Made by a program: the position numbers and the translations under genes. DNA of 64,000 nt from NCBI GenBank assembly GCA_950097015.1, contig CATNEN010000008.1:1364001-1428000 (forward strand), read 5' to 3'. Below the pieces are notes generated by a model. It saw only the letters and a program-made list of their open reading frames with translations. It searched no databases and was not told the DNA's origin. Below are positions 1 to 64,000 of the stretch, one piece after another. Position 1 is the stretch's first letter, and each line of letters begins with the position of its first letter. This stretch comes from Macrostomum hystrix (taxonomy: Eukaryota; Animalia; Platyhelminthes).

Positions 1-284
1 AGGATTTGGGGGAGCTGACGGAACTACCAGAGGATTTGGGGGAGCTGAAGAATCTACCAGAGGATTTGGGAGAAGTTGACGAGTTTACCAGAGGATTTGG
101 GGGAGCTGACGGATCTACCAGAGGATTTGAGGGAGTTGACGGATCTACCAGAGGATTTGAGGGAGTTGACGGATCTACCAGAGGATTTGGGAGAAGTTGA
201 CGAGTCTACCAGAGGATTTGGGGGAGCTGACGGATCTACCAGAGGATTTGGGGGAGCTGAAGAATCTACCAGAGGATTTGGGAG
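1..284. repeat. 30-bp minisatellite (dynein intron)
   Basis: Unit aggatttgggggagctgacggatctaccag. Confidence 0.95.
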
Positions 285-343
285 TGGGTATTTTAAAACC
301 CCCCATGGTCTACTGTTAAAAATCTTGCAAACGTCATCCCCAG

Positions 344-2091
344 ATTCGCGATCGCCTTCGCAAGATGGAGCAGCAGCATCGACCGTTGAACATCTTCTTG
401 CGCGTAGAGCTTGACACAATGCGCCGATTGCTCAGTAGAGCACGCGCCGAACTCTCCGCTCTGGCCTGTGCTGGACCCGACGCCGCCTCAGCCGCTACTG
501 ACCTCTCCGACGCCGAGCTGGCAGTTCTTGAAGCCCTTCGGCAGCGTCAGGTGCCGGTCGATTGGCTGCGAATTGCTTGTAATGACAGCATCGAAATCGG
601 CGGAAGCCTGGCCGTCTGGCTCTCCGATCTGCGCGAAAGGCACGCTCAGCTGCGAAGCTGGCTGCTCGAAGGCCGCCCGCCGGCGGCTCACTGGCTGCCC
701 GGCTACTTCCGTCCGGCGGCGTTTCTCACCGCGCTGCGGCAAGAGGCGGTGCGAGCCAGGCGCGGCTGGTCGCTGGAAACCGTGCAGCTGGCCAGCGATG
801 TGACTCGCCTGTCCAAGTGAGCGCCAGGACTCCCTGGGGATCGGAAGTTTCCCCACATAGTTTCTAGGAATCAGGAGATTTCCCCATGGTTTCTTGGAAT
901 CGGGAGACTTCCTAAATGGATTCTAGGAATCGGGGGATTTCCTCAATTGATTCTAGGAATCGGGGGATTTCCTAAATTGATTCTAGGAATCGGAGGATTT
1001 CCTAAATGGATTCTAGGAATAGGAAGATTTCCTAACTGGATTCTAGGAATCTTGAGATTTCTTAAATGGTTTCTAGGAATGGGGGGATTTCCTAAATGGA
1101 TTCTAGGAATCGGGGGATTTCCTCAATTGATTCTAGGAATCGGGGGATTTCCTAAATTCATTCTAGGAATCGGGGGATTTCCTAAATGGATTCTAGGAAA
1201 AGGAAGATTTCCTAAATGGATTCTAGGAATCTGGAGATTTCCTAAATGGATTCTAGGAATCGGGGGATTTCCTCAATTGATTCTAGGAATCGGGGGATTT
1301 CCTAAATGGATTCTAGGAATAGGAAGATTTCCTAAATGGATTCTAGGAATCTTGAGATTTCTTAAATGGATTCTAGGAATCGGGGGATTTCCTAAATGGA
1401 TTCTAAGAATCAGAATATTTCCTAAATGGATTCTAGGAATCGGGGGATTTCCTAAATGGATTCTAGGAATCGGGGGATTTCCTAAATGGATTCTAAGAAT
1501 CGGAATATTTCCTAAATGGATTCTAGGAATCGGGGGATTTCCTAAATGTATTCTAGGAATCGGGGGATTTCCTAAATGGATTCTAGGAATCGGGGGGATT
1601 TCCTAAATGGATTCTAGGAATCGGGAGATTTCCACGTGGATTCTAGGAATAGGTGGATTCCCCACATGGGTTCCAATTTTCGCGGGACCAGTTCTGGAAG
1701 AAAGCTTCTATCCACTCCGTTTTTTTCAACCGTCGCGCGCAGAGAGGAGACCCACGTCGCACCGCCCGACGGTGTCTTCGTCCACGGCCTGTCGCTTGAC
1801 GGTGCCGGGTGGGACAGGCGCAACTGCCGCCTGACGGAGCCAGCCCCGAAGTCCGGGCCGACGCAGCTGCCGCTGGTGCACCTGTTTGCCGTGTCTGGCA
1901 TCTCCGCCGGCGGAGGGGTCGCCACCGGCCTGTACGAGTGCCCGGTGTACACTCGACCCGAGCGAAGCCATCGGACTCAGCTGTGCTGCCTCCAGCTGCG
2001 AAGTCAGCGAGAACCGGAGCACTGGACGCTGCGTGGCGTCGCCGCTGTGCTGACGTCAGCCGGCGCGACCGCCTGTGACACTGGAAAGTGA
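344..2091 (+). CDS. DNAH5: Axonemal dynein heavy chain (outer-arm DNAH5/DNAH8-like), last two coding exons: 344-816 and 1743-2091
   Basis: Exon after the cag at 341-343 reads IRDRLRKMEQQHRPLNIFLRVELDTMRRLL...HWLPGYFRPAAFLTALRQE...WSLETV. Donor aa|gtgagc at 817 (phase 2) joins acceptor gcag at 1742 into KEETHVAPPDGVFVHGLSLDGAGWD...YECPVY...HWTLRGVA...CDTGK*. This matches the known dynein heavy chain C-terminal domain. DNAH5 vs DNAH8 assignment is not resolvable by eye. Confidence 0.92.
861..1665. repeat. 30-bp minisatellite (last dynein intron)
   Basis: Unit ttctaggaatcgggggatttcctaaatgga, about 27 copies. Confidence 0.95.
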
Positions 2092-2167
2092 CGGAAGAAA
2101 ATTGACTGTCATTTTTTAACTGACGTCAGATTTTTAATCAATCTATCACTTTTACTATACATACTAG

Positions 2168-2425
2168 TAGGCTACAATCACTAGTTCACGACTTGTAGGT
2201 CGCGAGTTCGATTCCCGACTCCACTGGAAGGATTAATCGATTAATTAACAGTTAATACAGCTGTTAAATAGGTACCAGCATTAGCTAGGGTAATTGAGGG
2301 TGGGTGTGGCGTCCACCCCCAGTCCATGGACTGAACAGCTGTACGCAGCATTCAGATGCGCCGCGCAATAGCTGCCGCACGCACATCTGGCCCAATTGGG
2401 ACAGGTATGACAAATTTCTATAGTT
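2168..2425 (+). mobile_element. tRNA-derived SINE copy A
   Basis: B-box gttcgattcc at 2206 followed by cgactccactggaa, cagctgttaaataggtacc and cccagtccatggactgaacagc. These blocks are shared with 12838-13045. Confidence 0.7.
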
Positions 2426-2904
2426 CAATACAATAACGCAAGGATCATTGGGCTAGAAGCATAATCTTGTTCGAGTTTATTCTATTTTAAGTTACCTAAA
2501 TTAACATCATTTTTTATTTTATGCTGTAAACCTTTTCTGAAACTAAGAAAGCTAAAGAGTTACATTAAAAAAATCTAAAACTTGACTAAAACAGCCTTTC
2601 ATTAACCGAAATTTCGTTTTTTGCTTAAGTTAATCCGACACACTTATTTTAATCAGAAACCATTTTTTAAGATCAATCTAAGGTCAAACTTTAGTGAGAC
2701 CTATCGATGCGAGTTTTAATTGAACTTGGTTGCAAAAAAGGCTGATGAAAATCGTTAATTACTCAGATAATTATCGCAGTATCAGTGTCTTGGCTTCTTT
2801 TCATGGCTTCTAGTCACGCGCTTCCTAGTTGCAGAAAACTGATGAAACTAGTCAAAGATTGACATTTTGAGTTTTGAGTCATGAAAATGCTTTACTAGAT
2901 TAAT

Positions 2905-3150
2905 GAAGACTTGAATAAGACTTGAGTAAGACTTGAGTAAGACTTGAATAAGACTTGAGTAAGACTTGAGTAAGACTTGAGTAAGACTTGAATAAGACTT
3001 GAGTAAGACTTGAATAAGACTTGAATAAGACTTGAGTAAGACTTGAGTAAGACTTGAATAAGACTTGAGTAAGACTTGAGTAAGACTTGAGTAAGACTTG
3101 AGTAAGACTTGAGTAAGACTTGAGTAAGACTTGAGTAAGACTTGAGTAAG
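2905..3150. repeat. 11-bp minisatellite
   Basis: Unit ga(g/a)taagactt. Confidence 0.95.
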
Positions 3151-3229
3151 AAGCAAAATCTATTTTGAGTAGACTTACTACGGGCCATCATGATGTCAAG
3201 AAAGTGAAGTTGTCGTTCAGCTTACACCG

Positions 3230-3432
3230 ACAAGGGCCAAGCCACAAGGAGTGTACAGAGTGCAGTGAGAGTGTACACTGCCTGACAAATAATCATTTTG
3301 CTGCAGCCAGCGAGGAAGCAATTCTGCTCATTCTGCTGACTACTGAGCACACACACACACACACAGGTGAGTACATCTGCCCTGACTTTCTCATCGCCAA
3401 GCCGAATGAATGTGACCTCACCGCGGAATCGA
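3230..3432. mobile_element. Dispersed repeat family member (related segments at about 22828-22920, 49636-49800 and 53700-53760)
   Basis: cagtgagagtgtacac is identical at 3263 and 22859. The reverse complement of 3371-3387 (agtcagggcagatgtac) is identical at 22891. gtgtgtgctcag(t/g)agtcag is shared with about 49770. Confidence 0.55.
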
Positions 3433-3445
3433 ACTTAAGGACCGA

Positions 3446-3927
3446 AGAGATGAGGAGAGAGATGAGGAGAGAGATGGGGAGAGAGATGGGGAGAGAGATG
3501 CGAGAGAGATGGGGAGAGAGATGCGAGAGAGATGGGGAGAGAGATGCGAGAGAGATGGGGAGAGAGATAGGAGAGAGATGGGGAGAGAGATGGGGAGAGA
3601 GATGGGGAGAGAGATGGGGAGAGAGATGGGGAGAGAGATGGGGAGAGAGATGGGGAGAGAGATGGGGAGAGAGATGGGGAGAGAGATGGGGAGAGAGATG
3701 GGGAGAGAGGGGAGAGATGAAGAGAGAGGGGAGAGATGAAGAGAGAGATAAAGAGAGAGGTGTGGAGAGAGATGGGGAGAGATGGGGAGAGAGAGGTGTG
3801 GAGAGAGATGGGGAGAGGGATGGGGAGAGAGATGGGGAGAGAGATGGGGAGAGAGATGGGGAGAGATGGGGAGAGAGAGGGGGAGAATTGGAAGAGATGG
3901 GGAAAGATGAAGACAGAGATGGGGAGA
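3446..3927. repeat. 12-bp purine-rich minisatellite
   Basis: Unit ggggagagagat. Confidence 0.95.
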
Positions 3928-4540
3928 AGATATTTATGGCCATCTCATTGATACATTTCGGCTTAAAAATGTGTCATTCAACTACAAGCTGGTATTTTTT
4001 CTAACATAATTTAAGCAGTCACTGGCAATCATCGTCCCATTTCGTTTTCGGCTTAACAAACTCTGAAAAGCTAGTTTTTGGTCGAAATTTGTGCAGTAGT
4101 ATGCATATGACGATTACATAATCATCGCTCGCTGCTTTTTAATGAAGAATTGAGAAACCGAGCAAGCTAAACGCGATATAGTCTAATACGAGTTTGCTTT
4201 TGTCGTTGGATGCGTGGGAGCATTTGATTGGGAGAGAAAATAAGAGAGAAGAGAGAAGAGAGAGCGAGTTTGAGTTGCATATACTCAAGAGTATGAAAGT
4301 TCGTGTGCTTTTCATTTTCACAGAACTGCCGCTTTCGCCGTTGGTGCTGTGTGTGGCCATACTGTCGTGCGTGTTTATGATGTAATCAACACTTTTGTTA
4401 GAAGTGAGAAACACAGAGAGCGCGATTGTTGGGTGAGAGATTTGGTCTAGATCTCATGCAAGTATTTTTTCCAGATCTTTATTTTTATTAAAAATTCTTA
4501 TCGCAGATCTTCATTTATTATATGAATTATTATATTGGGT

Positions 4541-5021
4541 GAGAGATGGGGACAGATGTGGGGAGAGAGATGGGGACAGATGTGGGGAGAGAGATGGGGA
4601 CAGATGTGGGGAGAGAGATGGGGACAGATGTGGGGAGAGAGATGGGGACAGATGTGGGGAGAGAGATGGGGATAGATGTGAGGAGAGAGATGGGGACAGA
4701 TGTGGGGAGAGAGATGGGGAGAGATTTGGGGAGTGAGGTAAAGGGAGAGAGATGGGGAGAGAGATGGGGAGAGAGATGGGGAGAGAGATGGGGAGAGAGA
4801 TGGGGAGAGAGATGGGGAGAGAGATGGGGAGAGAGATAGGGAGAGAGATGGTGAGAGAGATGGTGAGAGAGATGGGGAGAGAGATGGGGAGAGAGATGGT
4901 GAGACAGATGGGGAGAGAGATGGGGAGAGAGATGGGGAGAGAGATGGGGAGAGAGATGGGGAGAGAGATAGGGAGAGAGATGGAGAGAGAGATAGGGAGA
5001 GAGATAAGGAGAGATATGGAG
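4541..5021. repeat. 24-bp then 12-bp purine-rich minisatellite
   Basis: gagagagatggggacagatgtggg x about 7, followed by ggggagagagat units. Confidence 0.95.
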
Positions 5022-6115
5022 AGAGCCTTACAGAGGTACCAAACGTAGTTAATAAGTCATCCCGATGCGCGTACATTACTTCGTCCAAATTTCGCGCAAT
5101 ATTTTTACGGCTGGCTAGTTTTTAACTCATAACTTATTGGCGTTATGAGTTCAGACATTTTTTGTACCGTTATTGTGGAGTAGATTTCATGAACAGTCTC
5201 AGAGACTACATAAAATTTCAGCTGTTTGCAAATTGCTTTGTTACATTAAGCATTAAAAAATGGTTTGCCTTCTTTTTTGGAATTTTAGAATTTATATTTG
5301 TTACATTTTGTTACAATAAAATAAAATTGCGCAGACCAGAAAATATATAGGAGCTATGCTAAAAATTTAATATATTCACACGCCCTCGAGGCTGCTAAGG
5401 GCCTCTCATCAGTCATTGGCTGACTGACTAGCCAATAGGAGAAGGCCTAGAGAGTGGTCATAAAGTCCTAAGCCGTGTGTGTTGGCCAGCGAGAGAAATC
5501 CTGACACACAATTTAGGCACCTAATAGTGCTGAGATTTCTTCACTGCTTGGCCTAGGTGACGTATAATGTAGAGAGAGTTATATTTGCTATATAGGTCAT
5601 CAATTTTAATCGTTGAATAAGAAATCACTGCAAAGTCTGCATCGACTGCTGTTCTTTCGCAATAAGCCACTTTTTTTAGGTAAGGTTTGGGGCATGAATT
5701 TTTTAATCAACTCAAATGATTTGTGGTTCTCGATGGTCGTGATTGATTGGGCAGTAATATTCTGGCATTTCCCACACCATTTTTTGCCAATTGCCTAAAT
5801 CCTAAGTGTAAATAATTGATAGACAGTCAGTAGCAGCTAAATATCCAGTGAAAATATTCCCATATCTCTAGCAAGATCTATAAGGGAGATTCATTTTTAA
5901 CCATCGTTCTTTAGACGCGGACTTTCTGTGAGTCAGGGATCAGATCCCTATTTTGTTCTCCAATTACTAAATTAGCTTTCTGCTTTTGTATGAATTTTTT
6001 ATGTTTTATTTTTCCCTTCTAACCGAAAGTCTTGTGTATACTAGATAAATGAAATATCTATGAAATGAAATAAACCTTTTTAACAATTTTTTTGGACATA
6101 AGTGAAGTTTTTTTA

Positions 6116-6979
6116 GTCCTTGGCCAGCTCAGTCCTAGAAAAGTGAGTTTGATTTAGTCAGCACTCGGGTTTACCGTAGACAATAGTAGAGAAATGATAT
6201 CGATTTAGTCAAGTCCCGCGTTTTTAAACAGTTCCATGACTTGATTTTAGTCAAACGTGAATTTTATTTAGTCATCATGGCGGCAGCTGTAGGCATTCGC
6301 AGAGTTACAATCTATGAGCAGGACCGGCGAAGACTCATCGACGCCTTTTTGGCAATGTCGATTGGCAGCAACTAGCGAGACAGCTGAACATTCCACGTCA
6401 GCCTGCCAGAAATGTTATCGTTAAATACGAACAAAGTGGACGCGTTCCGGCATTGAGATAAGGTGGAAATAAGCCAAAAGCTATAACTGAAGCTATGCTC
6501 GACAGCCCTGTTGAATTTGTTGGTGAAACACCCACCATGACGCTCAATGACATGCGGCAGCTAGGCGACAGGAACGCTGCAAACGCACTTGGCATCAATC
6601 TACAAGAACACCGCGCCCGCATTCTTGAGCGCGAACATGAGTCGAGTATGGCAGCTGTCACACAGCCTCACTGCGAAGCCTGGCATCGTGAGAGCCTTCG
6701 GTACATAACCCGCTGCATTGCCATGGAAGACATTGTTGATTAAATTGAAAAGGGGAAGTGTCGTGACATAAAGTTTTTGGTTTTCGTTGTTCTTGTTTAA
6801 GCTTTCGGCTCATGGCTATAACGAATAAATAAAATTCACTTTGACCTAATAAAATATACAAAAAAACTGATTTAGAGGGACTTGACTAAATCGATATCAT
6901 TTCTTTACTATTGTCTACGGTAAACCCCGAGTGCTGACTAAATCAAACTCACTTTTCTAGGACTGAGCTGGCCAGGGAC
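6116..6979 (+). mobile_element. Internally deleted IS630/Tc1-mariner-type DNA transposon with about 100-bp TIRs
   Basis: TIRs gtcc(t/c)tggccagctcagtcctagaaaagtgagtttgatttagtcagcactc...gatttagtcaagtccc at 6116-6216 and 6877-6979, flanked by TA. Internal remnants read HTH-like RRVTIYEQDRRRLIDAF / WQQLARQLNIPR...GRVPALR*GGNKPK...VGETPTMTLNDMRQL and C-terminal HCEAWHRESLRYITRCIAMEDI. The DDE core is absent, and there is a frameshift and a stop. Confidence 0.8.
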
Positions 6980-8112
6980 TAAATAAGCTTCACTTATGTC
7001 CAAAAAAATTGTTAAAAGGTATAGTATTGGACTAGAATCTTCTGCTTTCGGGAGCAGCAGCAGCAGCAGTGAACTACAACGCACACATCCAACAATTGTG
7101 CTGCTTAATTTCTTCTCTCTTATTCAAGCAAGCAAGATTTTAGACTCCAGGATGCGGGTAAATTCAGGGCAGTGCACAATGAGCAGGCATTTCTAAAGGA
7201 TTTGTGTGTGAGGGGAATTTTCCCACTTCCATTTGCTCTTCTCATCTCATCTTTTGAACGGAATTGGAAATCTACTGGGTCCTAGTTGGAATCGCCTGTA
7301 ATATAGGAAAGAAAGAATTGCCCCACTCACCCCAGACGACTTGTCAATCTTTGAGTAGACTGATTTGGAATGCTTCTGTTCCTTCTCTCTGACCAACGGG
7401 TCTCGGTGCTCAGCACTCAATGGGACAGCATTCTAAACGCAGTAATTGTTCAGAACAGACTGACAACTGCTCCGCCCAACCACAAGATCCTAAGATCTTT
7501 TTTAAAGTGCCCATCTAAAGCCCAATTGTGTATTGACAACCTGGTGCGTTATTTAAGTGCGTTTCCAAACGCAATCGAAATCTCTCTCTTTTATTGGCGG
7601 AAAAAACTAATTGGCAGACAGAAACACTATTCCCGAGGCTTACTCAATTACCTGAGACTGAGAACCTATTGCTGCTTTAGTCAGTTAAGTGTAGATCAAT
7701 AGATCTACACTTAATATTGCACAGTTTGGTTGGCACTTCGCCGGACACCCAAAATCGCAAAGTTTGTTTGACTTTACTTAATATATCTCTCTCTTGTCCC
7801 ATTGAGGGTCCTCTATCTTCAACCGTTAGCGGCTGTGTCATCTCTTCACTCAAATAGCAGCGAAAGCCTCTATATAGACGGTTTGAATGTAGGCTAGAAA
7901 AAGTCAGAGCTCAGAGCAAACTCAAGCAATCTTTAATTAATCGACTGGACTGCTGAGTAGTCAACTCAAACTTTGAGTTTGAGTTTGAGTCTGAGTGTTT
8001 GAGTCTTTTTCTGTGCACCTAATACTTGGCTATTATAAAAAAGCGATTCTCGCAACAGTGGTGCCTTTTTTATCACATTCCATCGCAGATTTCAACGCTA
8101 AGAGGATCAAGG

Positions 8113-11100
8113 ATGTTGGTAAAAATATTCCTATTGCTTCTGCTATTTCACCTGGCCCGTTGCGCTTCACAATCCGTGATCTACCTGACCAGACAGACGA
8201 TTCGCGAAGGTAATAGCAGGGAGTTTCGGTTAGATGCTTTGTCGCTCGTCCGTCTCGATATGCCCGACGCCGTGCGAATCGGCTTCTACAAATCTGCGCC
8301 GCCATTCGCCATCGAATCCGAGAGCGTCGTTGTGCTGCACGGCCCGCTGGACCGCGAGCAGCTGTGCAAGCCGCCGCAGAGACCGTCGCCTTGCGCAGAC
8401 GAGGACGCGAGACTCGGCGTCGCGGTCGGTGGTGTCGGCAGCGGCCCAGCCTCCGACTGCTGCGTGCTGCTGCGCCTCGAAGCTCGATCGGCCGGCAGCT
8501 CCAGCGTCCGCGAGTTCAACATCCGGCTAGACATCGAAGATGTCAACGACTCGCCGCCGGTGTTCGACATGTACGCCGAGCACTCGCGCAGTTTCAGCGA
8601 GGGCGAGGGCTCGGCTGGCCAGGAGCTTCGCCTGCCGAGCGCCACGGACGCGGATAGCGTTGAAAACGGCATCCTGGAGTATCGCCTGGCGGATAAGCGG
8701 CCGAACAGCTCCGTGTTCGATAGCTACTTCAGCTTAGTCGACGCTTCCGGTTTGATGTTAAATCTCGAGCCGAAGCTGCGACTGATCCGTTCGTTGGACC
8801 GTGAGCAGGTGGCCCAGTTCTCTTTTGCCCTGCTAGCCGTCGACAGGGGCCGGTCGCAGTTGACCGGCAGTCTGTCCTTCACCGTCTTCGTCACGGACAT
8901 TAACGACCACGCGCCGGAGATCGTCAACTTGCAACCCGGCCGGCGACTTCGCATCAACGAAACGGATGGTCGGTACGGCAAACTCACCGTAGCCACTTTC
9001 GACGTGGTAGATCCTGACTTTGGCGAAAATAGTCGCGTTGCCTGCATGATCCGCTCGGCGACGGGTTTTACTACTCGAGCGGAGCGCTTCTTTGAGGTCG
9101 GCATAGCACCTGGCAGACGGCACAGCGCCTCCCCTGTGCGGTCTACAAACGGTCTCACCAAGTGGGAGCTGCGATCAATCGGACAACTGGACTACGAGGA
9201 GGTCCGCCTGTTCAGCTTCAGCATCGTGGCCAGCGATAGCGGCTCTCCTCGCCTCTCCAGCAGCGTCTCAATGACCGTCGAGCTCATCAACATCGACGAC
9301 CATCCGATGCAGATCAGTTTCCGCAGCCACGGCGGCCAAAAGCAACGCGTCGAAGTCCTGGAAAATCAGGCGCCCGGCGTCAACGTGGCCTCTGTTGAGG
9401 TCCGTGATCGAGACATTGAGCAGCCGTCCGAATACAGACGCATTGAGTGTCGACTGGGCCACACAAGCCAGCAGTACTTTTGCTTGGAGGAGAAGCCGCT
9501 CATCGAAATGCGGGAATTCCGTCTGCGCACAACTGTGACGTTCGACCGCGAGTTGCATGCAGTCTACCAGGTGTTTGTCAACTGCCGCGACATGGACTCG
9601 AGCGCCACCGCCACCGCAACTCTAGAAGTCATTGTTGGCGACCTTAACGACAATCCAGCGCTGCTCAGCTCCGCCGCATATCGCGGCCGTGTCGAAGAAA
9701 ACTGCCAACGAAGAACTCTTGTTGCCATGGAGACTCAAATCGATGCTAAAGACTCTGACACCTACCCGAACAATCAGATTCTTTATCGAATCGTCAGTGG
9801 CGATGGTCAGGAGCCCCTGCCATTCAGCATCAGCGCAAAGGGCGAGCTGTACACCGAAGCCGATCTAGACTACGAGCGGCGCAGGTCCTACACCTTCAAC
9901 GTGACGGCCTACAATCAGAACAACGAGAGCCAATCTAGCACCGCCGAGGTTCGCATTGACGTCGTCGACATGAATGACAATCCGCCAGTAATAGTCGGCC
10001 ATGATATTGGTTATCGGTTCTCAGTGCTGGAGGAAGCCGCACCACTTAGCGTCGGCTTCATCAACGCAACCGACGAAGACACTCAGCCGGAGAATCGACT
10101 GTTGAAGTTCCGCATCTTGTCGCCAGGCGACCGACAGTACGGCCAGCCTCCGCCGGGATTTTTCTACACGCCGGAAACACAGAAGTACTTTACCATTGAC
10201 CAGCGCACCGGCGAGCTCCGGGTTCTGTCTCGCATCGACCGGGAGACGCATCCGCATTTTCAATTCTGCGTACTCGTTGAAAATCAGCGACCACTGCAGC
10301 CGGCGCCGAGGCTCGGCCAGCTGGTTCAACAGCAGGGAACTGTCTCGCCATCCGTCACTACTGTCTATGTGCAGGTGTGTCTGCACTAGGGACTTCTTTA
10401 TCAATTATGGGAGTATTTTTGGTCTAGTCTCCTTGGTTGCAAGCAGTAGCACCTGGCCCATACCGTGTTATAATCGCTGATCATTTTCGTACCCTCAACA
10501 GGTGATCAACGTCAACGACCATCCGCCCCGGCTGTGCCGACAGACCTCGGCCGATTCGCCTCACTCTCCGTCATCCGCGGCTCGCTCGTCAGCCTCCTGC
10601 TCGGAGCCGCTGGCACCGATCACGATCCACTTCGGCGAGTCTGTCGGCATCGCCGTCGGCCACGCCGTCCGCGAGCCCAAGTGCGTCGTCTTCCCCTACG
10701 AGGTGCGCGACGCAGACGACGATCAACCGACCCTGCCAGCTGAGTTCACTCCAAGGCTGGAGAACCTCACTGAACTGGTGGAGGGTCGCTTGGTGCAGGC
10801 GCCGGAGGTCGAATTCAGCCTCGAAGGTCCGCAGACGCTCTGCCTGCGCCGGCTGCCCGTGTCGCAGCTGGAGCGTCAGGAGTTTCGCATGCGGCTCCGA
10901 CTTGAAGACGCCCGATCGCCGGGGCACACCCGCAGCTACGAGTGCCGGGCTCTGATTGTTCGCCTGCGCCAGCCGCCCCCGCCGCCACCGGGCGCGACGG
11001 AGCCGGAGGGCGGCCGACGAAATGGCGCTGCGGATCAGTTCGCCGAGGCGGGAGCGGCAGCCGACAGGCGCCACTTTGTCATCGTGGTGTCGCTGGTCAC

Positions 11101-11183
11101 CATTGTGGTGTTTCTCATTGTGTTCGCATTCGCATTTGTACTTTTCTTCTACGTTAGACGGCTCGATAATTCTCTGGATAAAG
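8113..11183 (+). CDS. Protocadherin (7 extracellular cadherin repeats, delta-type-like), exons 1-2: 8113-10374 and 10502-11183
   Basis: Signal peptide MLVKIFLLLLLFHLARCA. Repeated cadherin motifs (LDRE/LDYE, DxD, DxND[N/H]xP: DVNDSPP, DINDHAP, NIDDHPM, DLNDNPA, DMNDNPP, NVNDHPP). Phase-0 intron cag|gtgtgt 10375 to caacag 10501. TM helix HFVIVVSLVTIVVFLIVFAFAFVLFFYV. Donor aaag|gttcgt at 11184. Confidence 0.95.
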
Positions 11184-11269
11184 GTTCGTCTAAACAATTA
11201 GCACAAGGAGTAAATTTGCTATCGTGTATACGAGTATAGGCGGAAAATATTAGAAGCCATGGGGCAACA

Positions 11270-11458
11270 TTTCCGCAATGTACAGTCATTTCCAACCAGC
11301 CTGCCCTATCCCTTTCCGCAGTGTACAGCCACTCCGAACCCAGTCTGTCCTATCCCTTTCCCCGATGTACAGTCACTCCCAACCAGCCTGTTCTATCCCT
11401 TTCCCCAATGTACAGTCACTCCCAACCAGCCTGCCCTATCCCTTTCCGCAGTGTACAC
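11270..11458. repeat. About 43-bp tandem repeat (protocadherin intron 2)
   Basis: aatgtacagtcactcccaaccagcctgccctatccctttccgc x about 4.5. Confidence 0.9.
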
Positions 11459-11949
11459 TTCAAGTGTGCATATACTATCGAAGTTAAAAAATGCCATGGT
11501 GTCACAGAAAATCCAAAAAAGTCTGTTTATTCTAAATTTTCTGACTTGTCTAGCATAAAAAATGGACAAAACAATCAGTCACATTCCGGTAAAAAATTTT
11601 GGCTACCATAGCAATAAGCCAATAGATCGAAGATGGAACACTTCTTGTAATGCAAACAAAAGCTTTCACTTCTATTGATCTTTTTTATGTTCTCCTGTTT
11701 TCTACCTCGCTTTGTGCCTGCCTGTTGTCAAACGGTTCCAGAATTGCATCGTTCAGGTCAGAAAGTGAGTGAGAGTGAATGAGTGCGGACATTCGATACT
11801 TAGCCCTATTTACAGTCCCAGCCAGGCTATCACTATAGTCGGTGGCTTTGTTTAAAATCAGTGTTTAAAATGGTTCAACTTTATTAGTTTTCAAATGATA
11901 TCCCAAAACCCAACCATATGCTGGGCAGGGAGGACACACAGATGAAAAT

Positions 11950-11983
<34 letters not shown>

Positions 11984-12664
11984 AAGTTTTGCAGAAAACA
12001 GCGAGCTTATCTCGCTGAGTTTAGCGCCAGGGGACATTCAAAGGGTAGTCGAATGTTATACATTAGATCGCATATATAAATATGCTATAAGATATTTAGA
12101 TATAGATTAAAATAAAGCACATCCGGAAGCCATGCAGTCGGAAATCTCGCACGCATTCACTCTCTCGGAGTTCTTGAGTGTTTAGTAAACGCTAGACAGT
12201 CAGGGAGAGAGAGAGAAGGAAGGTCCTCTTGGCGGCTCTGATGAAACCACTTTTCTGGCATAAACAATGGGCAAAAAGAATGGGCATTCGCTATTGGCAG
12301 AGGATCTTTTGGGATAAAAATGAAGTGAAGCCAGCGGTAAGCCCCCCTATATCCGGGGCAGTGTCAACAACCGCAGCGGGATGGCTGCCCCCCGTCGGGC
12401 CCTGCGGACTGTCGAATGGCCAGGAGCCTTTTCTGGGGGGATAAACAAAACCTTGGATAGCTAAGCCTCACGCCGGGGAATCGGGCGGACGATTTCTGGA
12501 AGATCCCTGACTGATGCTTGGTGTTGTCAACTAGCTGAGATTTAGTCTGTAGCAGCTTGTCCTCTTAGAATGCAGAAGCTATGACTTCATGGTGAGTCTA
12601 GGAATTGTAATTACTATAGATTTAGTGTTTATTTACACTGCCATATCACGCACCGACTTCTCAG

Positions 12665-12762
12665 ACTGCGAAGTGGACAGATGCGTCACAATGCCCTTGA
12701 AGGCGCGCAGCTCTTCCATGGCAGGCGGCGGCGGCGGCGGCGGAGCTACCGGTGGGGCACAG
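12665..12762 (+). CDS. Protocadherin exon 3 (cytoplasmic, Gly-rich)
   Basis: Acceptor ttctcag|ac at 12664 and strong donor cag|gtgaga at 12763. Phase 1 in and phase 0 out is compatible with exons 2 and 4. Reads DCEVDRCVTMPLKARSSSMAGGGGGGGATGGAQ. Confidence 0.72.
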
Positions 12763-12837
12763 GTGAGAGACTGGAAGGGATATTTTGGGAAATTAGGAGA
12801 TAAATTCTGAACATATAAAATTTTTGTTCTATAATTT

Positions 12838-13045
12838 GTAGCCTAGTGGCTGGAACGTATGACTAACGACTTGAAAGTCGGTGGTTCGATTCCCGACTCC
12901 ACTGGAACAATTTGTGTCCTTTAGAGCAAGACACTTAGCTCTGCATTGCTTCAGTTTACCCAGCTGTTAAATCCCCAGTCCATGGACTGAACAGCCGTAC
13001 GCAGCCTTCAGGCTTACATAATTCGGGCAGGTGAAAGAATTTTAT
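12838..13045 (+). mobile_element. tRNA-derived SINE copy B
   Basis: A-box-like tagcctagtgg, B-box ggttcgattcc at 12883, central gtgtcctt..gcaagacactt..ttgcttcagtttacccagctgttaaat, and tail cccagtccatggactgaacagc. Confidence 0.75.
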
Positions 13046-13552
13046 AATGACAATAGTAATAATACTTATAGAATGTACGTTAGTAGTTAAATTAAATTGC
13101 TGGTTCAATTTTTCAAAACATTTGTTAAACTTGTACTCGTGTTTAGGCTAAATCGAATATGCGACTAAAATAAGCATAAGAAATGCAACAACAGTGTGAC
13201 CGGAAAGTAAAAAGCTTTCAAAAGGCTTAAAAGCTGATTAAGGACCTAGCAGCTTATATTTAGTATGCAGTCACTAATGAAGGTAAGCTAGAGTATGACT
13301 CACGAACTACTGTAGTTTGTCAAATGGAGCGAAACTTTGTTCAAAGCAGATTAATATGAGCTCAAGTAGCACATCCCACCCAATGCGTGACTGCTGCGGG
13401 GGTGAAGCGTCCGCTTATCAACTTTATAGCATAGTATCCATCCATACTGTGCTACACTATTTAGTAGAGTATGAGTCGCCTACATTGTATGTTTAGTGGG
13501 CCTAATTGAGAATAACAATCAGAGACGACCGCGGGCCGGATTGGCATAGAAG

Positions 13553-15053
13553 AGATGAGACAGGGGAGAGATGAGACAGGGGAGAGATGAGACAGGGGAG
13601 AGATGAGACAGGGGAGAGTTGAGACACGGGAGAGATGAGACAGGGGAGAGATGAGACAGGGGAGAGTTGAGACACGGGAGAGATGAAACAGGGGAGAGAT
13701 ATAACAGGGGATAGTTAAGACAGGGGAGAGATGAGACAGGGGAGAGATGAGACAGGGGATAGTTGAGACAGGGGATAGTTGAGACAGGGGAGAGATGAAA
13801 CAGGGGATAGTTGAGACAGGGGAGAGATGAGACAGGGGAGAGATGAGACAGGGGAGAGATGAGACAGGGGAGAGATGAGACAGGGGATAGTTGAGACAGG
13901 GGATAGTTGAGACAGGGGAGAGATGAAACAGGGGATAGTTAAGACAGGGGAGAGATGAGACAGGGGAGAGATGAGACAGGGGATAGTTGAGACAGGGGAG
14001 AGATGAGACAGGGGAGAGATGAGACAGGGGATAGTTGAGACAGGGGATAGTTGAGACAGGGGAGAGATGAAACAGGGGATAGTTGAGACAGGGGAGAGAT
14101 GAGACAGGGGAGAGATGAGACAGGGGAGAGATGAGACAGGGGAGAGATGAGACAGGGGATAGTTGAGACAGGGGATAGTTGAGACAGGGGAGAGATGAAA
14201 CAGGGGATAGTTGAGACAGGGGAGAGATGAGACAGGGGATAGTTGAGACAGGGGAGAGATGAGACAGGGGAGAGATGAGACAGGGGAGAGATGAGACAGG
14301 GGATAGTTGAGACAGGGGAGAGATGAGACAAGGGAGAGATGAGACAGGGGATAGTTGAGACAGGGGATAGTTGAGACAGGGGAGAGATGAGACAAGGGAG
14401 AGATGAAACAGGGGATAGTTGAGACAGGGGAGAGATGAGACAGGGGATAGTTGAGACAGGGGAGAGATGAGACAGGGGAGAGATGAGATAGGGAAAGAGA
14501 TGAGACAGGGGATAGTTGAGACAGGGGATAGTTGAGACAGGGGAGAGATGAGACAGGGGATAGTTGAGACAGGGGAGAGATGAGACAGGGGAGAGATGAG
14601 ACAGGGGAGAGATGAGACAGGGGATAGTTGAGACAGGGGAGAGATGAGACAAGGGAGAGATGAAACAGGGGATAGTTGAGACAGGGGAGAGATGAGACAG
14701 GGGATAGTTGAGACAGGGGAGAGATGAGACAGGGGAGAGATGAGACAGGGGAGAGATGAGACAGGGGATAGTTGAGACAGGGGAGAGATGAGACAAGGGA
14801 GAGATGAGACAGGGGAGAGATGAGACAGGGGAGAGATGAGACAGGGGATAGTTGAGACAGGGGAGAGATGAGACAGGGGATAGTTGAGACAGGGGAGAGA
14901 TGAGACAGGGGAGAGATGAGACAGGGGAGAGATGAAACAGGGGATAGTTGAGACAGGGGAGAGATGAAACAGGGGATAGTTGAGACAGGGGAGAGTTGAG
15001 ACAGGGGAGAGATGAGACAGGGGAGAGATGAGACAGGGGAGAGATGAGACAGG
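13553..15053. repeat. 16-bp minisatellite
   Basis: Mixed units gagatgagacagggga and tagttgagacagggga. Confidence 0.97.
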
Positions 15054-15730
15054 GAAAATACGAGTTAGGTGTGAGATTAAACGCCAGATGAGAATTAGCA
15101 CTATTTTTATCACGCCATGGGTCGTTAAATGAAATCTAGTTGTTTACATTTCTCGACAAATATTTACCAGCCAACTTGAACCTAAAATGATCATGAGAAA
15201 CCAGGAACTAAAGATGCAGTGCGCGGTAGTATTACAATAAATTTTATGCATGTGTATATACTAGAGATTTGCTAGAATAATTTTAGATATAGAGCACCGT
15301 TAACAGTACTGATACATTAGTGAACAAGCTTACCTATGCGCATTCTATTTTCAATCAAAATACAGACCTTTTGAAGTGGGACATTGTAAAGTTGTGAGGG
15401 CCGGGAAGGGTTGAAAATGCGTAGATATTCTGGAATTTCGATTGAACCGACTCGAGCGAAGCTAAAGAGGAGAGATCGGCCGGAAGAATCGTTGAATAAA
15501 AGTTAGTTCTGGTGCAGAAATTTTCGTGTGTTTATTCAGCGCTGCTGGTAAAGTGAGCAATTTAGGCTGAAAATCTCTATTTTTACTAAGTCGCAGGTCA
15601 CGCACAATGACAGTGCTAAGCGGCTTGTATTAGTGGCAAATATCATACTATTAATAAAGTAGGCAGGTAAATAAAAATTGTCTGTTTCAGTTCAGTAAAG
15701 CTAAATTTAGTATAACTCACCAATTAATCT

Positions 15731-16131
15731 GTGAATCAGGATTCTGTGAATCAGGATTCTGTGAATCAGGATTCTGTGAATCAGGATTCTGTGAATCAGG
15801 ATTCTGTGAATCGGGATTCTGTGAATCAGTATTGTGTGAATCGGGATTCTGTGAATCGGGTTACTGCAAATCGGGATTCTGTGAATGGGGATTCTGTGAA
15901 TCGGGATCCTGTGAATCGGGATTCTGTGAATCGGGATCCTGTGAATCGGGATTCTGTGAATCGGGATTCTGTGAATCGGGATTCTGTGAATCGGGATTCT
16001 GTGAATCGGGATTCTGTGAATCGGGATTCTGTGAATCGGGATTCTGTGAATCGGGATCCTGTGAATCGGGATTCTGTGAATCGGGATTCTGTGAATCGGG
16101 ATCCTGTGAATCGGGATTCTGTGAATCGGGA
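15731..16131. repeat. 15-bp minisatellite
   Basis: Unit gtgaatc(g/a)ggattct. Confidence 0.97.
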
Positions 16132-16959
16132 ATCGTTAAGTGAATTTTTAATAAAGAGAAGTGACTAAGCGGTGAATTTTAGGTTTTAACTATGAGACCA
16201 GACCACCCGCAGCATTCGATTTGCTGAAAAGTTAGTGAAGCAAGAAAAGAAGAAAATTAATAAAATCGGTATAGATAATCAGTCTAGTGTGTTGCAGACT
16301 GTTGAAAGAAATTAATTTTTATTCGCTGCCTTGAGGGTCTCTCAAGAGCTAGCTAGTATCATTGGATGCGACAGAGTGAGACATGGCTAGATCTCGACCC
16401 TGAAACGGGACTGCATGGAATCCGGTGTCAATTTTTTCGGCGTCTCGGCTAGAAAAGCGGGCCAGCGGTTTCTGACAAACAGTTTGCGCTTTGGTTCAAT
16501 TTTGACCTAGTTAAAAGGCTAGAAAATATCGCATATGCGTCGCGCTATTTGTCCAAATACGCTGTTTGAGAAATAAGAATGAAAAACTCGATTCCCAGGA
16601 TGGACTCGATGAAATGCCACCAGAACAGAACTGCGAAATGAGCTTCTGGGAGCGGCTAGGAGAAATTTGAGTCGATTTTTTCGACGGCTTCTGCTACTGA
16701 AAGATGAGCCGCCAATGATGAAGTTTTTTCCTGCAACTTCGCAGGGGCAGGGCTGGTGAAAATATGAGTTCTAGCGATAGAACACACGCGATGGATACTG
16801 CTTATAATTTGTGGGGAAAAGAACAAGAACACAGAAGGATCACAGAGGGGGCTGGTATCCGGTTTCAATCCCGACATTTTTTTATAGAGGAATGCCTGTG
16901 TTTAGTTGCAGCGTGAGAAATCAATGCAAGAACTCGGAATTCAGTCAGCACTATCTGTA

Positions 16960-18420
16960 TCTAAGCTCTCTCGTCTCCATGTCTTATCTCTATCTAATCT
17001 CTCTCGTCTCCCTGTCTTATCTCTATCTAATCTCTCTCATCTCCCTGTCTTATCTCTATCTAATCTCTCTCGTCTCCCTGTCTTATCTCTATCTAATCTC
17101 TCTCGTCTCCATGTCTTATCTCTATCTAATCTCTCTCATCTCCCTGTCTTATCTCTATCTAATCTCCCTCATCTCCATGTCTTATCTCTATCTAATCTTT
17201 CTCATCTCCATGTCTTATGTCTATCTAATCTCCCTCATCTCCATGTCTTATCTCTATCTAATCTCTCTCGTCTCCCTGTCTTATCTCTATCTAATCTCTC
17301 TCATCTCCCTGTCTTATCTCTATCTAATCTCTCTCGTCTCCCTGTCTTATCTCTATCTAATCTCTCTCATCTCCCTGTCTTATCTCTATCTAATCTCTCT
17401 CATCTCCCTGTCTTATCTCTATCTAATCTCTCTCGTCTCCCTGTCTTATCTCTATCTAATCTCTCTCGTCTCCATGTCTTATCTCTATCTAATCTCTCTC
17501 ATCTCCCTGTCTTATCTCTATCTAATCTCCCTCATCTCCATGTCTTATCTCTATCTAATCTTTCTCATCTCCATGTCTTATGTCTATCTAATCTCCCTCA
17601 TCTCCATGTCTTATCTCTATCTAATCTCTCTCGTCTCCCTGTCTTATCTCTATCTAATCTCTCTCATCTCCCTGTCTTATCTCTATCTAATCTCTCTCGT
17701 CTCCCTGTCTTATCTCTATCTAATCTCTCTCATCTCCCTGTCTTATCTCTATCTAATCTCTCTCATCTCCCTGTCTTATCTCTATCTAATCTCTCTCGTC
17801 TCCCTGTCTTATCTCTATCTAATCTCTCTCGTCTCCATGTCTTATCTCTATCTAATCTCTCTCATCTCCCTGTCTTATCTCTATCTAATCTCCCTCATCT
17901 CCATGTCTTATCTCTATCTAATCTTTCTCATCTCCATGTCTTATGTCTATCTAATCTCCCTCATCTCCATGTCTTATCTCTATCTAATCTCTCTCGTCTC
18001 CCTGTCTTATCTCTATCTAATCTCTCTCATCTCCCTGTCTTATTTCTATCTAATCTCTCTCGTCTCCCTGTCTTATCTCTATCTAATCTCTCTCATCTCC
18101 CTGTCTTATCTCTATCTAATCTCTCTCATCTCCCTGTCTTATCTCTCTCTAATCTCCCTCATCTCCCTGTCTTATCTCTCTCTAATCTCTCTCGCCTCCC
18201 TGTCTTATCTCTCTCTAATCTCTCTCATCTCCCTGTCTTATCTCTCTCTAATCTCTCTCATCCCTATGTATTATCTCTATCTAACCAATCTCGTCTCCCT
18301 GTCTTATCTCTCTCTAATCTCTCTCATCTCCCTGTCTTATCTCTCTCTAATCTCTCTCATCCCCATGTATTATCTCTATCTAACCAATCTCATCTACCTG
18401 TCTTATCTGTATCTAAACTC
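16960..18420. repeat. 33-bp minisatellite with 363-bp higher-order repeat
   Basis: Unit ttatctctatctaatctctctc(g/a)tctccctgtc. The variant ttatgtct recurs at about 17216, 17579 and 17942. Followed by agac/agat microsatellites. Confidence 0.95.
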
Positions 18421-19188
18421 TCTCCCCAATTTATCTCATCAGACAGACAGACAGACAAATAGATAGATATATAGATAGATAGATAGATTGTCATGACAGA
18501 CAGACAGACAGACGCTTTTGTCTGCGAATTTAAAATGAAAAAAAGTTTAATACAACCAGCGTTTGAGAAAAAAATTACGGATAATAAAGAGTTTGTCCCA
18601 GCAAGGGACTTAAACAATGACTTACTCTTATATAGAATTTCGTCTGAAAATGAGAGTTCGTCAGTAGCTAGGAACGAGTTGCAGGATCTGAACGCTGAGA
18701 TGAATACAACAAGCTGACAGGCGTCCCATTTCTGTCAGGTCCTTGTTGGGTTGCTTTTTTTAGTTTTTTTATTTCGGTTTTTCCGGGACTACTATTATCA
18801 AAATGTTAGTTTTTTTCTTCTTCTTCTGTTCGGGACACCCTGGCGCCGCATGGTAGCCAGTTTTTGCCCTGTCAGTTAGTTTTTATGAGTCGGAAAAGTA
18901 AATAGACAGCCCTCATTATTTCATTTTTGTTGTTTGACACTTTTTCCAACAGGCTGTCAATTTCCAGAATGGCGTAGTGGGCATTGAAATACTTTTTTAA
19001 AAGTAAAAGTTGAAAAATACGAACTAGGCTGGGTTCCCGTACTTAGGTCTCGAGTCTAGCGGGGGAATCGTTCTAAATTCATCCTAAAAATGAAAATTGA
19101 CAAAGAGAGACATTTTATGGGGTACTGCTTGGTGAAATTGTACTGCGGCATGAACTGGTTGGCATGGGCTACATGTAGATTGATGTAG

Positions 19189-20085
19189 AGAGAGGTAGAG
19201 AGAGGTAGAGAGAGGTAGAGAGAGGTAGAGAGAAGTAGAGAGAGGTAGAGAGAGGTAGAGAGAGGTAGAGAGAGGTAGAAAGAGGTAGAGAGAGGTAGAA
19301 AGAAGTAGAGAGAGGTAGAGAGAGGTAGAGAGAGGTAGAGAGAGGTAGAGAGAGGTAGAGAGAGGTAGAGAGAGGAAAAGAGAGGTAAAAAGAGGTAGAG
19401 ATGTAGAGAGACGTAGAGAGAGGTAGAGAGATGTAGAGAGAGGCAGAAAGAGGTAGAAAGAGGTAGAGAGAGGTAGAGAGAGGTAGAAAGAGGTAGAGAG
19501 AGGTAGAGAGGTAGAGATGTAGAGAGAGGTAGAGAGAGGTAGAGAGATGTAGAGAGAGGCAGAAAGAGGTAGAGAGAGGTAGAGAGAGGTAGAAAGAGGT
19601 AGAGAGAGGTAGAGAGAGGTAGAGAGAGGTAGAGAGAGGTAGAGAGAGGTAGAGAGAGGTAGAAAGAGGTAGAAAGAGGTAGAGAGGTAGAGAGGTAGAG
19701 AGGTAAAGAGAGGTAGAGAGAGGTAGAGAGATGTAGAGAGAGGCAGAAAGAGGTAGAGAGAGGTGGAGAGATGTAGAGAGAGGTAGAGAGAGGTAGAGAG
19801 AGGTAGAGAGAGCTGGAGAGAGGTAGAGAGAGGTAGAGAGGGGTAGAGAGAGGTAAGAGAGAGGTAGAAAGAGGTAGAGAGAGGTAGAGAGAGGTAGAGA
19901 GAGGTAGAAAGAGGTAGAGAGAGGTAGAGAGGTAGAGATGTAGAGAGAGGTAGAGAGAGGTAGAGAGATGTAGAGAGAGGCAGAAAGAGGTAGAGAAAGG
20001 TAGAGAGAGGTAGAGAGAGGTAGAGAGAGGTAGAGAGAGGTAGAGAGATGTAGGAGAGGTAGAGAGATGTAGGAGAGGTAGTGAG
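19189..20085. repeat. 10-bp purine-rich minisatellite
   Basis: Unit agagaggtag. Confidence 0.97.
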
Positions 20086-20564
20086 AGGTTGATAAAGCTA
20101 GAAAGGCAGACAGTTGAAGGATTTTTTGGAGTCATCACAGAGGACAGATTAGCTGAGGAATTCTTGGTCAAAGGTTAAGCTCAGCCAGGTTTCAGTACTT
20201 GTCCGTATCTCTCCATTAACATGCTTGCCTGCACGGACCCACTCCAGAGACAGACTTTGTCGAATCAGCTATTCAGAAAATATGTCCCGCTTTGGCAAAC
20301 TAGCCAAAGAACAAACAGGCAGTCGAGAGAGCCATGACAAATAACATGCTGGGGACCGTTTTTTACTAAGATTGCATGCGGTTCTATTTTCTTGTCTGTT
20401 CCATTCTGCGGAGAGAAAGTTTGCAAATCTTTCACTAGCAGAGGAGAAAACATCTTAGACGAGAATTGTTATTTGAGTTGACTGCTCACTGTTGGCAGGG
20501 AACGAAAGGAGATTGCTTGCTGGGGCAATGGCTTTTCACACAAGAATCTTTAGAAAAGCGAATC

Positions 20565-22775
20565 ATTATCTCCTGACAAGATCCAAGCAATGCTCCTGAA
20601 TAATCTTCTTCCAAGATCCAAGCAATGCTCCTGAATAATCTTCTTCCAAGATCCAAGCAATGCTCCAGAATCATTATCTCCTGACAAGATCCAAGCAATG
20701 CTCCTGAATAATATTCTTCCAAGATCCAAGCAATGCTCCTGAACAATCTTCTTCCAAGATCCAAGCAATGCTCCAGAATAATATTCTTCCAAGATCCAAG
20801 CAATGCTCCAGAATAATCTTCTTCCAAGATCCAAGCAATGCTCCAGAATCATCTTCTTCCAAGATCCAAGCAATGCTCCAGAATCATCGTCTTCCAAGAT
20901 CCAAGCAATGCTCCTGAATCATCTTCTTCCAAGATCCAAGCAATGCTCCAGAATCATCGTCTTCCAAGATCCAAGCAATGCTCCTGAATCATCTTCTTCC
21001 AAGATCCAAGCAATGCTCCAGAATCATCTTCTTCCAAGATCCAAGCAATGCTCCAGAATCATCTTCTTCCAAGATCCAAGCAATGCTCCAGAATCATCGT
21101 CTTCCAAGATCCAAGCAATGCTCCTGAATCATCTTCTTCCAAGATCCAAGCAATGCTCCTGAATAATATTCTTCCAAGATCCAAGCAATGCTCCTGAACA
21201 ATCTTCTTCCAAGATCCAAGCAATGCTCCTGAATCATCTTCTTCCAAGATCCAAGCAATGCTCCTGAATAATATTCTTCCAAGATCCAAGCAATGCTCCT
21301 GAACAATCTTCTTCCAAGATCCAAGCAATGCTCCTGAATCATCTTCTTCCAAGATCCAAGCAATGCTCCTGAATAATATTCTTCCAAGATCCAAGCAATG
21401 CTCCTGAACAATCTTCTTCCAAGATCCAAGCAATGCTCCTGAATAATCTTCCTTCGAGATCCAAGCAATGCTCCTGAATAATATTCTTTCAAGATCCAAG
21501 CAATGCTCCTGAATAATCGTCTTCCAAGATCCAAGCAATGCTCCAGAATAATCTTCTTCCAAGATCCAAGCAATGCTCCAGAATCATCTTCTTCCAAGAC
21601 CCAAGCAATGCTCCTGAATAATATTCTTCCAAGATCCAAGCAATGCTCCTGAACAATCTTCTTCCAAGATCCAAGCAATGCTCCTGAATCATCTTCTTCC
21701 AAGATCCAAGCAATGCTCCTGAATAATATTCTTCCAAGATCCAAGCAATGCTCCTGAACAATCTTCTTCCAAGATCCAAGCAATGCTCCTGAATAATCTT
21801 CCTTCGAGATCCAAGCAATGCTCCTGAATAATATTCTTTCAAGATCCAAGCAATGCTCCTGAATAATCGTCTTCCAAGATCCAAGCAATGCTCCAGAATA
21901 ATCTTCTTCCAAGACCCAAGCAATGCTCCTGAATAATCTTCCTTCGAGATCCAAGCAATGCTCCAGAATAATCTTCCTTCGAGATCCAAGCAATGCTCCT
22001 GAATCATCTTCTTCCAAGATCCAAGCAATGCTCCTGAATAATATTCTTCCAAGATCCAAGCAATGCTCCTGAACAATCTTCTTCCAAGATCCAAGCAATG
22101 CTCCAGAATAATCTTCTTCCAAGACCCAAGCAATGCTCCTGAATAATCGTCTTCCAAGATCCAAGCAATGCTCCAGAATAATCTTCTTCCAAGATCCAAG
22201 CAATGCTCCAGAATCATCTTCTTCCAAGACCCAAGCAATGCTCCTGAATAATCTTCCTTCGAGATCCAAGCAATGCTCCAGAATCATCTTCTTCCAAGAC
22301 CCAAGCAATGCTCCTGAATAATCTTCCTTCGAGATCCAAGCAATGCTCCTGAATAACCTTCTTCCAAGATCCAAGCAATTCTCCTGAATAATCTTCTTCC
22401 AAGATCCAAGCAATGCTCCAGAATAATCTTCCTTCGAGATCCAAGCAATGCTCCTGAATAATCTTCTTCCAAGATCCAAGCAATGCTCCTGAATAATCTT
22501 CCTTCGAGATCCAAGCAATGCTCCTGAATAATCTTCTTCCAAGATCCAAGCAATGCTCCTGAATAATCTTCTTCCAAGATCCAAGCAATGCTCCAGAATA
22601 ATCTTCTTCCAAGATCCAAGCAATGCTCCTGAATAATCTTCTTCCAAGATCCAAGCAATGCTCCTGAATAATCTTCTTCCAAGATCCAAGCAATGCTCCA
22701 GAATAATCTTCCTTCGAGATCCAAGCAATGCTCCTAAACAATCTTCTTCCAAGATCCTAGCAATGTTTCATAAGA
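20565..22775. repeat. 35-bp minisatellite with partial 350-bp higher-order repeat
   Basis: Unit ctcc(t/a)gaataatcttcttccaagatccaagcaatg. The variant run ccttcgagat...atattctttc recurs at 21451 and 21801. Confidence 0.97.
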
Positions 22776-22991
22776 AACAATATTCTTCCAAGACACGTTC
22801 ACCTCTCGCACCAAGGTCCGTGATTTTGATTCCGCGGCGAGGGCCAACAACCAAGGCACAGTGAGAGTGTACACCACTGGACAATCAAATAGTCAGGGCA
22901 GATGTACACAATGTGCGTGCCTTTGTACGGTATCCGAGAGCGCGCTCAGCAGTCAGCAAACATCTAGACAAAACTAATCTCTCTTCTCCAG

Positions 22992-23359
22992 GTCGTCACC
23001 CTGCTGTACGGCGCGAACGGCGCTGACGTCGGGTTAGACGCCGAGCTGCATCCTGCCGTCGACTATAACAGCGGACTGGATGACCAGGCCGGGGTCGACT
23101 TCCAAGGCGGCCGATACGAGACCTGGCGAGATCAGAGGTACACAGCTGGATCCAGACAGCAGCAGCAGCAGCTGCATCGGCAGGCCTGCGCAACACCAAG
23201 CACTGGGCCGACCATTCGGAGAGTCAACCCGCTGGTTGCCAGCAACAGCTGCGAGAATGTCGCTTCGTCAACCGCGCCTTCGTCTGCCACTGTGGCACCA
23301 GAAGTTTCTCAAATGGCTAACTACCAGACCATTGACTCTCATCGGTATCAACATTTGCT

Positions 23360-23390
<31 letters not shown>

Positions 23391-23492
23391 CAGTCGACAA
23401 TGGTTCATCGGACAATGGCGTCAAGTGTAGACCCGGTCTACAGTCCCAAGAAGTCGCTAAAGAATACTTACTTTGAAACTAGCTTTGTGTAA
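22992..23492 (+). CDS. Protocadherin terminal exon (poly-Q cytoplasmic tail ending ETSFV)
   Basis: Acceptor ctcttctccag| at 22991, then a phase-0 open frame VVTLLYGANG...QQQQ...YFETSFV*. The joined CDS is 3543 nt (1180 aa) with no frame break. Extra small exons in the 10-kb intron cannot be excluded. Confidence 0.72.
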
Positions 23493-23944
23493 TATTTTCG
23501 TTCTTCACTGCCCAGCGACAAGTTTTTATTGTACTTTTATTTTTGTCTGCAATTTTTCGTGCTTTTTTTCAATCATTTGATCGAATGCACTTTGTCTAGA
23601 TATGCTGATAACAGGTAGGGTAGATTTTTATTTAGAATCGGCATAAAATTGGAGCTTGCTTTAATCGCGACTTTCAATCACATATGTCTATGGCCAAATC
23701 CCATGTAAAGCATTGACTTGTTTTCTGCTAGCGGGCATGAAATCGACAAAAATGTTTTTCAGCCTTTTTACTTTTTTACCCATTTCGCTTCCCATTTTCC
23801 CCCCTCGATATTACGTTTCTTCTCTTCCTCTTTCATCTCTCCCGCTTTCCTTTCCCATTTCTCCACTTCTCTCTCCGAATTCTACTCTTTCCCCTCCCAT
23901 TTCTCGTCTTTTTATCACATTTCTTTCCTTCAACTCGAAAGTCT

Positions 23945-24510
23945 CCCCTTCCATTCCCAATTCTCCCCTTCCATTCCCAATTCTCCCCTTCCATTCCCAA
24001 TTCTCCCCTTCCATTCCCAATTCTCCCCTTCCATTCCCACTTCCCACTTCCCCCTTTCCACTCTCAATTCTCCCCTTCCATTCCAAATTCTTCCCTTCCG
24101 TTCCCAATTCTGCCCTTCCATTCCCGATTCTGCCCTTGCATTCTTAATTCTCCCCTTCCATTCCCACTTCTTCCCTTCCATTCCCAATTCTTCCCTTCCA
24201 TTCCAAATTCTTCCCTTCCGTTCCCAATTCTGCCCTTCCATTCCCGATTCTGCCCTTCCATTCCCACTTCCCCCTTTCCACTCTCAATTCTCCCCTTCCA
24301 TTCCCAATTCTTCCCTTCCATTCCCAATTCTCCCCTTCCATTCCAAATTCTTCCCTTCCGTTCCCAATTCTGCCCTTCCATTCCCGATTCTGCCCTTGCA
24401 TTCTTAATTCTTCCCTTCCGTTCCCAATTATCCCCTTCCATTCCCACTTCTCCCCTTCCATTCCCAATTCTCCCCTTCCATTCCCAATTCTCCCCTTCCA
24501 TTCCCAAGTT
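23945..24510. repeat. 20-bp pyrimidine-rich minisatellite
   Basis: Unit ttcccaattctccccttcca. Confidence 0.93.
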
Positions 24511-24799
24511 TCCTTGTTTGGTCGTCTTCATTCTCCCATTTCTTCTTTGAAATCGTTGTAGAAAATATTTTTAAACAAATTTTTCAAGTAGGCTTGTTTC
24601 ATAACAAGCGTAGTACAAGTAATTTTGCACGAAGAAGCTGCTATTCACGTGAGATCCAATTAATTTAAACTTTCTTTAATCCAGATTCCGATATGTAAAA
24701 ATGAAAATGAAAACTCGAAATAAAAGCTACAGACGTTTGAAGAAATCAGTTTGCAACGACTTAGATTGAAAATAAATTTCTGGCATTATCGACTTGATT

Positions 24800-26940
24800 A
24801 ATTACTATTTTATCGGGGTATAGACTCGATTACTAACTACTTTATCGGGATATAGACAAGATTACTAACTACTTTATCGGGGTATAGACTAGATTACTAA
24901 CTACTTTATCGGGGTATAGACTAGATTACTAACTACTTTATCGGGGTATAGACTAGATTACTAACTACTTTATCGTGGTATAGACAAGATTACTAACTAC
25001 TTTATCGGGGTATAGACAAGATTACTAACTACTTTATCGGGGTATAGACTAGATTACTAACTACTTTATCGGGGTATAGACAAGATTACTAACTACTTTA
25101 TCGGGGTATAGACTCGATTACTAACTACTTTATCGTGGTATAGACAAGATTACTAACTACTTTATCGGGGTATAGACAAGATTACTAACTACTTTATCGG
25201 GGTATAGACTCGATTACTAACTACTTTATCGGGGTATAGACTAGATTACTAACTACTTTATCGGGGTATAGACTCGATTACTAACTACTTTATCGGGGTA
25301 TAGACTAGATTACTAACTACTTTATCGGGGTATAGACTCGATTACTAAATACTCTATCGGGGTATAGACTCGATTACTAACTACTCTATCGGGTTATAGA
25401 CTCGATTACAAACTACTTTATCGGGGTATAGACTAGATTACTAACTACTCTATCGGGTTATAGACTCGATTACTAACTACTTTATCGGGGTATAGACTAG
25501 ATTACTAACTACTTTATCGGGGTATAGACTAGATTACTAACTACTTTATCGGGATATAGACTAGATTACTAACTACTTTATCGGGGTATAGACTAGATTA
25601 CTAACTACTTTATCGGGGTATAGACTCGATTACTAACTACTTTATCGGGGTATAGACTCGATTACTAACTACTTTATCGGGATATAGACTCGATTACTAA
25701 CTACTTTATCGGGGTATAGACTCGATTACTAACTACTTTATCGTGGTATAGACTCGATTACTAACTACTTTATCGGGGTATAGACTCGATTACTAACTAC
25801 TTTATCGGGATATAGACAAGATTACTAACTACTTTATCGGGGTATAGACTCGATTACTAACTACTTTATCGGGATATAGACAAGATTACTAACTACTTTA
25901 TCGGGGTATAGACTAGATTACTAACTACTTTATCGGGGTATAGACTAGATTACTAACTACTTTATCGTGGTATAGACAAGATTACTAACTACTTTATCGG
26001 GGTATAGACAAGATTACTAACTACTTTATCGGGGTATAGACTAGATTACTAACTACTTTATCGGGATATAGACAAGATTACTAACTACTTTATCGGGGTA
26101 TAGACAAGATTACTAACTACTTTATCGGGGTATAGACTAGATTACTAACTACTTTATCGTGGTATAGACAAGATTACTAACTACTTTATCGGGGTATAGA
26201 CAAGATTACTAACTACTTTATCGGGGTATAGACTAGATTACTAACTACTTTATCGGGGTATAGACTAGATTACTAACTCTTTATCGGGGTATAGACAAGA
26301 TTACTAACTACTTTATCGAGGTGTAGACTAGATTACTAACTACTTTATCGGGTTATAGACTAGATTACTAACTACTTTATCGGGATATAGACTCGATTAC
26401 TAACTACTTTATCAGGGTATAGACTCGATCACTAACTACTTTATCAGGTTATAGACTCGATTACTAACTACTTTATCAGGGTATAGACTCGATTACTAAC
26501 TACTTTATCGGGATATAGACTAGATTACTAACTACTTTATCGGGATATAGACTCGATTACTAACTACTTTATCAGGGTATAGACTCGATCACTAACTACT
26601 TTATCAGGTTATAGACTCGATTACTAACTACTTTATCAGGGTATAGACTCGATTACTAACTACTTTATCAGGGTATAGACTCGATTACTAACTACTTTAT
26701 CGAGGTGTAGACTAGATTACTAACTACTCTATCGGGTTATAGACTAGATTACTAACTACTTTATCGGGTTATAGACTAGATTACTAACTACTCTATCGGG
26801 GTATTGACTAGATTACTAACTACTTTATCGAGGTGTAGACTAGATTACTAACTACTTTATCGAGGTGTAGACTAGATTACTAACTACTTTATCGAGGTGT
26901 AGACTAGATTACTAAATAATTTATCGGGGTATTGACTAGA
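24800..26940. repeat. 32-bp minisatellite
   Basis: Unit actactttatcggggtatagactagattacta, about 66 copies. Confidence 0.97.
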
Positions 26941-27809
26941 TTGATTACAAATTTTGAGATTAAAGACAATTATAAATTGTGGGATTATTCTTTTTAAATT
27001 GATTGATTTACTGATTCGTAGAGTTAATAATGTCAAGCTAGTCATTTTCCTAGGAATTATTGAAATTCCTAGGCAATTAATGTGCCGAATTTTTTACTGC
27101 ATTTGCTTATACTAAATTTAGGTAATCATCTAATAAACTTATTTCATTAAGGGACGATATATTTAGGAATAATTATAACAAAATGAACGAAATATACCTT
27201 TTTTATGATTTGCAGTTATCTGCATAGTTATTTTTTTCTTGACTATTGCGGCACGTGACAACTTCTAAGTCCAATGGATTATCTAAAAATAATATTTTAC
27301 AAGCTGAAAACTGAAATTGAAGTGCTCTTGGAGGCACTGAAAGTCTTTACATTGCGCTCGGTCAAAGGCAAACAACTGGTTGAAGCAGCAAAAAAATACA
27401 AGACAAGAATAAAAGACTGTCATAGGAATACGGCACAGCCGAATTGCTATGCCTAATCCCCTTGTTAAACTGAATCGTGTAAACCAGGATTTAGCAATGA
27501 CCGGACAAGGATTAGAAGGGCCAGGATCTGCATGAGGGTTGTTAGAATAAAAAAGCAAAAAATAATCCTAAAGACTGTTTGTCACTGAAGTCAAACAAAT
27601 ATTGGGCACACACAGAGTTCCTTTCCTTGTACCTTGTTCTCGTAAAATTGTGCTATCTTATTGAGAATCATGCTGTCTTAAAAATAAATACTAACAATTT
27701 TTCTGCGTAGTTGTGGAAGAATGAAATAAAATATTTATAGACTCGCCGAACAGTTGGTTCGTGGGATCAATAATACGTGCGATTGTGGGTCTCTGGTATT
27801 ATTGATTAA

Positions 27810-28320
27810 CGGGATTATTGATTTGGGATTTTTGATTTGTGGGAATCTTGATTTGTGGGATTATTATATTGATTTGTGGAATTATTGATTTGTGGGATTA
27901 TTGATTTGTGGGATTATTGATTTGTGGGATTATTGATTGGTGGGACTATTGATTTGTGGGATTATTGATTTGTGGGATTCTTGATTTGTGGGATTATTGA
28001 TTTGTGGGATTATTATATTGATTTGTGGGATTATTGATTTGTGGGATTATTGATTGGTGGGACTATTGATTTGTGGGATTGACTTGTGGGATTATTGATT
28101 TTCGCGATTATTGATTCGTGGGATTATTGATTTGTGGGATTATTTTTTTGTGGGATTCTTGATTTGTGGGATTATTGACTTGTGGGATTATTGATTTTCG
28201 CGATTATTGATTCGTGGGATTATTGATTTGTGGGATTATTGATTTGTGGGATTATTGATTTGTGGGATTTTCGATTTGTGAGATTATTTATTCGCTGGAT
28301 TTTTTATTCGTGGGATTATT
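27810..28320. repeat. 16-bp minisatellite
   Basis: Unit ttgatttgtgggatta. Confidence 0.9.
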
Positions 28321-28779
28321 TATTGTTCCGATCATTAGTTAATGTGATTTTTTCGAATGCCCGATACATTTTCGAGCTCTATAAACTGTGTTGCGTAAAT
28401 CGATGACAGCATGCAAGTCCTTATACTAGGCAAATAATTAAACCAAGGAAATGAAGTCATAAAGCAATTTAGAAGAAAGTGCTTGCAATCTTATGTATCG
28501 AATAAATAATATATTCCTGTCACTTTAGTGCTGGCCTCAAACAAGGCAAAGCAGCTGACCAACAGACGGTTGTAAATTTAGTTGCATTTTCCAACATCCA
28601 CATTCCGCTAGCCGCTGCCCGAACCCAAAGCTTCAGTAACATGCGGCATTATAGTTTTTAGATGTTGAACATCTAATGAATGTAATGTAAAAGATCAAAG
28701 TTTATTTGATTGTAAGAATACTATTCAACTTTAATATAATTCTTTGCGTTAGTTTCTTAAAGAGCAACTTTCGTTACTT

Positions 28780-29240
28780 TTCAAGCCTTAAGAAAAGTTC
28801 GAAAAATTTTCCTTAGAAATTCCGTTTCTTTTTGTCAGCTTTCACTGGAAAACACTTCCGTTACTTTCACTGGGACTTCTATTACTTCTATTGTTTCATT
28901 CGGAAATTCCATTTCCTTTGTCAGCATTCACCTGAGCTCAGGAGAAAATTCCGTTACTTCTAGCACGTTTACTGAGAAACTGAGAAAATTCCGTTACTTC
29001 TAGCACGTTTACTGAGAAACTTACGCTACTTTTGTCAGCTTTCACTGGAAAACACTTCCGTTACTTTCACTGGGACATCTGCTACTTCTATTGTTTCATT
29101 GGGAACTTCCGTTTCTTTTGTCAGCTTTCACGGAGGAAATTCCGTTACTTCTATCAATTTTACTGAAGAACTTCGAGAAACTCACTGAGTAACTTCCGTT
29201 ACTTCTGACTCTATTAGGTAAGAAGTTCCGTTACTCTCTG
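28780..29240. repeat. Degenerate tandem repeat
   Basis: Recurrent ttccgttactt, ttttgtcagctttcac and actgagaaa blocks. Confidence 0.65.
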
Positions 29241-30508
29241 CTAAATGTAACTTCGGAATCTTGGCTGCATGATGGCGAGAAGCCTTTATCTATTTCGTCT
29301 ATTTTCTGAGAGTGCAAGTTAATAATGTCGAGACATGCAAGTAAATAATAAACATATTAGCAACGATTCCGTTAAAATATTCCGAAATAAGCTATAGTTA
29401 AGTTTGTCTAAGAGTAGAACAGAGCGGAATTGCGACCCAAATCAAGGCTCTGAGAATGATTGTCGACTTGCTTATTTTAAAAAAGTCCAGCAAGAAGGCG
29501 GCTTGAAAGGAAAAATGCTTTTAGAAGAAGACCGACCTCCCCTTCCTCTCTCAGGATTGCGTGATTAACACTGGCTGAGACTTCACACTGGCGTGATGTC
29601 GCCGGTCTGAAAAAGGTAAAAAAGAAATTCACTATTTGATGGAGTTGAAGGATTAGGGAATGAAACATTTCTTTATGAGCTGCTGTTTCATTAAGGGTTG
29701 ATTGACTCTCACGATGAAAATGTTATGGGGTAAATAGGCCGTGATAGTTCGACTGTTAGAAAAAAGTGTGGGGATAAACACGCAGTGAAATAAATATATT
29801 CTAGGATAAATTGATTGTCGGATAAAAATACTGGGATAAAAAGTCTGCGGGATAAATAGACAGGGAAAAATAGGATAATCTTACTGTGATAAAAGTTGAT
29901 AGAGTTAAACTGCTGAGAACAAGGTAGAAAATTAATGTCGCCAATAAAAAAAGAGGTAAGAACACTCTATTACCATGCGTGAAGGAAATTACTCAAACAG
30001 GCTGTAGCAATGAGCATGAGATATTTCCTGCCCCAGGGAGCCACTTTGTTAGCTGCCTCAGAAAATGGTTGACTAAATGGCAAACAAACTAAACGACAGG
30101 AAACTATTTAGCTAAGGGGCACAATCAAGCACTTAACCTAGCGGTCCCTTTTCCGTGTATTTTGTTCCTATTGGTTTCTTAAAAATCTGCGCCCAAAAGT
30201 CCCATTAGCGAAAATTGGGAATCATTTTCCTGGTTGTACAATCTCTCTTCTAGGAGGATAGTGGGTTTATGAGAGGCGGACCTAAGGGTCAGGCACAATA
30301 ATTTATTGCACCTAACCCAGAAACTATTGCAAGCAAATAAGATCTTTAACCGCGCTCCCGTGTGTGTGTCACCAAGTCATGTCTTTTTAGGAGGCCGAAA
30401 GAGCGTGTTTTTTACCAAGCCTTACAGAAGTGTCTGCTAAGTAAAAAGATAAGATTAACAATAATTAAAGCAGAATTTCATAGAAGGTACTGGGTGTTTC
30501 TGCCACTT

Positions 30509-31092
30509 TAGTGAGCTCAGGATCATATTAACACTGATACTTCAGTGAGCTCAGGATCATATTAACACTGATACTTCAGTGAGCTCAGGATTCTATTAAC
30601 ACTGATACTTCAGTGAGCTCAGGATTCTATTAACACTGATACTTCAGTGAGCTCAGGATTCTATTAACACTGATACTTCAGTGAGCTCAGGATCATATTA
30701 ACACTGATACTTCAGTGAGCTCAGGATCATATTAACACTGATACTTCAGTGAGCTCAGGATCCTATTAACACTGATACTTCAGTGAGCTCAGGATCATAT
30801 TAACACTGATACTTCAGTGAGCTCAGGATCATATTAACACTGATACTTCAGTGAGCTCAGGATTCTATTAACACTGATACTTCAGTGAGCTCAGGATCAT
30901 ATTAACACTGATACTTCAGTGAGCTCAGGATCATATTAACACTGATACTTCAGTGAGCTCAGGATCATATTAACACTGATACTTCAGTGAGCTCAGGATC
31001 ATATTAACACTGATACTTCAGTGAGCTCAGGATCATATTAACACTGATACTTCAGTGAGCTCAGGATCATATTAACACCGGAACTTCAGTAA
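30509..31092. repeat. 34-bp minisatellite
   Basis: Unit cagtgagctcaggatcatattaacactgatactt x about 17. Confidence 0.97.
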
Positions 31093-31699
31093 CCAATAGA
31101 AATGGTTAGTTACTCAACTCACACTAGTTGTCTTTTCTTCAAACAGTGATTAACGAACTAGGATCTTTGCAAGCCCATGGGATAGCTTATTAAATATGAC
31201 TATGAAAATATGCATCGAACCGAATATATGCATCACATAGGGGAAGCACGAGATGTGGCGGGAGTGGGACAAACCACTGGGAGTTCCCCAGTGCGACCGA
31301 AATCAGCAGTGCGAGGCACCGCTGCAGGAGATAAATACTAGCAGTGCTACGACTCAAATGAGTCTCAACCAGCCGCCGCGAGTTCTATCATTCGGTCAAA
31401 CAGAAGCGGCAGTTCCTACAGCTGCTAGCTGATATAACCGCAGCGTCCCATTTCACGCCTGACTAACCGTGCATGACTTTTGCGTTTTTTAGTCTCCCTA
31501 AGCCCTCTCAAGCAATGTCTCTGTCGGATCTGATTTTTTTACAGTAGCAGCCATTCTAATATACTTTAGTTGATTAATATTCAAACTTTGCTACTTTAGA
31601 AGCTTATTGAATTACGCCGTAAGGGCTTCGGGTGTACAGAAGGTTATAAAACAGATAATACACGTACACAGAACTGCAGACATAAACGCGCGCACAGAT

Positions 31700-32265
31700 A
31701 AAAAGACATGTACTTATAGACACACAAACGATATGTACTCATAGACACATACAAACGGATAATGTACTCATAGACACACAAACGATATGTACTCATAGAC
31801 ACATACATACGGATAATGTACTCATAGACACACAAACGATATGTACTCATAGACACATACAAACGGATAATGTACTCAAAGACACAGACAAACGGATAAT
31901 GTACTCATAGACACATACAAACGATATGTACTCATAGACACACAAACGATATGTACTCATAGACACATGCAAACGGATAATGTACTCATAGACACATACA
32001 AACGGATAATGTACTCATAGACACATACAAACGGATAATGTACTCATAGACACATGCAAACGGATAATGTACTCATAGACACATACAAACGGATAATGTA
32101 CTCATAGACACATACAAACGGATAATGTACTCATAGACACATACAAACGGATAATGTACTCATAGACACATACAAACGGATAATGTACTCATAGACACAT
32201 ACAAACGGATAATGTACTCATAGACACATACAAACGGATAATGTACTCATAGACACATACAAACG
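31700..32265. repeat. 29-bp minisatellite
   Basis: Unit aaacggataatgtactcatagacacatac. Confidence 0.95.
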
Positions 32266-32674
32266 TAAACGTTTCCTAAATTTATTGATCTTAACAGTAA
32301 TTTACCACTTACCTCTTACATGAGAAATTACAAAAAACACTCACAAATATAATAAGCAAATACTTATCACGAGAAGCTAACCAGCAATGTTCAGCTAAAT
32401 GGATCTGAAATTGCCGGGGTATTTCAGACTATTTCTAGGCGCGACTGCAGTAAAAAAACAGCACCGGAGAGAAAATCAACAATAACAAAAATTGCATAGG
32501 GCTTGATAGAAAAACCGGTTAATAATTTATAGATTAAACCAGCGATTGGGCATCAGTTTTTGGCGCCATTTAGTTAGAAAATATTTAGCATCTGAAGGTC
32601 GTGAGTTCGAATTCGCAGCGGTGCTACACCGAAGGCGCTGAGGTCTTATCCCTCTCCCCTGTATTATCACTTCC

Positions 32675-33720
32675 TGTCTCATCTTTCCCCATCTCATCCC
32701 TCCCTTATCACACCTCTCATGTCTCATCTCTCCACTGTCTGATCACTCCACTGTCTCATCCATCCACAGTCTCGTCTCTCCATTGTCTCATCTCTCCACT
32801 GTCTCATCTCTCCACTGTCTCATCTCTCCGTTGTCTCATCTCTCCGTTGTCTCATCTCTTCCCCTGTCTCATCTCTCCATTGTCTCATCTCTTCCCCTGT
32901 CCCATCTCTCCATTGTCTCATCTCTCCATTGTCTCATCTCTCCACTGTCTCATCTCTCCATTGTCTCATCTCTCCATTGTCTCATCTCTCCATTGTCTCA
33001 TCTCTTCCCCTGTCTCATCTCTCCATTGTCTCATCTCTCCATTGTCTCATCTCTTCCCCTATCTCATCTCTCCCCTGTCTCATCTCTTTCCCTATCTCAT
33101 CTCTCCTCTGTCTCATCTCTCCATTGTCTCATCTCTTCCCCTGTCTCATCTCTTTCCCTATCTCATCTCTCCTCTGTCTCATATCTCCATTGTCTCATCT
33201 CTCCATTGTCTCATCTCTTCCCCTATCTCATCTCTCCCCTGTCTCATCTCTTTCCCTATCTCATCTCTCCTCTGTCTCATCTCTCCATTGTCTCATCTCT
33301 TCCCCTGTCTCATCTCTTTCCCTATCTCATCTCTCCTCTGTCTCATATCTCCATTGTCTCATCTCTCCATTGTCTCATCTCTCCATTGTCTCATTTCTTC
33401 CCCTATCTCATCTCTCCCCTGTCTCATCTCTTTCCCTATCTCATCTCTCCTCTGTCTCATCTCTCCATTGTCTCATCTCTTCCCCTGTCTCATCTCTTTC
33501 CCTATCTCATCTCTCCTCTGTCTCATATCTCCATTGTCTCATCTCTCCACTGTCTCATCTCTCCATTGTCTCATCTCTTCCCCTGTCTCATCTCTTTCCC
33601 TATCTCATCTCTCCTCTGTCTCATATCTCCATTGTCTCATCTCTCCATTGTCTCATCTCTCCCCTGTCTCATCTCTCCCCTGTCTCACTCTCCATTGTCT
33701 CATCTCTCCCCATCTAATCT
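32675..33720. repeat. 16-bp minisatellite, reverse-complement family of 13553-15053
   Basis: tcccctgtctcatctc and tccattgtctcatctc units. Confidence 0.93.
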
Positions 33721-35171
33721 CTCCGGTTCAGCAGGTGTGCCAAGCGCAGTTGCAAGCTGAAATAATAGTAGACTGACACAATCAGCCAGAAGCCAATATG
33801 AGCAGAGCAGGTGAGACACAGATACAGAGCGTGGTTAGCCAACCAAGGCAAGAAAAAGCAGGAGCTAGGAAAGCAAAAAGTTTGAAGCCTTTTATTGTAA
33901 TAATCCAAGCAACAAAAGAGCCATGGCCAGCTCTATCTACGGACCACACTCCACCCGCCCCCGTTAACACGGCGAGTTAACACTTCCGCGTCCATCCAAG
34001 CAAGGACCGGATCGGCATATAGTGCAACTTCACGGGCTTATAGAAAGCATTTTTCCTCACCATGTCAAGACACGGGCAACAACAACAACGACCGGGGGGC
34101 GTGGCCCAACAATTCCTAGATGTTGAACACAAAATATTACTCTTCCATTGGCCTCCATTCAGCCTGTCGGATCAATAGTATGTGGTCCTGCCACAATTAT
34201 GACTGGAGCGAAAGAAAAAAACGCATGCAATTTCTAGCCATTAGGAGCTGTGCTAAAAAAGCAGCAGCAGCAGCAGCGTGCCAAACGGAAGAGCAGACTG
34301 GTCAGGCTGTGACACGCATGATAGAAAAAGCATGGCTGCGAGAAGGATTCAACCAGACTGGGAATTGTCCGCAGTGTGAGTTTTCTTAATAAGACAACAT
34401 TTTTGCGCGCTGTAGCCATTTCAGAAAGACATATCGACTTACCATTGGATGAAAGATCGCAATCGATTCATGCATTCTTAGATTTCTTAGAAGAGAAAAT
34501 CATTTAATTTAAATCTCCGCGCGCAGTCTGATAAGTCAAAACCGAACAAAATGGACAATAATTAAACATGGATACAATAAAGAACGTTACAGTGCTTACT
34601 AAGCGATAAAACCTTCAGACTTCGGACCGTGAGGTCCAGAGCTCGAATCTTAACTAAAGGGAGATAAATTTTGTCCCTAACAGTAGAAAGGGACTAGGCT
34701 ATTTTAGCCAGGCTGCGTTTAATGGTCTCGGAGTCGAGCGTAGCGAGAGCCGAGGACCATCGATTGCAGCCGAGGATATTCTAACCATAGACTATGATGA
34801 CTATGATAGACTATGACTATAAACGGCGTTTATTTCATATTTGAAATTCGATTGCTTATTTTTCGGGGGGCATCCCATCTGATTGATTAGACATATAGGT
34901 TTAGACCATTTGATTCCGACCATAGACAAAAAATAAATTTCTCACTCACGAAGATACAGTCACGAAGCAGCCAGTCAGTCAGTGGTGGCAAAACGTAAAA
35001 GCCGAATTCAAAGTTCACTTCAAAGTTCCATATAATGCTCCTTATTTCGAGGATATAATATCCTAGTTTTTGTCGAATAATCTCACCAAAAATTACCATA
35101 GACAACACATTCCCGGCTCAGAATAGTACAATTTTTAAAGGATTAAATAAGCAATCGTATTTTATAATTTT

Positions 35172-35265
35172 AAGCAAGACACTTAATTTGAGCCATAAAT
35201 AGTGCTTCAGTTCACCCAGCTGAGAAACAAATTTGTCATATGGACTGAACAGCTTGTACACAACT
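35172..35265 (+). mobile_element. SINE copy C (5'-truncated)
   Basis: agcaagacacttaa...gcttcagttcacccagctg...atggactgaacagc matches the central and tail blocks of copies A and B. Confidence 0.6.
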
Positions 35266-35892
35266 GTGTATATTGTTTTATTACTAAATTGTTATCTAAA
35301 CACTTAAATAAAAATGAGTAGCGAATCAAGCTGCCATCCCTGTCACAGAGCGTATAGTTTATTTTTGTTTATCAACGATCTCGGGAGAAAATTACAAATC
35401 ATCTACTCGTATTTACAATAGAAGTAAAAAATTCTTGCTAGCCAAACTTACAATGTACACAGCACACAGCTCCGACATTTCAATAACAAAAAAGGTCAGT
35501 AAAAAGCTTCTATAAAAATGATAAAATAATCAGAAATAGCTCCTGTAATAAAATCAATCGAATGAAAAAAAAACTGAACAAGTATGACGCCAGTGAAAAC
35601 ACAATTAAAAAACGCAGATATTTACAAGAGAAACAAGATAAAAATTAACTTACCCTGAAGTTCCGCAATGTACAGGACAATAAGGAAAATCTTAGTAAAT
35701 ATAAGCATCAATAGTTACGATATTTTCAAAAGGCAATCAATTCTAACTATTTTCTGTCAAAAAAATATTTTATTTACTATTGTAGAGAAACACAATGAAA
35801 TTTTATTTACAAAAACTTACTTTATTTGAGATTCATTGCAAAGACAAAACTAACCATTTAATTAAAGATTAAATAAGTCGTTATTATATAAA

Positions 35893-38800
35893 CTAATTGG
35901 CAGATCGAGGCGAAGTCTCTTTGGAATTCAAACCGTTCGAGTCTCTACTAAACAGAACATCGGACAGGTCGGCCTGGGACTCCAGGTGTAGTTTCTGAAG
36001 TTTTAATAAAATTTTAAGATAAATATAGAATAGGAAATAATTATTACTCAAAGTAGCAACTACCGGATATTCTATTTCATAGGAGAATTTATCTGTATAA
36101 TATGAGACAGAGGAGGGGGAGTAAGATGAGTAAGAAGAGGGGTAGACTGAGGGGGAGACAGAGGAGGGGGAGATGTCCCCCCAGTCTGAGCCGGGAAGCT
36201 CACCTGCTCTCCAGCCAGGTGCAGTAGGCAGTTGAACACGAGCTGCACAGACAGCTCGCCGGAGCAGGCTCCAACAGCAGCCGGCATCTTTGGCAATTGT
36301 TCCAATAGGCTAGCAAAGGAAGCGGAAGATGATTGACTAGAATTGGAAGAAGACTCCGTCAACGAATTGGAAGACGCTGGCTCAACCAGCTGCCACATGG
36401 CACGCTTCAATCGTCTGGCGTCGACACGTTTAGCAGTGCGAGCGTAGGCCAAATCAAGGCGCTGAACTTTGTAAGGCGGCTCGAGTAGGCCGTGAGCGAA
36501 CGGATCTGCGAAGGAGGCAGCGGCTTCTGCTGACGATGATTCACAACAGCCGTCTGGCGATAGCTGCAGAGCCGAAGTGGCCGCTTCAACATCGGCTGTT
36601 GTTGAAGAAACAACTTCTTCGGCAGAATCTTCCATTGCGGCATCTTCGAGGATGTCGTTGTCGTCGATGTCTATGTCACAAGTTGCAGCAGCTTCGGCAT
36701 CAACGACAGTGTCGGCTGTAGCACCTGATGTTTCAACGGCACGTTCGTCACTCTGGGCAATGTACGTGGAATCCCGAGCAATGACTGACTGATCGCCGGC
36801 AGCAGCATCACCTGCGGCTTGGCCAGCCAGTCGATGACTTCGCCTGACTCCGACTGCAAATGGCACACCAGGCGCGGACGATGCTGATTCCGTCGAGGCG
36901 GCCGCGTCGGCGGCGAGTGCGTCGGCTAGTCGATCTCGGCGTCGCTGAGCCGCGGCTTCCCAGGCGCTGCGACGACGTCGCCGACGAGGCTCCGATGGTG
37001 CCAGATCCTGCTGAGTAAGGCGATGGTGGAGCTCTATGATTTGTCTTATTTATATTTATGATGTCTCATCTACTGTGAGGGCTCGCTTGGAAGCGAAGAA
37101 TCAGTCGGAGCATTGAAAATATTTTTCTTAGTTTCAGATTAGCTGCAAAACAGGGATTATAATTAGGCAGTGGCAATCGTCCTGGAGACCCTCCTAAATT
37201 TTGTTATATATAGCTTGCATCAGTGACTGCGGCAAAGTCCCGATGCAACCCTTTGCACCTGACCAGCGTCAACCAAGCCGAGCGGCTGAGGGTGCAGAAG
37301 AAGCAGCGCCTGTTGGCGGAGGAAGTCAGCTATATGGCCAATGGCAGCCTGTAGCGCCTTTTCTGCAGGTAGGCTCGGGGTCGCCGCAAATAAATACCCG
37401 GGCATGGCAAATGACCCGGAAAATCAGCGGCTGCTGATTGGGGAGAAGCAACGGCTCCTGCAGCCTCCTCCTCTGCCATGCCCTGGTGTTGATCTTTGAT
37501 GTACCAACTAGACGGAATTCACAGATTGCTGTTTCCTCGACAGCTTCATTTTCATTCTGAAGCCAATCCAGAATGCAGCCGAGTTGACAGTGAGAACCGG
37601 AAAGATTGGCTGTATTACGTCAAGTCGAACTTATAATCAAGACGTTGTCTTAACTTGATTGCAACCTACTCAGGACGGAAGCTGCCCTATGATTTGCTTT
37701 AACCGAGCTGCAGCACCTCGATTGTGAAATTGTTGGGGCACTGTTAAGTTCGCCGCATTTATACTTATTAACCCATACCCCAGCAAGTTGGCAGCAGCGG
37801 CAGTGGCGGCGGGAGAAGCGCCACCACAGGCGGGATTGCTGCGAAGTACACAGTCTCTCCAGCAACAGTTCCTCGAATCACGGTTATTAAAAAAAATATC
37901 GGTGACATTTCGGCATAAAAGGTGCACTCGAATTCATTTCCAAAACACCCACTAAATAGGCCGCTAAAGTGCCTGTTTTGTGCACCTCGCTTACCTTTAA
38001 TGCCTAAGCAGGTGCATAACTTCTCTAAAGGGATTATCTATTCTAGTATCTATTCTAGTTACAACTCACCTTTGCCACGTCGCACACCTGCAGCAGCTGC
38101 TCTTCGCCTCCAGTGGGATCTTCGCCTCGAGGCGATGAATTAGACAGTGGGCGCGACACGCCGGCAGGACTGTCGGTCTTCAACAGGCAACGACGCGGCC
38201 CTTCAAAGCCGGGCCACCAGGCGCCTAGACAAAGCAGCCGATTCGATGTCGCAGTGGCTGATTCGCCGGAACAGTCGGCCTCGCTGAACGAGCTAGACGA
38301 CGACAGGCCGAGAAATCGGCGAAGACCGCCAGCAAAATCGGCGATACCAGCGGCGGGGGTCGAAGCTCCGACTGGCACGGAGCTTCTAACTGGCGCGTCC
38401 AAATCCGCCAGCCAGACGGTGTCGTCATTCTCACCTTGAAAGTCGTCATCGTCGGCTTCGCTAACGCTGATATCGCCATCCTCGTTACGATGATGCAATG
38501 CAGTGGGCAATCGAAGCTCCGATAATTCTTCGCACAGAACATCTGATCCTTCGACTGTCCGTTGAAGCGCAGCTGATAAGTGCCTAGGAAGTTCTCGGAG
38601 CTCCTCGACAGCCACAGCGCCAGGACAATCTTCGACATCGTCGCCGAGTCCCAATCTGACGTCGGAGTCCAGCAGAATTTCGCAATTGTTGTCGGCCACG
38701 CGGGCGGCATTCAGGCGCAGCTCCCAGGCGGCTGATTCGTCGTAGGCCGCGGCCTGCTGATGAAACAGCGGGTCCAGGTCGAAGCGAAGGCTTGAGGGTT

Positions 38801-39962
38801 TCAGTCGGATGCGTGCAAGTCGAGCCGGATCGACGGACTTTCGTTGCTGCTGCTGCTGGTGGTGGTGGGCGTTTGAGCGACTGCGCTTTGGCGGCTGCGG
38901 AGCGGCAGCTTGCTCACTGTCGCTGTTTTCTTGAGATGCTGAGAAGGCAAAGAGAACAATATAGGTTAGAAAAAGTCATTTAGATTGTCATATCAAGCAA
39001 CTTTTTAGATTGTATTTATAGTTCCGCTGTAGCTACGCGATAATGCTACAGGAAGTTACGGCTACAGGAAGTTACGGACACGGGAAGTTACGGAAACGGA
39101 AAGTCACAGCTAAATGAAGTTACGGCTAGAGGAAGATACGGATACAGGAAGATACGGATACAGGAAGATACGGATACAGGAAGTTACGGATACAGGAAGA
39201 TACGGATACAGGAAGATACGGATACAGGAAGATACGGATACAGGAAGATACGGCTACGGGAAGTTACGGACACGGGAGGTGAAAGCTACGGGAAGTTACG
39301 GACACGGGAGGTGAAAGCTACGGGAACATAGAAGTTACGGCTATGGAACTTTTTGGACAAAAGTTACGGATAAGGATATGGTTAACGGAACTTTTTAAAA
39401 TAGTTTTGACCGGGCTTTTGTACCGGAGGTCAAAACAGGAGTAGAAACCGGATACTATTTGACATCCTTGATTGATTGATTGCTGCTTGATTTGCTGTTT
39501 CCGACATCGTCAGTCACTAGCTACAATATCATAATTGTTTGTTGCAAAAATCGAACTGAGGTAAAAAGTCTAAATTCCATTGACTAGTTAGACATTTCAC
39601 AGTCTTTATAATTTACCATCATCACAGTCGCCCTCGACGCCGCCACCCCGGCCCAATTCGGCCATGACTTTGTAGGCCTCGCGATGCACGGCGTCAACCC
39701 GACCGGCGTAGATTTTTGCCCCGGCGTCTAGAGAGCTGCTGGCCAACTGAAAATTGGCAAACTCATCGTCGCCTTTCACTAGGCCCTCCAAATAGTCGAT
39801 TAGATTTAGAGCGAATGCATTCTTAGCAGAGATCTTGCCTTCAGCTGACAGGCGCATACAGTTCTCGTATTCGCTTAGCTGCCTAGCCGACAGGTGTCTA
39901 GTTAAGTTATGCGACGCTGAAGCCGCAGACATAGACGTCGACGCGTTAGCATCACTCGCCAT
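35893..39962 (-). CDS. NCAPH: Condensin I kleisin subunit CAP-H (barren/BRRN1); exons 39617-39962, 38070-38938, 36204-37010, 35893-35994 (about 707 aa)
   Basis: N-terminal CMRLSAEGKISAKNAFALNLIDY...NFQLASSSLDAGAKIYAGRVDAVH, central DPLFHQQAAAYDES, C-terminal LAYARTAKRVDARRLKRAMW...FNCLLHLAGEQ|KLHLESQADLSDV. All introns are GT-AG and the phases are consistent. Confidence 0.93.
39045..39350. repeat. 16-bp minisatellite (NCAPH intron 1)
   Basis: Unit caggaagatacggata. Confidence 0.9.
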
Positions 39963-41460
39963 TGAAGATTATTAACTCACAGCGGCAACTGAAAGTTTGC
40001 AGAAAACAATAAAAATGACTCACTTAGACAATGTGAGCTCATCTGTCTTAAGCACTAACTTTGCATAAGGAATAATACTTAAGCAAAACATGATACTAAC
40101 AATTTTACAGATTTTAATAAACTTAAGCTTAAAAAATGCAACAGAAATATTGAAGTGAGCGACTAGTCTAGCTATTGTGGTGTGGTGTCATTTGTAAGTC
40201 AGTGCAGTACCTATTTAAAAATGCACCATTTTTATTTTCCATTGTGGACAACAACTTTTTGTCTGAGCCAGGCTTCTCAAAACCTCAATTCTTTCTCTTC
40301 TGTTTAGTACCGCTTCTTTACCTGCACTCAGCACTTGATTTATTTGTCTCCTGCATCCTCTACTCAGTCTGTTTGTCTACCCTCTTGCCACCAACTTTTA
40401 CCCCACTGACACTATTGTTTATTTTTGCTTCAGCAGCTTCCCTGCCTTATTCATAAATAATTTGTATTATATAGTTTACGGTTAAATAACACTTATTTTT
40501 TAACAACCTAGGCAACAGCAAGTAAATAATAAATCTGGTGTAACATTGGTAAAAAGGCTTGTTATATTTATGATATAGCTAAGGCTATGAAAGCAAGATA
40601 TAGAACCAGACTAGTGAAGGTTAAACAGCTTAACTATAGAAGAGAAGGCACAAATCAAATTAATGGCTGAATTTCAAAATAAAGACCAGCCATCAATTTT
40701 GTTTCTGCTTTCTCTTCTCTAGTTTTGGCCATCATCATTAGTGGGCTTAAGAATACTTATCCATATACTTATACTTAAGTATACCTATCCATAGAAACTT
40801 TAAGGCATGAAGCATGACATAAAAAGAATTCATGCCAATTAGCCCACAGCATTTATAATTTAAATTAGCCATTATCTGATCAAACAGCTAAATATCTATA
40901 AAAAAGATTGGGTTTTTGCTCAATAAAAATACATTTGGCATCATACCTAGCTATATTATATATATGCAACCAAATTCAAAGCTGATATAAATAAAATACA
41001 AAAGTAACAATGTTTTGGCATATTTTTGTTACTTTGAATGAGTCTTAAATATTGCAATTAAATTATGATTCGATCTTTAGAGCCATAGAATTAGTCTTGA
41101 TTTTTTAATGTTTATCACCCTAATATATCCAAGATCAAGAAACAAATTCAAAAAAAATAATTAGGCCTATTGAAGCCTTGTAAAGAAGAATAAAATATTA
41201 CCATTAAAAGTTGAACACAAAATGCATCTGCTTATTTTTTATTGGACTGTTGAAGTCAAGTCAAGTTCTCAATAGCAAATAGCCTTGCTATTGTAATGGT
41301 CATAAGTTTATGAAATTATCAATATATAAGGCAAAGCAAAGTCAACAAAAATATGCAAAAAGTTAGTAAAACATCTAATAACTAAACAATCAAGACATTA
41401 CTATACTTAGAGAAATAATAGCATCTTCTTAACTTCTTACTTGACACAATCTACTTGGAA

Positions 41461-41663
41461 GCCATAGTCAGGAAGCTGGCCTCTAAGGGGGAAAATTCCC
41501 ATGCAAATTGGCATACAAGCGTGGTGCACACAAAGGGTCTTAGGTTAACAAAGGGTGCTTTTCTGTGTAGGGTCAGGGTTAGGGGACAGAAACAGCGCAC
41601 AGATGGAGCACAAATTGTCCTTCCAAAATTTATTCCAGCGCATGCTACCTTCCTGACTATGGC
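41461..41663. mobile_element. 203-bp MITE with 15-bp TIR and 6-bp TSD
   Basis: gccatagtcaggaag ... cttcctgactatggc, flanked on both sides by ttggaa (41455-41460 and 41664-41669). Internal gggtcagggttagggg. Confidence 0.75.
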
Positions 41664-42389
41664 TTGGAAGGAGATAAATAAAACAGAAAGGGCGTAAAAA
41701 AGAAGGGAATGCTTTTTTGTTGGGTAGCAGTGTAGCACATATGACAACAATTAATTTTCTTTGTTAGGTTCCTGATGAATAGTGTTGCTACAATTTGTTG
41801 GGCAGTTCAGTTGTGCATTTTTCAACTATGCTCGTATAAGTGTATGTATGCTCATATTGCACTGCCTTGCATGTGCAAGCATTTTAGATTAGATAAGCAT
41901 TTATCTTATTATTCATACTTTATATTTGTATCCTTTATGGTTGTATAACACTATGAATTGACAATATATATGGACCTGCTATATAGTATAGTTTCATTTT
42001 ACTTTACATAGCCAATGCATACAACATTTAATGATTGTAAAACAGACTGCTAAAAATCACTAAAGCTGATACCTGATGCACATTATTTAGTTAGGCCTAG
42101 TTAGATGTTTAGGGGCCTACAAGTTCTATTAAATAGCAGTTAAATCAATATTTTGTTTAAAGAAAAAATCAGTGGTGGAGTTGCAAATGTCCTCACAATC
42201 ACATGTCTAAATCAAGCATTTGTAAAGCTGCATATGCGTTATAATTGGAAATCCACAATAGCAGCGACAATGAATAGGGCCTAGCATGAATTGGACAATG
42301 AATAGTGTCCGATGAATAGCAGCGACAATATTCATTCGGAAATCGACAAATGAAGTCCAAATTATTTACCCTCCACCCGTCGAAAAATC

Positions 42390-42811
42390 GGATCCTAGAC
42401 ACTTCGTCATCTTACAACTTCGTCATCCACTTGGAAGGTAGGACACTTCGTCATCCAGCCAATTGGCATGCTTTAAAGTTTGGTCAGTTCGTCATCTACT
42501 AATAACAAGCAATCTAGTTCGTCATCAATAAAGTGAGGGTGGGGTGGTGGGGCAGGGGTGTGAACACACTTCACACTCTCAATTGTCAAAAAGGTGTCAA
42601 AACTGATTTCATTATAAGAGTTGAAAGATAGGTGCCAACACGATGTGAGGAGGGGTGGGGAGGGGTGGTTCTGTTCTAACTTTGAAAACTTTTGTTTTAT
42701 AGATGACGAAGTGTCCACAAGTATAAGTCCCTTCGTCATCCACCCTCTGAGATATTGAACAGATCGTCATCTGAATGACGAAGTTGTAAGATGACGAAGT
42801 GTGCAGGCACC
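42390..42811. mobile_element. 422-bp non-autonomous DNA transposon (GG...CC termini, 8-9-bp TSD; MULE/Merlin-like)
   Basis: TIR core acacttcgtcatcttacaacttcgtcat / atgacgaagttgtaagatgacgaagtgt with many internal ttcgtcat subrepeats. TSD gaaaaatc at 42382-42389 and 42812-42819. A decayed end fragment lies at about 43268-43325. Confidence 0.78.
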
Positions 42812-44650
42812 GAAAAATCAATACCGTAAGGCGTAGAGAAACAAAACAACTGCAAAAAGCTTCGAATTCGAAAGCGAAACGAACATAAAGTTTTCTATGA
42901 ACAACATTATACAAAAGGCTGTTTGAAAAATTAAGTTTTTTTCTATATAAAACTTGTATGGTATTTTTCGATGACTAAGCTCTATTTATAAGTTAAAAGT
43001 CTGACTCTTAAATGTTTTGTTTTAATTGGTCATTCTATATTGTGTTGAACAACTATTTTTAATTTTAGCATTCAGTTTGTAGATCTCGTTAATATGGTTT
43101 CTTGTTAATTTGGTATTTGTCTTTTGTAAGTTGCTAAAGAATTAAGAGAACTATATCAAGCAAGCTGACCCAAAAAACTATGGTACCTTTATACTATTTT
43201 CGAATATTTCTTTATGTTCTAAATGATTTTCAGAAGTTCTCTATAGATAGATGTTTTATAAAACTCGACACTGTCATCTTACAACTATGTCATCCACTTT
43301 GATGATCTGACACTTAGTCATCCACTAGATAATTATTATTTTGTATTATATTTTAACTTAGTACTAATTGGCATTTGTGCTTATGGCGGAGAACCTCTAT
43401 CTCTAAGCCTCCCCACAAATGTTGCATTCAACAATTAATTCTAATTAATTATAAAGAAATCACCTGGCTAGGCCTAGTCTTTGTAAGGCAAATAAGCTGC
43501 AAATATACTAGCAGTCGCAGTAGTAGCTGCTTCCTTAGCTTTTAATTGTTGCTGAATAACATGAACACTGATCATCAGTGCAAAAAGGCTTGGTGGCCTT
43601 GAATCATTACTAGCATAGTCATAGGGTAATGTATCATCAACCAAACAAGAATGTGTATTTTTTTAACTTCAAACCTAAGCTACAGATTTTCTATTTAAGA
43701 TATGATGATAAATCAAAAGCCAAGTTATAGAAAACAGTTACATCTTTCTAAAAAGTATCTGCTTTTGCTATTTTGACAAATAGAAAAAAGTAATTCCTGC
43801 TTTTTATCTAAAACCGAACAATGATTTTCATGTATCTTCAAACCAAACAGAGTATTTGATGTTTGGTTTTACTATTTGAGTGAGTGGTTTAATCTTCTTT
43901 TTAAGGAGTGATCTATCATGAATTATGTCATTTGAAAGCATTTTTCATGCTCTATAAATAACTACATTTATGGTCATTTAATTGGCAAACAACCACATAC
44001 AATCTTTGTCTAAAGTACATACTGAAAAAATGTTGTTAAAAATTATGCTTTTGCAATAAAAATTTCTAAAAAATCAATATCTTTTTTTCCTCTTAATGCT
44101 TCATTGCACATCATGCCTCAGCTTGTAGATAATTTCTTCAACTTTCAAATTAGTTGTTCTGTGAAACACAATAGCTTGTTTCTGTCTTGCACGAGACCAA
44201 GGAAGGAGTCAAAATTCTTGTTCGGTTTTGAAGATACACTGTTCGGTTGATGATACATTACCGTAGTCAAAATGACTAGCATAGTCATTTTCATTATATC
44301 CCTTCTGCACTTTAGATCAAATAAGGTCCATGTGAGGCCCATTTTATAAGATCTCTAGCATCAATATTTTAAGCTAGGCACTGGCTAAGCTAGTAGACTG
44401 GTATATGGACTGTCTGAGCTGAGCACTGTTCAACTGGCAGGCAGAGGCTTAGGCTAGAATTAATGCTAATTGCACAATCTGTTGCTTGTTAATCTAGGTT
44501 GACATGTCTTGGTTCTACTTAGAGTTGTTTAGCATCTGCATGCTCTGAGCATGGATTTTGCTGGTTATCTACATATCTTGTCAATGTTTTAAAGTCTTGA
44601 AAGTCAATGAGGCAGATTTTGACTTTAGCACTTAGTAGCAATTAGAATTT

Positions 44651-45153
44651 ACCTTTTTGCATTCTAGTTGGTTATTTTTGCGATCAAGTTGGACAGACTG
44701 CTGAGGCTCAGACTGTGCTAAATTGCCTGCAATCAAATGTAGGATTGACCATAGATCTTGTGTTGGTCTTTTTTGCGTTCTATTTGGACAAAAATCTCTT
44801 CCCTCTCCTGTCCTCTCCATCTCTTTAGTCATCATGGGTGAGCATGGCCCATATTTGAAAATTAATGCTGTCATTCTTAGTTAATGTTTGATGTTAATGT
44901 TTGTTTATTGTCACTGTAACTGTCGCCGTTGCCTCTCTACCTGCCTGATTACAGTTTTTTCTTTTGTTCCTGATGCGGATTCTATCCTAGCAAAGTCTTG
45001 TCCAAATAGAACGCAAAAAGACCAACTAGAGTGCAAAAGACTTGGCTGTCTATGGTCAATCCTACATTCAATTGTAGGCGATTTAGCGCACTCTGAGCCT
45101 TAGCAGTCTGTCCAACTTGATCGCAAAAATAATCAACTAGAATGCAAAAAGGT
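44651..45153. repeat. Long imperfect inverted repeat (arms 44651-44791 and 44998-45153)
   Basis: acctttttgcattctagttg..ttatttttgcgatcaagttggacagactgct... pairs with agcagtctgtccaacttgatcgcaaaaataa..caactagaatgcaaaaaggt. The loop is about 200 bp. Confidence 0.85.
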
Positions 45154-46016
45154 TATAGTAATGTTGCTTATTCACTCATAATTCTAGTGAACTCATCAAC
45201 TTCCAATGGAGAGCTCAACATACTAAGTTTTTTCCACATAGACAAACCTATTGGAGCAAATAGGGGTTTTTGCCAACAGCGTCCAGCACGCTTGTGAAAA
45301 ATTGCCTACGCAGCTACGCAGAAAGAAATTTCTGTCTGTGTGGCTGTGCCTTGTGTGTGTAAAGTTGTTGTAAGTATGTAGATGTATAACAAACAGTGCA
45401 CCCTTGTGCCCTACACTAACATCTTGTGTTCTTTATAAGTTTATATTTTGTAATGCATTTACATATACAAGTACATGTAGATGCAATGCTAGTAGTGAAT
45501 GCTAGATTCTATTTCTAATTCTAATTCTATTCTATTCTAAGCTGTTCTATTTTTAGAAATACACTACAGAGAAATAAAAAAACGTGTTTTGACATTTTTT
45601 GCAAAATCAATCACCACGTTCAGTCAGACTGAAGATATTTAGACTGAAGATACAATATTGAAGATAAATAGCAATTGCGCTCTTTTTCTTGAAACCAATC
45701 TGCGCACCTGTGTGCCTAGCAGAAGTGTCTCCAGCTTTTTTAAATTTGCTCTATTAGAGCATAGAGAAAACTATAAATAGTTTATTATGTCAATGTTTGA
45801 TAGCCCATTAAAATTGCTGCTTGTATTGTAGTTCAAACTCTTCACAGCCTCTAATCTAAAAAAAATTTGTTTAGCTAAATGTTGCTTTAATGGTGTTACT
45901 ATATGAATTTGAATGGGGACAATATTGTTCTTCTTACTTTTCTGCTATTAAAAGCCATTCAAAGCATTTAGTCAACACTTCAAACAACTTTTTCAGTTAA
46001 AACAATTAGTGTAGAA

Positions 46017-48269
46017 ATGTCTTTTAAATTGCTTCCCAAGTCAACTGAGGAGTTTTCTGACAACAAGTTTTGGGAAGGCTTTTTTAAAACACGCGGAAGC
46101 AAAGCATTTGAATGGTATGTCCACTAACTGTGTTTGTTGATGTTTTATAATATAGCTGTATTAGAATTATGTCATACAAGCTGCCTTGTCAATTTAAAAC
46201 TTAGGTATGGCGAGTACCAAGACATGGTGGACCTGTGGGCTCAGTATGTTAAATCTGGCGATCGAGTGCTAAACATTGGCTGTGGCAATTCTAATCTAGG
46301 TGCCGAACTACACGATCGACAGGGCTGCGATGTGCTATGCATTGACACCAGCGACACAGTTGTGCAGCAAATGACACAAAAGCACAACAAGCGGCCCCGC
46401 CTAACCTATCGGGTTATGGATGCTGCTAACCTAGCTGGCCTCGATGACGCTAGCTTCGCATGTGCCGTTGATAAAGGCACATTAGATGCGCTAATGTCTT
46501 CGTCTGGCTCGGCGGAAGGCGTAGTCGACAATATGCTTGCTGAAGTGCATCGGATACTGCGTATTGGCGGTCGGCATCTGATTGTTAGTTTGTGCCAAAG
46601 ACAGGTTGTAGATAAACTGTTGCAGCACATCTCCGCTAGGTTAGTGTGCTTTTTTATTGTTATTCATCTAATCTATGAGCGTAGCTGATATGTGCAATAA
46701 TGAAATTTCTGGTCCGTGTTACTGACCACCCATCTAGTGGCGCTGCTGATTCATTTAACCAGAACTGTGTGTTGGTTGATTTACAATGTATTTGTAAATG
46801 ATTTTCCCTCCCTTTAATTTTAAACAATTTCTTAACCTAATTTCGTTGCTACGCACCCTTGTTTTAGGCCGTGGATAGCGCGAATTCACCAAGCCACCGC
46901 CGCCTCGGCTTCAGACTCGTCAGGCTTTCCTCTGCCAGTATTCTTCATCGCTTTAACAAAACTGCGACCGCCTGCTGCGGCTGCCTCATCCGCATCTTCC
47001 ATTGTACAGGTCCAAGACGCTTATTCAACAGGTCCACCAGAACGGCTGGATTCCATTTCCAGTTTGGCTGAATGGATTCGTCAAGTTCAGCTCACCACAT
47101 ATTCACTTTCTAGGCCTACTAAAAGTGACACAGCCACGCAATTCTCTTACACGTGCGGTCGCACGGGCCTGCCAACATTCACCTGCCATCTGTTGACGCA
47201 TCCAACTGCTCCTTCTCGACGTCGCTCCGGCTACGCCGTCTTCATCGAACCATTGAACTCCGCCTCTTCATCTGGAATGTCGCCTGAGAAGCGCAGAGAA
47301 CTATTAGACAGTCAGCCGAATCTGCGTCGATTATTGTTTGTTCGCCTTCATCCATGGCTCTATTATCAATCTGATAGCGCGTTGCAGGCCTCATTATCTC
47401 GTTTAGTGATGGCATTCGCGCCTCGGCCAGACATACCAGAATCTGATGTGCCCTTCTTAAGCACTGGCAAATCGGCTTATCCATATCAAACTGTTGCTAG
47501 CGAGGCTGGCTATGTTGTTGAACAGTCTAGCGACCAAAACGATTTTCGACTTCTTAAACATGACAGTGACTTGTCGCCATTGTTATGCCGAGCCAATAAA
47601 GCTCTGTTAAAATCGGCTGACGACAATTCAAATATCGCCGACATTGTCGCTGAAGCTGGCGACAATCCGCTTGGTCGCCTACTTGACGCCCTGATCAATG
47701 ATAGGGCCACCTCCGCTTTTATTAATTGGCCATGGGATCTTGACTGGCTACTAACTTCAGAGCGGCGTCGAGCCGATCGTCCTTCACCCTCGCTTCATTG
47801 TTTGCCCACATCACCAGCTATTAGTTTGCTATTGAAGCATTTCAACATGACCTGGTGCAATCAGTTGCCTAGTCGTGAGGATTCCGCTTGTTTTAAACTT
47901 GTAGCCGTATTCCCACCGGCTGAGTCTCTGGCCGCGTACTCTAGTGCTATGTCATCTGAGTCTATCTTCAGTCTCGCAGATATTGTTGACAGCAACTGCG
48001 GCTGCTTGTTGTTTGCAACGCGTCTGTTTGATAAGAAACCGGTCGTTGCAGGCGTCAATGCCCGTGCCATCGATTTGTTGCGTCAATCCGGTAAATTTGT
48101 TAGCGTCTGTTGCGCAACATTTTTCGAATCGGACAGCGCAGACCATGACGACGCGGAAAATGAACGAAGCCGTTGCTGGATTGCATTCGCGTCTGCAAGT
48201 GCGGAGTCTGCTGATCGTGCCATTAGCTTAATCTCTAATCTTCCTGGCGTTCAGTTTATCAGCAAATGA
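46017..48269 (+). CDS. METTL13: METTL13/eEF1A-KNMT-like methyltransferase; exons 46017-46114, 46205-46639, 46868-48269 (644 aa)
   Basis: MSFKLLPKSTEEFSDNKFWEGFFKTRGSKAFEW|YGEY...VLNIGCGNS...VDKGTLDAL is the METTL13 N-terminal class I MTase domain. The linker has PLPVFFIALTKLR, YAVFIEP, RRLLFVRLH and VPFLS. Both introns are phase 2 GT-AG. Confidence 0.9.
46694..46772 (+). ncRNA. SNORD18: U18/SNORD18-like box C/D snoRNA copy 1 (degenerate boxes), in METTL13 intron 2
   Basis: Box C variant ATAATGA at 46697, guide TGGTCCGTGTTA, D' CTGA, ccac/gtgg stem, C' TGCTGA, then accagaa and box D mutated to CTGT. Confidence 0.6.
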
Positions 48270-48497
48270 TGAATCCTTGGATGTTAAAGCCAAGGGCATA
48301 ATAACCGAATGCATAGTTATTTTTTTAATGGTTTAGTTAGATAGAAGACAACTTTTTAATATAAAATACACATCCAGATGGCATTTAAAGAATCTTGTTT
48401 TGCCAAGTTTTCAAACCTGTAGACGGTCGTTTGTTTTTTTACATATATGTGCCAAAAAAAATATTACAGTAGATCCTAGAGCAGATAATTAATATTT

Positions 48498-48576
48498 GCA
48501 ATGATGATATTTCTGGTCCGTGTTACTTACCACCCATTATAGTGGTGCTGCTGATAATCATACCAGAACTGATTGC
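48498..48576 (+). ncRNA. SNORD18: U18-like box C/D snoRNA copy 2
   Basis: Terminal stem gcaa/ttgc, box C ATGATGA at 48501, guide TGGTCCGTGTTA, D' degenerate CTTA, box D CTGA at 48569. Confidence 0.75.
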
Positions 48577-48625
48577 GACTATTTTAACATGTTTATATAG
48601 TTCAATTATGATTTATATTAAAGAG

Positions 48626-48696
48626 ATGATGAAATATCTGGTCCGTGTTTCTGATTACCCACTCTGCGGTAATGCTGATAATCATACCAGAACTGA
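48626..48696 (+). ncRNA. SNORD18: U18-like box C/D snoRNA copy 3
   Basis: ATGATGA...TGGTCCGTGTTT-CTGA(D')-ttacc/ggtaa stem-TGCTGA(C')...accagaa-CTGA(D). The guide is complementary to LSU rRNA AAACACGGACCA. Confidence 0.88.
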
Positions 48697-48737
48697 AACT
48701 TGTTAATCTTTGTAAATCTTATGTTATACAATTGGCT

Positions 48738-48808
48738 ATGATGAGATTTCTGGTCCGTGTTTCTGATTACCCACTCTGCGGTAATGCTGATAATCATACC
48801 AGAACTGA
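48738..48808 (+). ncRNA. SNORD18: U18-like box C/D snoRNA copy 4
   Basis: Intact C, D', C', D boxes and the same guide. Lies 112 bp after copy 3. Confidence 0.88.
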
Positions 48809-48849
48809 AACTTGTTAATCTTTGTAAATCTTATGTTATACAATTGGCT

Positions 48850-48920
48850 ATGATGAGATTTCTGGTCCGTGTTTCTGATTACCCACTCTGCGGTAATGCT
48901 GATAATCATACCAGAACTGA
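48850..48920 (+). ncRNA. SNORD18: U18-like box C/D snoRNA copy 5
   Basis: Identical to copy 4 and 112 bp later. Flanking tggc/gcca terminal stem. Confidence 0.9.
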
Positions 48921-49038
48921 GTGCCAGTCTTTCTTCTGTTATGCTAACTTGTATTATAAGGTCCCCTAGTTTGGCAGTCTAGACCCACGCCGCTCCCACG
49001 CAATAATTAAACTTTGCATTTCAGCTTAAAGTGTCAGC

Positions 49039-50210
49039 ATGACCAACACCAAGGGTCTGCGCCGCGGTACGCGGTACATGTTCTCCCGGGAGTTCCGCCG
49101 GCGCGGTGTCATCCCGCTGTCAACTTACATGCGCGTTTTCAAGCGCGGCGACATTGTTGACATCAAGGGTAATGGCAGCATTCAGAAGGGCTTGCCATTC
49201 AAGACCTATCACGGCAAAACTGGCCGCGTGTACAATGTGACGCCTCACGCTGTCGGTGTGATTGTTAACAAACAGGTGAGCTGATATTTCTATAAATCCT
49301 TTATGTAATACAAGTACGATTGGCTATGATGAGATTTCTGGTCCGTGTTTCTGATTACCCACTCTATGCGGTAATGCTGATAGTCATATCAGAACTGAGT
49401 GCCAGTCTTTCTTGCAGCCTTACAACTTGAAGCTGTCCGTGCAATAATCAAATAGACCGGAATGGAGTGTTCGACTTAGGGTAGGGAAAATAGGCTAGAG
49501 TGTAATAAAAACGGCAAAGGTTGAGAAACAGACAACGAAACTGTAAAGGGTTAAAGCGACACAAGTTACAAAGGAACTAGATAGGAGAACATGAAAATCG
49601 CTACTGTGTCCTAACTCCTATAAGTTCTATCAGGCGATCCGGCGAGGCCACATTAATTTTAGGCGCAGCCGCGGAGAGAAGGCTTGGGGGCTTGTCGTGC
49701 AATTTAAGTCCTTGAGGGCTGATGTACACACCTGTGTGAGCGTATGCCTGCGTACCGAATCTGTGTGCGTGTGTGCTCAGGAGTCAGTGAAACAGGCAGA
49801 AACGGGTTCAGTGTCACCAAATGATTTGCGATTGCCCGCAGCCCTCCTGCAATCATTGTTATTATTATTTGCAGTTCACGATAGAATTGTGAGCGGTTGC
49901 GCTAGCAATAGTTCAATTGGATCTTAGGCTCAATCCTCATTCCTTCCCCCCTCTCCCCAAACAGGTGCGCAATCGCATCATTCCCAAGCGCATCAACGTC
50001 CGCATCGAGCACGTGAATCCCAGCAAGTGCCGATTGGACTTCCTGCGCCGCGTCAAGGAGAACGACGTTAAGCGCCGCGAAGCCAAGGCCGCCGGCAAGA
50101 AGATCTGTCTGAAGCGACGCCCGCAGGGACCCCGGCGTGCCACCATTGTGAAGACTAAGAAGAACAAGCCCCAGCTGTTGGAGCCGCTGCCGTACGAGTT
50201 GATTGCTTAA
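49039..50210 (+). CDS. RPL21: 60S ribosomal protein L21 (eL21); exons 49039-49275 and 49965-50210 (160 aa)
   Basis: [17 protein letters not shown]...GDIVDIKG...[19 protein letters not shown]...VNKQ|[17 protein letters not shown]...[10 protein letters not shown]. Phase-0 intron 49276-49964. AATAAA at 50311. Confidence 0.98.
49326..49398 (+). ncRNA. SNORD18: U18-like box C/D snoRNA copy 6, in the RPL21 coding intron
   Basis: ATGATGA at 49326, guide TGGTCCGTGTTT-CTGA, box D CTGA at 49395, tggc/gcca stem. Starts about 50 nt after the donor. Confidence 0.9.
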
Positions 50211-50647
50211 ATGTATTTCGGCATTGGATAATCTAATTTATGCTGGACTTTTCATCACAGATAATAGTTGCTCTCTGTGAGCAGTTTGAAGCTGTTTAGA
50301 AAAAAAACACAATAAATGCGATTATGATGGCGAGACCTGGCGTTGCGCTTCAGCAACCATTGTATCTTGGATGAAAGACTTGTCTTGGCTATTGTCTTCA
50401 TGATTTTGTACATTGTGGACTTAGGAGTTGTACTAAAAGGTTTTCAAAAGACTAGCTTGATCTCAGCTTATTATCCTAGCCGTAGAGTTCAGAGTAGGCC
50501 CTTTAATGAAACTTTGGTAGCTTTCACTTTGCACATTTGCTAACAATTTTCTGCTAACCCAAATCCTTTTTAAGCGCAACGTGGACCTGATTTATACTTT
50601 TTGGCTGCTAATTTAAAGCTAGAAAACACTAAATTTAAATAATAAAC

Positions 50648-53600
50648 ATGGCCACCGCTGTTCTGCCTCCGCCTCCTCCGCCATCCGGACCTGATCAGAG
50701 CACTAGCGGTGGCGGCAGCTTCAGTCCACTGACACTGTTCGAATGCACCATGACCAACGCTGGCATGCTAGTGGACAGTATGCCTGTTCGCGACCTGGTC
50801 TCCGCCCTTCGCATTATTGGCACTCTGCACACTCACGTTGTTAATATAATGGATCCGGGTGTGTCCGCCGCTTGCGATTTAGCCGACGAATTCAACGCTC
50901 ACCGGATCACTTGTCCTGCTGCTGCTGCTTCTGCAGCCGACAACTCTGATGCCAATGCGTCGCTAATGGCAGGTGGCGGAGGTATTGACGACGATTCTAC
51001 GAAAGCTTCATCTGGCGACGGTGGGCTAGGAGGTCCTGCTCCTAGCAGAAAACGAATAAAAATCGATGACAATTCTTTGATGTCTAACAATGGTCATAAT
51101 TCCTCAAATATTATGGCTATGGATAGCCAGCATAATTCCACTGCTGCAGCCTATGTTAAATCTGAGTCTCTAGTTGAATCTGACGATGATTGTTGTATCC
51201 TTGATGATGGAGGCATCGGATTAATTGGCTCCGACTTTTATGCCAGCGTGCGCCAGAATCCGCCAAGACCAATGCCAGCTGGCGCCTCTTCAGCTGCCAT
51301 CGGAGCCTCCGCCTCTTCGTCCTCACTCGGTGGGGGTTCTGTGCAAGACTCTGCGGCAATGAAACAAATTTTGCGCAACACCTACAAGAATATGCGCGGC
51401 GGTGGACCGCATCTCTACGATTTTAATAGGCCGTGAGTTGCTTTTGCTGAACGATCAAGTAGGGTCAGGAGTAGCGGTGTCCTGCTGAACGATCAGGTAG
51501 GGTCAGGAGTAGCGGTGTCCTGCTGAACGATCAGGGGAGTGGCGGAAGTAGCTGTGACCTGCTGAAGGTTCAGAGAAGTTAAAAGTGATTAGCGGGCTGA
51601 ATTTTCGCAGGTTTTTTTTGACTTTCTATCTTGAAAATACAATCCATAAAAATCCTTCTTTAGCTGGAACGACCCAGTGAACCAAGCTGTCACTGATCGC
51701 ATTGTTAGCCAAATCGTTGCCACAACGCCAGACATCTCCGTATCTCCCGACGATTGGCGAAGTGAGTCTCGTGTGTTTTTGCAGCGCTCTGTTTTACAGT
51801 TAATTAATACGCTACTTAAAGTAGCTCGTATTTAGTGTTCTGTGCATTTTAGAAACAGGATACTTTTGTTTTAATTTGGCGCGGTAGCATTTGCAGAGGT
51901 TTTTTCTTTACAAAATAAATCAATTCCGACTTTCCTAACATGGTTCTCCACTTTTTAAGTGGGACTAACTATTTATCGTATATGCATTAATCAGCTAATT
52001 AACATATTATGTCCTACGATTCGCATTCATTCACACATATTCAGCACGCAACAAGTGCAATGTATACGGCTATCCGCAGCAAATTAGTTTCGCTTGTCTC
52101 AGATTGAGTAGGTAAAATTTATTAGTATTATTATTGCTATATTCTACTTACAGCAATGGCGGTATCAATTGTGCCCGACCTGCTACAGAGGCGCAACTTG
52201 GACCTGAAGAAGATTAGAGACAGAAAATATTGCCGAGCTAAGCGCGTAAGCTCAAAATTGAATTATTTGAGAACTTCGACTCGTAGGGCCTGTAACTATA
52301 AATAAATGCAGATGCTGGGCTTGCCAATGCACTTTTAACATTTAGGCCGTTTGAATTTTTAATTTAGCCATGTCATTCTGATTGTTAACTTTCCAATTAA
52401 ATTCTTCGGCTAAGAAAGAGAATTCCATTCTCTAACCTGTGCTGCATTGGATTCAATGGAAAAGCAATCAGTTTAGACATTGCTAATATCGATTTCAGCG
52501 CTTTTAACACTTCTAATAATACTCTAACAGTGCATACAAAAGATAATGTTGCAAAATTAAAATAATCAGGACTCTGCAGCCAATCTTTAACCGACCTGGC
52601 CGTAGCCAAGCCTGGCAGGAATATTGAATTGAAACGCCGCACCCAGCGGAAGTGCGCCCGCTTGCACGCCGTAAGATAATAAAAAATTAAACTATTTAGG
52701 GAAGAATTCTATTTTAAGTTTTGTAGCTCATTGTTAATTAAAAATTCCTCTGCGAAGAGCAATCAGTGCGTGATTGATTGTTTCTATGTTGTTGTAATAT
52801 TTATGTGTTTAAAAAACATCCCCATAGCCAACTGCTCAATCGACCTGTTTGATCTAAGAGTTCAAAACGACGCTGTGCTCAAACACGAGGCCAGAAAGCG
52901 GGCTATGCGAAAATATTCAAGAGTTAGTTCAGTAAGTCATTGTAACAAAATATTGTCTTTCTAAAACAAAGAAATTAATGTGAACAAAAATCTCTGCAAT
53001 TCAAACCACAAGACAAACTTAGATGGTCATTTTTATCCCCTTAGTCATATTTTATGCAATACTATACTTTTATGACTAAATAATATATAGGCGGAATAGA
53101 CGAGTTTGTGCGCACAGTACTGGACGAGGAGATGCGAAATATTAAATCGCGCGGCTACAAGCGACGCTATAGTCGCATAACTGGGGTAAGTTAGCCCTTC
53201 CCCTAGGAGCAACGCAAGGATCAGGATCATATAGAAACAACCAACGTGGCTCCATCGTGGCAAGACAAGCTGCGCAAGGCTTAGCGCAGCCAGATTCTAC
53301 TAATTCTACTAATTTGCAACTCGTTTGCAGTTCCTTTTGATTAAGATTTAAAATAAAGATTCGCCTCTGCTAATTGCTTTACGCACTTCTCAACTCTGAG
53401 CTAAAGAGCTAACCGTAATTAATCTGTTCTGACCTAATGTACTATTATATAGGGTTTACTGGCCATATACTATTCGATAGTCAATTAGGCGGCGCTAGTT
53501 CCAGCGCCAGCGGTGACGGCGGTAGGCGCCTAAAATATTGGCGTCGTTATAGACGAATTTCAACTGTGAGTTCTGCGCCGCTAATACGCTTGAAATTCAA

Positions 53601-55520
53601 AACATTAACTATTGAAGGGTGGCGTGTGTCCTGAGCTCGAATCCTCCTCGAGTTCACACTTTTTTGGGGCGCAACCGCGAAAAGTTGGCAAGACAAACCC
53701 CAATGCACAGTGAAAGTGTACACTGCGAAAGTCAATGCAGAGATGTACACATCTGTATGAATGTGTTTACAGGGTTCAGAGGAATAGGCGGAATTGCCTG
53801 CTGCGGTCTGACTGTAGCCAAAATATGCATCGGTGTCCGCAGACCATTATTATTGCAAATGCCTCTGCTATTCGCTTCCGCTGCTTATATCGATTCTAAT
53901 CGTTAGATAAACTTCAAGTACTTCATTAAATTTCTAAATCTTGCATAGAGACCATTCGCGACTCACTATTCGATTGTCGTCTAAGCTCTAGACACAAATC
54001 TTGGCGACGCTATGGTCGAGTTTCGTCTGTGAGTTCGGCGGTGATTTTACTTTTAGAATACATGAACTAGTTAATATAGCTAGTAGCTAATATTATTAAT
54101 TAAGTCCCAATTCCAAACTGCACGAAAATAATTAATGGAACCGTTTAAAATTTGTCGTCGACCTCTGCCATTGCTAGTCATTATTCTACCATAGATCACA
54201 GATCATAGATTAACCTAATGCTTAAGTAACAGCGTTAACATTTGTCTTCATTTCTCTGATGTAACGTGCAACAACATTAAGAGAATATTTGCGATCTGCT
54301 ATTCTCCAACGGTGGCTCCAGAATAAGTCGTCACAAATACTGGCGACGTTATAGCCGAGTTTCTTCCGTGAGTAATTCGCGTTATAGAATGTCTAGTCTA
54401 GGATAAAAAGGAAAAAGTCCTCTGCACTTGCGCCGCATTGACATTATCGTTATATTAAGAACTATATTGATTAAATTATACATGTTAGGCATTGCTAGAG
54501 AGGTGGTGTTTAAAAGGCAGCTAGCTGATCTGGCTTCAGCTCGAAAACGAATGCGCGTTCGTTGTGTGAGTAGTCTGTGTCGATTTTTGTTGATATTTTT
54601 ATAATATAAATTCTACGAGCTAATAGAGCGGCGGTGGATTCAGACGGACTAGTCGGATTCTTAGATTGTAGAATGTAGATACTTGTATCGAGATATCTAT
54701 CTGAATAGATCCATCCATCTTGCAATGGATTAGTATTAGTAGTAATAAATAACTCATTAGTAGTTAGTAGGACTAAACAAAACCGGATTGTCATGATGGT
54801 TAATGGCTTCAGGATAGAATGAATTATTAGAATGCAGCTTCGAATTTTGTCAGAGTAGTCGTGAGTTCGGTTCTGATACAGAAAAAACTGTCTTAAAGCA
54901 GCTCACTTAATTTCTCTTTGCTTTACATCAACTATCTGAGCTGTAAAATGCTCGTTTGCATTTTTATAGATGCAGTAGAGATTTTGGTATGTGTCTACCA
55001 CAGTCCACGGACTAAACATTAATTTTTTTATTTATCGCTCTCAATCCTAACAGAATTATAATAATTTGGCTTTGAATATCTTTTTAAGATATGAGTTTTA
55101 GGAAAATTAAGTTTTTATTAAATGAATTTTATGAAATATCCCTCTGACTCCTTTGACTTCCACAATGGCTCTTATCTACAGAAGCTCTCCCGGCGTCAGA
55201 AGGCGTTTGAACAGGTTCTGCCAACTCTGAACCCGGACGACTTGGACAAGTATCGCGTTGTCCTGTCGCGCGATTTCACCTCCTCGGACGAGGAGACCGG
55301 TGACGAGTCCACAGGCGAGACTGCGCTGCGGGTGCGCGAACTGCCTTGGGAGTCGGACGAAGTGCGCCAAGTCAAGCATCGACTAGACCAGACCTTCATG
55401 AATCGATTCGCTACTCAGAAGCAGCGCGCAACACTGCAGAGGTGCATCAGAGACTCTGGCTGCGTCAGTACCAGACCGCCTCCCCTAGAAGCACCTAATT
55501 GGTCTCTTCGTCCCCAGTGA
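50648..55520 (+). CDS. C14orf93/DUF4616-like uncharacterized protein; exons 50648-51432, 51664-51761, 52154-52245, 55182-55520 (about 437 aa)
   Basis: Four GT-AG exons join in frame. Low-complexity N-terminus, then YDFNRPWNDPVNQAV..., basic RDRKYCRAKR|KLSRRQKAF, and C-terminal LSRDFTSSDEE...VRELPWESDEV...LD...RPPP..APNW, which resembles the C14orf93-like family from memory. Exon 3 is less certain. Confidence 0.68.
51445..51565. repeat. 38-bp short tandem repeat
   Basis: ctgctgaacgatcaggtagggtcaggagtagcggtgtc x about 3. Confidence 0.85.
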
Positions 55521-55575
55521 TTAATCTGACACTGTTCGTGTGTTAGTACCCGTGTACTGTTGCCGTTTCTATAAT

Positions 55576-56395
55576 CTGGATTCAGTCTCTAGATTAGGAA
55601 CTGGATTCAGTCTCTAGATTAGCAATTGGATTCAGTCTCTAGATTAGCAACTGGATTCAGTCTCTAGATTAGCAACTGGATTCAGTCTCTAGATTAGCAA
55701 CTGGATTCAGTCTCTAGATTAGCAACTGGATTCAGTCTCTAGATTAGCAACTGGATTCAGTCTCTACATTAGCAACTGGATTCAGTCTCTAGATTAGCAA
55801 CTGGATTCAGTCTCTAGATTAGCAACTGGATTCAGTCTCTAGATTAGCAACTGGATTCAGTATCTAGATTAGCAACTGGATTCAGTCTCTAGATTAGCAA
55901 CTGGATTCAGTCTCTAGATTAGCAACTGGATTCAGTCTCTAGATTAGCAACTGGATTCAGTCTCTAGATTAGCAACTGGATTCAGTCTCTAGATTAGCAA
56001 CTGGATTCAGTCTCTAGATTAGCAACTGGATTCAGTCTCTAGATTAGCAACTGGATTCAGTCTCTAGATTAGGAACTGGATTCAGTCTCTAGATTAGGAA
56101 ATGGGTTCAGTCTCTAGATTAGGAAATGGGTTCAGTCTCTAGATTAGGAAATGGATTCAGTCTCTAGATTAGGAAATGGGTTCAGTCTCTAGATTAGGAA
56201 CTGGATTCAGTCTCTAGATTAGCAACTGGATTCAGTCTCTAGATTAGCAACTGGATTCAGTCTCTAGATTAGGAAATGGGTTCAGTCTCTAGATTAGGAA
56301 ATGGGTTCAGTCTCTAGATTAGGAAATGGGTTCAGTCTCTAGATTAGGAAATGGGTTCAGTCTCTAGATTAGGAACTGGATTCAGTCTAGATTCG
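55576..56395. repeat. 25-bp minisatellite
   Basis: Unit ctggattcagtctctagattagcaa. Confidence 0.97.
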
Positions 56396-57399
56396 GAACT
56401 AATTATGTTCCTCGATTCCGAACTAAGTTTAGTTTCCAGTTATTTTCGAGATGGATGGTCTGCCGCGCAGTGCTTTGTATATTTTTTATATTGACGTTGT
56501 TTTACTATCATAGAACAATATAACCTGTGTACTTGCTTCTAGGAGAAATGAAAAACGTTCTAATGTATTTATCGTACTTTTATAGTAATTTTAGTTTCTC
56601 TTTGTTAACAAAACTGACGGATGAGCAGCTCGTGACAAACTCGAATTCATTTATATATACTCATTCTAGTTTTATATTTTTAATATACTTTCTTCATCTC
56701 AATGCTTGTTCTGCATTTTTTCATTGATTGAATATTATCAATCTATCTTTATAGTATAAGCTCCATTCATTCGCTCGTATTAGTCTGTTTATTAAACTGC
56801 TTGCTTGCTAATAAGTATTGAAGTGAATGTTCTTTGTAAATCTGAGCCTAATCACACTGACGCAGCACATGTGCAAAACAAAACAGCAATATGCAATTCT
56901 GCAAATATAACAACTGATTTCTACAAGTTCATGTTGTATAATAAGGTGATTGTCTCAACTTTACGGCATAAAATTGTTAGCTAAGTTTATTGATTTACTA
57001 ATTTTACTTATTCTTAAAGCCATCTATTTTGTTCGTAACTTTCATATATTTATGTACTACTTCCAACTATCTTAGTAGTAGTAGAGTGGTTACTTAAATT
57101 AAGATAAATTAATTTTCGAAATGAAAATTTCTAGTTCTAGGATTCTAATAAGGAAAATTTATATAAGCTATCCTCCTGGCACGTGTTGAAACAAAGGCAT
57201 TTTTATTTTTCATCGTTCTTTGCTACAAAAGTAAAACTCTTTTTTTCAAGTCAGAACTACTGTCCAAAACGTTTGAACCAATTAACATCAATCATCCTTT
57301 TTGGTAGTGGCCTGGATCCATAACCTAAAGTCAGGTTTACCATAATGCATTGGGTAAATAATTGTATCGTGTGTTGTTTTGGCTACTGAACTAAAGACG

Positions 57400-57950
57400 C
57401 TGACCTACTCAGAACCGAAATATGGCAACATCGGAAAACACTGACCTACTCAGAACCGAAATATGGAAACATTGGAAAACACTGACCTACTCAGAACCGA
57501 AATATGGCAACATCGGAAAACACTGACCTACTCAAAGCCGAAATATGGAAACAGGAAAACACTGAGCTACTCAGAACCGAAATATGGAAACATTGGAAAA
57601 CACTGACCTACTCAGAACCAAAATATGGCAACATCGGAAAACACTGACCTACTCAAAGCCGAAATATGGAAACAGGAAAACACTGAGCTACTCAGAACCG
57701 AAATATGGAAACATTGGAAAACACTGACCTACTCAGAACCGAAATATGGAAACATTGGAAAACACTGAGCTACTCAGAACCGAAATATGGAAACATTGGA
57801 AAACACTGAGCTACTCAGAACCGAAATATGGAAAATACTGAGCTACTCAGAACCAAAATATGGAAACATTGGAAAACACTGACCTACTCAGAACCAAAAT
57901 ATGGCAACATCGGAAAACACTGACCTACTCAGAACCGAAATATGGCAACA
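57400..57950. repeat. 41-bp minisatellite
   Basis: Unit ctgacctactcagaaccgaaatatggaaacattggaaaaca. Confidence 0.95.
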
Positions 57951-59399
57951 TTTAAAGACAGATTATCTTCTCAAGATCCAAAGCTGGACATACGAGCCGT
58001 ACATAGGGCAGTGCAACAGTTTTCTTAATTGGTGCAATTTCTCTCTTTTGAAGCAACTGCGTCTCATTTTGCACGCCTCAACAATATTTTATATAAATGG
58101 CATTGACTCATTACTTTGCAATACGTTCTAGGGAGTAATTTCAAAACCAATTTTTAATTCAGGAAGTCAAGTTTGAGCCGAACTGTGTAATTTATGAATT
58201 TATGAATTGTCTACCACAATAAAGAGGAAATTCATGTCGCGATAACATTTAGCAGTTCGCGGCGTCCACACGGAGTGGGGATTACCTAATTTCGCTTTTA
58301 CTTCCTTCCTATATTCCTGTCCAAGGACTAAAGAGAGCGTGATTATTTAAGAATTCGCGCTTTTTAAATGGCTCTTTAAGTGAGTAGAAGGTGTGTGGCT
58401 TGGGTTAGACGCAACACTCACTCACCCACCTGCAGTTTCTACTATCTTATTAGTTAAAGTCGCGTGTTTTATAAGCATTGCTCCTAATAGTTTGGGGCCG
58501 TCACAAAGCTCTATGTAGAAAGCGACAAAGATGATGCAATTTCCGATCTTTTTCGACCACGCGCCCCGTTAATTAGCGACTGGTGTCACCTTGTGAGTGT
58601 CTCAAAATTTGCAGGCACGAATCTGGTTATGGTTATGATAATGTAAGAGATGATTTCTAGGCGGTGTACTCAATTGGACAGATGTTGAGTCAAGCCTGAT
58701 TATAAGAGGCTTGAAGGATGAGACCCGGAAATTGCTGCAGTGGGCATTGGCTGATACAACTGCTTCCGCTTATCTGTTCGCTACATTTAACATTGTCCCC
58801 ATCGATTATTGATTGTGCAACAAATCGTTCCTTCACTGCATTCGTTTCTGCTCCGTTATTATTCTCCCAGCTCCGTCTGTTGAGTGGCGCAATCCCATAT
58901 CCAAGTAAAAACTCAAAGTTTCAGTCTATGTAGAACAAGGCTTAGATGGTCTTTGTCTCGATTTTTTCTTGACATCGCTGCTGTTACTGCGGAACTTATA
59001 TATTAGGAAATTCGATTGGAATTGAAGCGAGAATTCTGTCTGCTTTATTATGCCGCGTCACGGATGGGTGAATTAAATAGATGGATGCCTGGTGTGAGCT
59101 GGTGCTACAGAAGCGGCTCGTGCCTCTTAATTTGAAATTGGATGGTATGGAGCAACAGGTTTTAAGGTTCGATGACCGGAGTCCCTAATCCGATAGTTTG
59201 AGCAATAATCGGCAGATTCCTAACGGGTCGACAAAAATCCTGATTGAACATGAATAATAGCTAAATCTCAAGAGTTAATCCTAGCTAAATCCCATGAGAT
59301 ACAGTACAAAAATATCACATAAGTGGTATGATTCTCATGGTATAGATTTCCAAAATGTCATGTGATTAGTTCGGAAATCTCATCGAATTGATTTACAAA

Positions 59400-59775
59400 A
59401 TCTCATGGCATTGATTCTGACATCTCATGGCATTGATTCTGACATCTCATGGGATTGATTCTGACATCTCATGGCATTGATTCTGACATCTCATGGCATT
59501 GATTCTGACATCTCATGGCATTGATTCTGACATATCATGGGATTGATTCTGACATCTCATGGCATTGATTCTGACATCTCATGGGATTGATTCTGACATC
59601 TCATGGCATTGATTCTGACATATCATGGGATTGATTCTGACATCTCATGGCATTGATTCTGACATCTCATGGGATTGATTCTGACATCTCATGGGATTGA
59701 TTCTCAAATCTCATGGCATTGATTCTGACATCTCATGGCATTGATTCTCAAATCTCATGGGATTGATTCTCAAAT
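59400..59775. repeat. 22-bp minisatellite
   Basis: Unit tctcatgg(c/g)attgattctgaca. Confidence 0.95.
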
Positions 59776-60314
59776 CTAATCTAATTTATTTCAAATCCGC
59801 ATAGGATTGATTTAAAGATCCCATAAAATATATTTTTTAAATCCAACAATAATAGAAATATATTCATTTGACGAATGCCTAAATCAGGAAAATGATTGGA
59901 TGTTCTATTCTGTCTATTGTATAATATAATACTAATGAACTTGTGAAGTGATGAGATAATGGGATATTTGATAAACAGAAAAACAACAATGGTAAAACAG
60001 TTCTTAATTGTAGCAGTATAAACTTGCTATTCTGTGTTCGCTGCTTTATCTTTGGGTTATCAAATTTCCTTATCAAATATTCGAAATTCGTCGCAAACCC
60101 ATTAAACGCAGTAAAAAATGCTTTAAAACTTGAAGAAGTCAAACAAGAAAACGACTAAACTTAACTGATAAGATTAGAGTAATAGACTTAATTCATCAGC
60201 AAAATTCAACAGACTGCTAATACTCGAAGTAGCTGTTGATTATTTACTTTTTTGCCTGGTTATAAAAGTGACGACAATGTGGTTTCAAATGGCACCTTCT
60301 TATTATTCCGTTCT

Positions 60315-60730
60315 GATTCTGATCCCATCCAGTCTATTCTGATCCCATCCAGTCTATTTTGATCCCACCCAGTCTATTCTGATCCCACCCAGTCTATTCT
60401 GATCCCATCCAGTCTATTCTGATCCCATCCAGTCTATTCTGATCCCAAAAAGTCTATTATGATCCTATCCAGTCTATTCTGATCCCATCCAGACCAATTT
60501 GATCCCATCCAGACCATTCTGATCTCATCCAGACCATTCTGATCCCATCCAGACCATTCTGATCCCATCCAGACCATTCTGATCCCATCCAGTCTATTCT
60601 GATCTCATCCAGACCATTCAGCTACCATCGAGACTCTTGAACTCCCATTCAGAACTTTTAGATCCCACCCAGAACTTCCAGATCCCATTCAAATGGCTCT
60701 GATCCCATCGAGACCTCTCTGATTCCATCC
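60315..60730. repeat. 20-bp minisatellite
   Basis: Unit attctgatcccatccagtct. Confidence 0.9.
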
Positions 60731-61196
60731 CATTTATTGATTTTCCATTCAAAATTAGATACGGCTCCAGGCAGGTTCGTACACACTAATATCTACTCTG
60801 TGGCTAGAAATCTAGAAATAGTTAGATTCGTCATTTTGTTGATTAAAATAAAATTTTGTCAACAAACTTTTCTGGTTGTCGCCCAGGAGTTGTCTTCTGT
60901 CACTCTGTATTTGCTTCTTACTCAACGCAATGCAACCAAAGTCACAGAGGCCCTAAAATATTGGTTGCTAGGCGGAGACCCCGGGGCGGCGGAGCTGAAA
61001 TAGGAATCCGCGTGGCGACTTGAAGCACGCGCGGTCAAACCAACAACAGAGGAGAAAATTGATTACGGAAGGCGCGCGTGAACCCACCACTGATTTGACC
61101 CTTGCCACTGAGGTGGCTTCCGAAATTTATTGAAATTCTTCATCCAGTAGCCCTGCACTGTGTTTGCTCTTCGTTTAGAGAAGTCTAAAGACGGAT

Positions 61197-61779
61197 TTAG
61201 CTTAGAAACCCGCGCTCGCTAGCGGTGTCTAAGACTGGATGGACTCGGCGAGTTTGGCAAACACGACAGTTCGCCTGTTTGCTCAACCACACGCCTAGCT
61301 TCAGTTCCGCTGTCGCTTGCATCGGAGAGATGCGAAGGTGGGGCACCTGGAGGACCTTTCCTGCCCTGCAACGAGTCTTTTTTGCGTCGATTTCCTGCAA
61401 TATATATTTTATTTCCCCATCGATTCAAATACAAATTTCTATTTTATTAATACATAATTGGGAGACTGAAAGATCAAACACGACCGTTTGTGTGTCTAGA
61501 GAAAACTGGCTTTGAGAAGAAAGGAAAAGAGAAATTAAACGGTGGGATATTCGCCGGCTCAGCTGGCCCGGATGCGGTTACTGGCCGCTCGGTGTTGTCT
61601 TTGGGGAGCCGGGCGTGCGTGCGCCCATTGGTTTGTGACCGGAAACGGTTCGAAGCGCGCCGCTTCAAGTTACGCGCTGTGTGGGGGGAGGAGTCTGCAG
61701 TCTTTGTTGTGCCGAGGCAACGAATGAGGCTGGAGGTGGCAGGACAGGACTCGGAAACAACTGATCGGACTGGAAATAA
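61197..61779 (-). CDS. Possible 3' exons of an unidentified minus-strand gene
   Basis: GC-rich island between minisatellites with minus-strand acceptors (tttatttccag near 61780, atattgcag near 61395) and open frames. No recognisable homology, and both donor and frame are ambiguous. Confidence 0.25.
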
Positions 61780-61805
61780 AGAGACGGGACGACAGGTACG
61801 AGATG

Positions 61806-62535
61806 GGGTGAGATGAGACTTGACGGATTGAGATGGGACTGGATGGGTTGAGATGAGACTGGATGGGGTGAGATGAGACTGGATGGGGTGAGATGAGACT
61901 GGATGGGGTGAGATGGGACTGGATGGGGTGAGATGGGACTGGATGGGTTGAGATGAGACTGGATGGGGTGAGATGAGACTGGATGGGGTGAGATGAGACT
62001 GGATGGGGTGAGATGGGACTGGATGGGGTGAGATGAGACTGGATGGGTTAAGATGGGACTGGATAGGTTAGATGGGACTGGATTGGGAAGATATGGGACT
62101 GGAGGGGAAGATATGGAACTGGATGGGGCGAGATGAGACTGGATGGGGTGAGATGAGATTGGATGGGGTGAGATGAGACTGGATGGGTTGAAATGGGACT
62201 GGGGGGAAGAGATGGGACTGGATGGGGTGAGATGAGACTGGATGGGTTGAGATGGGACTGGATAGGTTAGATGGGACTGGATGGGGTTAGATGAGACTGG
62301 ATGGGTTGAGATGAGACTGGATAGGTTAGATGGGACTGGATGGGGTGAGATGAGACTGGTTGGGCTGAGATGGGACTGGATAGATTAGATGGGACTGGAT
62401 GGGGTGAGATGAGACTGGATTGGGAAGATATGGGACTGGAAGGGAAGAGATGGAACTGGATGGGGTGAGATGAGACTGGATGGGGTGATATGGGACTGTA
62501 GGGGAAGCGATGGGACTGGAAGGGGAATAGATGGG
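61806..62535. repeat. 20-bp minisatellite
   Basis: Unit gagatgagactggatggggt. Confidence 0.93.
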
Positions 62536-63064
62536 ACTGGGGAATACATTACAGCGAAAGCTGACAAGCAGGTATGGATGGCAAATAATGTTTGACACTT
62601 CGCTCCGGCCATAGCGGATGGCGGACTCTGATAATTAAAAGCATTCTCCCACTGTCCTCAATCGGAAGTTTGATCCCCAGTCGCACAACAAGTTGGAGTC
62701 AGAATCAGTCCTCGTCACACTCGAGTCAGAGTATTGAGAATTAGTTAAGAATTCTGCGTCGGGTCACGAACAGAACTCAGTTTTAATGTGGTGTCGCGCG
62801 TGTCCCAACACCATAGCTTTGAGAAGCAGCAATTCTATTATCTTTATTGTGTTATTATTAACAATTTTTATGAATATTTAAGATTCGCGCCATGGCAGTT
62901 AGAAATTTTTCCAGAATTGTCACGCACTGTAGATTTATTTTATTGTCTGCATTGTAGCTCCGATAGTAACCAAAATTTTGTCTGTTTAATAGCATTTTGA
63001 GAGTTTGAAATTTCGCAGATTTCTAATTTTGTCAGGCACTGATTTTTAATAATTTATTTTATGA

Positions 63065-64000
63065 ACATTTCTTATTGATCTCATGAGAATGAGAATGAGT
63101 GATTCAGTGTCATTTCTCACTGATCTCATGAGAATGAGAATGAGTGATTCAGTGTCATTTCTCATTGATCTCATGAGAATGAGTGATTCAGTGTCATTTC
63201 TCACTGATCTCATGAGAATGAGTGATTCAGCGTCATTTCTCACTGATCGCATGAGAATGAGTGATTCAGCGTCATTTCTCACTGATCTCATGAGAATGAG
63301 TGATTCAGTGTCATTTCTCACTGATCTCATGAGAATGAGTGATTCAGCGTCATTTCTCACTGATCTCATGAGAATGAGTGATTCAGTGTCATTTCTCACT
63401 GATCTCATGAGAATGAGTGATTCAGTGTCATTTCTCACTGATCTCATGAGAATGAGTGATTCAGTGTCATTTCTCATTGATCTCATGAGAATGAGTGATT
63501 CAGTGTCATTTCTCACTGATCTCATGAGAATGAGTGATTCAGTGTCATTTCTCACTGATCTCATGATAATGAGTGATTCAGTGTCATTTCTCACTGATCT
63601 CATGATAATGAGTGATTCAGCGTCATTTCTCACTGATCTCATGAGAATGAGTGATTCAGTGTCATTTCTCACTGATCTCATGATAATGAGTGATTCAGCG
63701 TCATTTCTCACTGATCTCATGAGAATGAGTGATTCAGTGTCATTTCTCACTGATCTCATGAGAATGAGTGATTCAGTGTCATTTCTCACTGATCTCATGA
63801 GAATGAGTGATTCAGTGTCATTTCTCACTGATCTCATGAGAATGAGTGATTCAGTGTCATTTCTCACTGATCTCATGAGAATGAGTGATTCAGTGTCATT
63901 TCTCATTGATCTCATGAGAATGAGTGATTCAGTGTCATTTCTCATTGATCTCATGAGAATGAGTGATTCAGTGTCATTTCTCATTGATCTCGTGAGATTT
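63065..64000. repeat. 39-bp minisatellite (runs off the window end)
   Basis: Unit tcatttctcactgatctcatgagaatgagtgattcagtg. Confidence 0.97.

Follow-up and report, generated by a model that had tools for sequence, protein, structure and literature searches.

Six copies of one snoRNA cassette, spread over two adjacent genes of the flatworm Macrostomum hystrix, raise the question of which RNA they encode, which of them are likely to be active and which of the two genes serves as host. The copies lie in a 64,000-nt stretch of DNA (assembly GCA_950097015.1, contig CATNEN010000008.1, positions 1,364,001 to 1,428,000 of the forward strand), hereafter called the window, in whose numbering coordinates are given unless another molecule is named. 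An initial annotation had read them as a U18/SNORD18 cluster that changed host and was amplified in this lineage, shared between an eEF1A methyltransferase gene and a ribosomal protein gene. From the analysis presented here, the six copies are probably the U18 (SNORD18-type) box C/D snoRNA genes of this flatworm, with the array among them likely to be co-transcribed with RPL21 and processed. They are a new, unannotated member of the known U18 family; the U18 RNA itself is ordinary, and only its placement in a tandem array before RPL21, common to M. lignano, is unusual.

Six box C/D cassettes and their neighbouring genes

The window contains six box C/D cassettes of 71-73 nt, whose box C motifs start at 46697, 48501, 48626, 48738, 48850 and 49326, as initially annotated. 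The gene placements first proposed also hold: copy 1 lies in intron 2 (46640-46867) of a METTL13-like gene, copies 2-5 between the stop codon of that gene (48267-48269) and the ATG of RPL21 (49039), and copy 6 in the RPL21 intron. The features of the locus are:

46017-46114, 46205-46639 and 46868-48269, + strand: exons of the METTL13-like gene (methyltransferase Pfam matches; exon mapping)
46697-46768, + strand: copy 1, type A-like, in METTL13-like intron 2, 57 nt past the donor and 99 nt short of the acceptor
48501-48572, + strand: copy 2, type A, array unit 1 (SNORD18 score 27.9 bits)
48626-48696, + strand: copy 3, type B, array unit, 112-nt period (32.5 bits)
48738-48808, + strand: copy 4, type B, array unit (32.1 bits)
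48850-48920, + strand: copy 5, type B, final array unit (32.8 bits; 6-bp terminal stem)
49019-49024, + strand: splice acceptor TTTCAG, 14 nt upstream of the RPL21 ATG
49039-49275 and 49965-50210, + strand: exons 1 and 2 of RPL21 (eL21), separated by an intron at 49276-49964 (Pfam PF01157, E 2.5e-36)
49326-49398, + strand: copy 6, type B, in the RPL21 intron, 50 nt past the donor (33.1 bits; every box intact)

An 18-nt guide-plus-D' pattern, allowing at most one mismatch, had six matches in the 220 Mb genome, all of them these cassettes, and the reversed control pattern had 1+1 matches in the same genome. A covariance model built from the copies (R1) recovered the same six places and no others.

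The exons of both genes were searched separately and not as joined protein models. Matches to Pfam Methyltransf_11/25/31 mark an N-terminal class I methyltransferase domain in the METTL13-like gene, and its exon 3 is 59% identical to the M. lignano protein P0001. The best named relatives of P0001 are METTL13 proteins (eEF1A lysine and N-terminal methyltransferases), which align over 56-67% of the query with 32-40% identity; among the matches listed in the METTL13 homologue search, M. lignano was the only named flatworm. The 401-aa C-terminal piece gave no Pfam match, and none therefore to the C-terminal spermidine-synthase-like domain PF01564, which is also not listed for the M. lignano orthologue P0001; the alignment to a vertebrate METTL13 ends near residue 414. 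For RPL21, a tblastn alignment with M. lignano eL21 (P0121) continues across the intron.

Architecture of the RNA and its assignment to U18

In each cassette, box C is followed by 18 nt of spacer, the end of which is the guide GGUCCGUGUUU, and then by box D'. A short hairpin leads from there to a degenerate box C' (UGCUGA), and box D comes last; a 7-bp helix (UUCUGGU/ACCAGAA) links the segment following box C to the segment preceding box D. Box C is ATGATGA and box D is CTGA in five of the six copies, copy 1 departing from RUGAUGA/CUGA. The generic cassette initially described fits most copies, but not copy 1 or copy 2, the latter with D' = CTTA and a CACC/GGTG hairpin between D' and C', and in both copies the nucleotide adjoining D' is A, not T. 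As had been noted, all six copies have a T at position -5 from D'.

Support for the helices came from several sides: 85.7% of cells were paired compared with 19-50% in slid controls, two-sided changes were found in 4/5 pairs of the terminal stem, and hairpin pair 38-56 alternates between UA and CG. Minimum-energy structures contained these three helices for most of the copies that were folded; the z-scores were modest, -0.5 to -2.5 (copy 1 apart), and copy 2, with a 7-bp terminal stem, reached -2.5. Copies 1, 3 and 4 have a weak terminal helix, whereas one of 5-7 bp is formed by copies 2, 5 and 6 and by those of M. lignano.

At Rfam gathering thresholds no match was obtained in the whole window, and SNORD18 (RF00093, threshold 41 bits) appears only in E-value mode. 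There it is the best Rfam family at 6/6 copies, with scores of 24.5-33.1 bits that fall below the 41-bit cut-off (29.9-34.5 bits for the M. lignano copies). The Rfam comparison therefore bears out the initial assignment to U18 as regards the family, although no copy reaches the gathering score. The guide is identical to the Rfam SNORD18 consensus over GGUCCGUGUUUCUGA. In a whole-genome SNORD18 search the top ranks were taken by five of the six copies, copy 1 falling below one unrelated box C/D candidate. Two other weak matches (contigs C7 and C37) were rejected, neither carrying the guide: one is a different box C/D candidate, the other a chance partial match.

A predicted target in LSU rRNA

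The D' guide pairs perfectly with positions 839-850 of the LSU rRNA encoded in the same genome, forming 12 contiguous Watson-Crick pairs (11 in type A) that begin at position 1, adjoining D'. The target, AAACACGGACCA, is a single site in the LSU rRNA and was found in 18 rDNA copies, so that the complementary site that the initial annotation had anticipated in the species' own rRNA is present and unique. By the fifth-nucleotide rule, guide position 5 is a U facing LSU A843, and this predicted target is the equivalent of yeast 25S A649, in agreement with the adenosine originally named. In yeast, U18 (SNR18) guides 25S Am649 and Cm650 (PMC5699541). A target scan that tolerates G-U pairs does not discriminate, as shuffled guides reach equal duplex length, and the assignment therefore relies on the site being unique, conserved and matched by Watson-Crick pairs throughout.

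A second guide, upstream of box D, was considered and rejected; its best match was 9 bp, which 37 of 100 shuffles equalled. The spacer upstream of box D is unconserved between species except for the helix arm ACCAGAA. The snoRNA is accordingly predicted to carry a single guide at D', with no second target.

Conservation in Macrostomum lignano

In all four M. lignano RPL21 loci fetched, the gene is immediately preceded by a U18 array, the copy numbers being 4, 9, at least 46 and at least 52. The two loci that reach further upstream have the order METTL13-like gene, array, RPL21 as in the window, which bears out the synteny with a related genome that the initial annotation had proposed to look for, and they keep a first spacing of 125 nt, equal to the distance between the starts of copies 2 and 3, followed by a period of 112/113 nt. 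The other two have no METTL13 match upstream, where their sequence ends in a gap or at a contig end. Between the two species the snoRNA is 86-89% identical and the spacers are at shuffled level; 22 of 39 fourfold degenerate sites of RPL21 are identical.

No U18 copy was found in the METTL13-like intron or the RPL21 introns of the M. lignano loci fetched. As judged by comparing the two species, the conserved site is the tandem array, consisting of one type A and then type B copies, before an acceptor 14 nt upstream of the RPL21 ATG, and the two intronic copies (1 and 6) are specific to M. hystrix. The proposed host switch and amplification stand in so far as the location differs from RPL4 and EFB1 and the amplification is real, but a cluster shared between two host genes overstates the case, because M. 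lignano conserves the upstream array and neither of its introns holds a copy. Copy 6, which is marked by a TA insertion, is 95% identical to copy 5, with common flanks of about 11 nt on the 5' and 15 nt on the 3' side, and appears to be a recent DNA-level duplicate of it. Beyond the genus, no U18 was found within 5-10 kb of RPL21 in Schistosoma mansoni, Schistocephalus solidus or Cichlidogyrus casuarinus.

Which copies are likely to be active

Tandem repeats can expand neutrally, as the M. lignano array of at least 52 identical units suggests, and together with the Rfam scores under threshold this would fit a non-functional repeat, or snoRNA pseudogenes, resembling U18 by descent or chance only. 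Such a reading is very improbable in view of an RNA that is highly identical between species next to spacers at shuffled level, of boxes, guide and helices that are kept with compensatory changes, and of the fact that the genome, in whose rRNA the target is retained, contains no other U18-like sequences. Whether all six copies are active, which would make the METTL13-like gene a true second U18 host beside RPL21, turns on copy 1. Despite a divergence of about 18% from copy 2, copy 1 has a complete guide and has retained D', C' and the internal helix of 7 bp, and it lies at a workable distance (99 nt) from the acceptor. However, its box C reads ATAATGA and its box D CTGT. In the kink-turn bound by Snu13, the first sheared G.A pair is formed by the G at position 3 of box C and the A at position 4 of box D; in copy 1 these are replaced by A and U, respectively. 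Because both partners of this key pair are mutated, copy 1 is probably inactive, a decayed duplicate. It also folds without a proper terminal stem and no better than shuffled sequences (z-score +0.28), its scores are 80.1 bits with R1 (the lowest of the six) and 24.5 bits with SNORD18, and the M. lignano intron contains no copy. A second host in the METTL13-like gene is hence an unlikely reading.

Possible routes of production

We infer that U18 is expressed from this locus, and the layout suggests how. The array would most likely be transcribed together with RPL21 and removed as the RNA upstream of the RPL21 acceptor, either as an outron after spliced-leader (SL) trans-splicing or as a 5' intron. 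Cleavage between units, followed by exonucleases that trim back as far as the bound proteins, would release the individual snoRNAs, and copy 6 would be made from the RPL21 intron in the ordinary way. Assembled with fibrillarin into a snoRNP, the RNA would base-pair through its guide to LSU rRNA 839-850 and so target A843 for 2'-O-methylation. Where one excised RNA contains several snoRNAs, an endonuclease has to separate them, and animals do not usually take this route.

The acceptor before RPL21 (TTTCAG) fits the motif [T/C]TNCAG of SL trans-splice acceptors in M. lignano (PMC8629364), and trans-splicing is common in the genus Macrostomum (PMC8629364; PMC10468722). The same acceptor, at the same 14-nt distance from the ATG, was found in the three M. 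lignano loci read (L015, L016 and L025). Between the METTL13-like stop codon and the RPL21 acceptor, the window contains no GT[AG]AG donor, a motif from which real donors at this locus also deviate. In M. lignano a GTGAG donor lies upstream of the array, so that a cis-spliced intron is equally possible there. A model in which the outron of trans-spliced RPL21 is the U18 host, an endonuclease separates the units, and copy number, both within and between species, is free to rise from 4 to more than 50 is offered as a tentative possibility. A multi-exon non-coding host with one snoRNA per intron was rejected for the 112/113-nt units, because their spacers of 37-41 nt contain no acceptor-plus-donor pair; it is possible for the 154-nt units of M. 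lignano, which carry AAAG followed by GTAGGTAAAT.

Two other arrangements would account for the same gene order. The array could be a polycistronic snoRNA transcription unit of its own that merely adjoins RPL21; tandem arrays of this kind are well known from plants, yeast clusters and trypanosomatids, and the 112-nt unit spacing leaves no room for exons. This is decidedly improbable, since in the window and in 4/4 M. lignano loci the array directly adjoins the RPL21 acceptor, despite copy numbers of 4 to at least 52, the spacers and the region upstream of the array lack conservation that would mark a promoter, and no terminator-like feature occurs between the last copy and the acceptor, 79-104 nt downstream (104 nt from the end of box D in copy 5). 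Alternatively, the METTL13-like gene and RPL21 could be joined in one polycistronic precursor driven from the METTL13 promoter, with the array as intercistronic spacer that is freed by METTL13 3' end formation and SL trans-splicing of RPL21. The two genes lie on the same strand and in an order conserved in two species, SL-type acceptors are located just before the ATG of each, and no AATAAA/ATTAAA occurs from the METTL13 stop codon to the array in the window. The gap of 770 nt, much of which is tandem repeat, also fits the rule used for operon calls in M. lignano, a gap below 1 kb after subtraction of repeats (PMC8629364). On the other side, a ribosomal protein gene would be expected to require much stronger expression than one for a methyltransferase, the interval from the METTL13 stop codon to the array contains a TATAAAA (at about 48358), and in M. 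lignano AATAAA/ATTAAA signals follow soon after the METTL13 stop codon. The second pair of M. lignano loci, having no METTL13 match upstream, weighs weakly in the same direction given that the sequence ends there at a gap or contig end. Taken together, an operon seems unlikely.

Relation to known U18 genes and snoRNA arrays

The main text of the M. hystrix genome paper (PMC10468722) makes no mention of snoRNA, Rfam or non-coding RNA, and RPL21, L21 and snoRNA are unmentioned in the gene-level trans-splicing data of its supplements; a literature search on Macrostomum snoRNAs and on snoRNAs in outrons returned nothing relevant. The finding fills a missing annotation for genes that the Rfam threshold misses. 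It also yields a precise, testable prediction, Am at LSU A843, and a conserved type A-then-type B architecture before RPL21 whose copy numbers differ greatly in M. lignano. If the array were matured from a trans-spliced outron, Macrostomum would be convenient for studying the coupling of snoRNP assembly to trans-splicing, as opposed to cis-splicing, because RNAi and transgenesis exist for M. lignano. Otherwise, the locus would be a further example of snoRNA genes moving from host gene to host gene, which is well known.

Vertebrate SNORD18/U18 is present as three isoforms in introns of human RPL4 (PMC3035437). The flatworm RNA has the same guide core (GGUCCGUGUUU followed by CUGA), the same conserved LSU target and one functional guide at D', as well as a helix between the segments after box C and before box D (UCCAC/GUGGA in the Rfam consensus, UUCUGGU/ACCAGAA in the flatworm), and in both cases multiple isoforms are tied to a ribosomal protein gene. 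In contrast to the vertebrate RNA, it scores below the Rfam cut-off, has a shorter spacer from box C to the guide and carries an 18-nt hairpin between D' and C', an interval of about 7 nt in vertebrates; its host is RPL21 and not RPL4, and the copies are mostly arranged head-to-tail upstream of the coding exons, not one per intron. Yeast U18 shares the target sequence and, by the fifth-nucleotide rule, the same A. Its gene, in the EFB1 intron, is single-copy, unlike the multi-copy flatworm gene.

Head-to-tail box C/D copies with short spacers and variable number are also generally known from plant and trypanosomatid clusters and from the mammalian SNORD115/116 repeats. Plant and trypanosomatid clusters usually mix different snoRNAs, and in SNORD115/116 every unit has an intron and exon of its own and lacks an rRNA target, whereas the flatworm array repeats one housekeeping rRNA guide before an animal ribosomal protein gene.

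Six copies of a U18-like cassette at the METTL13-like gene and RPL21

The repeat search of the window returned one family of six in-register copies with box C starts at 46697, 48501, 48626, 48738, 48850 and 49326 (start-to-start spacings 1804, 125, 112, 112 and 476 nt). These are the positions proposed in the initial annotation, and direct reading of the sequence gave the same ones. In the whole genome (220,453,370 bases, 42 contigs) an 18-nt guide-plus-D' pattern with at most one mismatch occurred at six places only, those of copies 1-6, and the reversed control gave 1 match per strand. A covariance model made from the copies (R1), with scoring limited to the best candidates from a first look, likewise matched the six copies only.

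The exons of the two neighbouring genes were searched singly. The identity of RPL21 is certain (PF01157, E 2.5e-36). For exon 3 of the METTL13-like gene the sole database relative was an M. lignano protein, P0001 (59% identity), whose best named relatives are METTL13 proteins (eEF1A lysine and N-terminal methyltransferases; 32-40% identity, first 56-67% of the query). The C-terminal methyltransferase domain PF01564 was not detected in window exon 3 (46868-48269) or in P0001; the alignment of the Macrostomum METTL13 orthologue to vertebrate METTL13 ends at about residue 414. In tblastn with M. lignano proteins the query coordinates were continuous across 46640-46867 and 49276-49964, which identifies both gaps as true introns and corroborates the intronic placement claimed for copy 1 (METTL13-like intron 2) and copy 6 (RPL21). 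A perfect 6-bp hairpin (48275-48295; CCTTGG, 9 nt, CCAAGG) directly follows the METTL13 stop codon, the context of which is AAATGATGA.

Anatomy and fold of the RNA

Alignments of the copies gave the following elements, in order.

Elements of the cassette
Box C: ATGATGA, first element
Spacer after box C: 18 nt, final part GGTCCGTGTTT
Box D': CTGA, after GGTCCGTGTTT
Hairpin between D' and C': 18-20 nt
Box C': TGCTGA, degenerate
Segment from C' to box D: 14-15 nt, last letters ACCAGAA
Box D: CTGA, final element

The general order of the cassette first described thus holds; copies 1 and 2 depart from it in their boxes (copy 1, C = ATAATGA and D = CTGT; copy 2, D' = CTTA) and in the base adjoining D', which is A in both. 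In M. lignano the C'-to-D segment measures 14-16 nt in most copies and 12 nt in those of type A, one of two copy classes. TTCTGGT after box C is exactly complementary to ACCAGAA before box D; the equivalent helix of the Rfam SNORD18 consensus is UCCAC/GUGGA. Across 14 copies from the two species, 85.7% of cells were paired versus 19-50% with the partners slid, the terminal stem showed both-sided changes in four of its five pairs, and hairpin pair 38-56 switched between UA and CG. For most of the copies that were folded, the minimum-energy structure contained all three helices; z-scores were modest (-0.5 to -2.5). Because the terminal stem covaries, the 3' boundary of the RNA is placed at the last CTGA; TGCTGA, which the Rfam model frequently aligned as box D, is ruled out in that role by the same stem.

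The rRNA target

The rDNA unit of M. hystrix (L017) was annotated with Rfam.

Features of L017
247-4003, minus: LSU rRNA
4367-4520, minus: 5.8S rRNA
5243-7055, minus: SSU rRNA
9713-9875 (G000:C15:21712-21874), minus: U1 snRNA gene, upstream of the SSU rRNA gene on the same strand

The LSU rRNA has a single match to AAACACGGACCA, at 839-850, and the SSU rRNA of L017 has none; 18 rDNA copies of the genome carry the longer site TGAAACACGGACCAAGG unaltered. The proposed U18 guide and its LSU target were borne out: the duplex comprises 12 contiguous Watson-Crick pairs from the D'-adjacent nucleotide (11 in copies 1 and 2), and the fifth guide position, U, faces A843. The yeast counterpart is 25S Am649; there U18 is the guide for both this position and Cm650 (PMC5699541). 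Upstream of box D the best second guide reached 9 bp, equalled by 37 of 100 shuffles, and this stretch diverges between species apart from the helix arm; the flatworm RNA, like vertebrate U18, thus has one guide only. Separately, the U1 snRNA gene within the 11.6-kb rDNA repeat unit is full-length (151.7 bits, cut-off 69.5).

Family assignment

At curated thresholds Rfam reported nothing in the window. In E-value mode SNORD18 (RF00093) ranked first among families at each of the six copies, supporting the family named initially, but every score (24.5-33.1 bits) fell below the cut-off of 41. In the whole-genome SNORD18 search five copies took the top places and copy 1 was seventh. On guide identity, target and architecture the RNA is classed as a U18 orthologue, sub-threshold Rfam scores notwithstanding. 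A weak match on contig C37 was rejected as a chance partial match, and one on C7 as a different box C/D candidate. The latter (G000:C7:3301455-3301512, minus; about 1056-1113 of stretch L031) reads GCTGT-ATGATGT ... CTGA ... CTGA-CAGC and carries a guide unrelated to U18.

It is well known that snoRNAs move among host genes and are amplified locally. The array RNA is a previously unannotated member of a known family, no new kind of system, although it is arranged in a way unusual for an animal. In human, the three U18 isoforms lie in introns of RPL4 (PMC3035437), and RPL21 hosts other snoRNAs, SNORD102 and SNORA27 (PMC7072173).

Conservation in M. lignano

The order METTL13-like gene, U18 array, RPL21 is kept on both M. 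lignano contigs encoding P0001, with 9 and 4 U18 copies (all M. lignano copy numbers are those of the deposited assembly). In both species the first array copy is of type A, with a CACC/GGTG hairpin, and the second starts 125 nt after it; type B copies follow at a period of 112 nt (window) or 113 nt (M. lignano). Between the species the type B RNAs show 86-89% identity, while spacer identity is at the shuffled level (pre-array 0.61 versus 0.60, between copies 0.56 versus 0.58, post-array 0.53 versus 0.52) and 22 of 39 RPL21 four-fold sites are identical, a pattern that marks the RNA itself as the object of selection. In M. lignano, neither the METTL13 nor the RPL21 introns gave an R1 match. 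In Schistosoma mansoni, Schistocephalus solidus and Cichlidogyrus casuarinus the 5-10 kb around RPL21 contained no U18.

Two more M. lignano RPL21 loci, encoding the eL21 protein P0121 (L024/L025 and L029/L030; NIVC01001318.1 and NIVC01001317.1), carry 46 or more and 52 or more identical units of 154-nt period directly 5' of an RPL21 paralogue; the arrays stop at an assembly gap or contig end. Every 154-nt unit spacer has a donor-like AAAG|GTAGGTAAAT, absent from the 112/113-nt units.

Proposed expression route of the array

In the window and the three M. lignano loci read, an acceptor (TTTCAG or TTCCAG, then CTTAA) lies 79-104 nt past the last copy, and from there the distance to the RPL21 ATG is exactly 14 nt.

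Acceptor-to-ATG sites
Window: 49019-49041
L015 (M. lignano RPL21 locus): 13614-13636
L016 (M. lignano RPL21 locus): 13052-13074
L025 (M. lignano RPL21 locus): 5981-6003

This acceptor matches the spliced-leader (SL) trans-splice motif [T/C]TNCAG of M. lignano, a species that trans-splices about 30% of its genes (PMC8629364); the figure for M. hystrix is 10-20% (PMC10468722). Given a flatworm spliced leader with AUG at its 3' end, the 14-nt spacing would create an upstream ORF of 6 codons, its UGA overlapping the AUG of RPL21 (AUGA).

The spacers of the 112/113-nt units (37-41 nt) are too short for an exon flanked by its two splice sites, and one excised RNA must therefore contain several snoRNAs. 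We infer that the array is expressed inside RNA excised upstream of the RPL21 acceptor, either as an outron, the RNA upstream of a trans-splice acceptor, or as a 5' intron. In the window, the stretch from the METTL13 stop to the acceptor has no GT[AG]AG donor, but M. lignano has one, and real donors of these genes deviate from the motif too, so that either an outron or a 5' intron would fit. Possibly the array is instead transcribed together with METTL13 as an operon, or forms an independent polycistronic unit; its processing route is worth testing.

The intronic copies

In the box C/D kink-turn, Snu13 needs the first sheared G.A pair, which is made by box C G3 and box D A4. Copy 1, 82% identical to copy 2 with a similar 5' flank, has changed both (G3 to A, A4 to U), has no terminal stem and folds no better than shuffles; with these changes it is probably inactive or nearly so. 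Copy 6 retains every box and is 95% identical to copy 5, with common 5' (about 11 nt) and 3' (15 nt) flanks, pointing to a recent DNA-level duplication; the shared flanks rule out a retrocopy.
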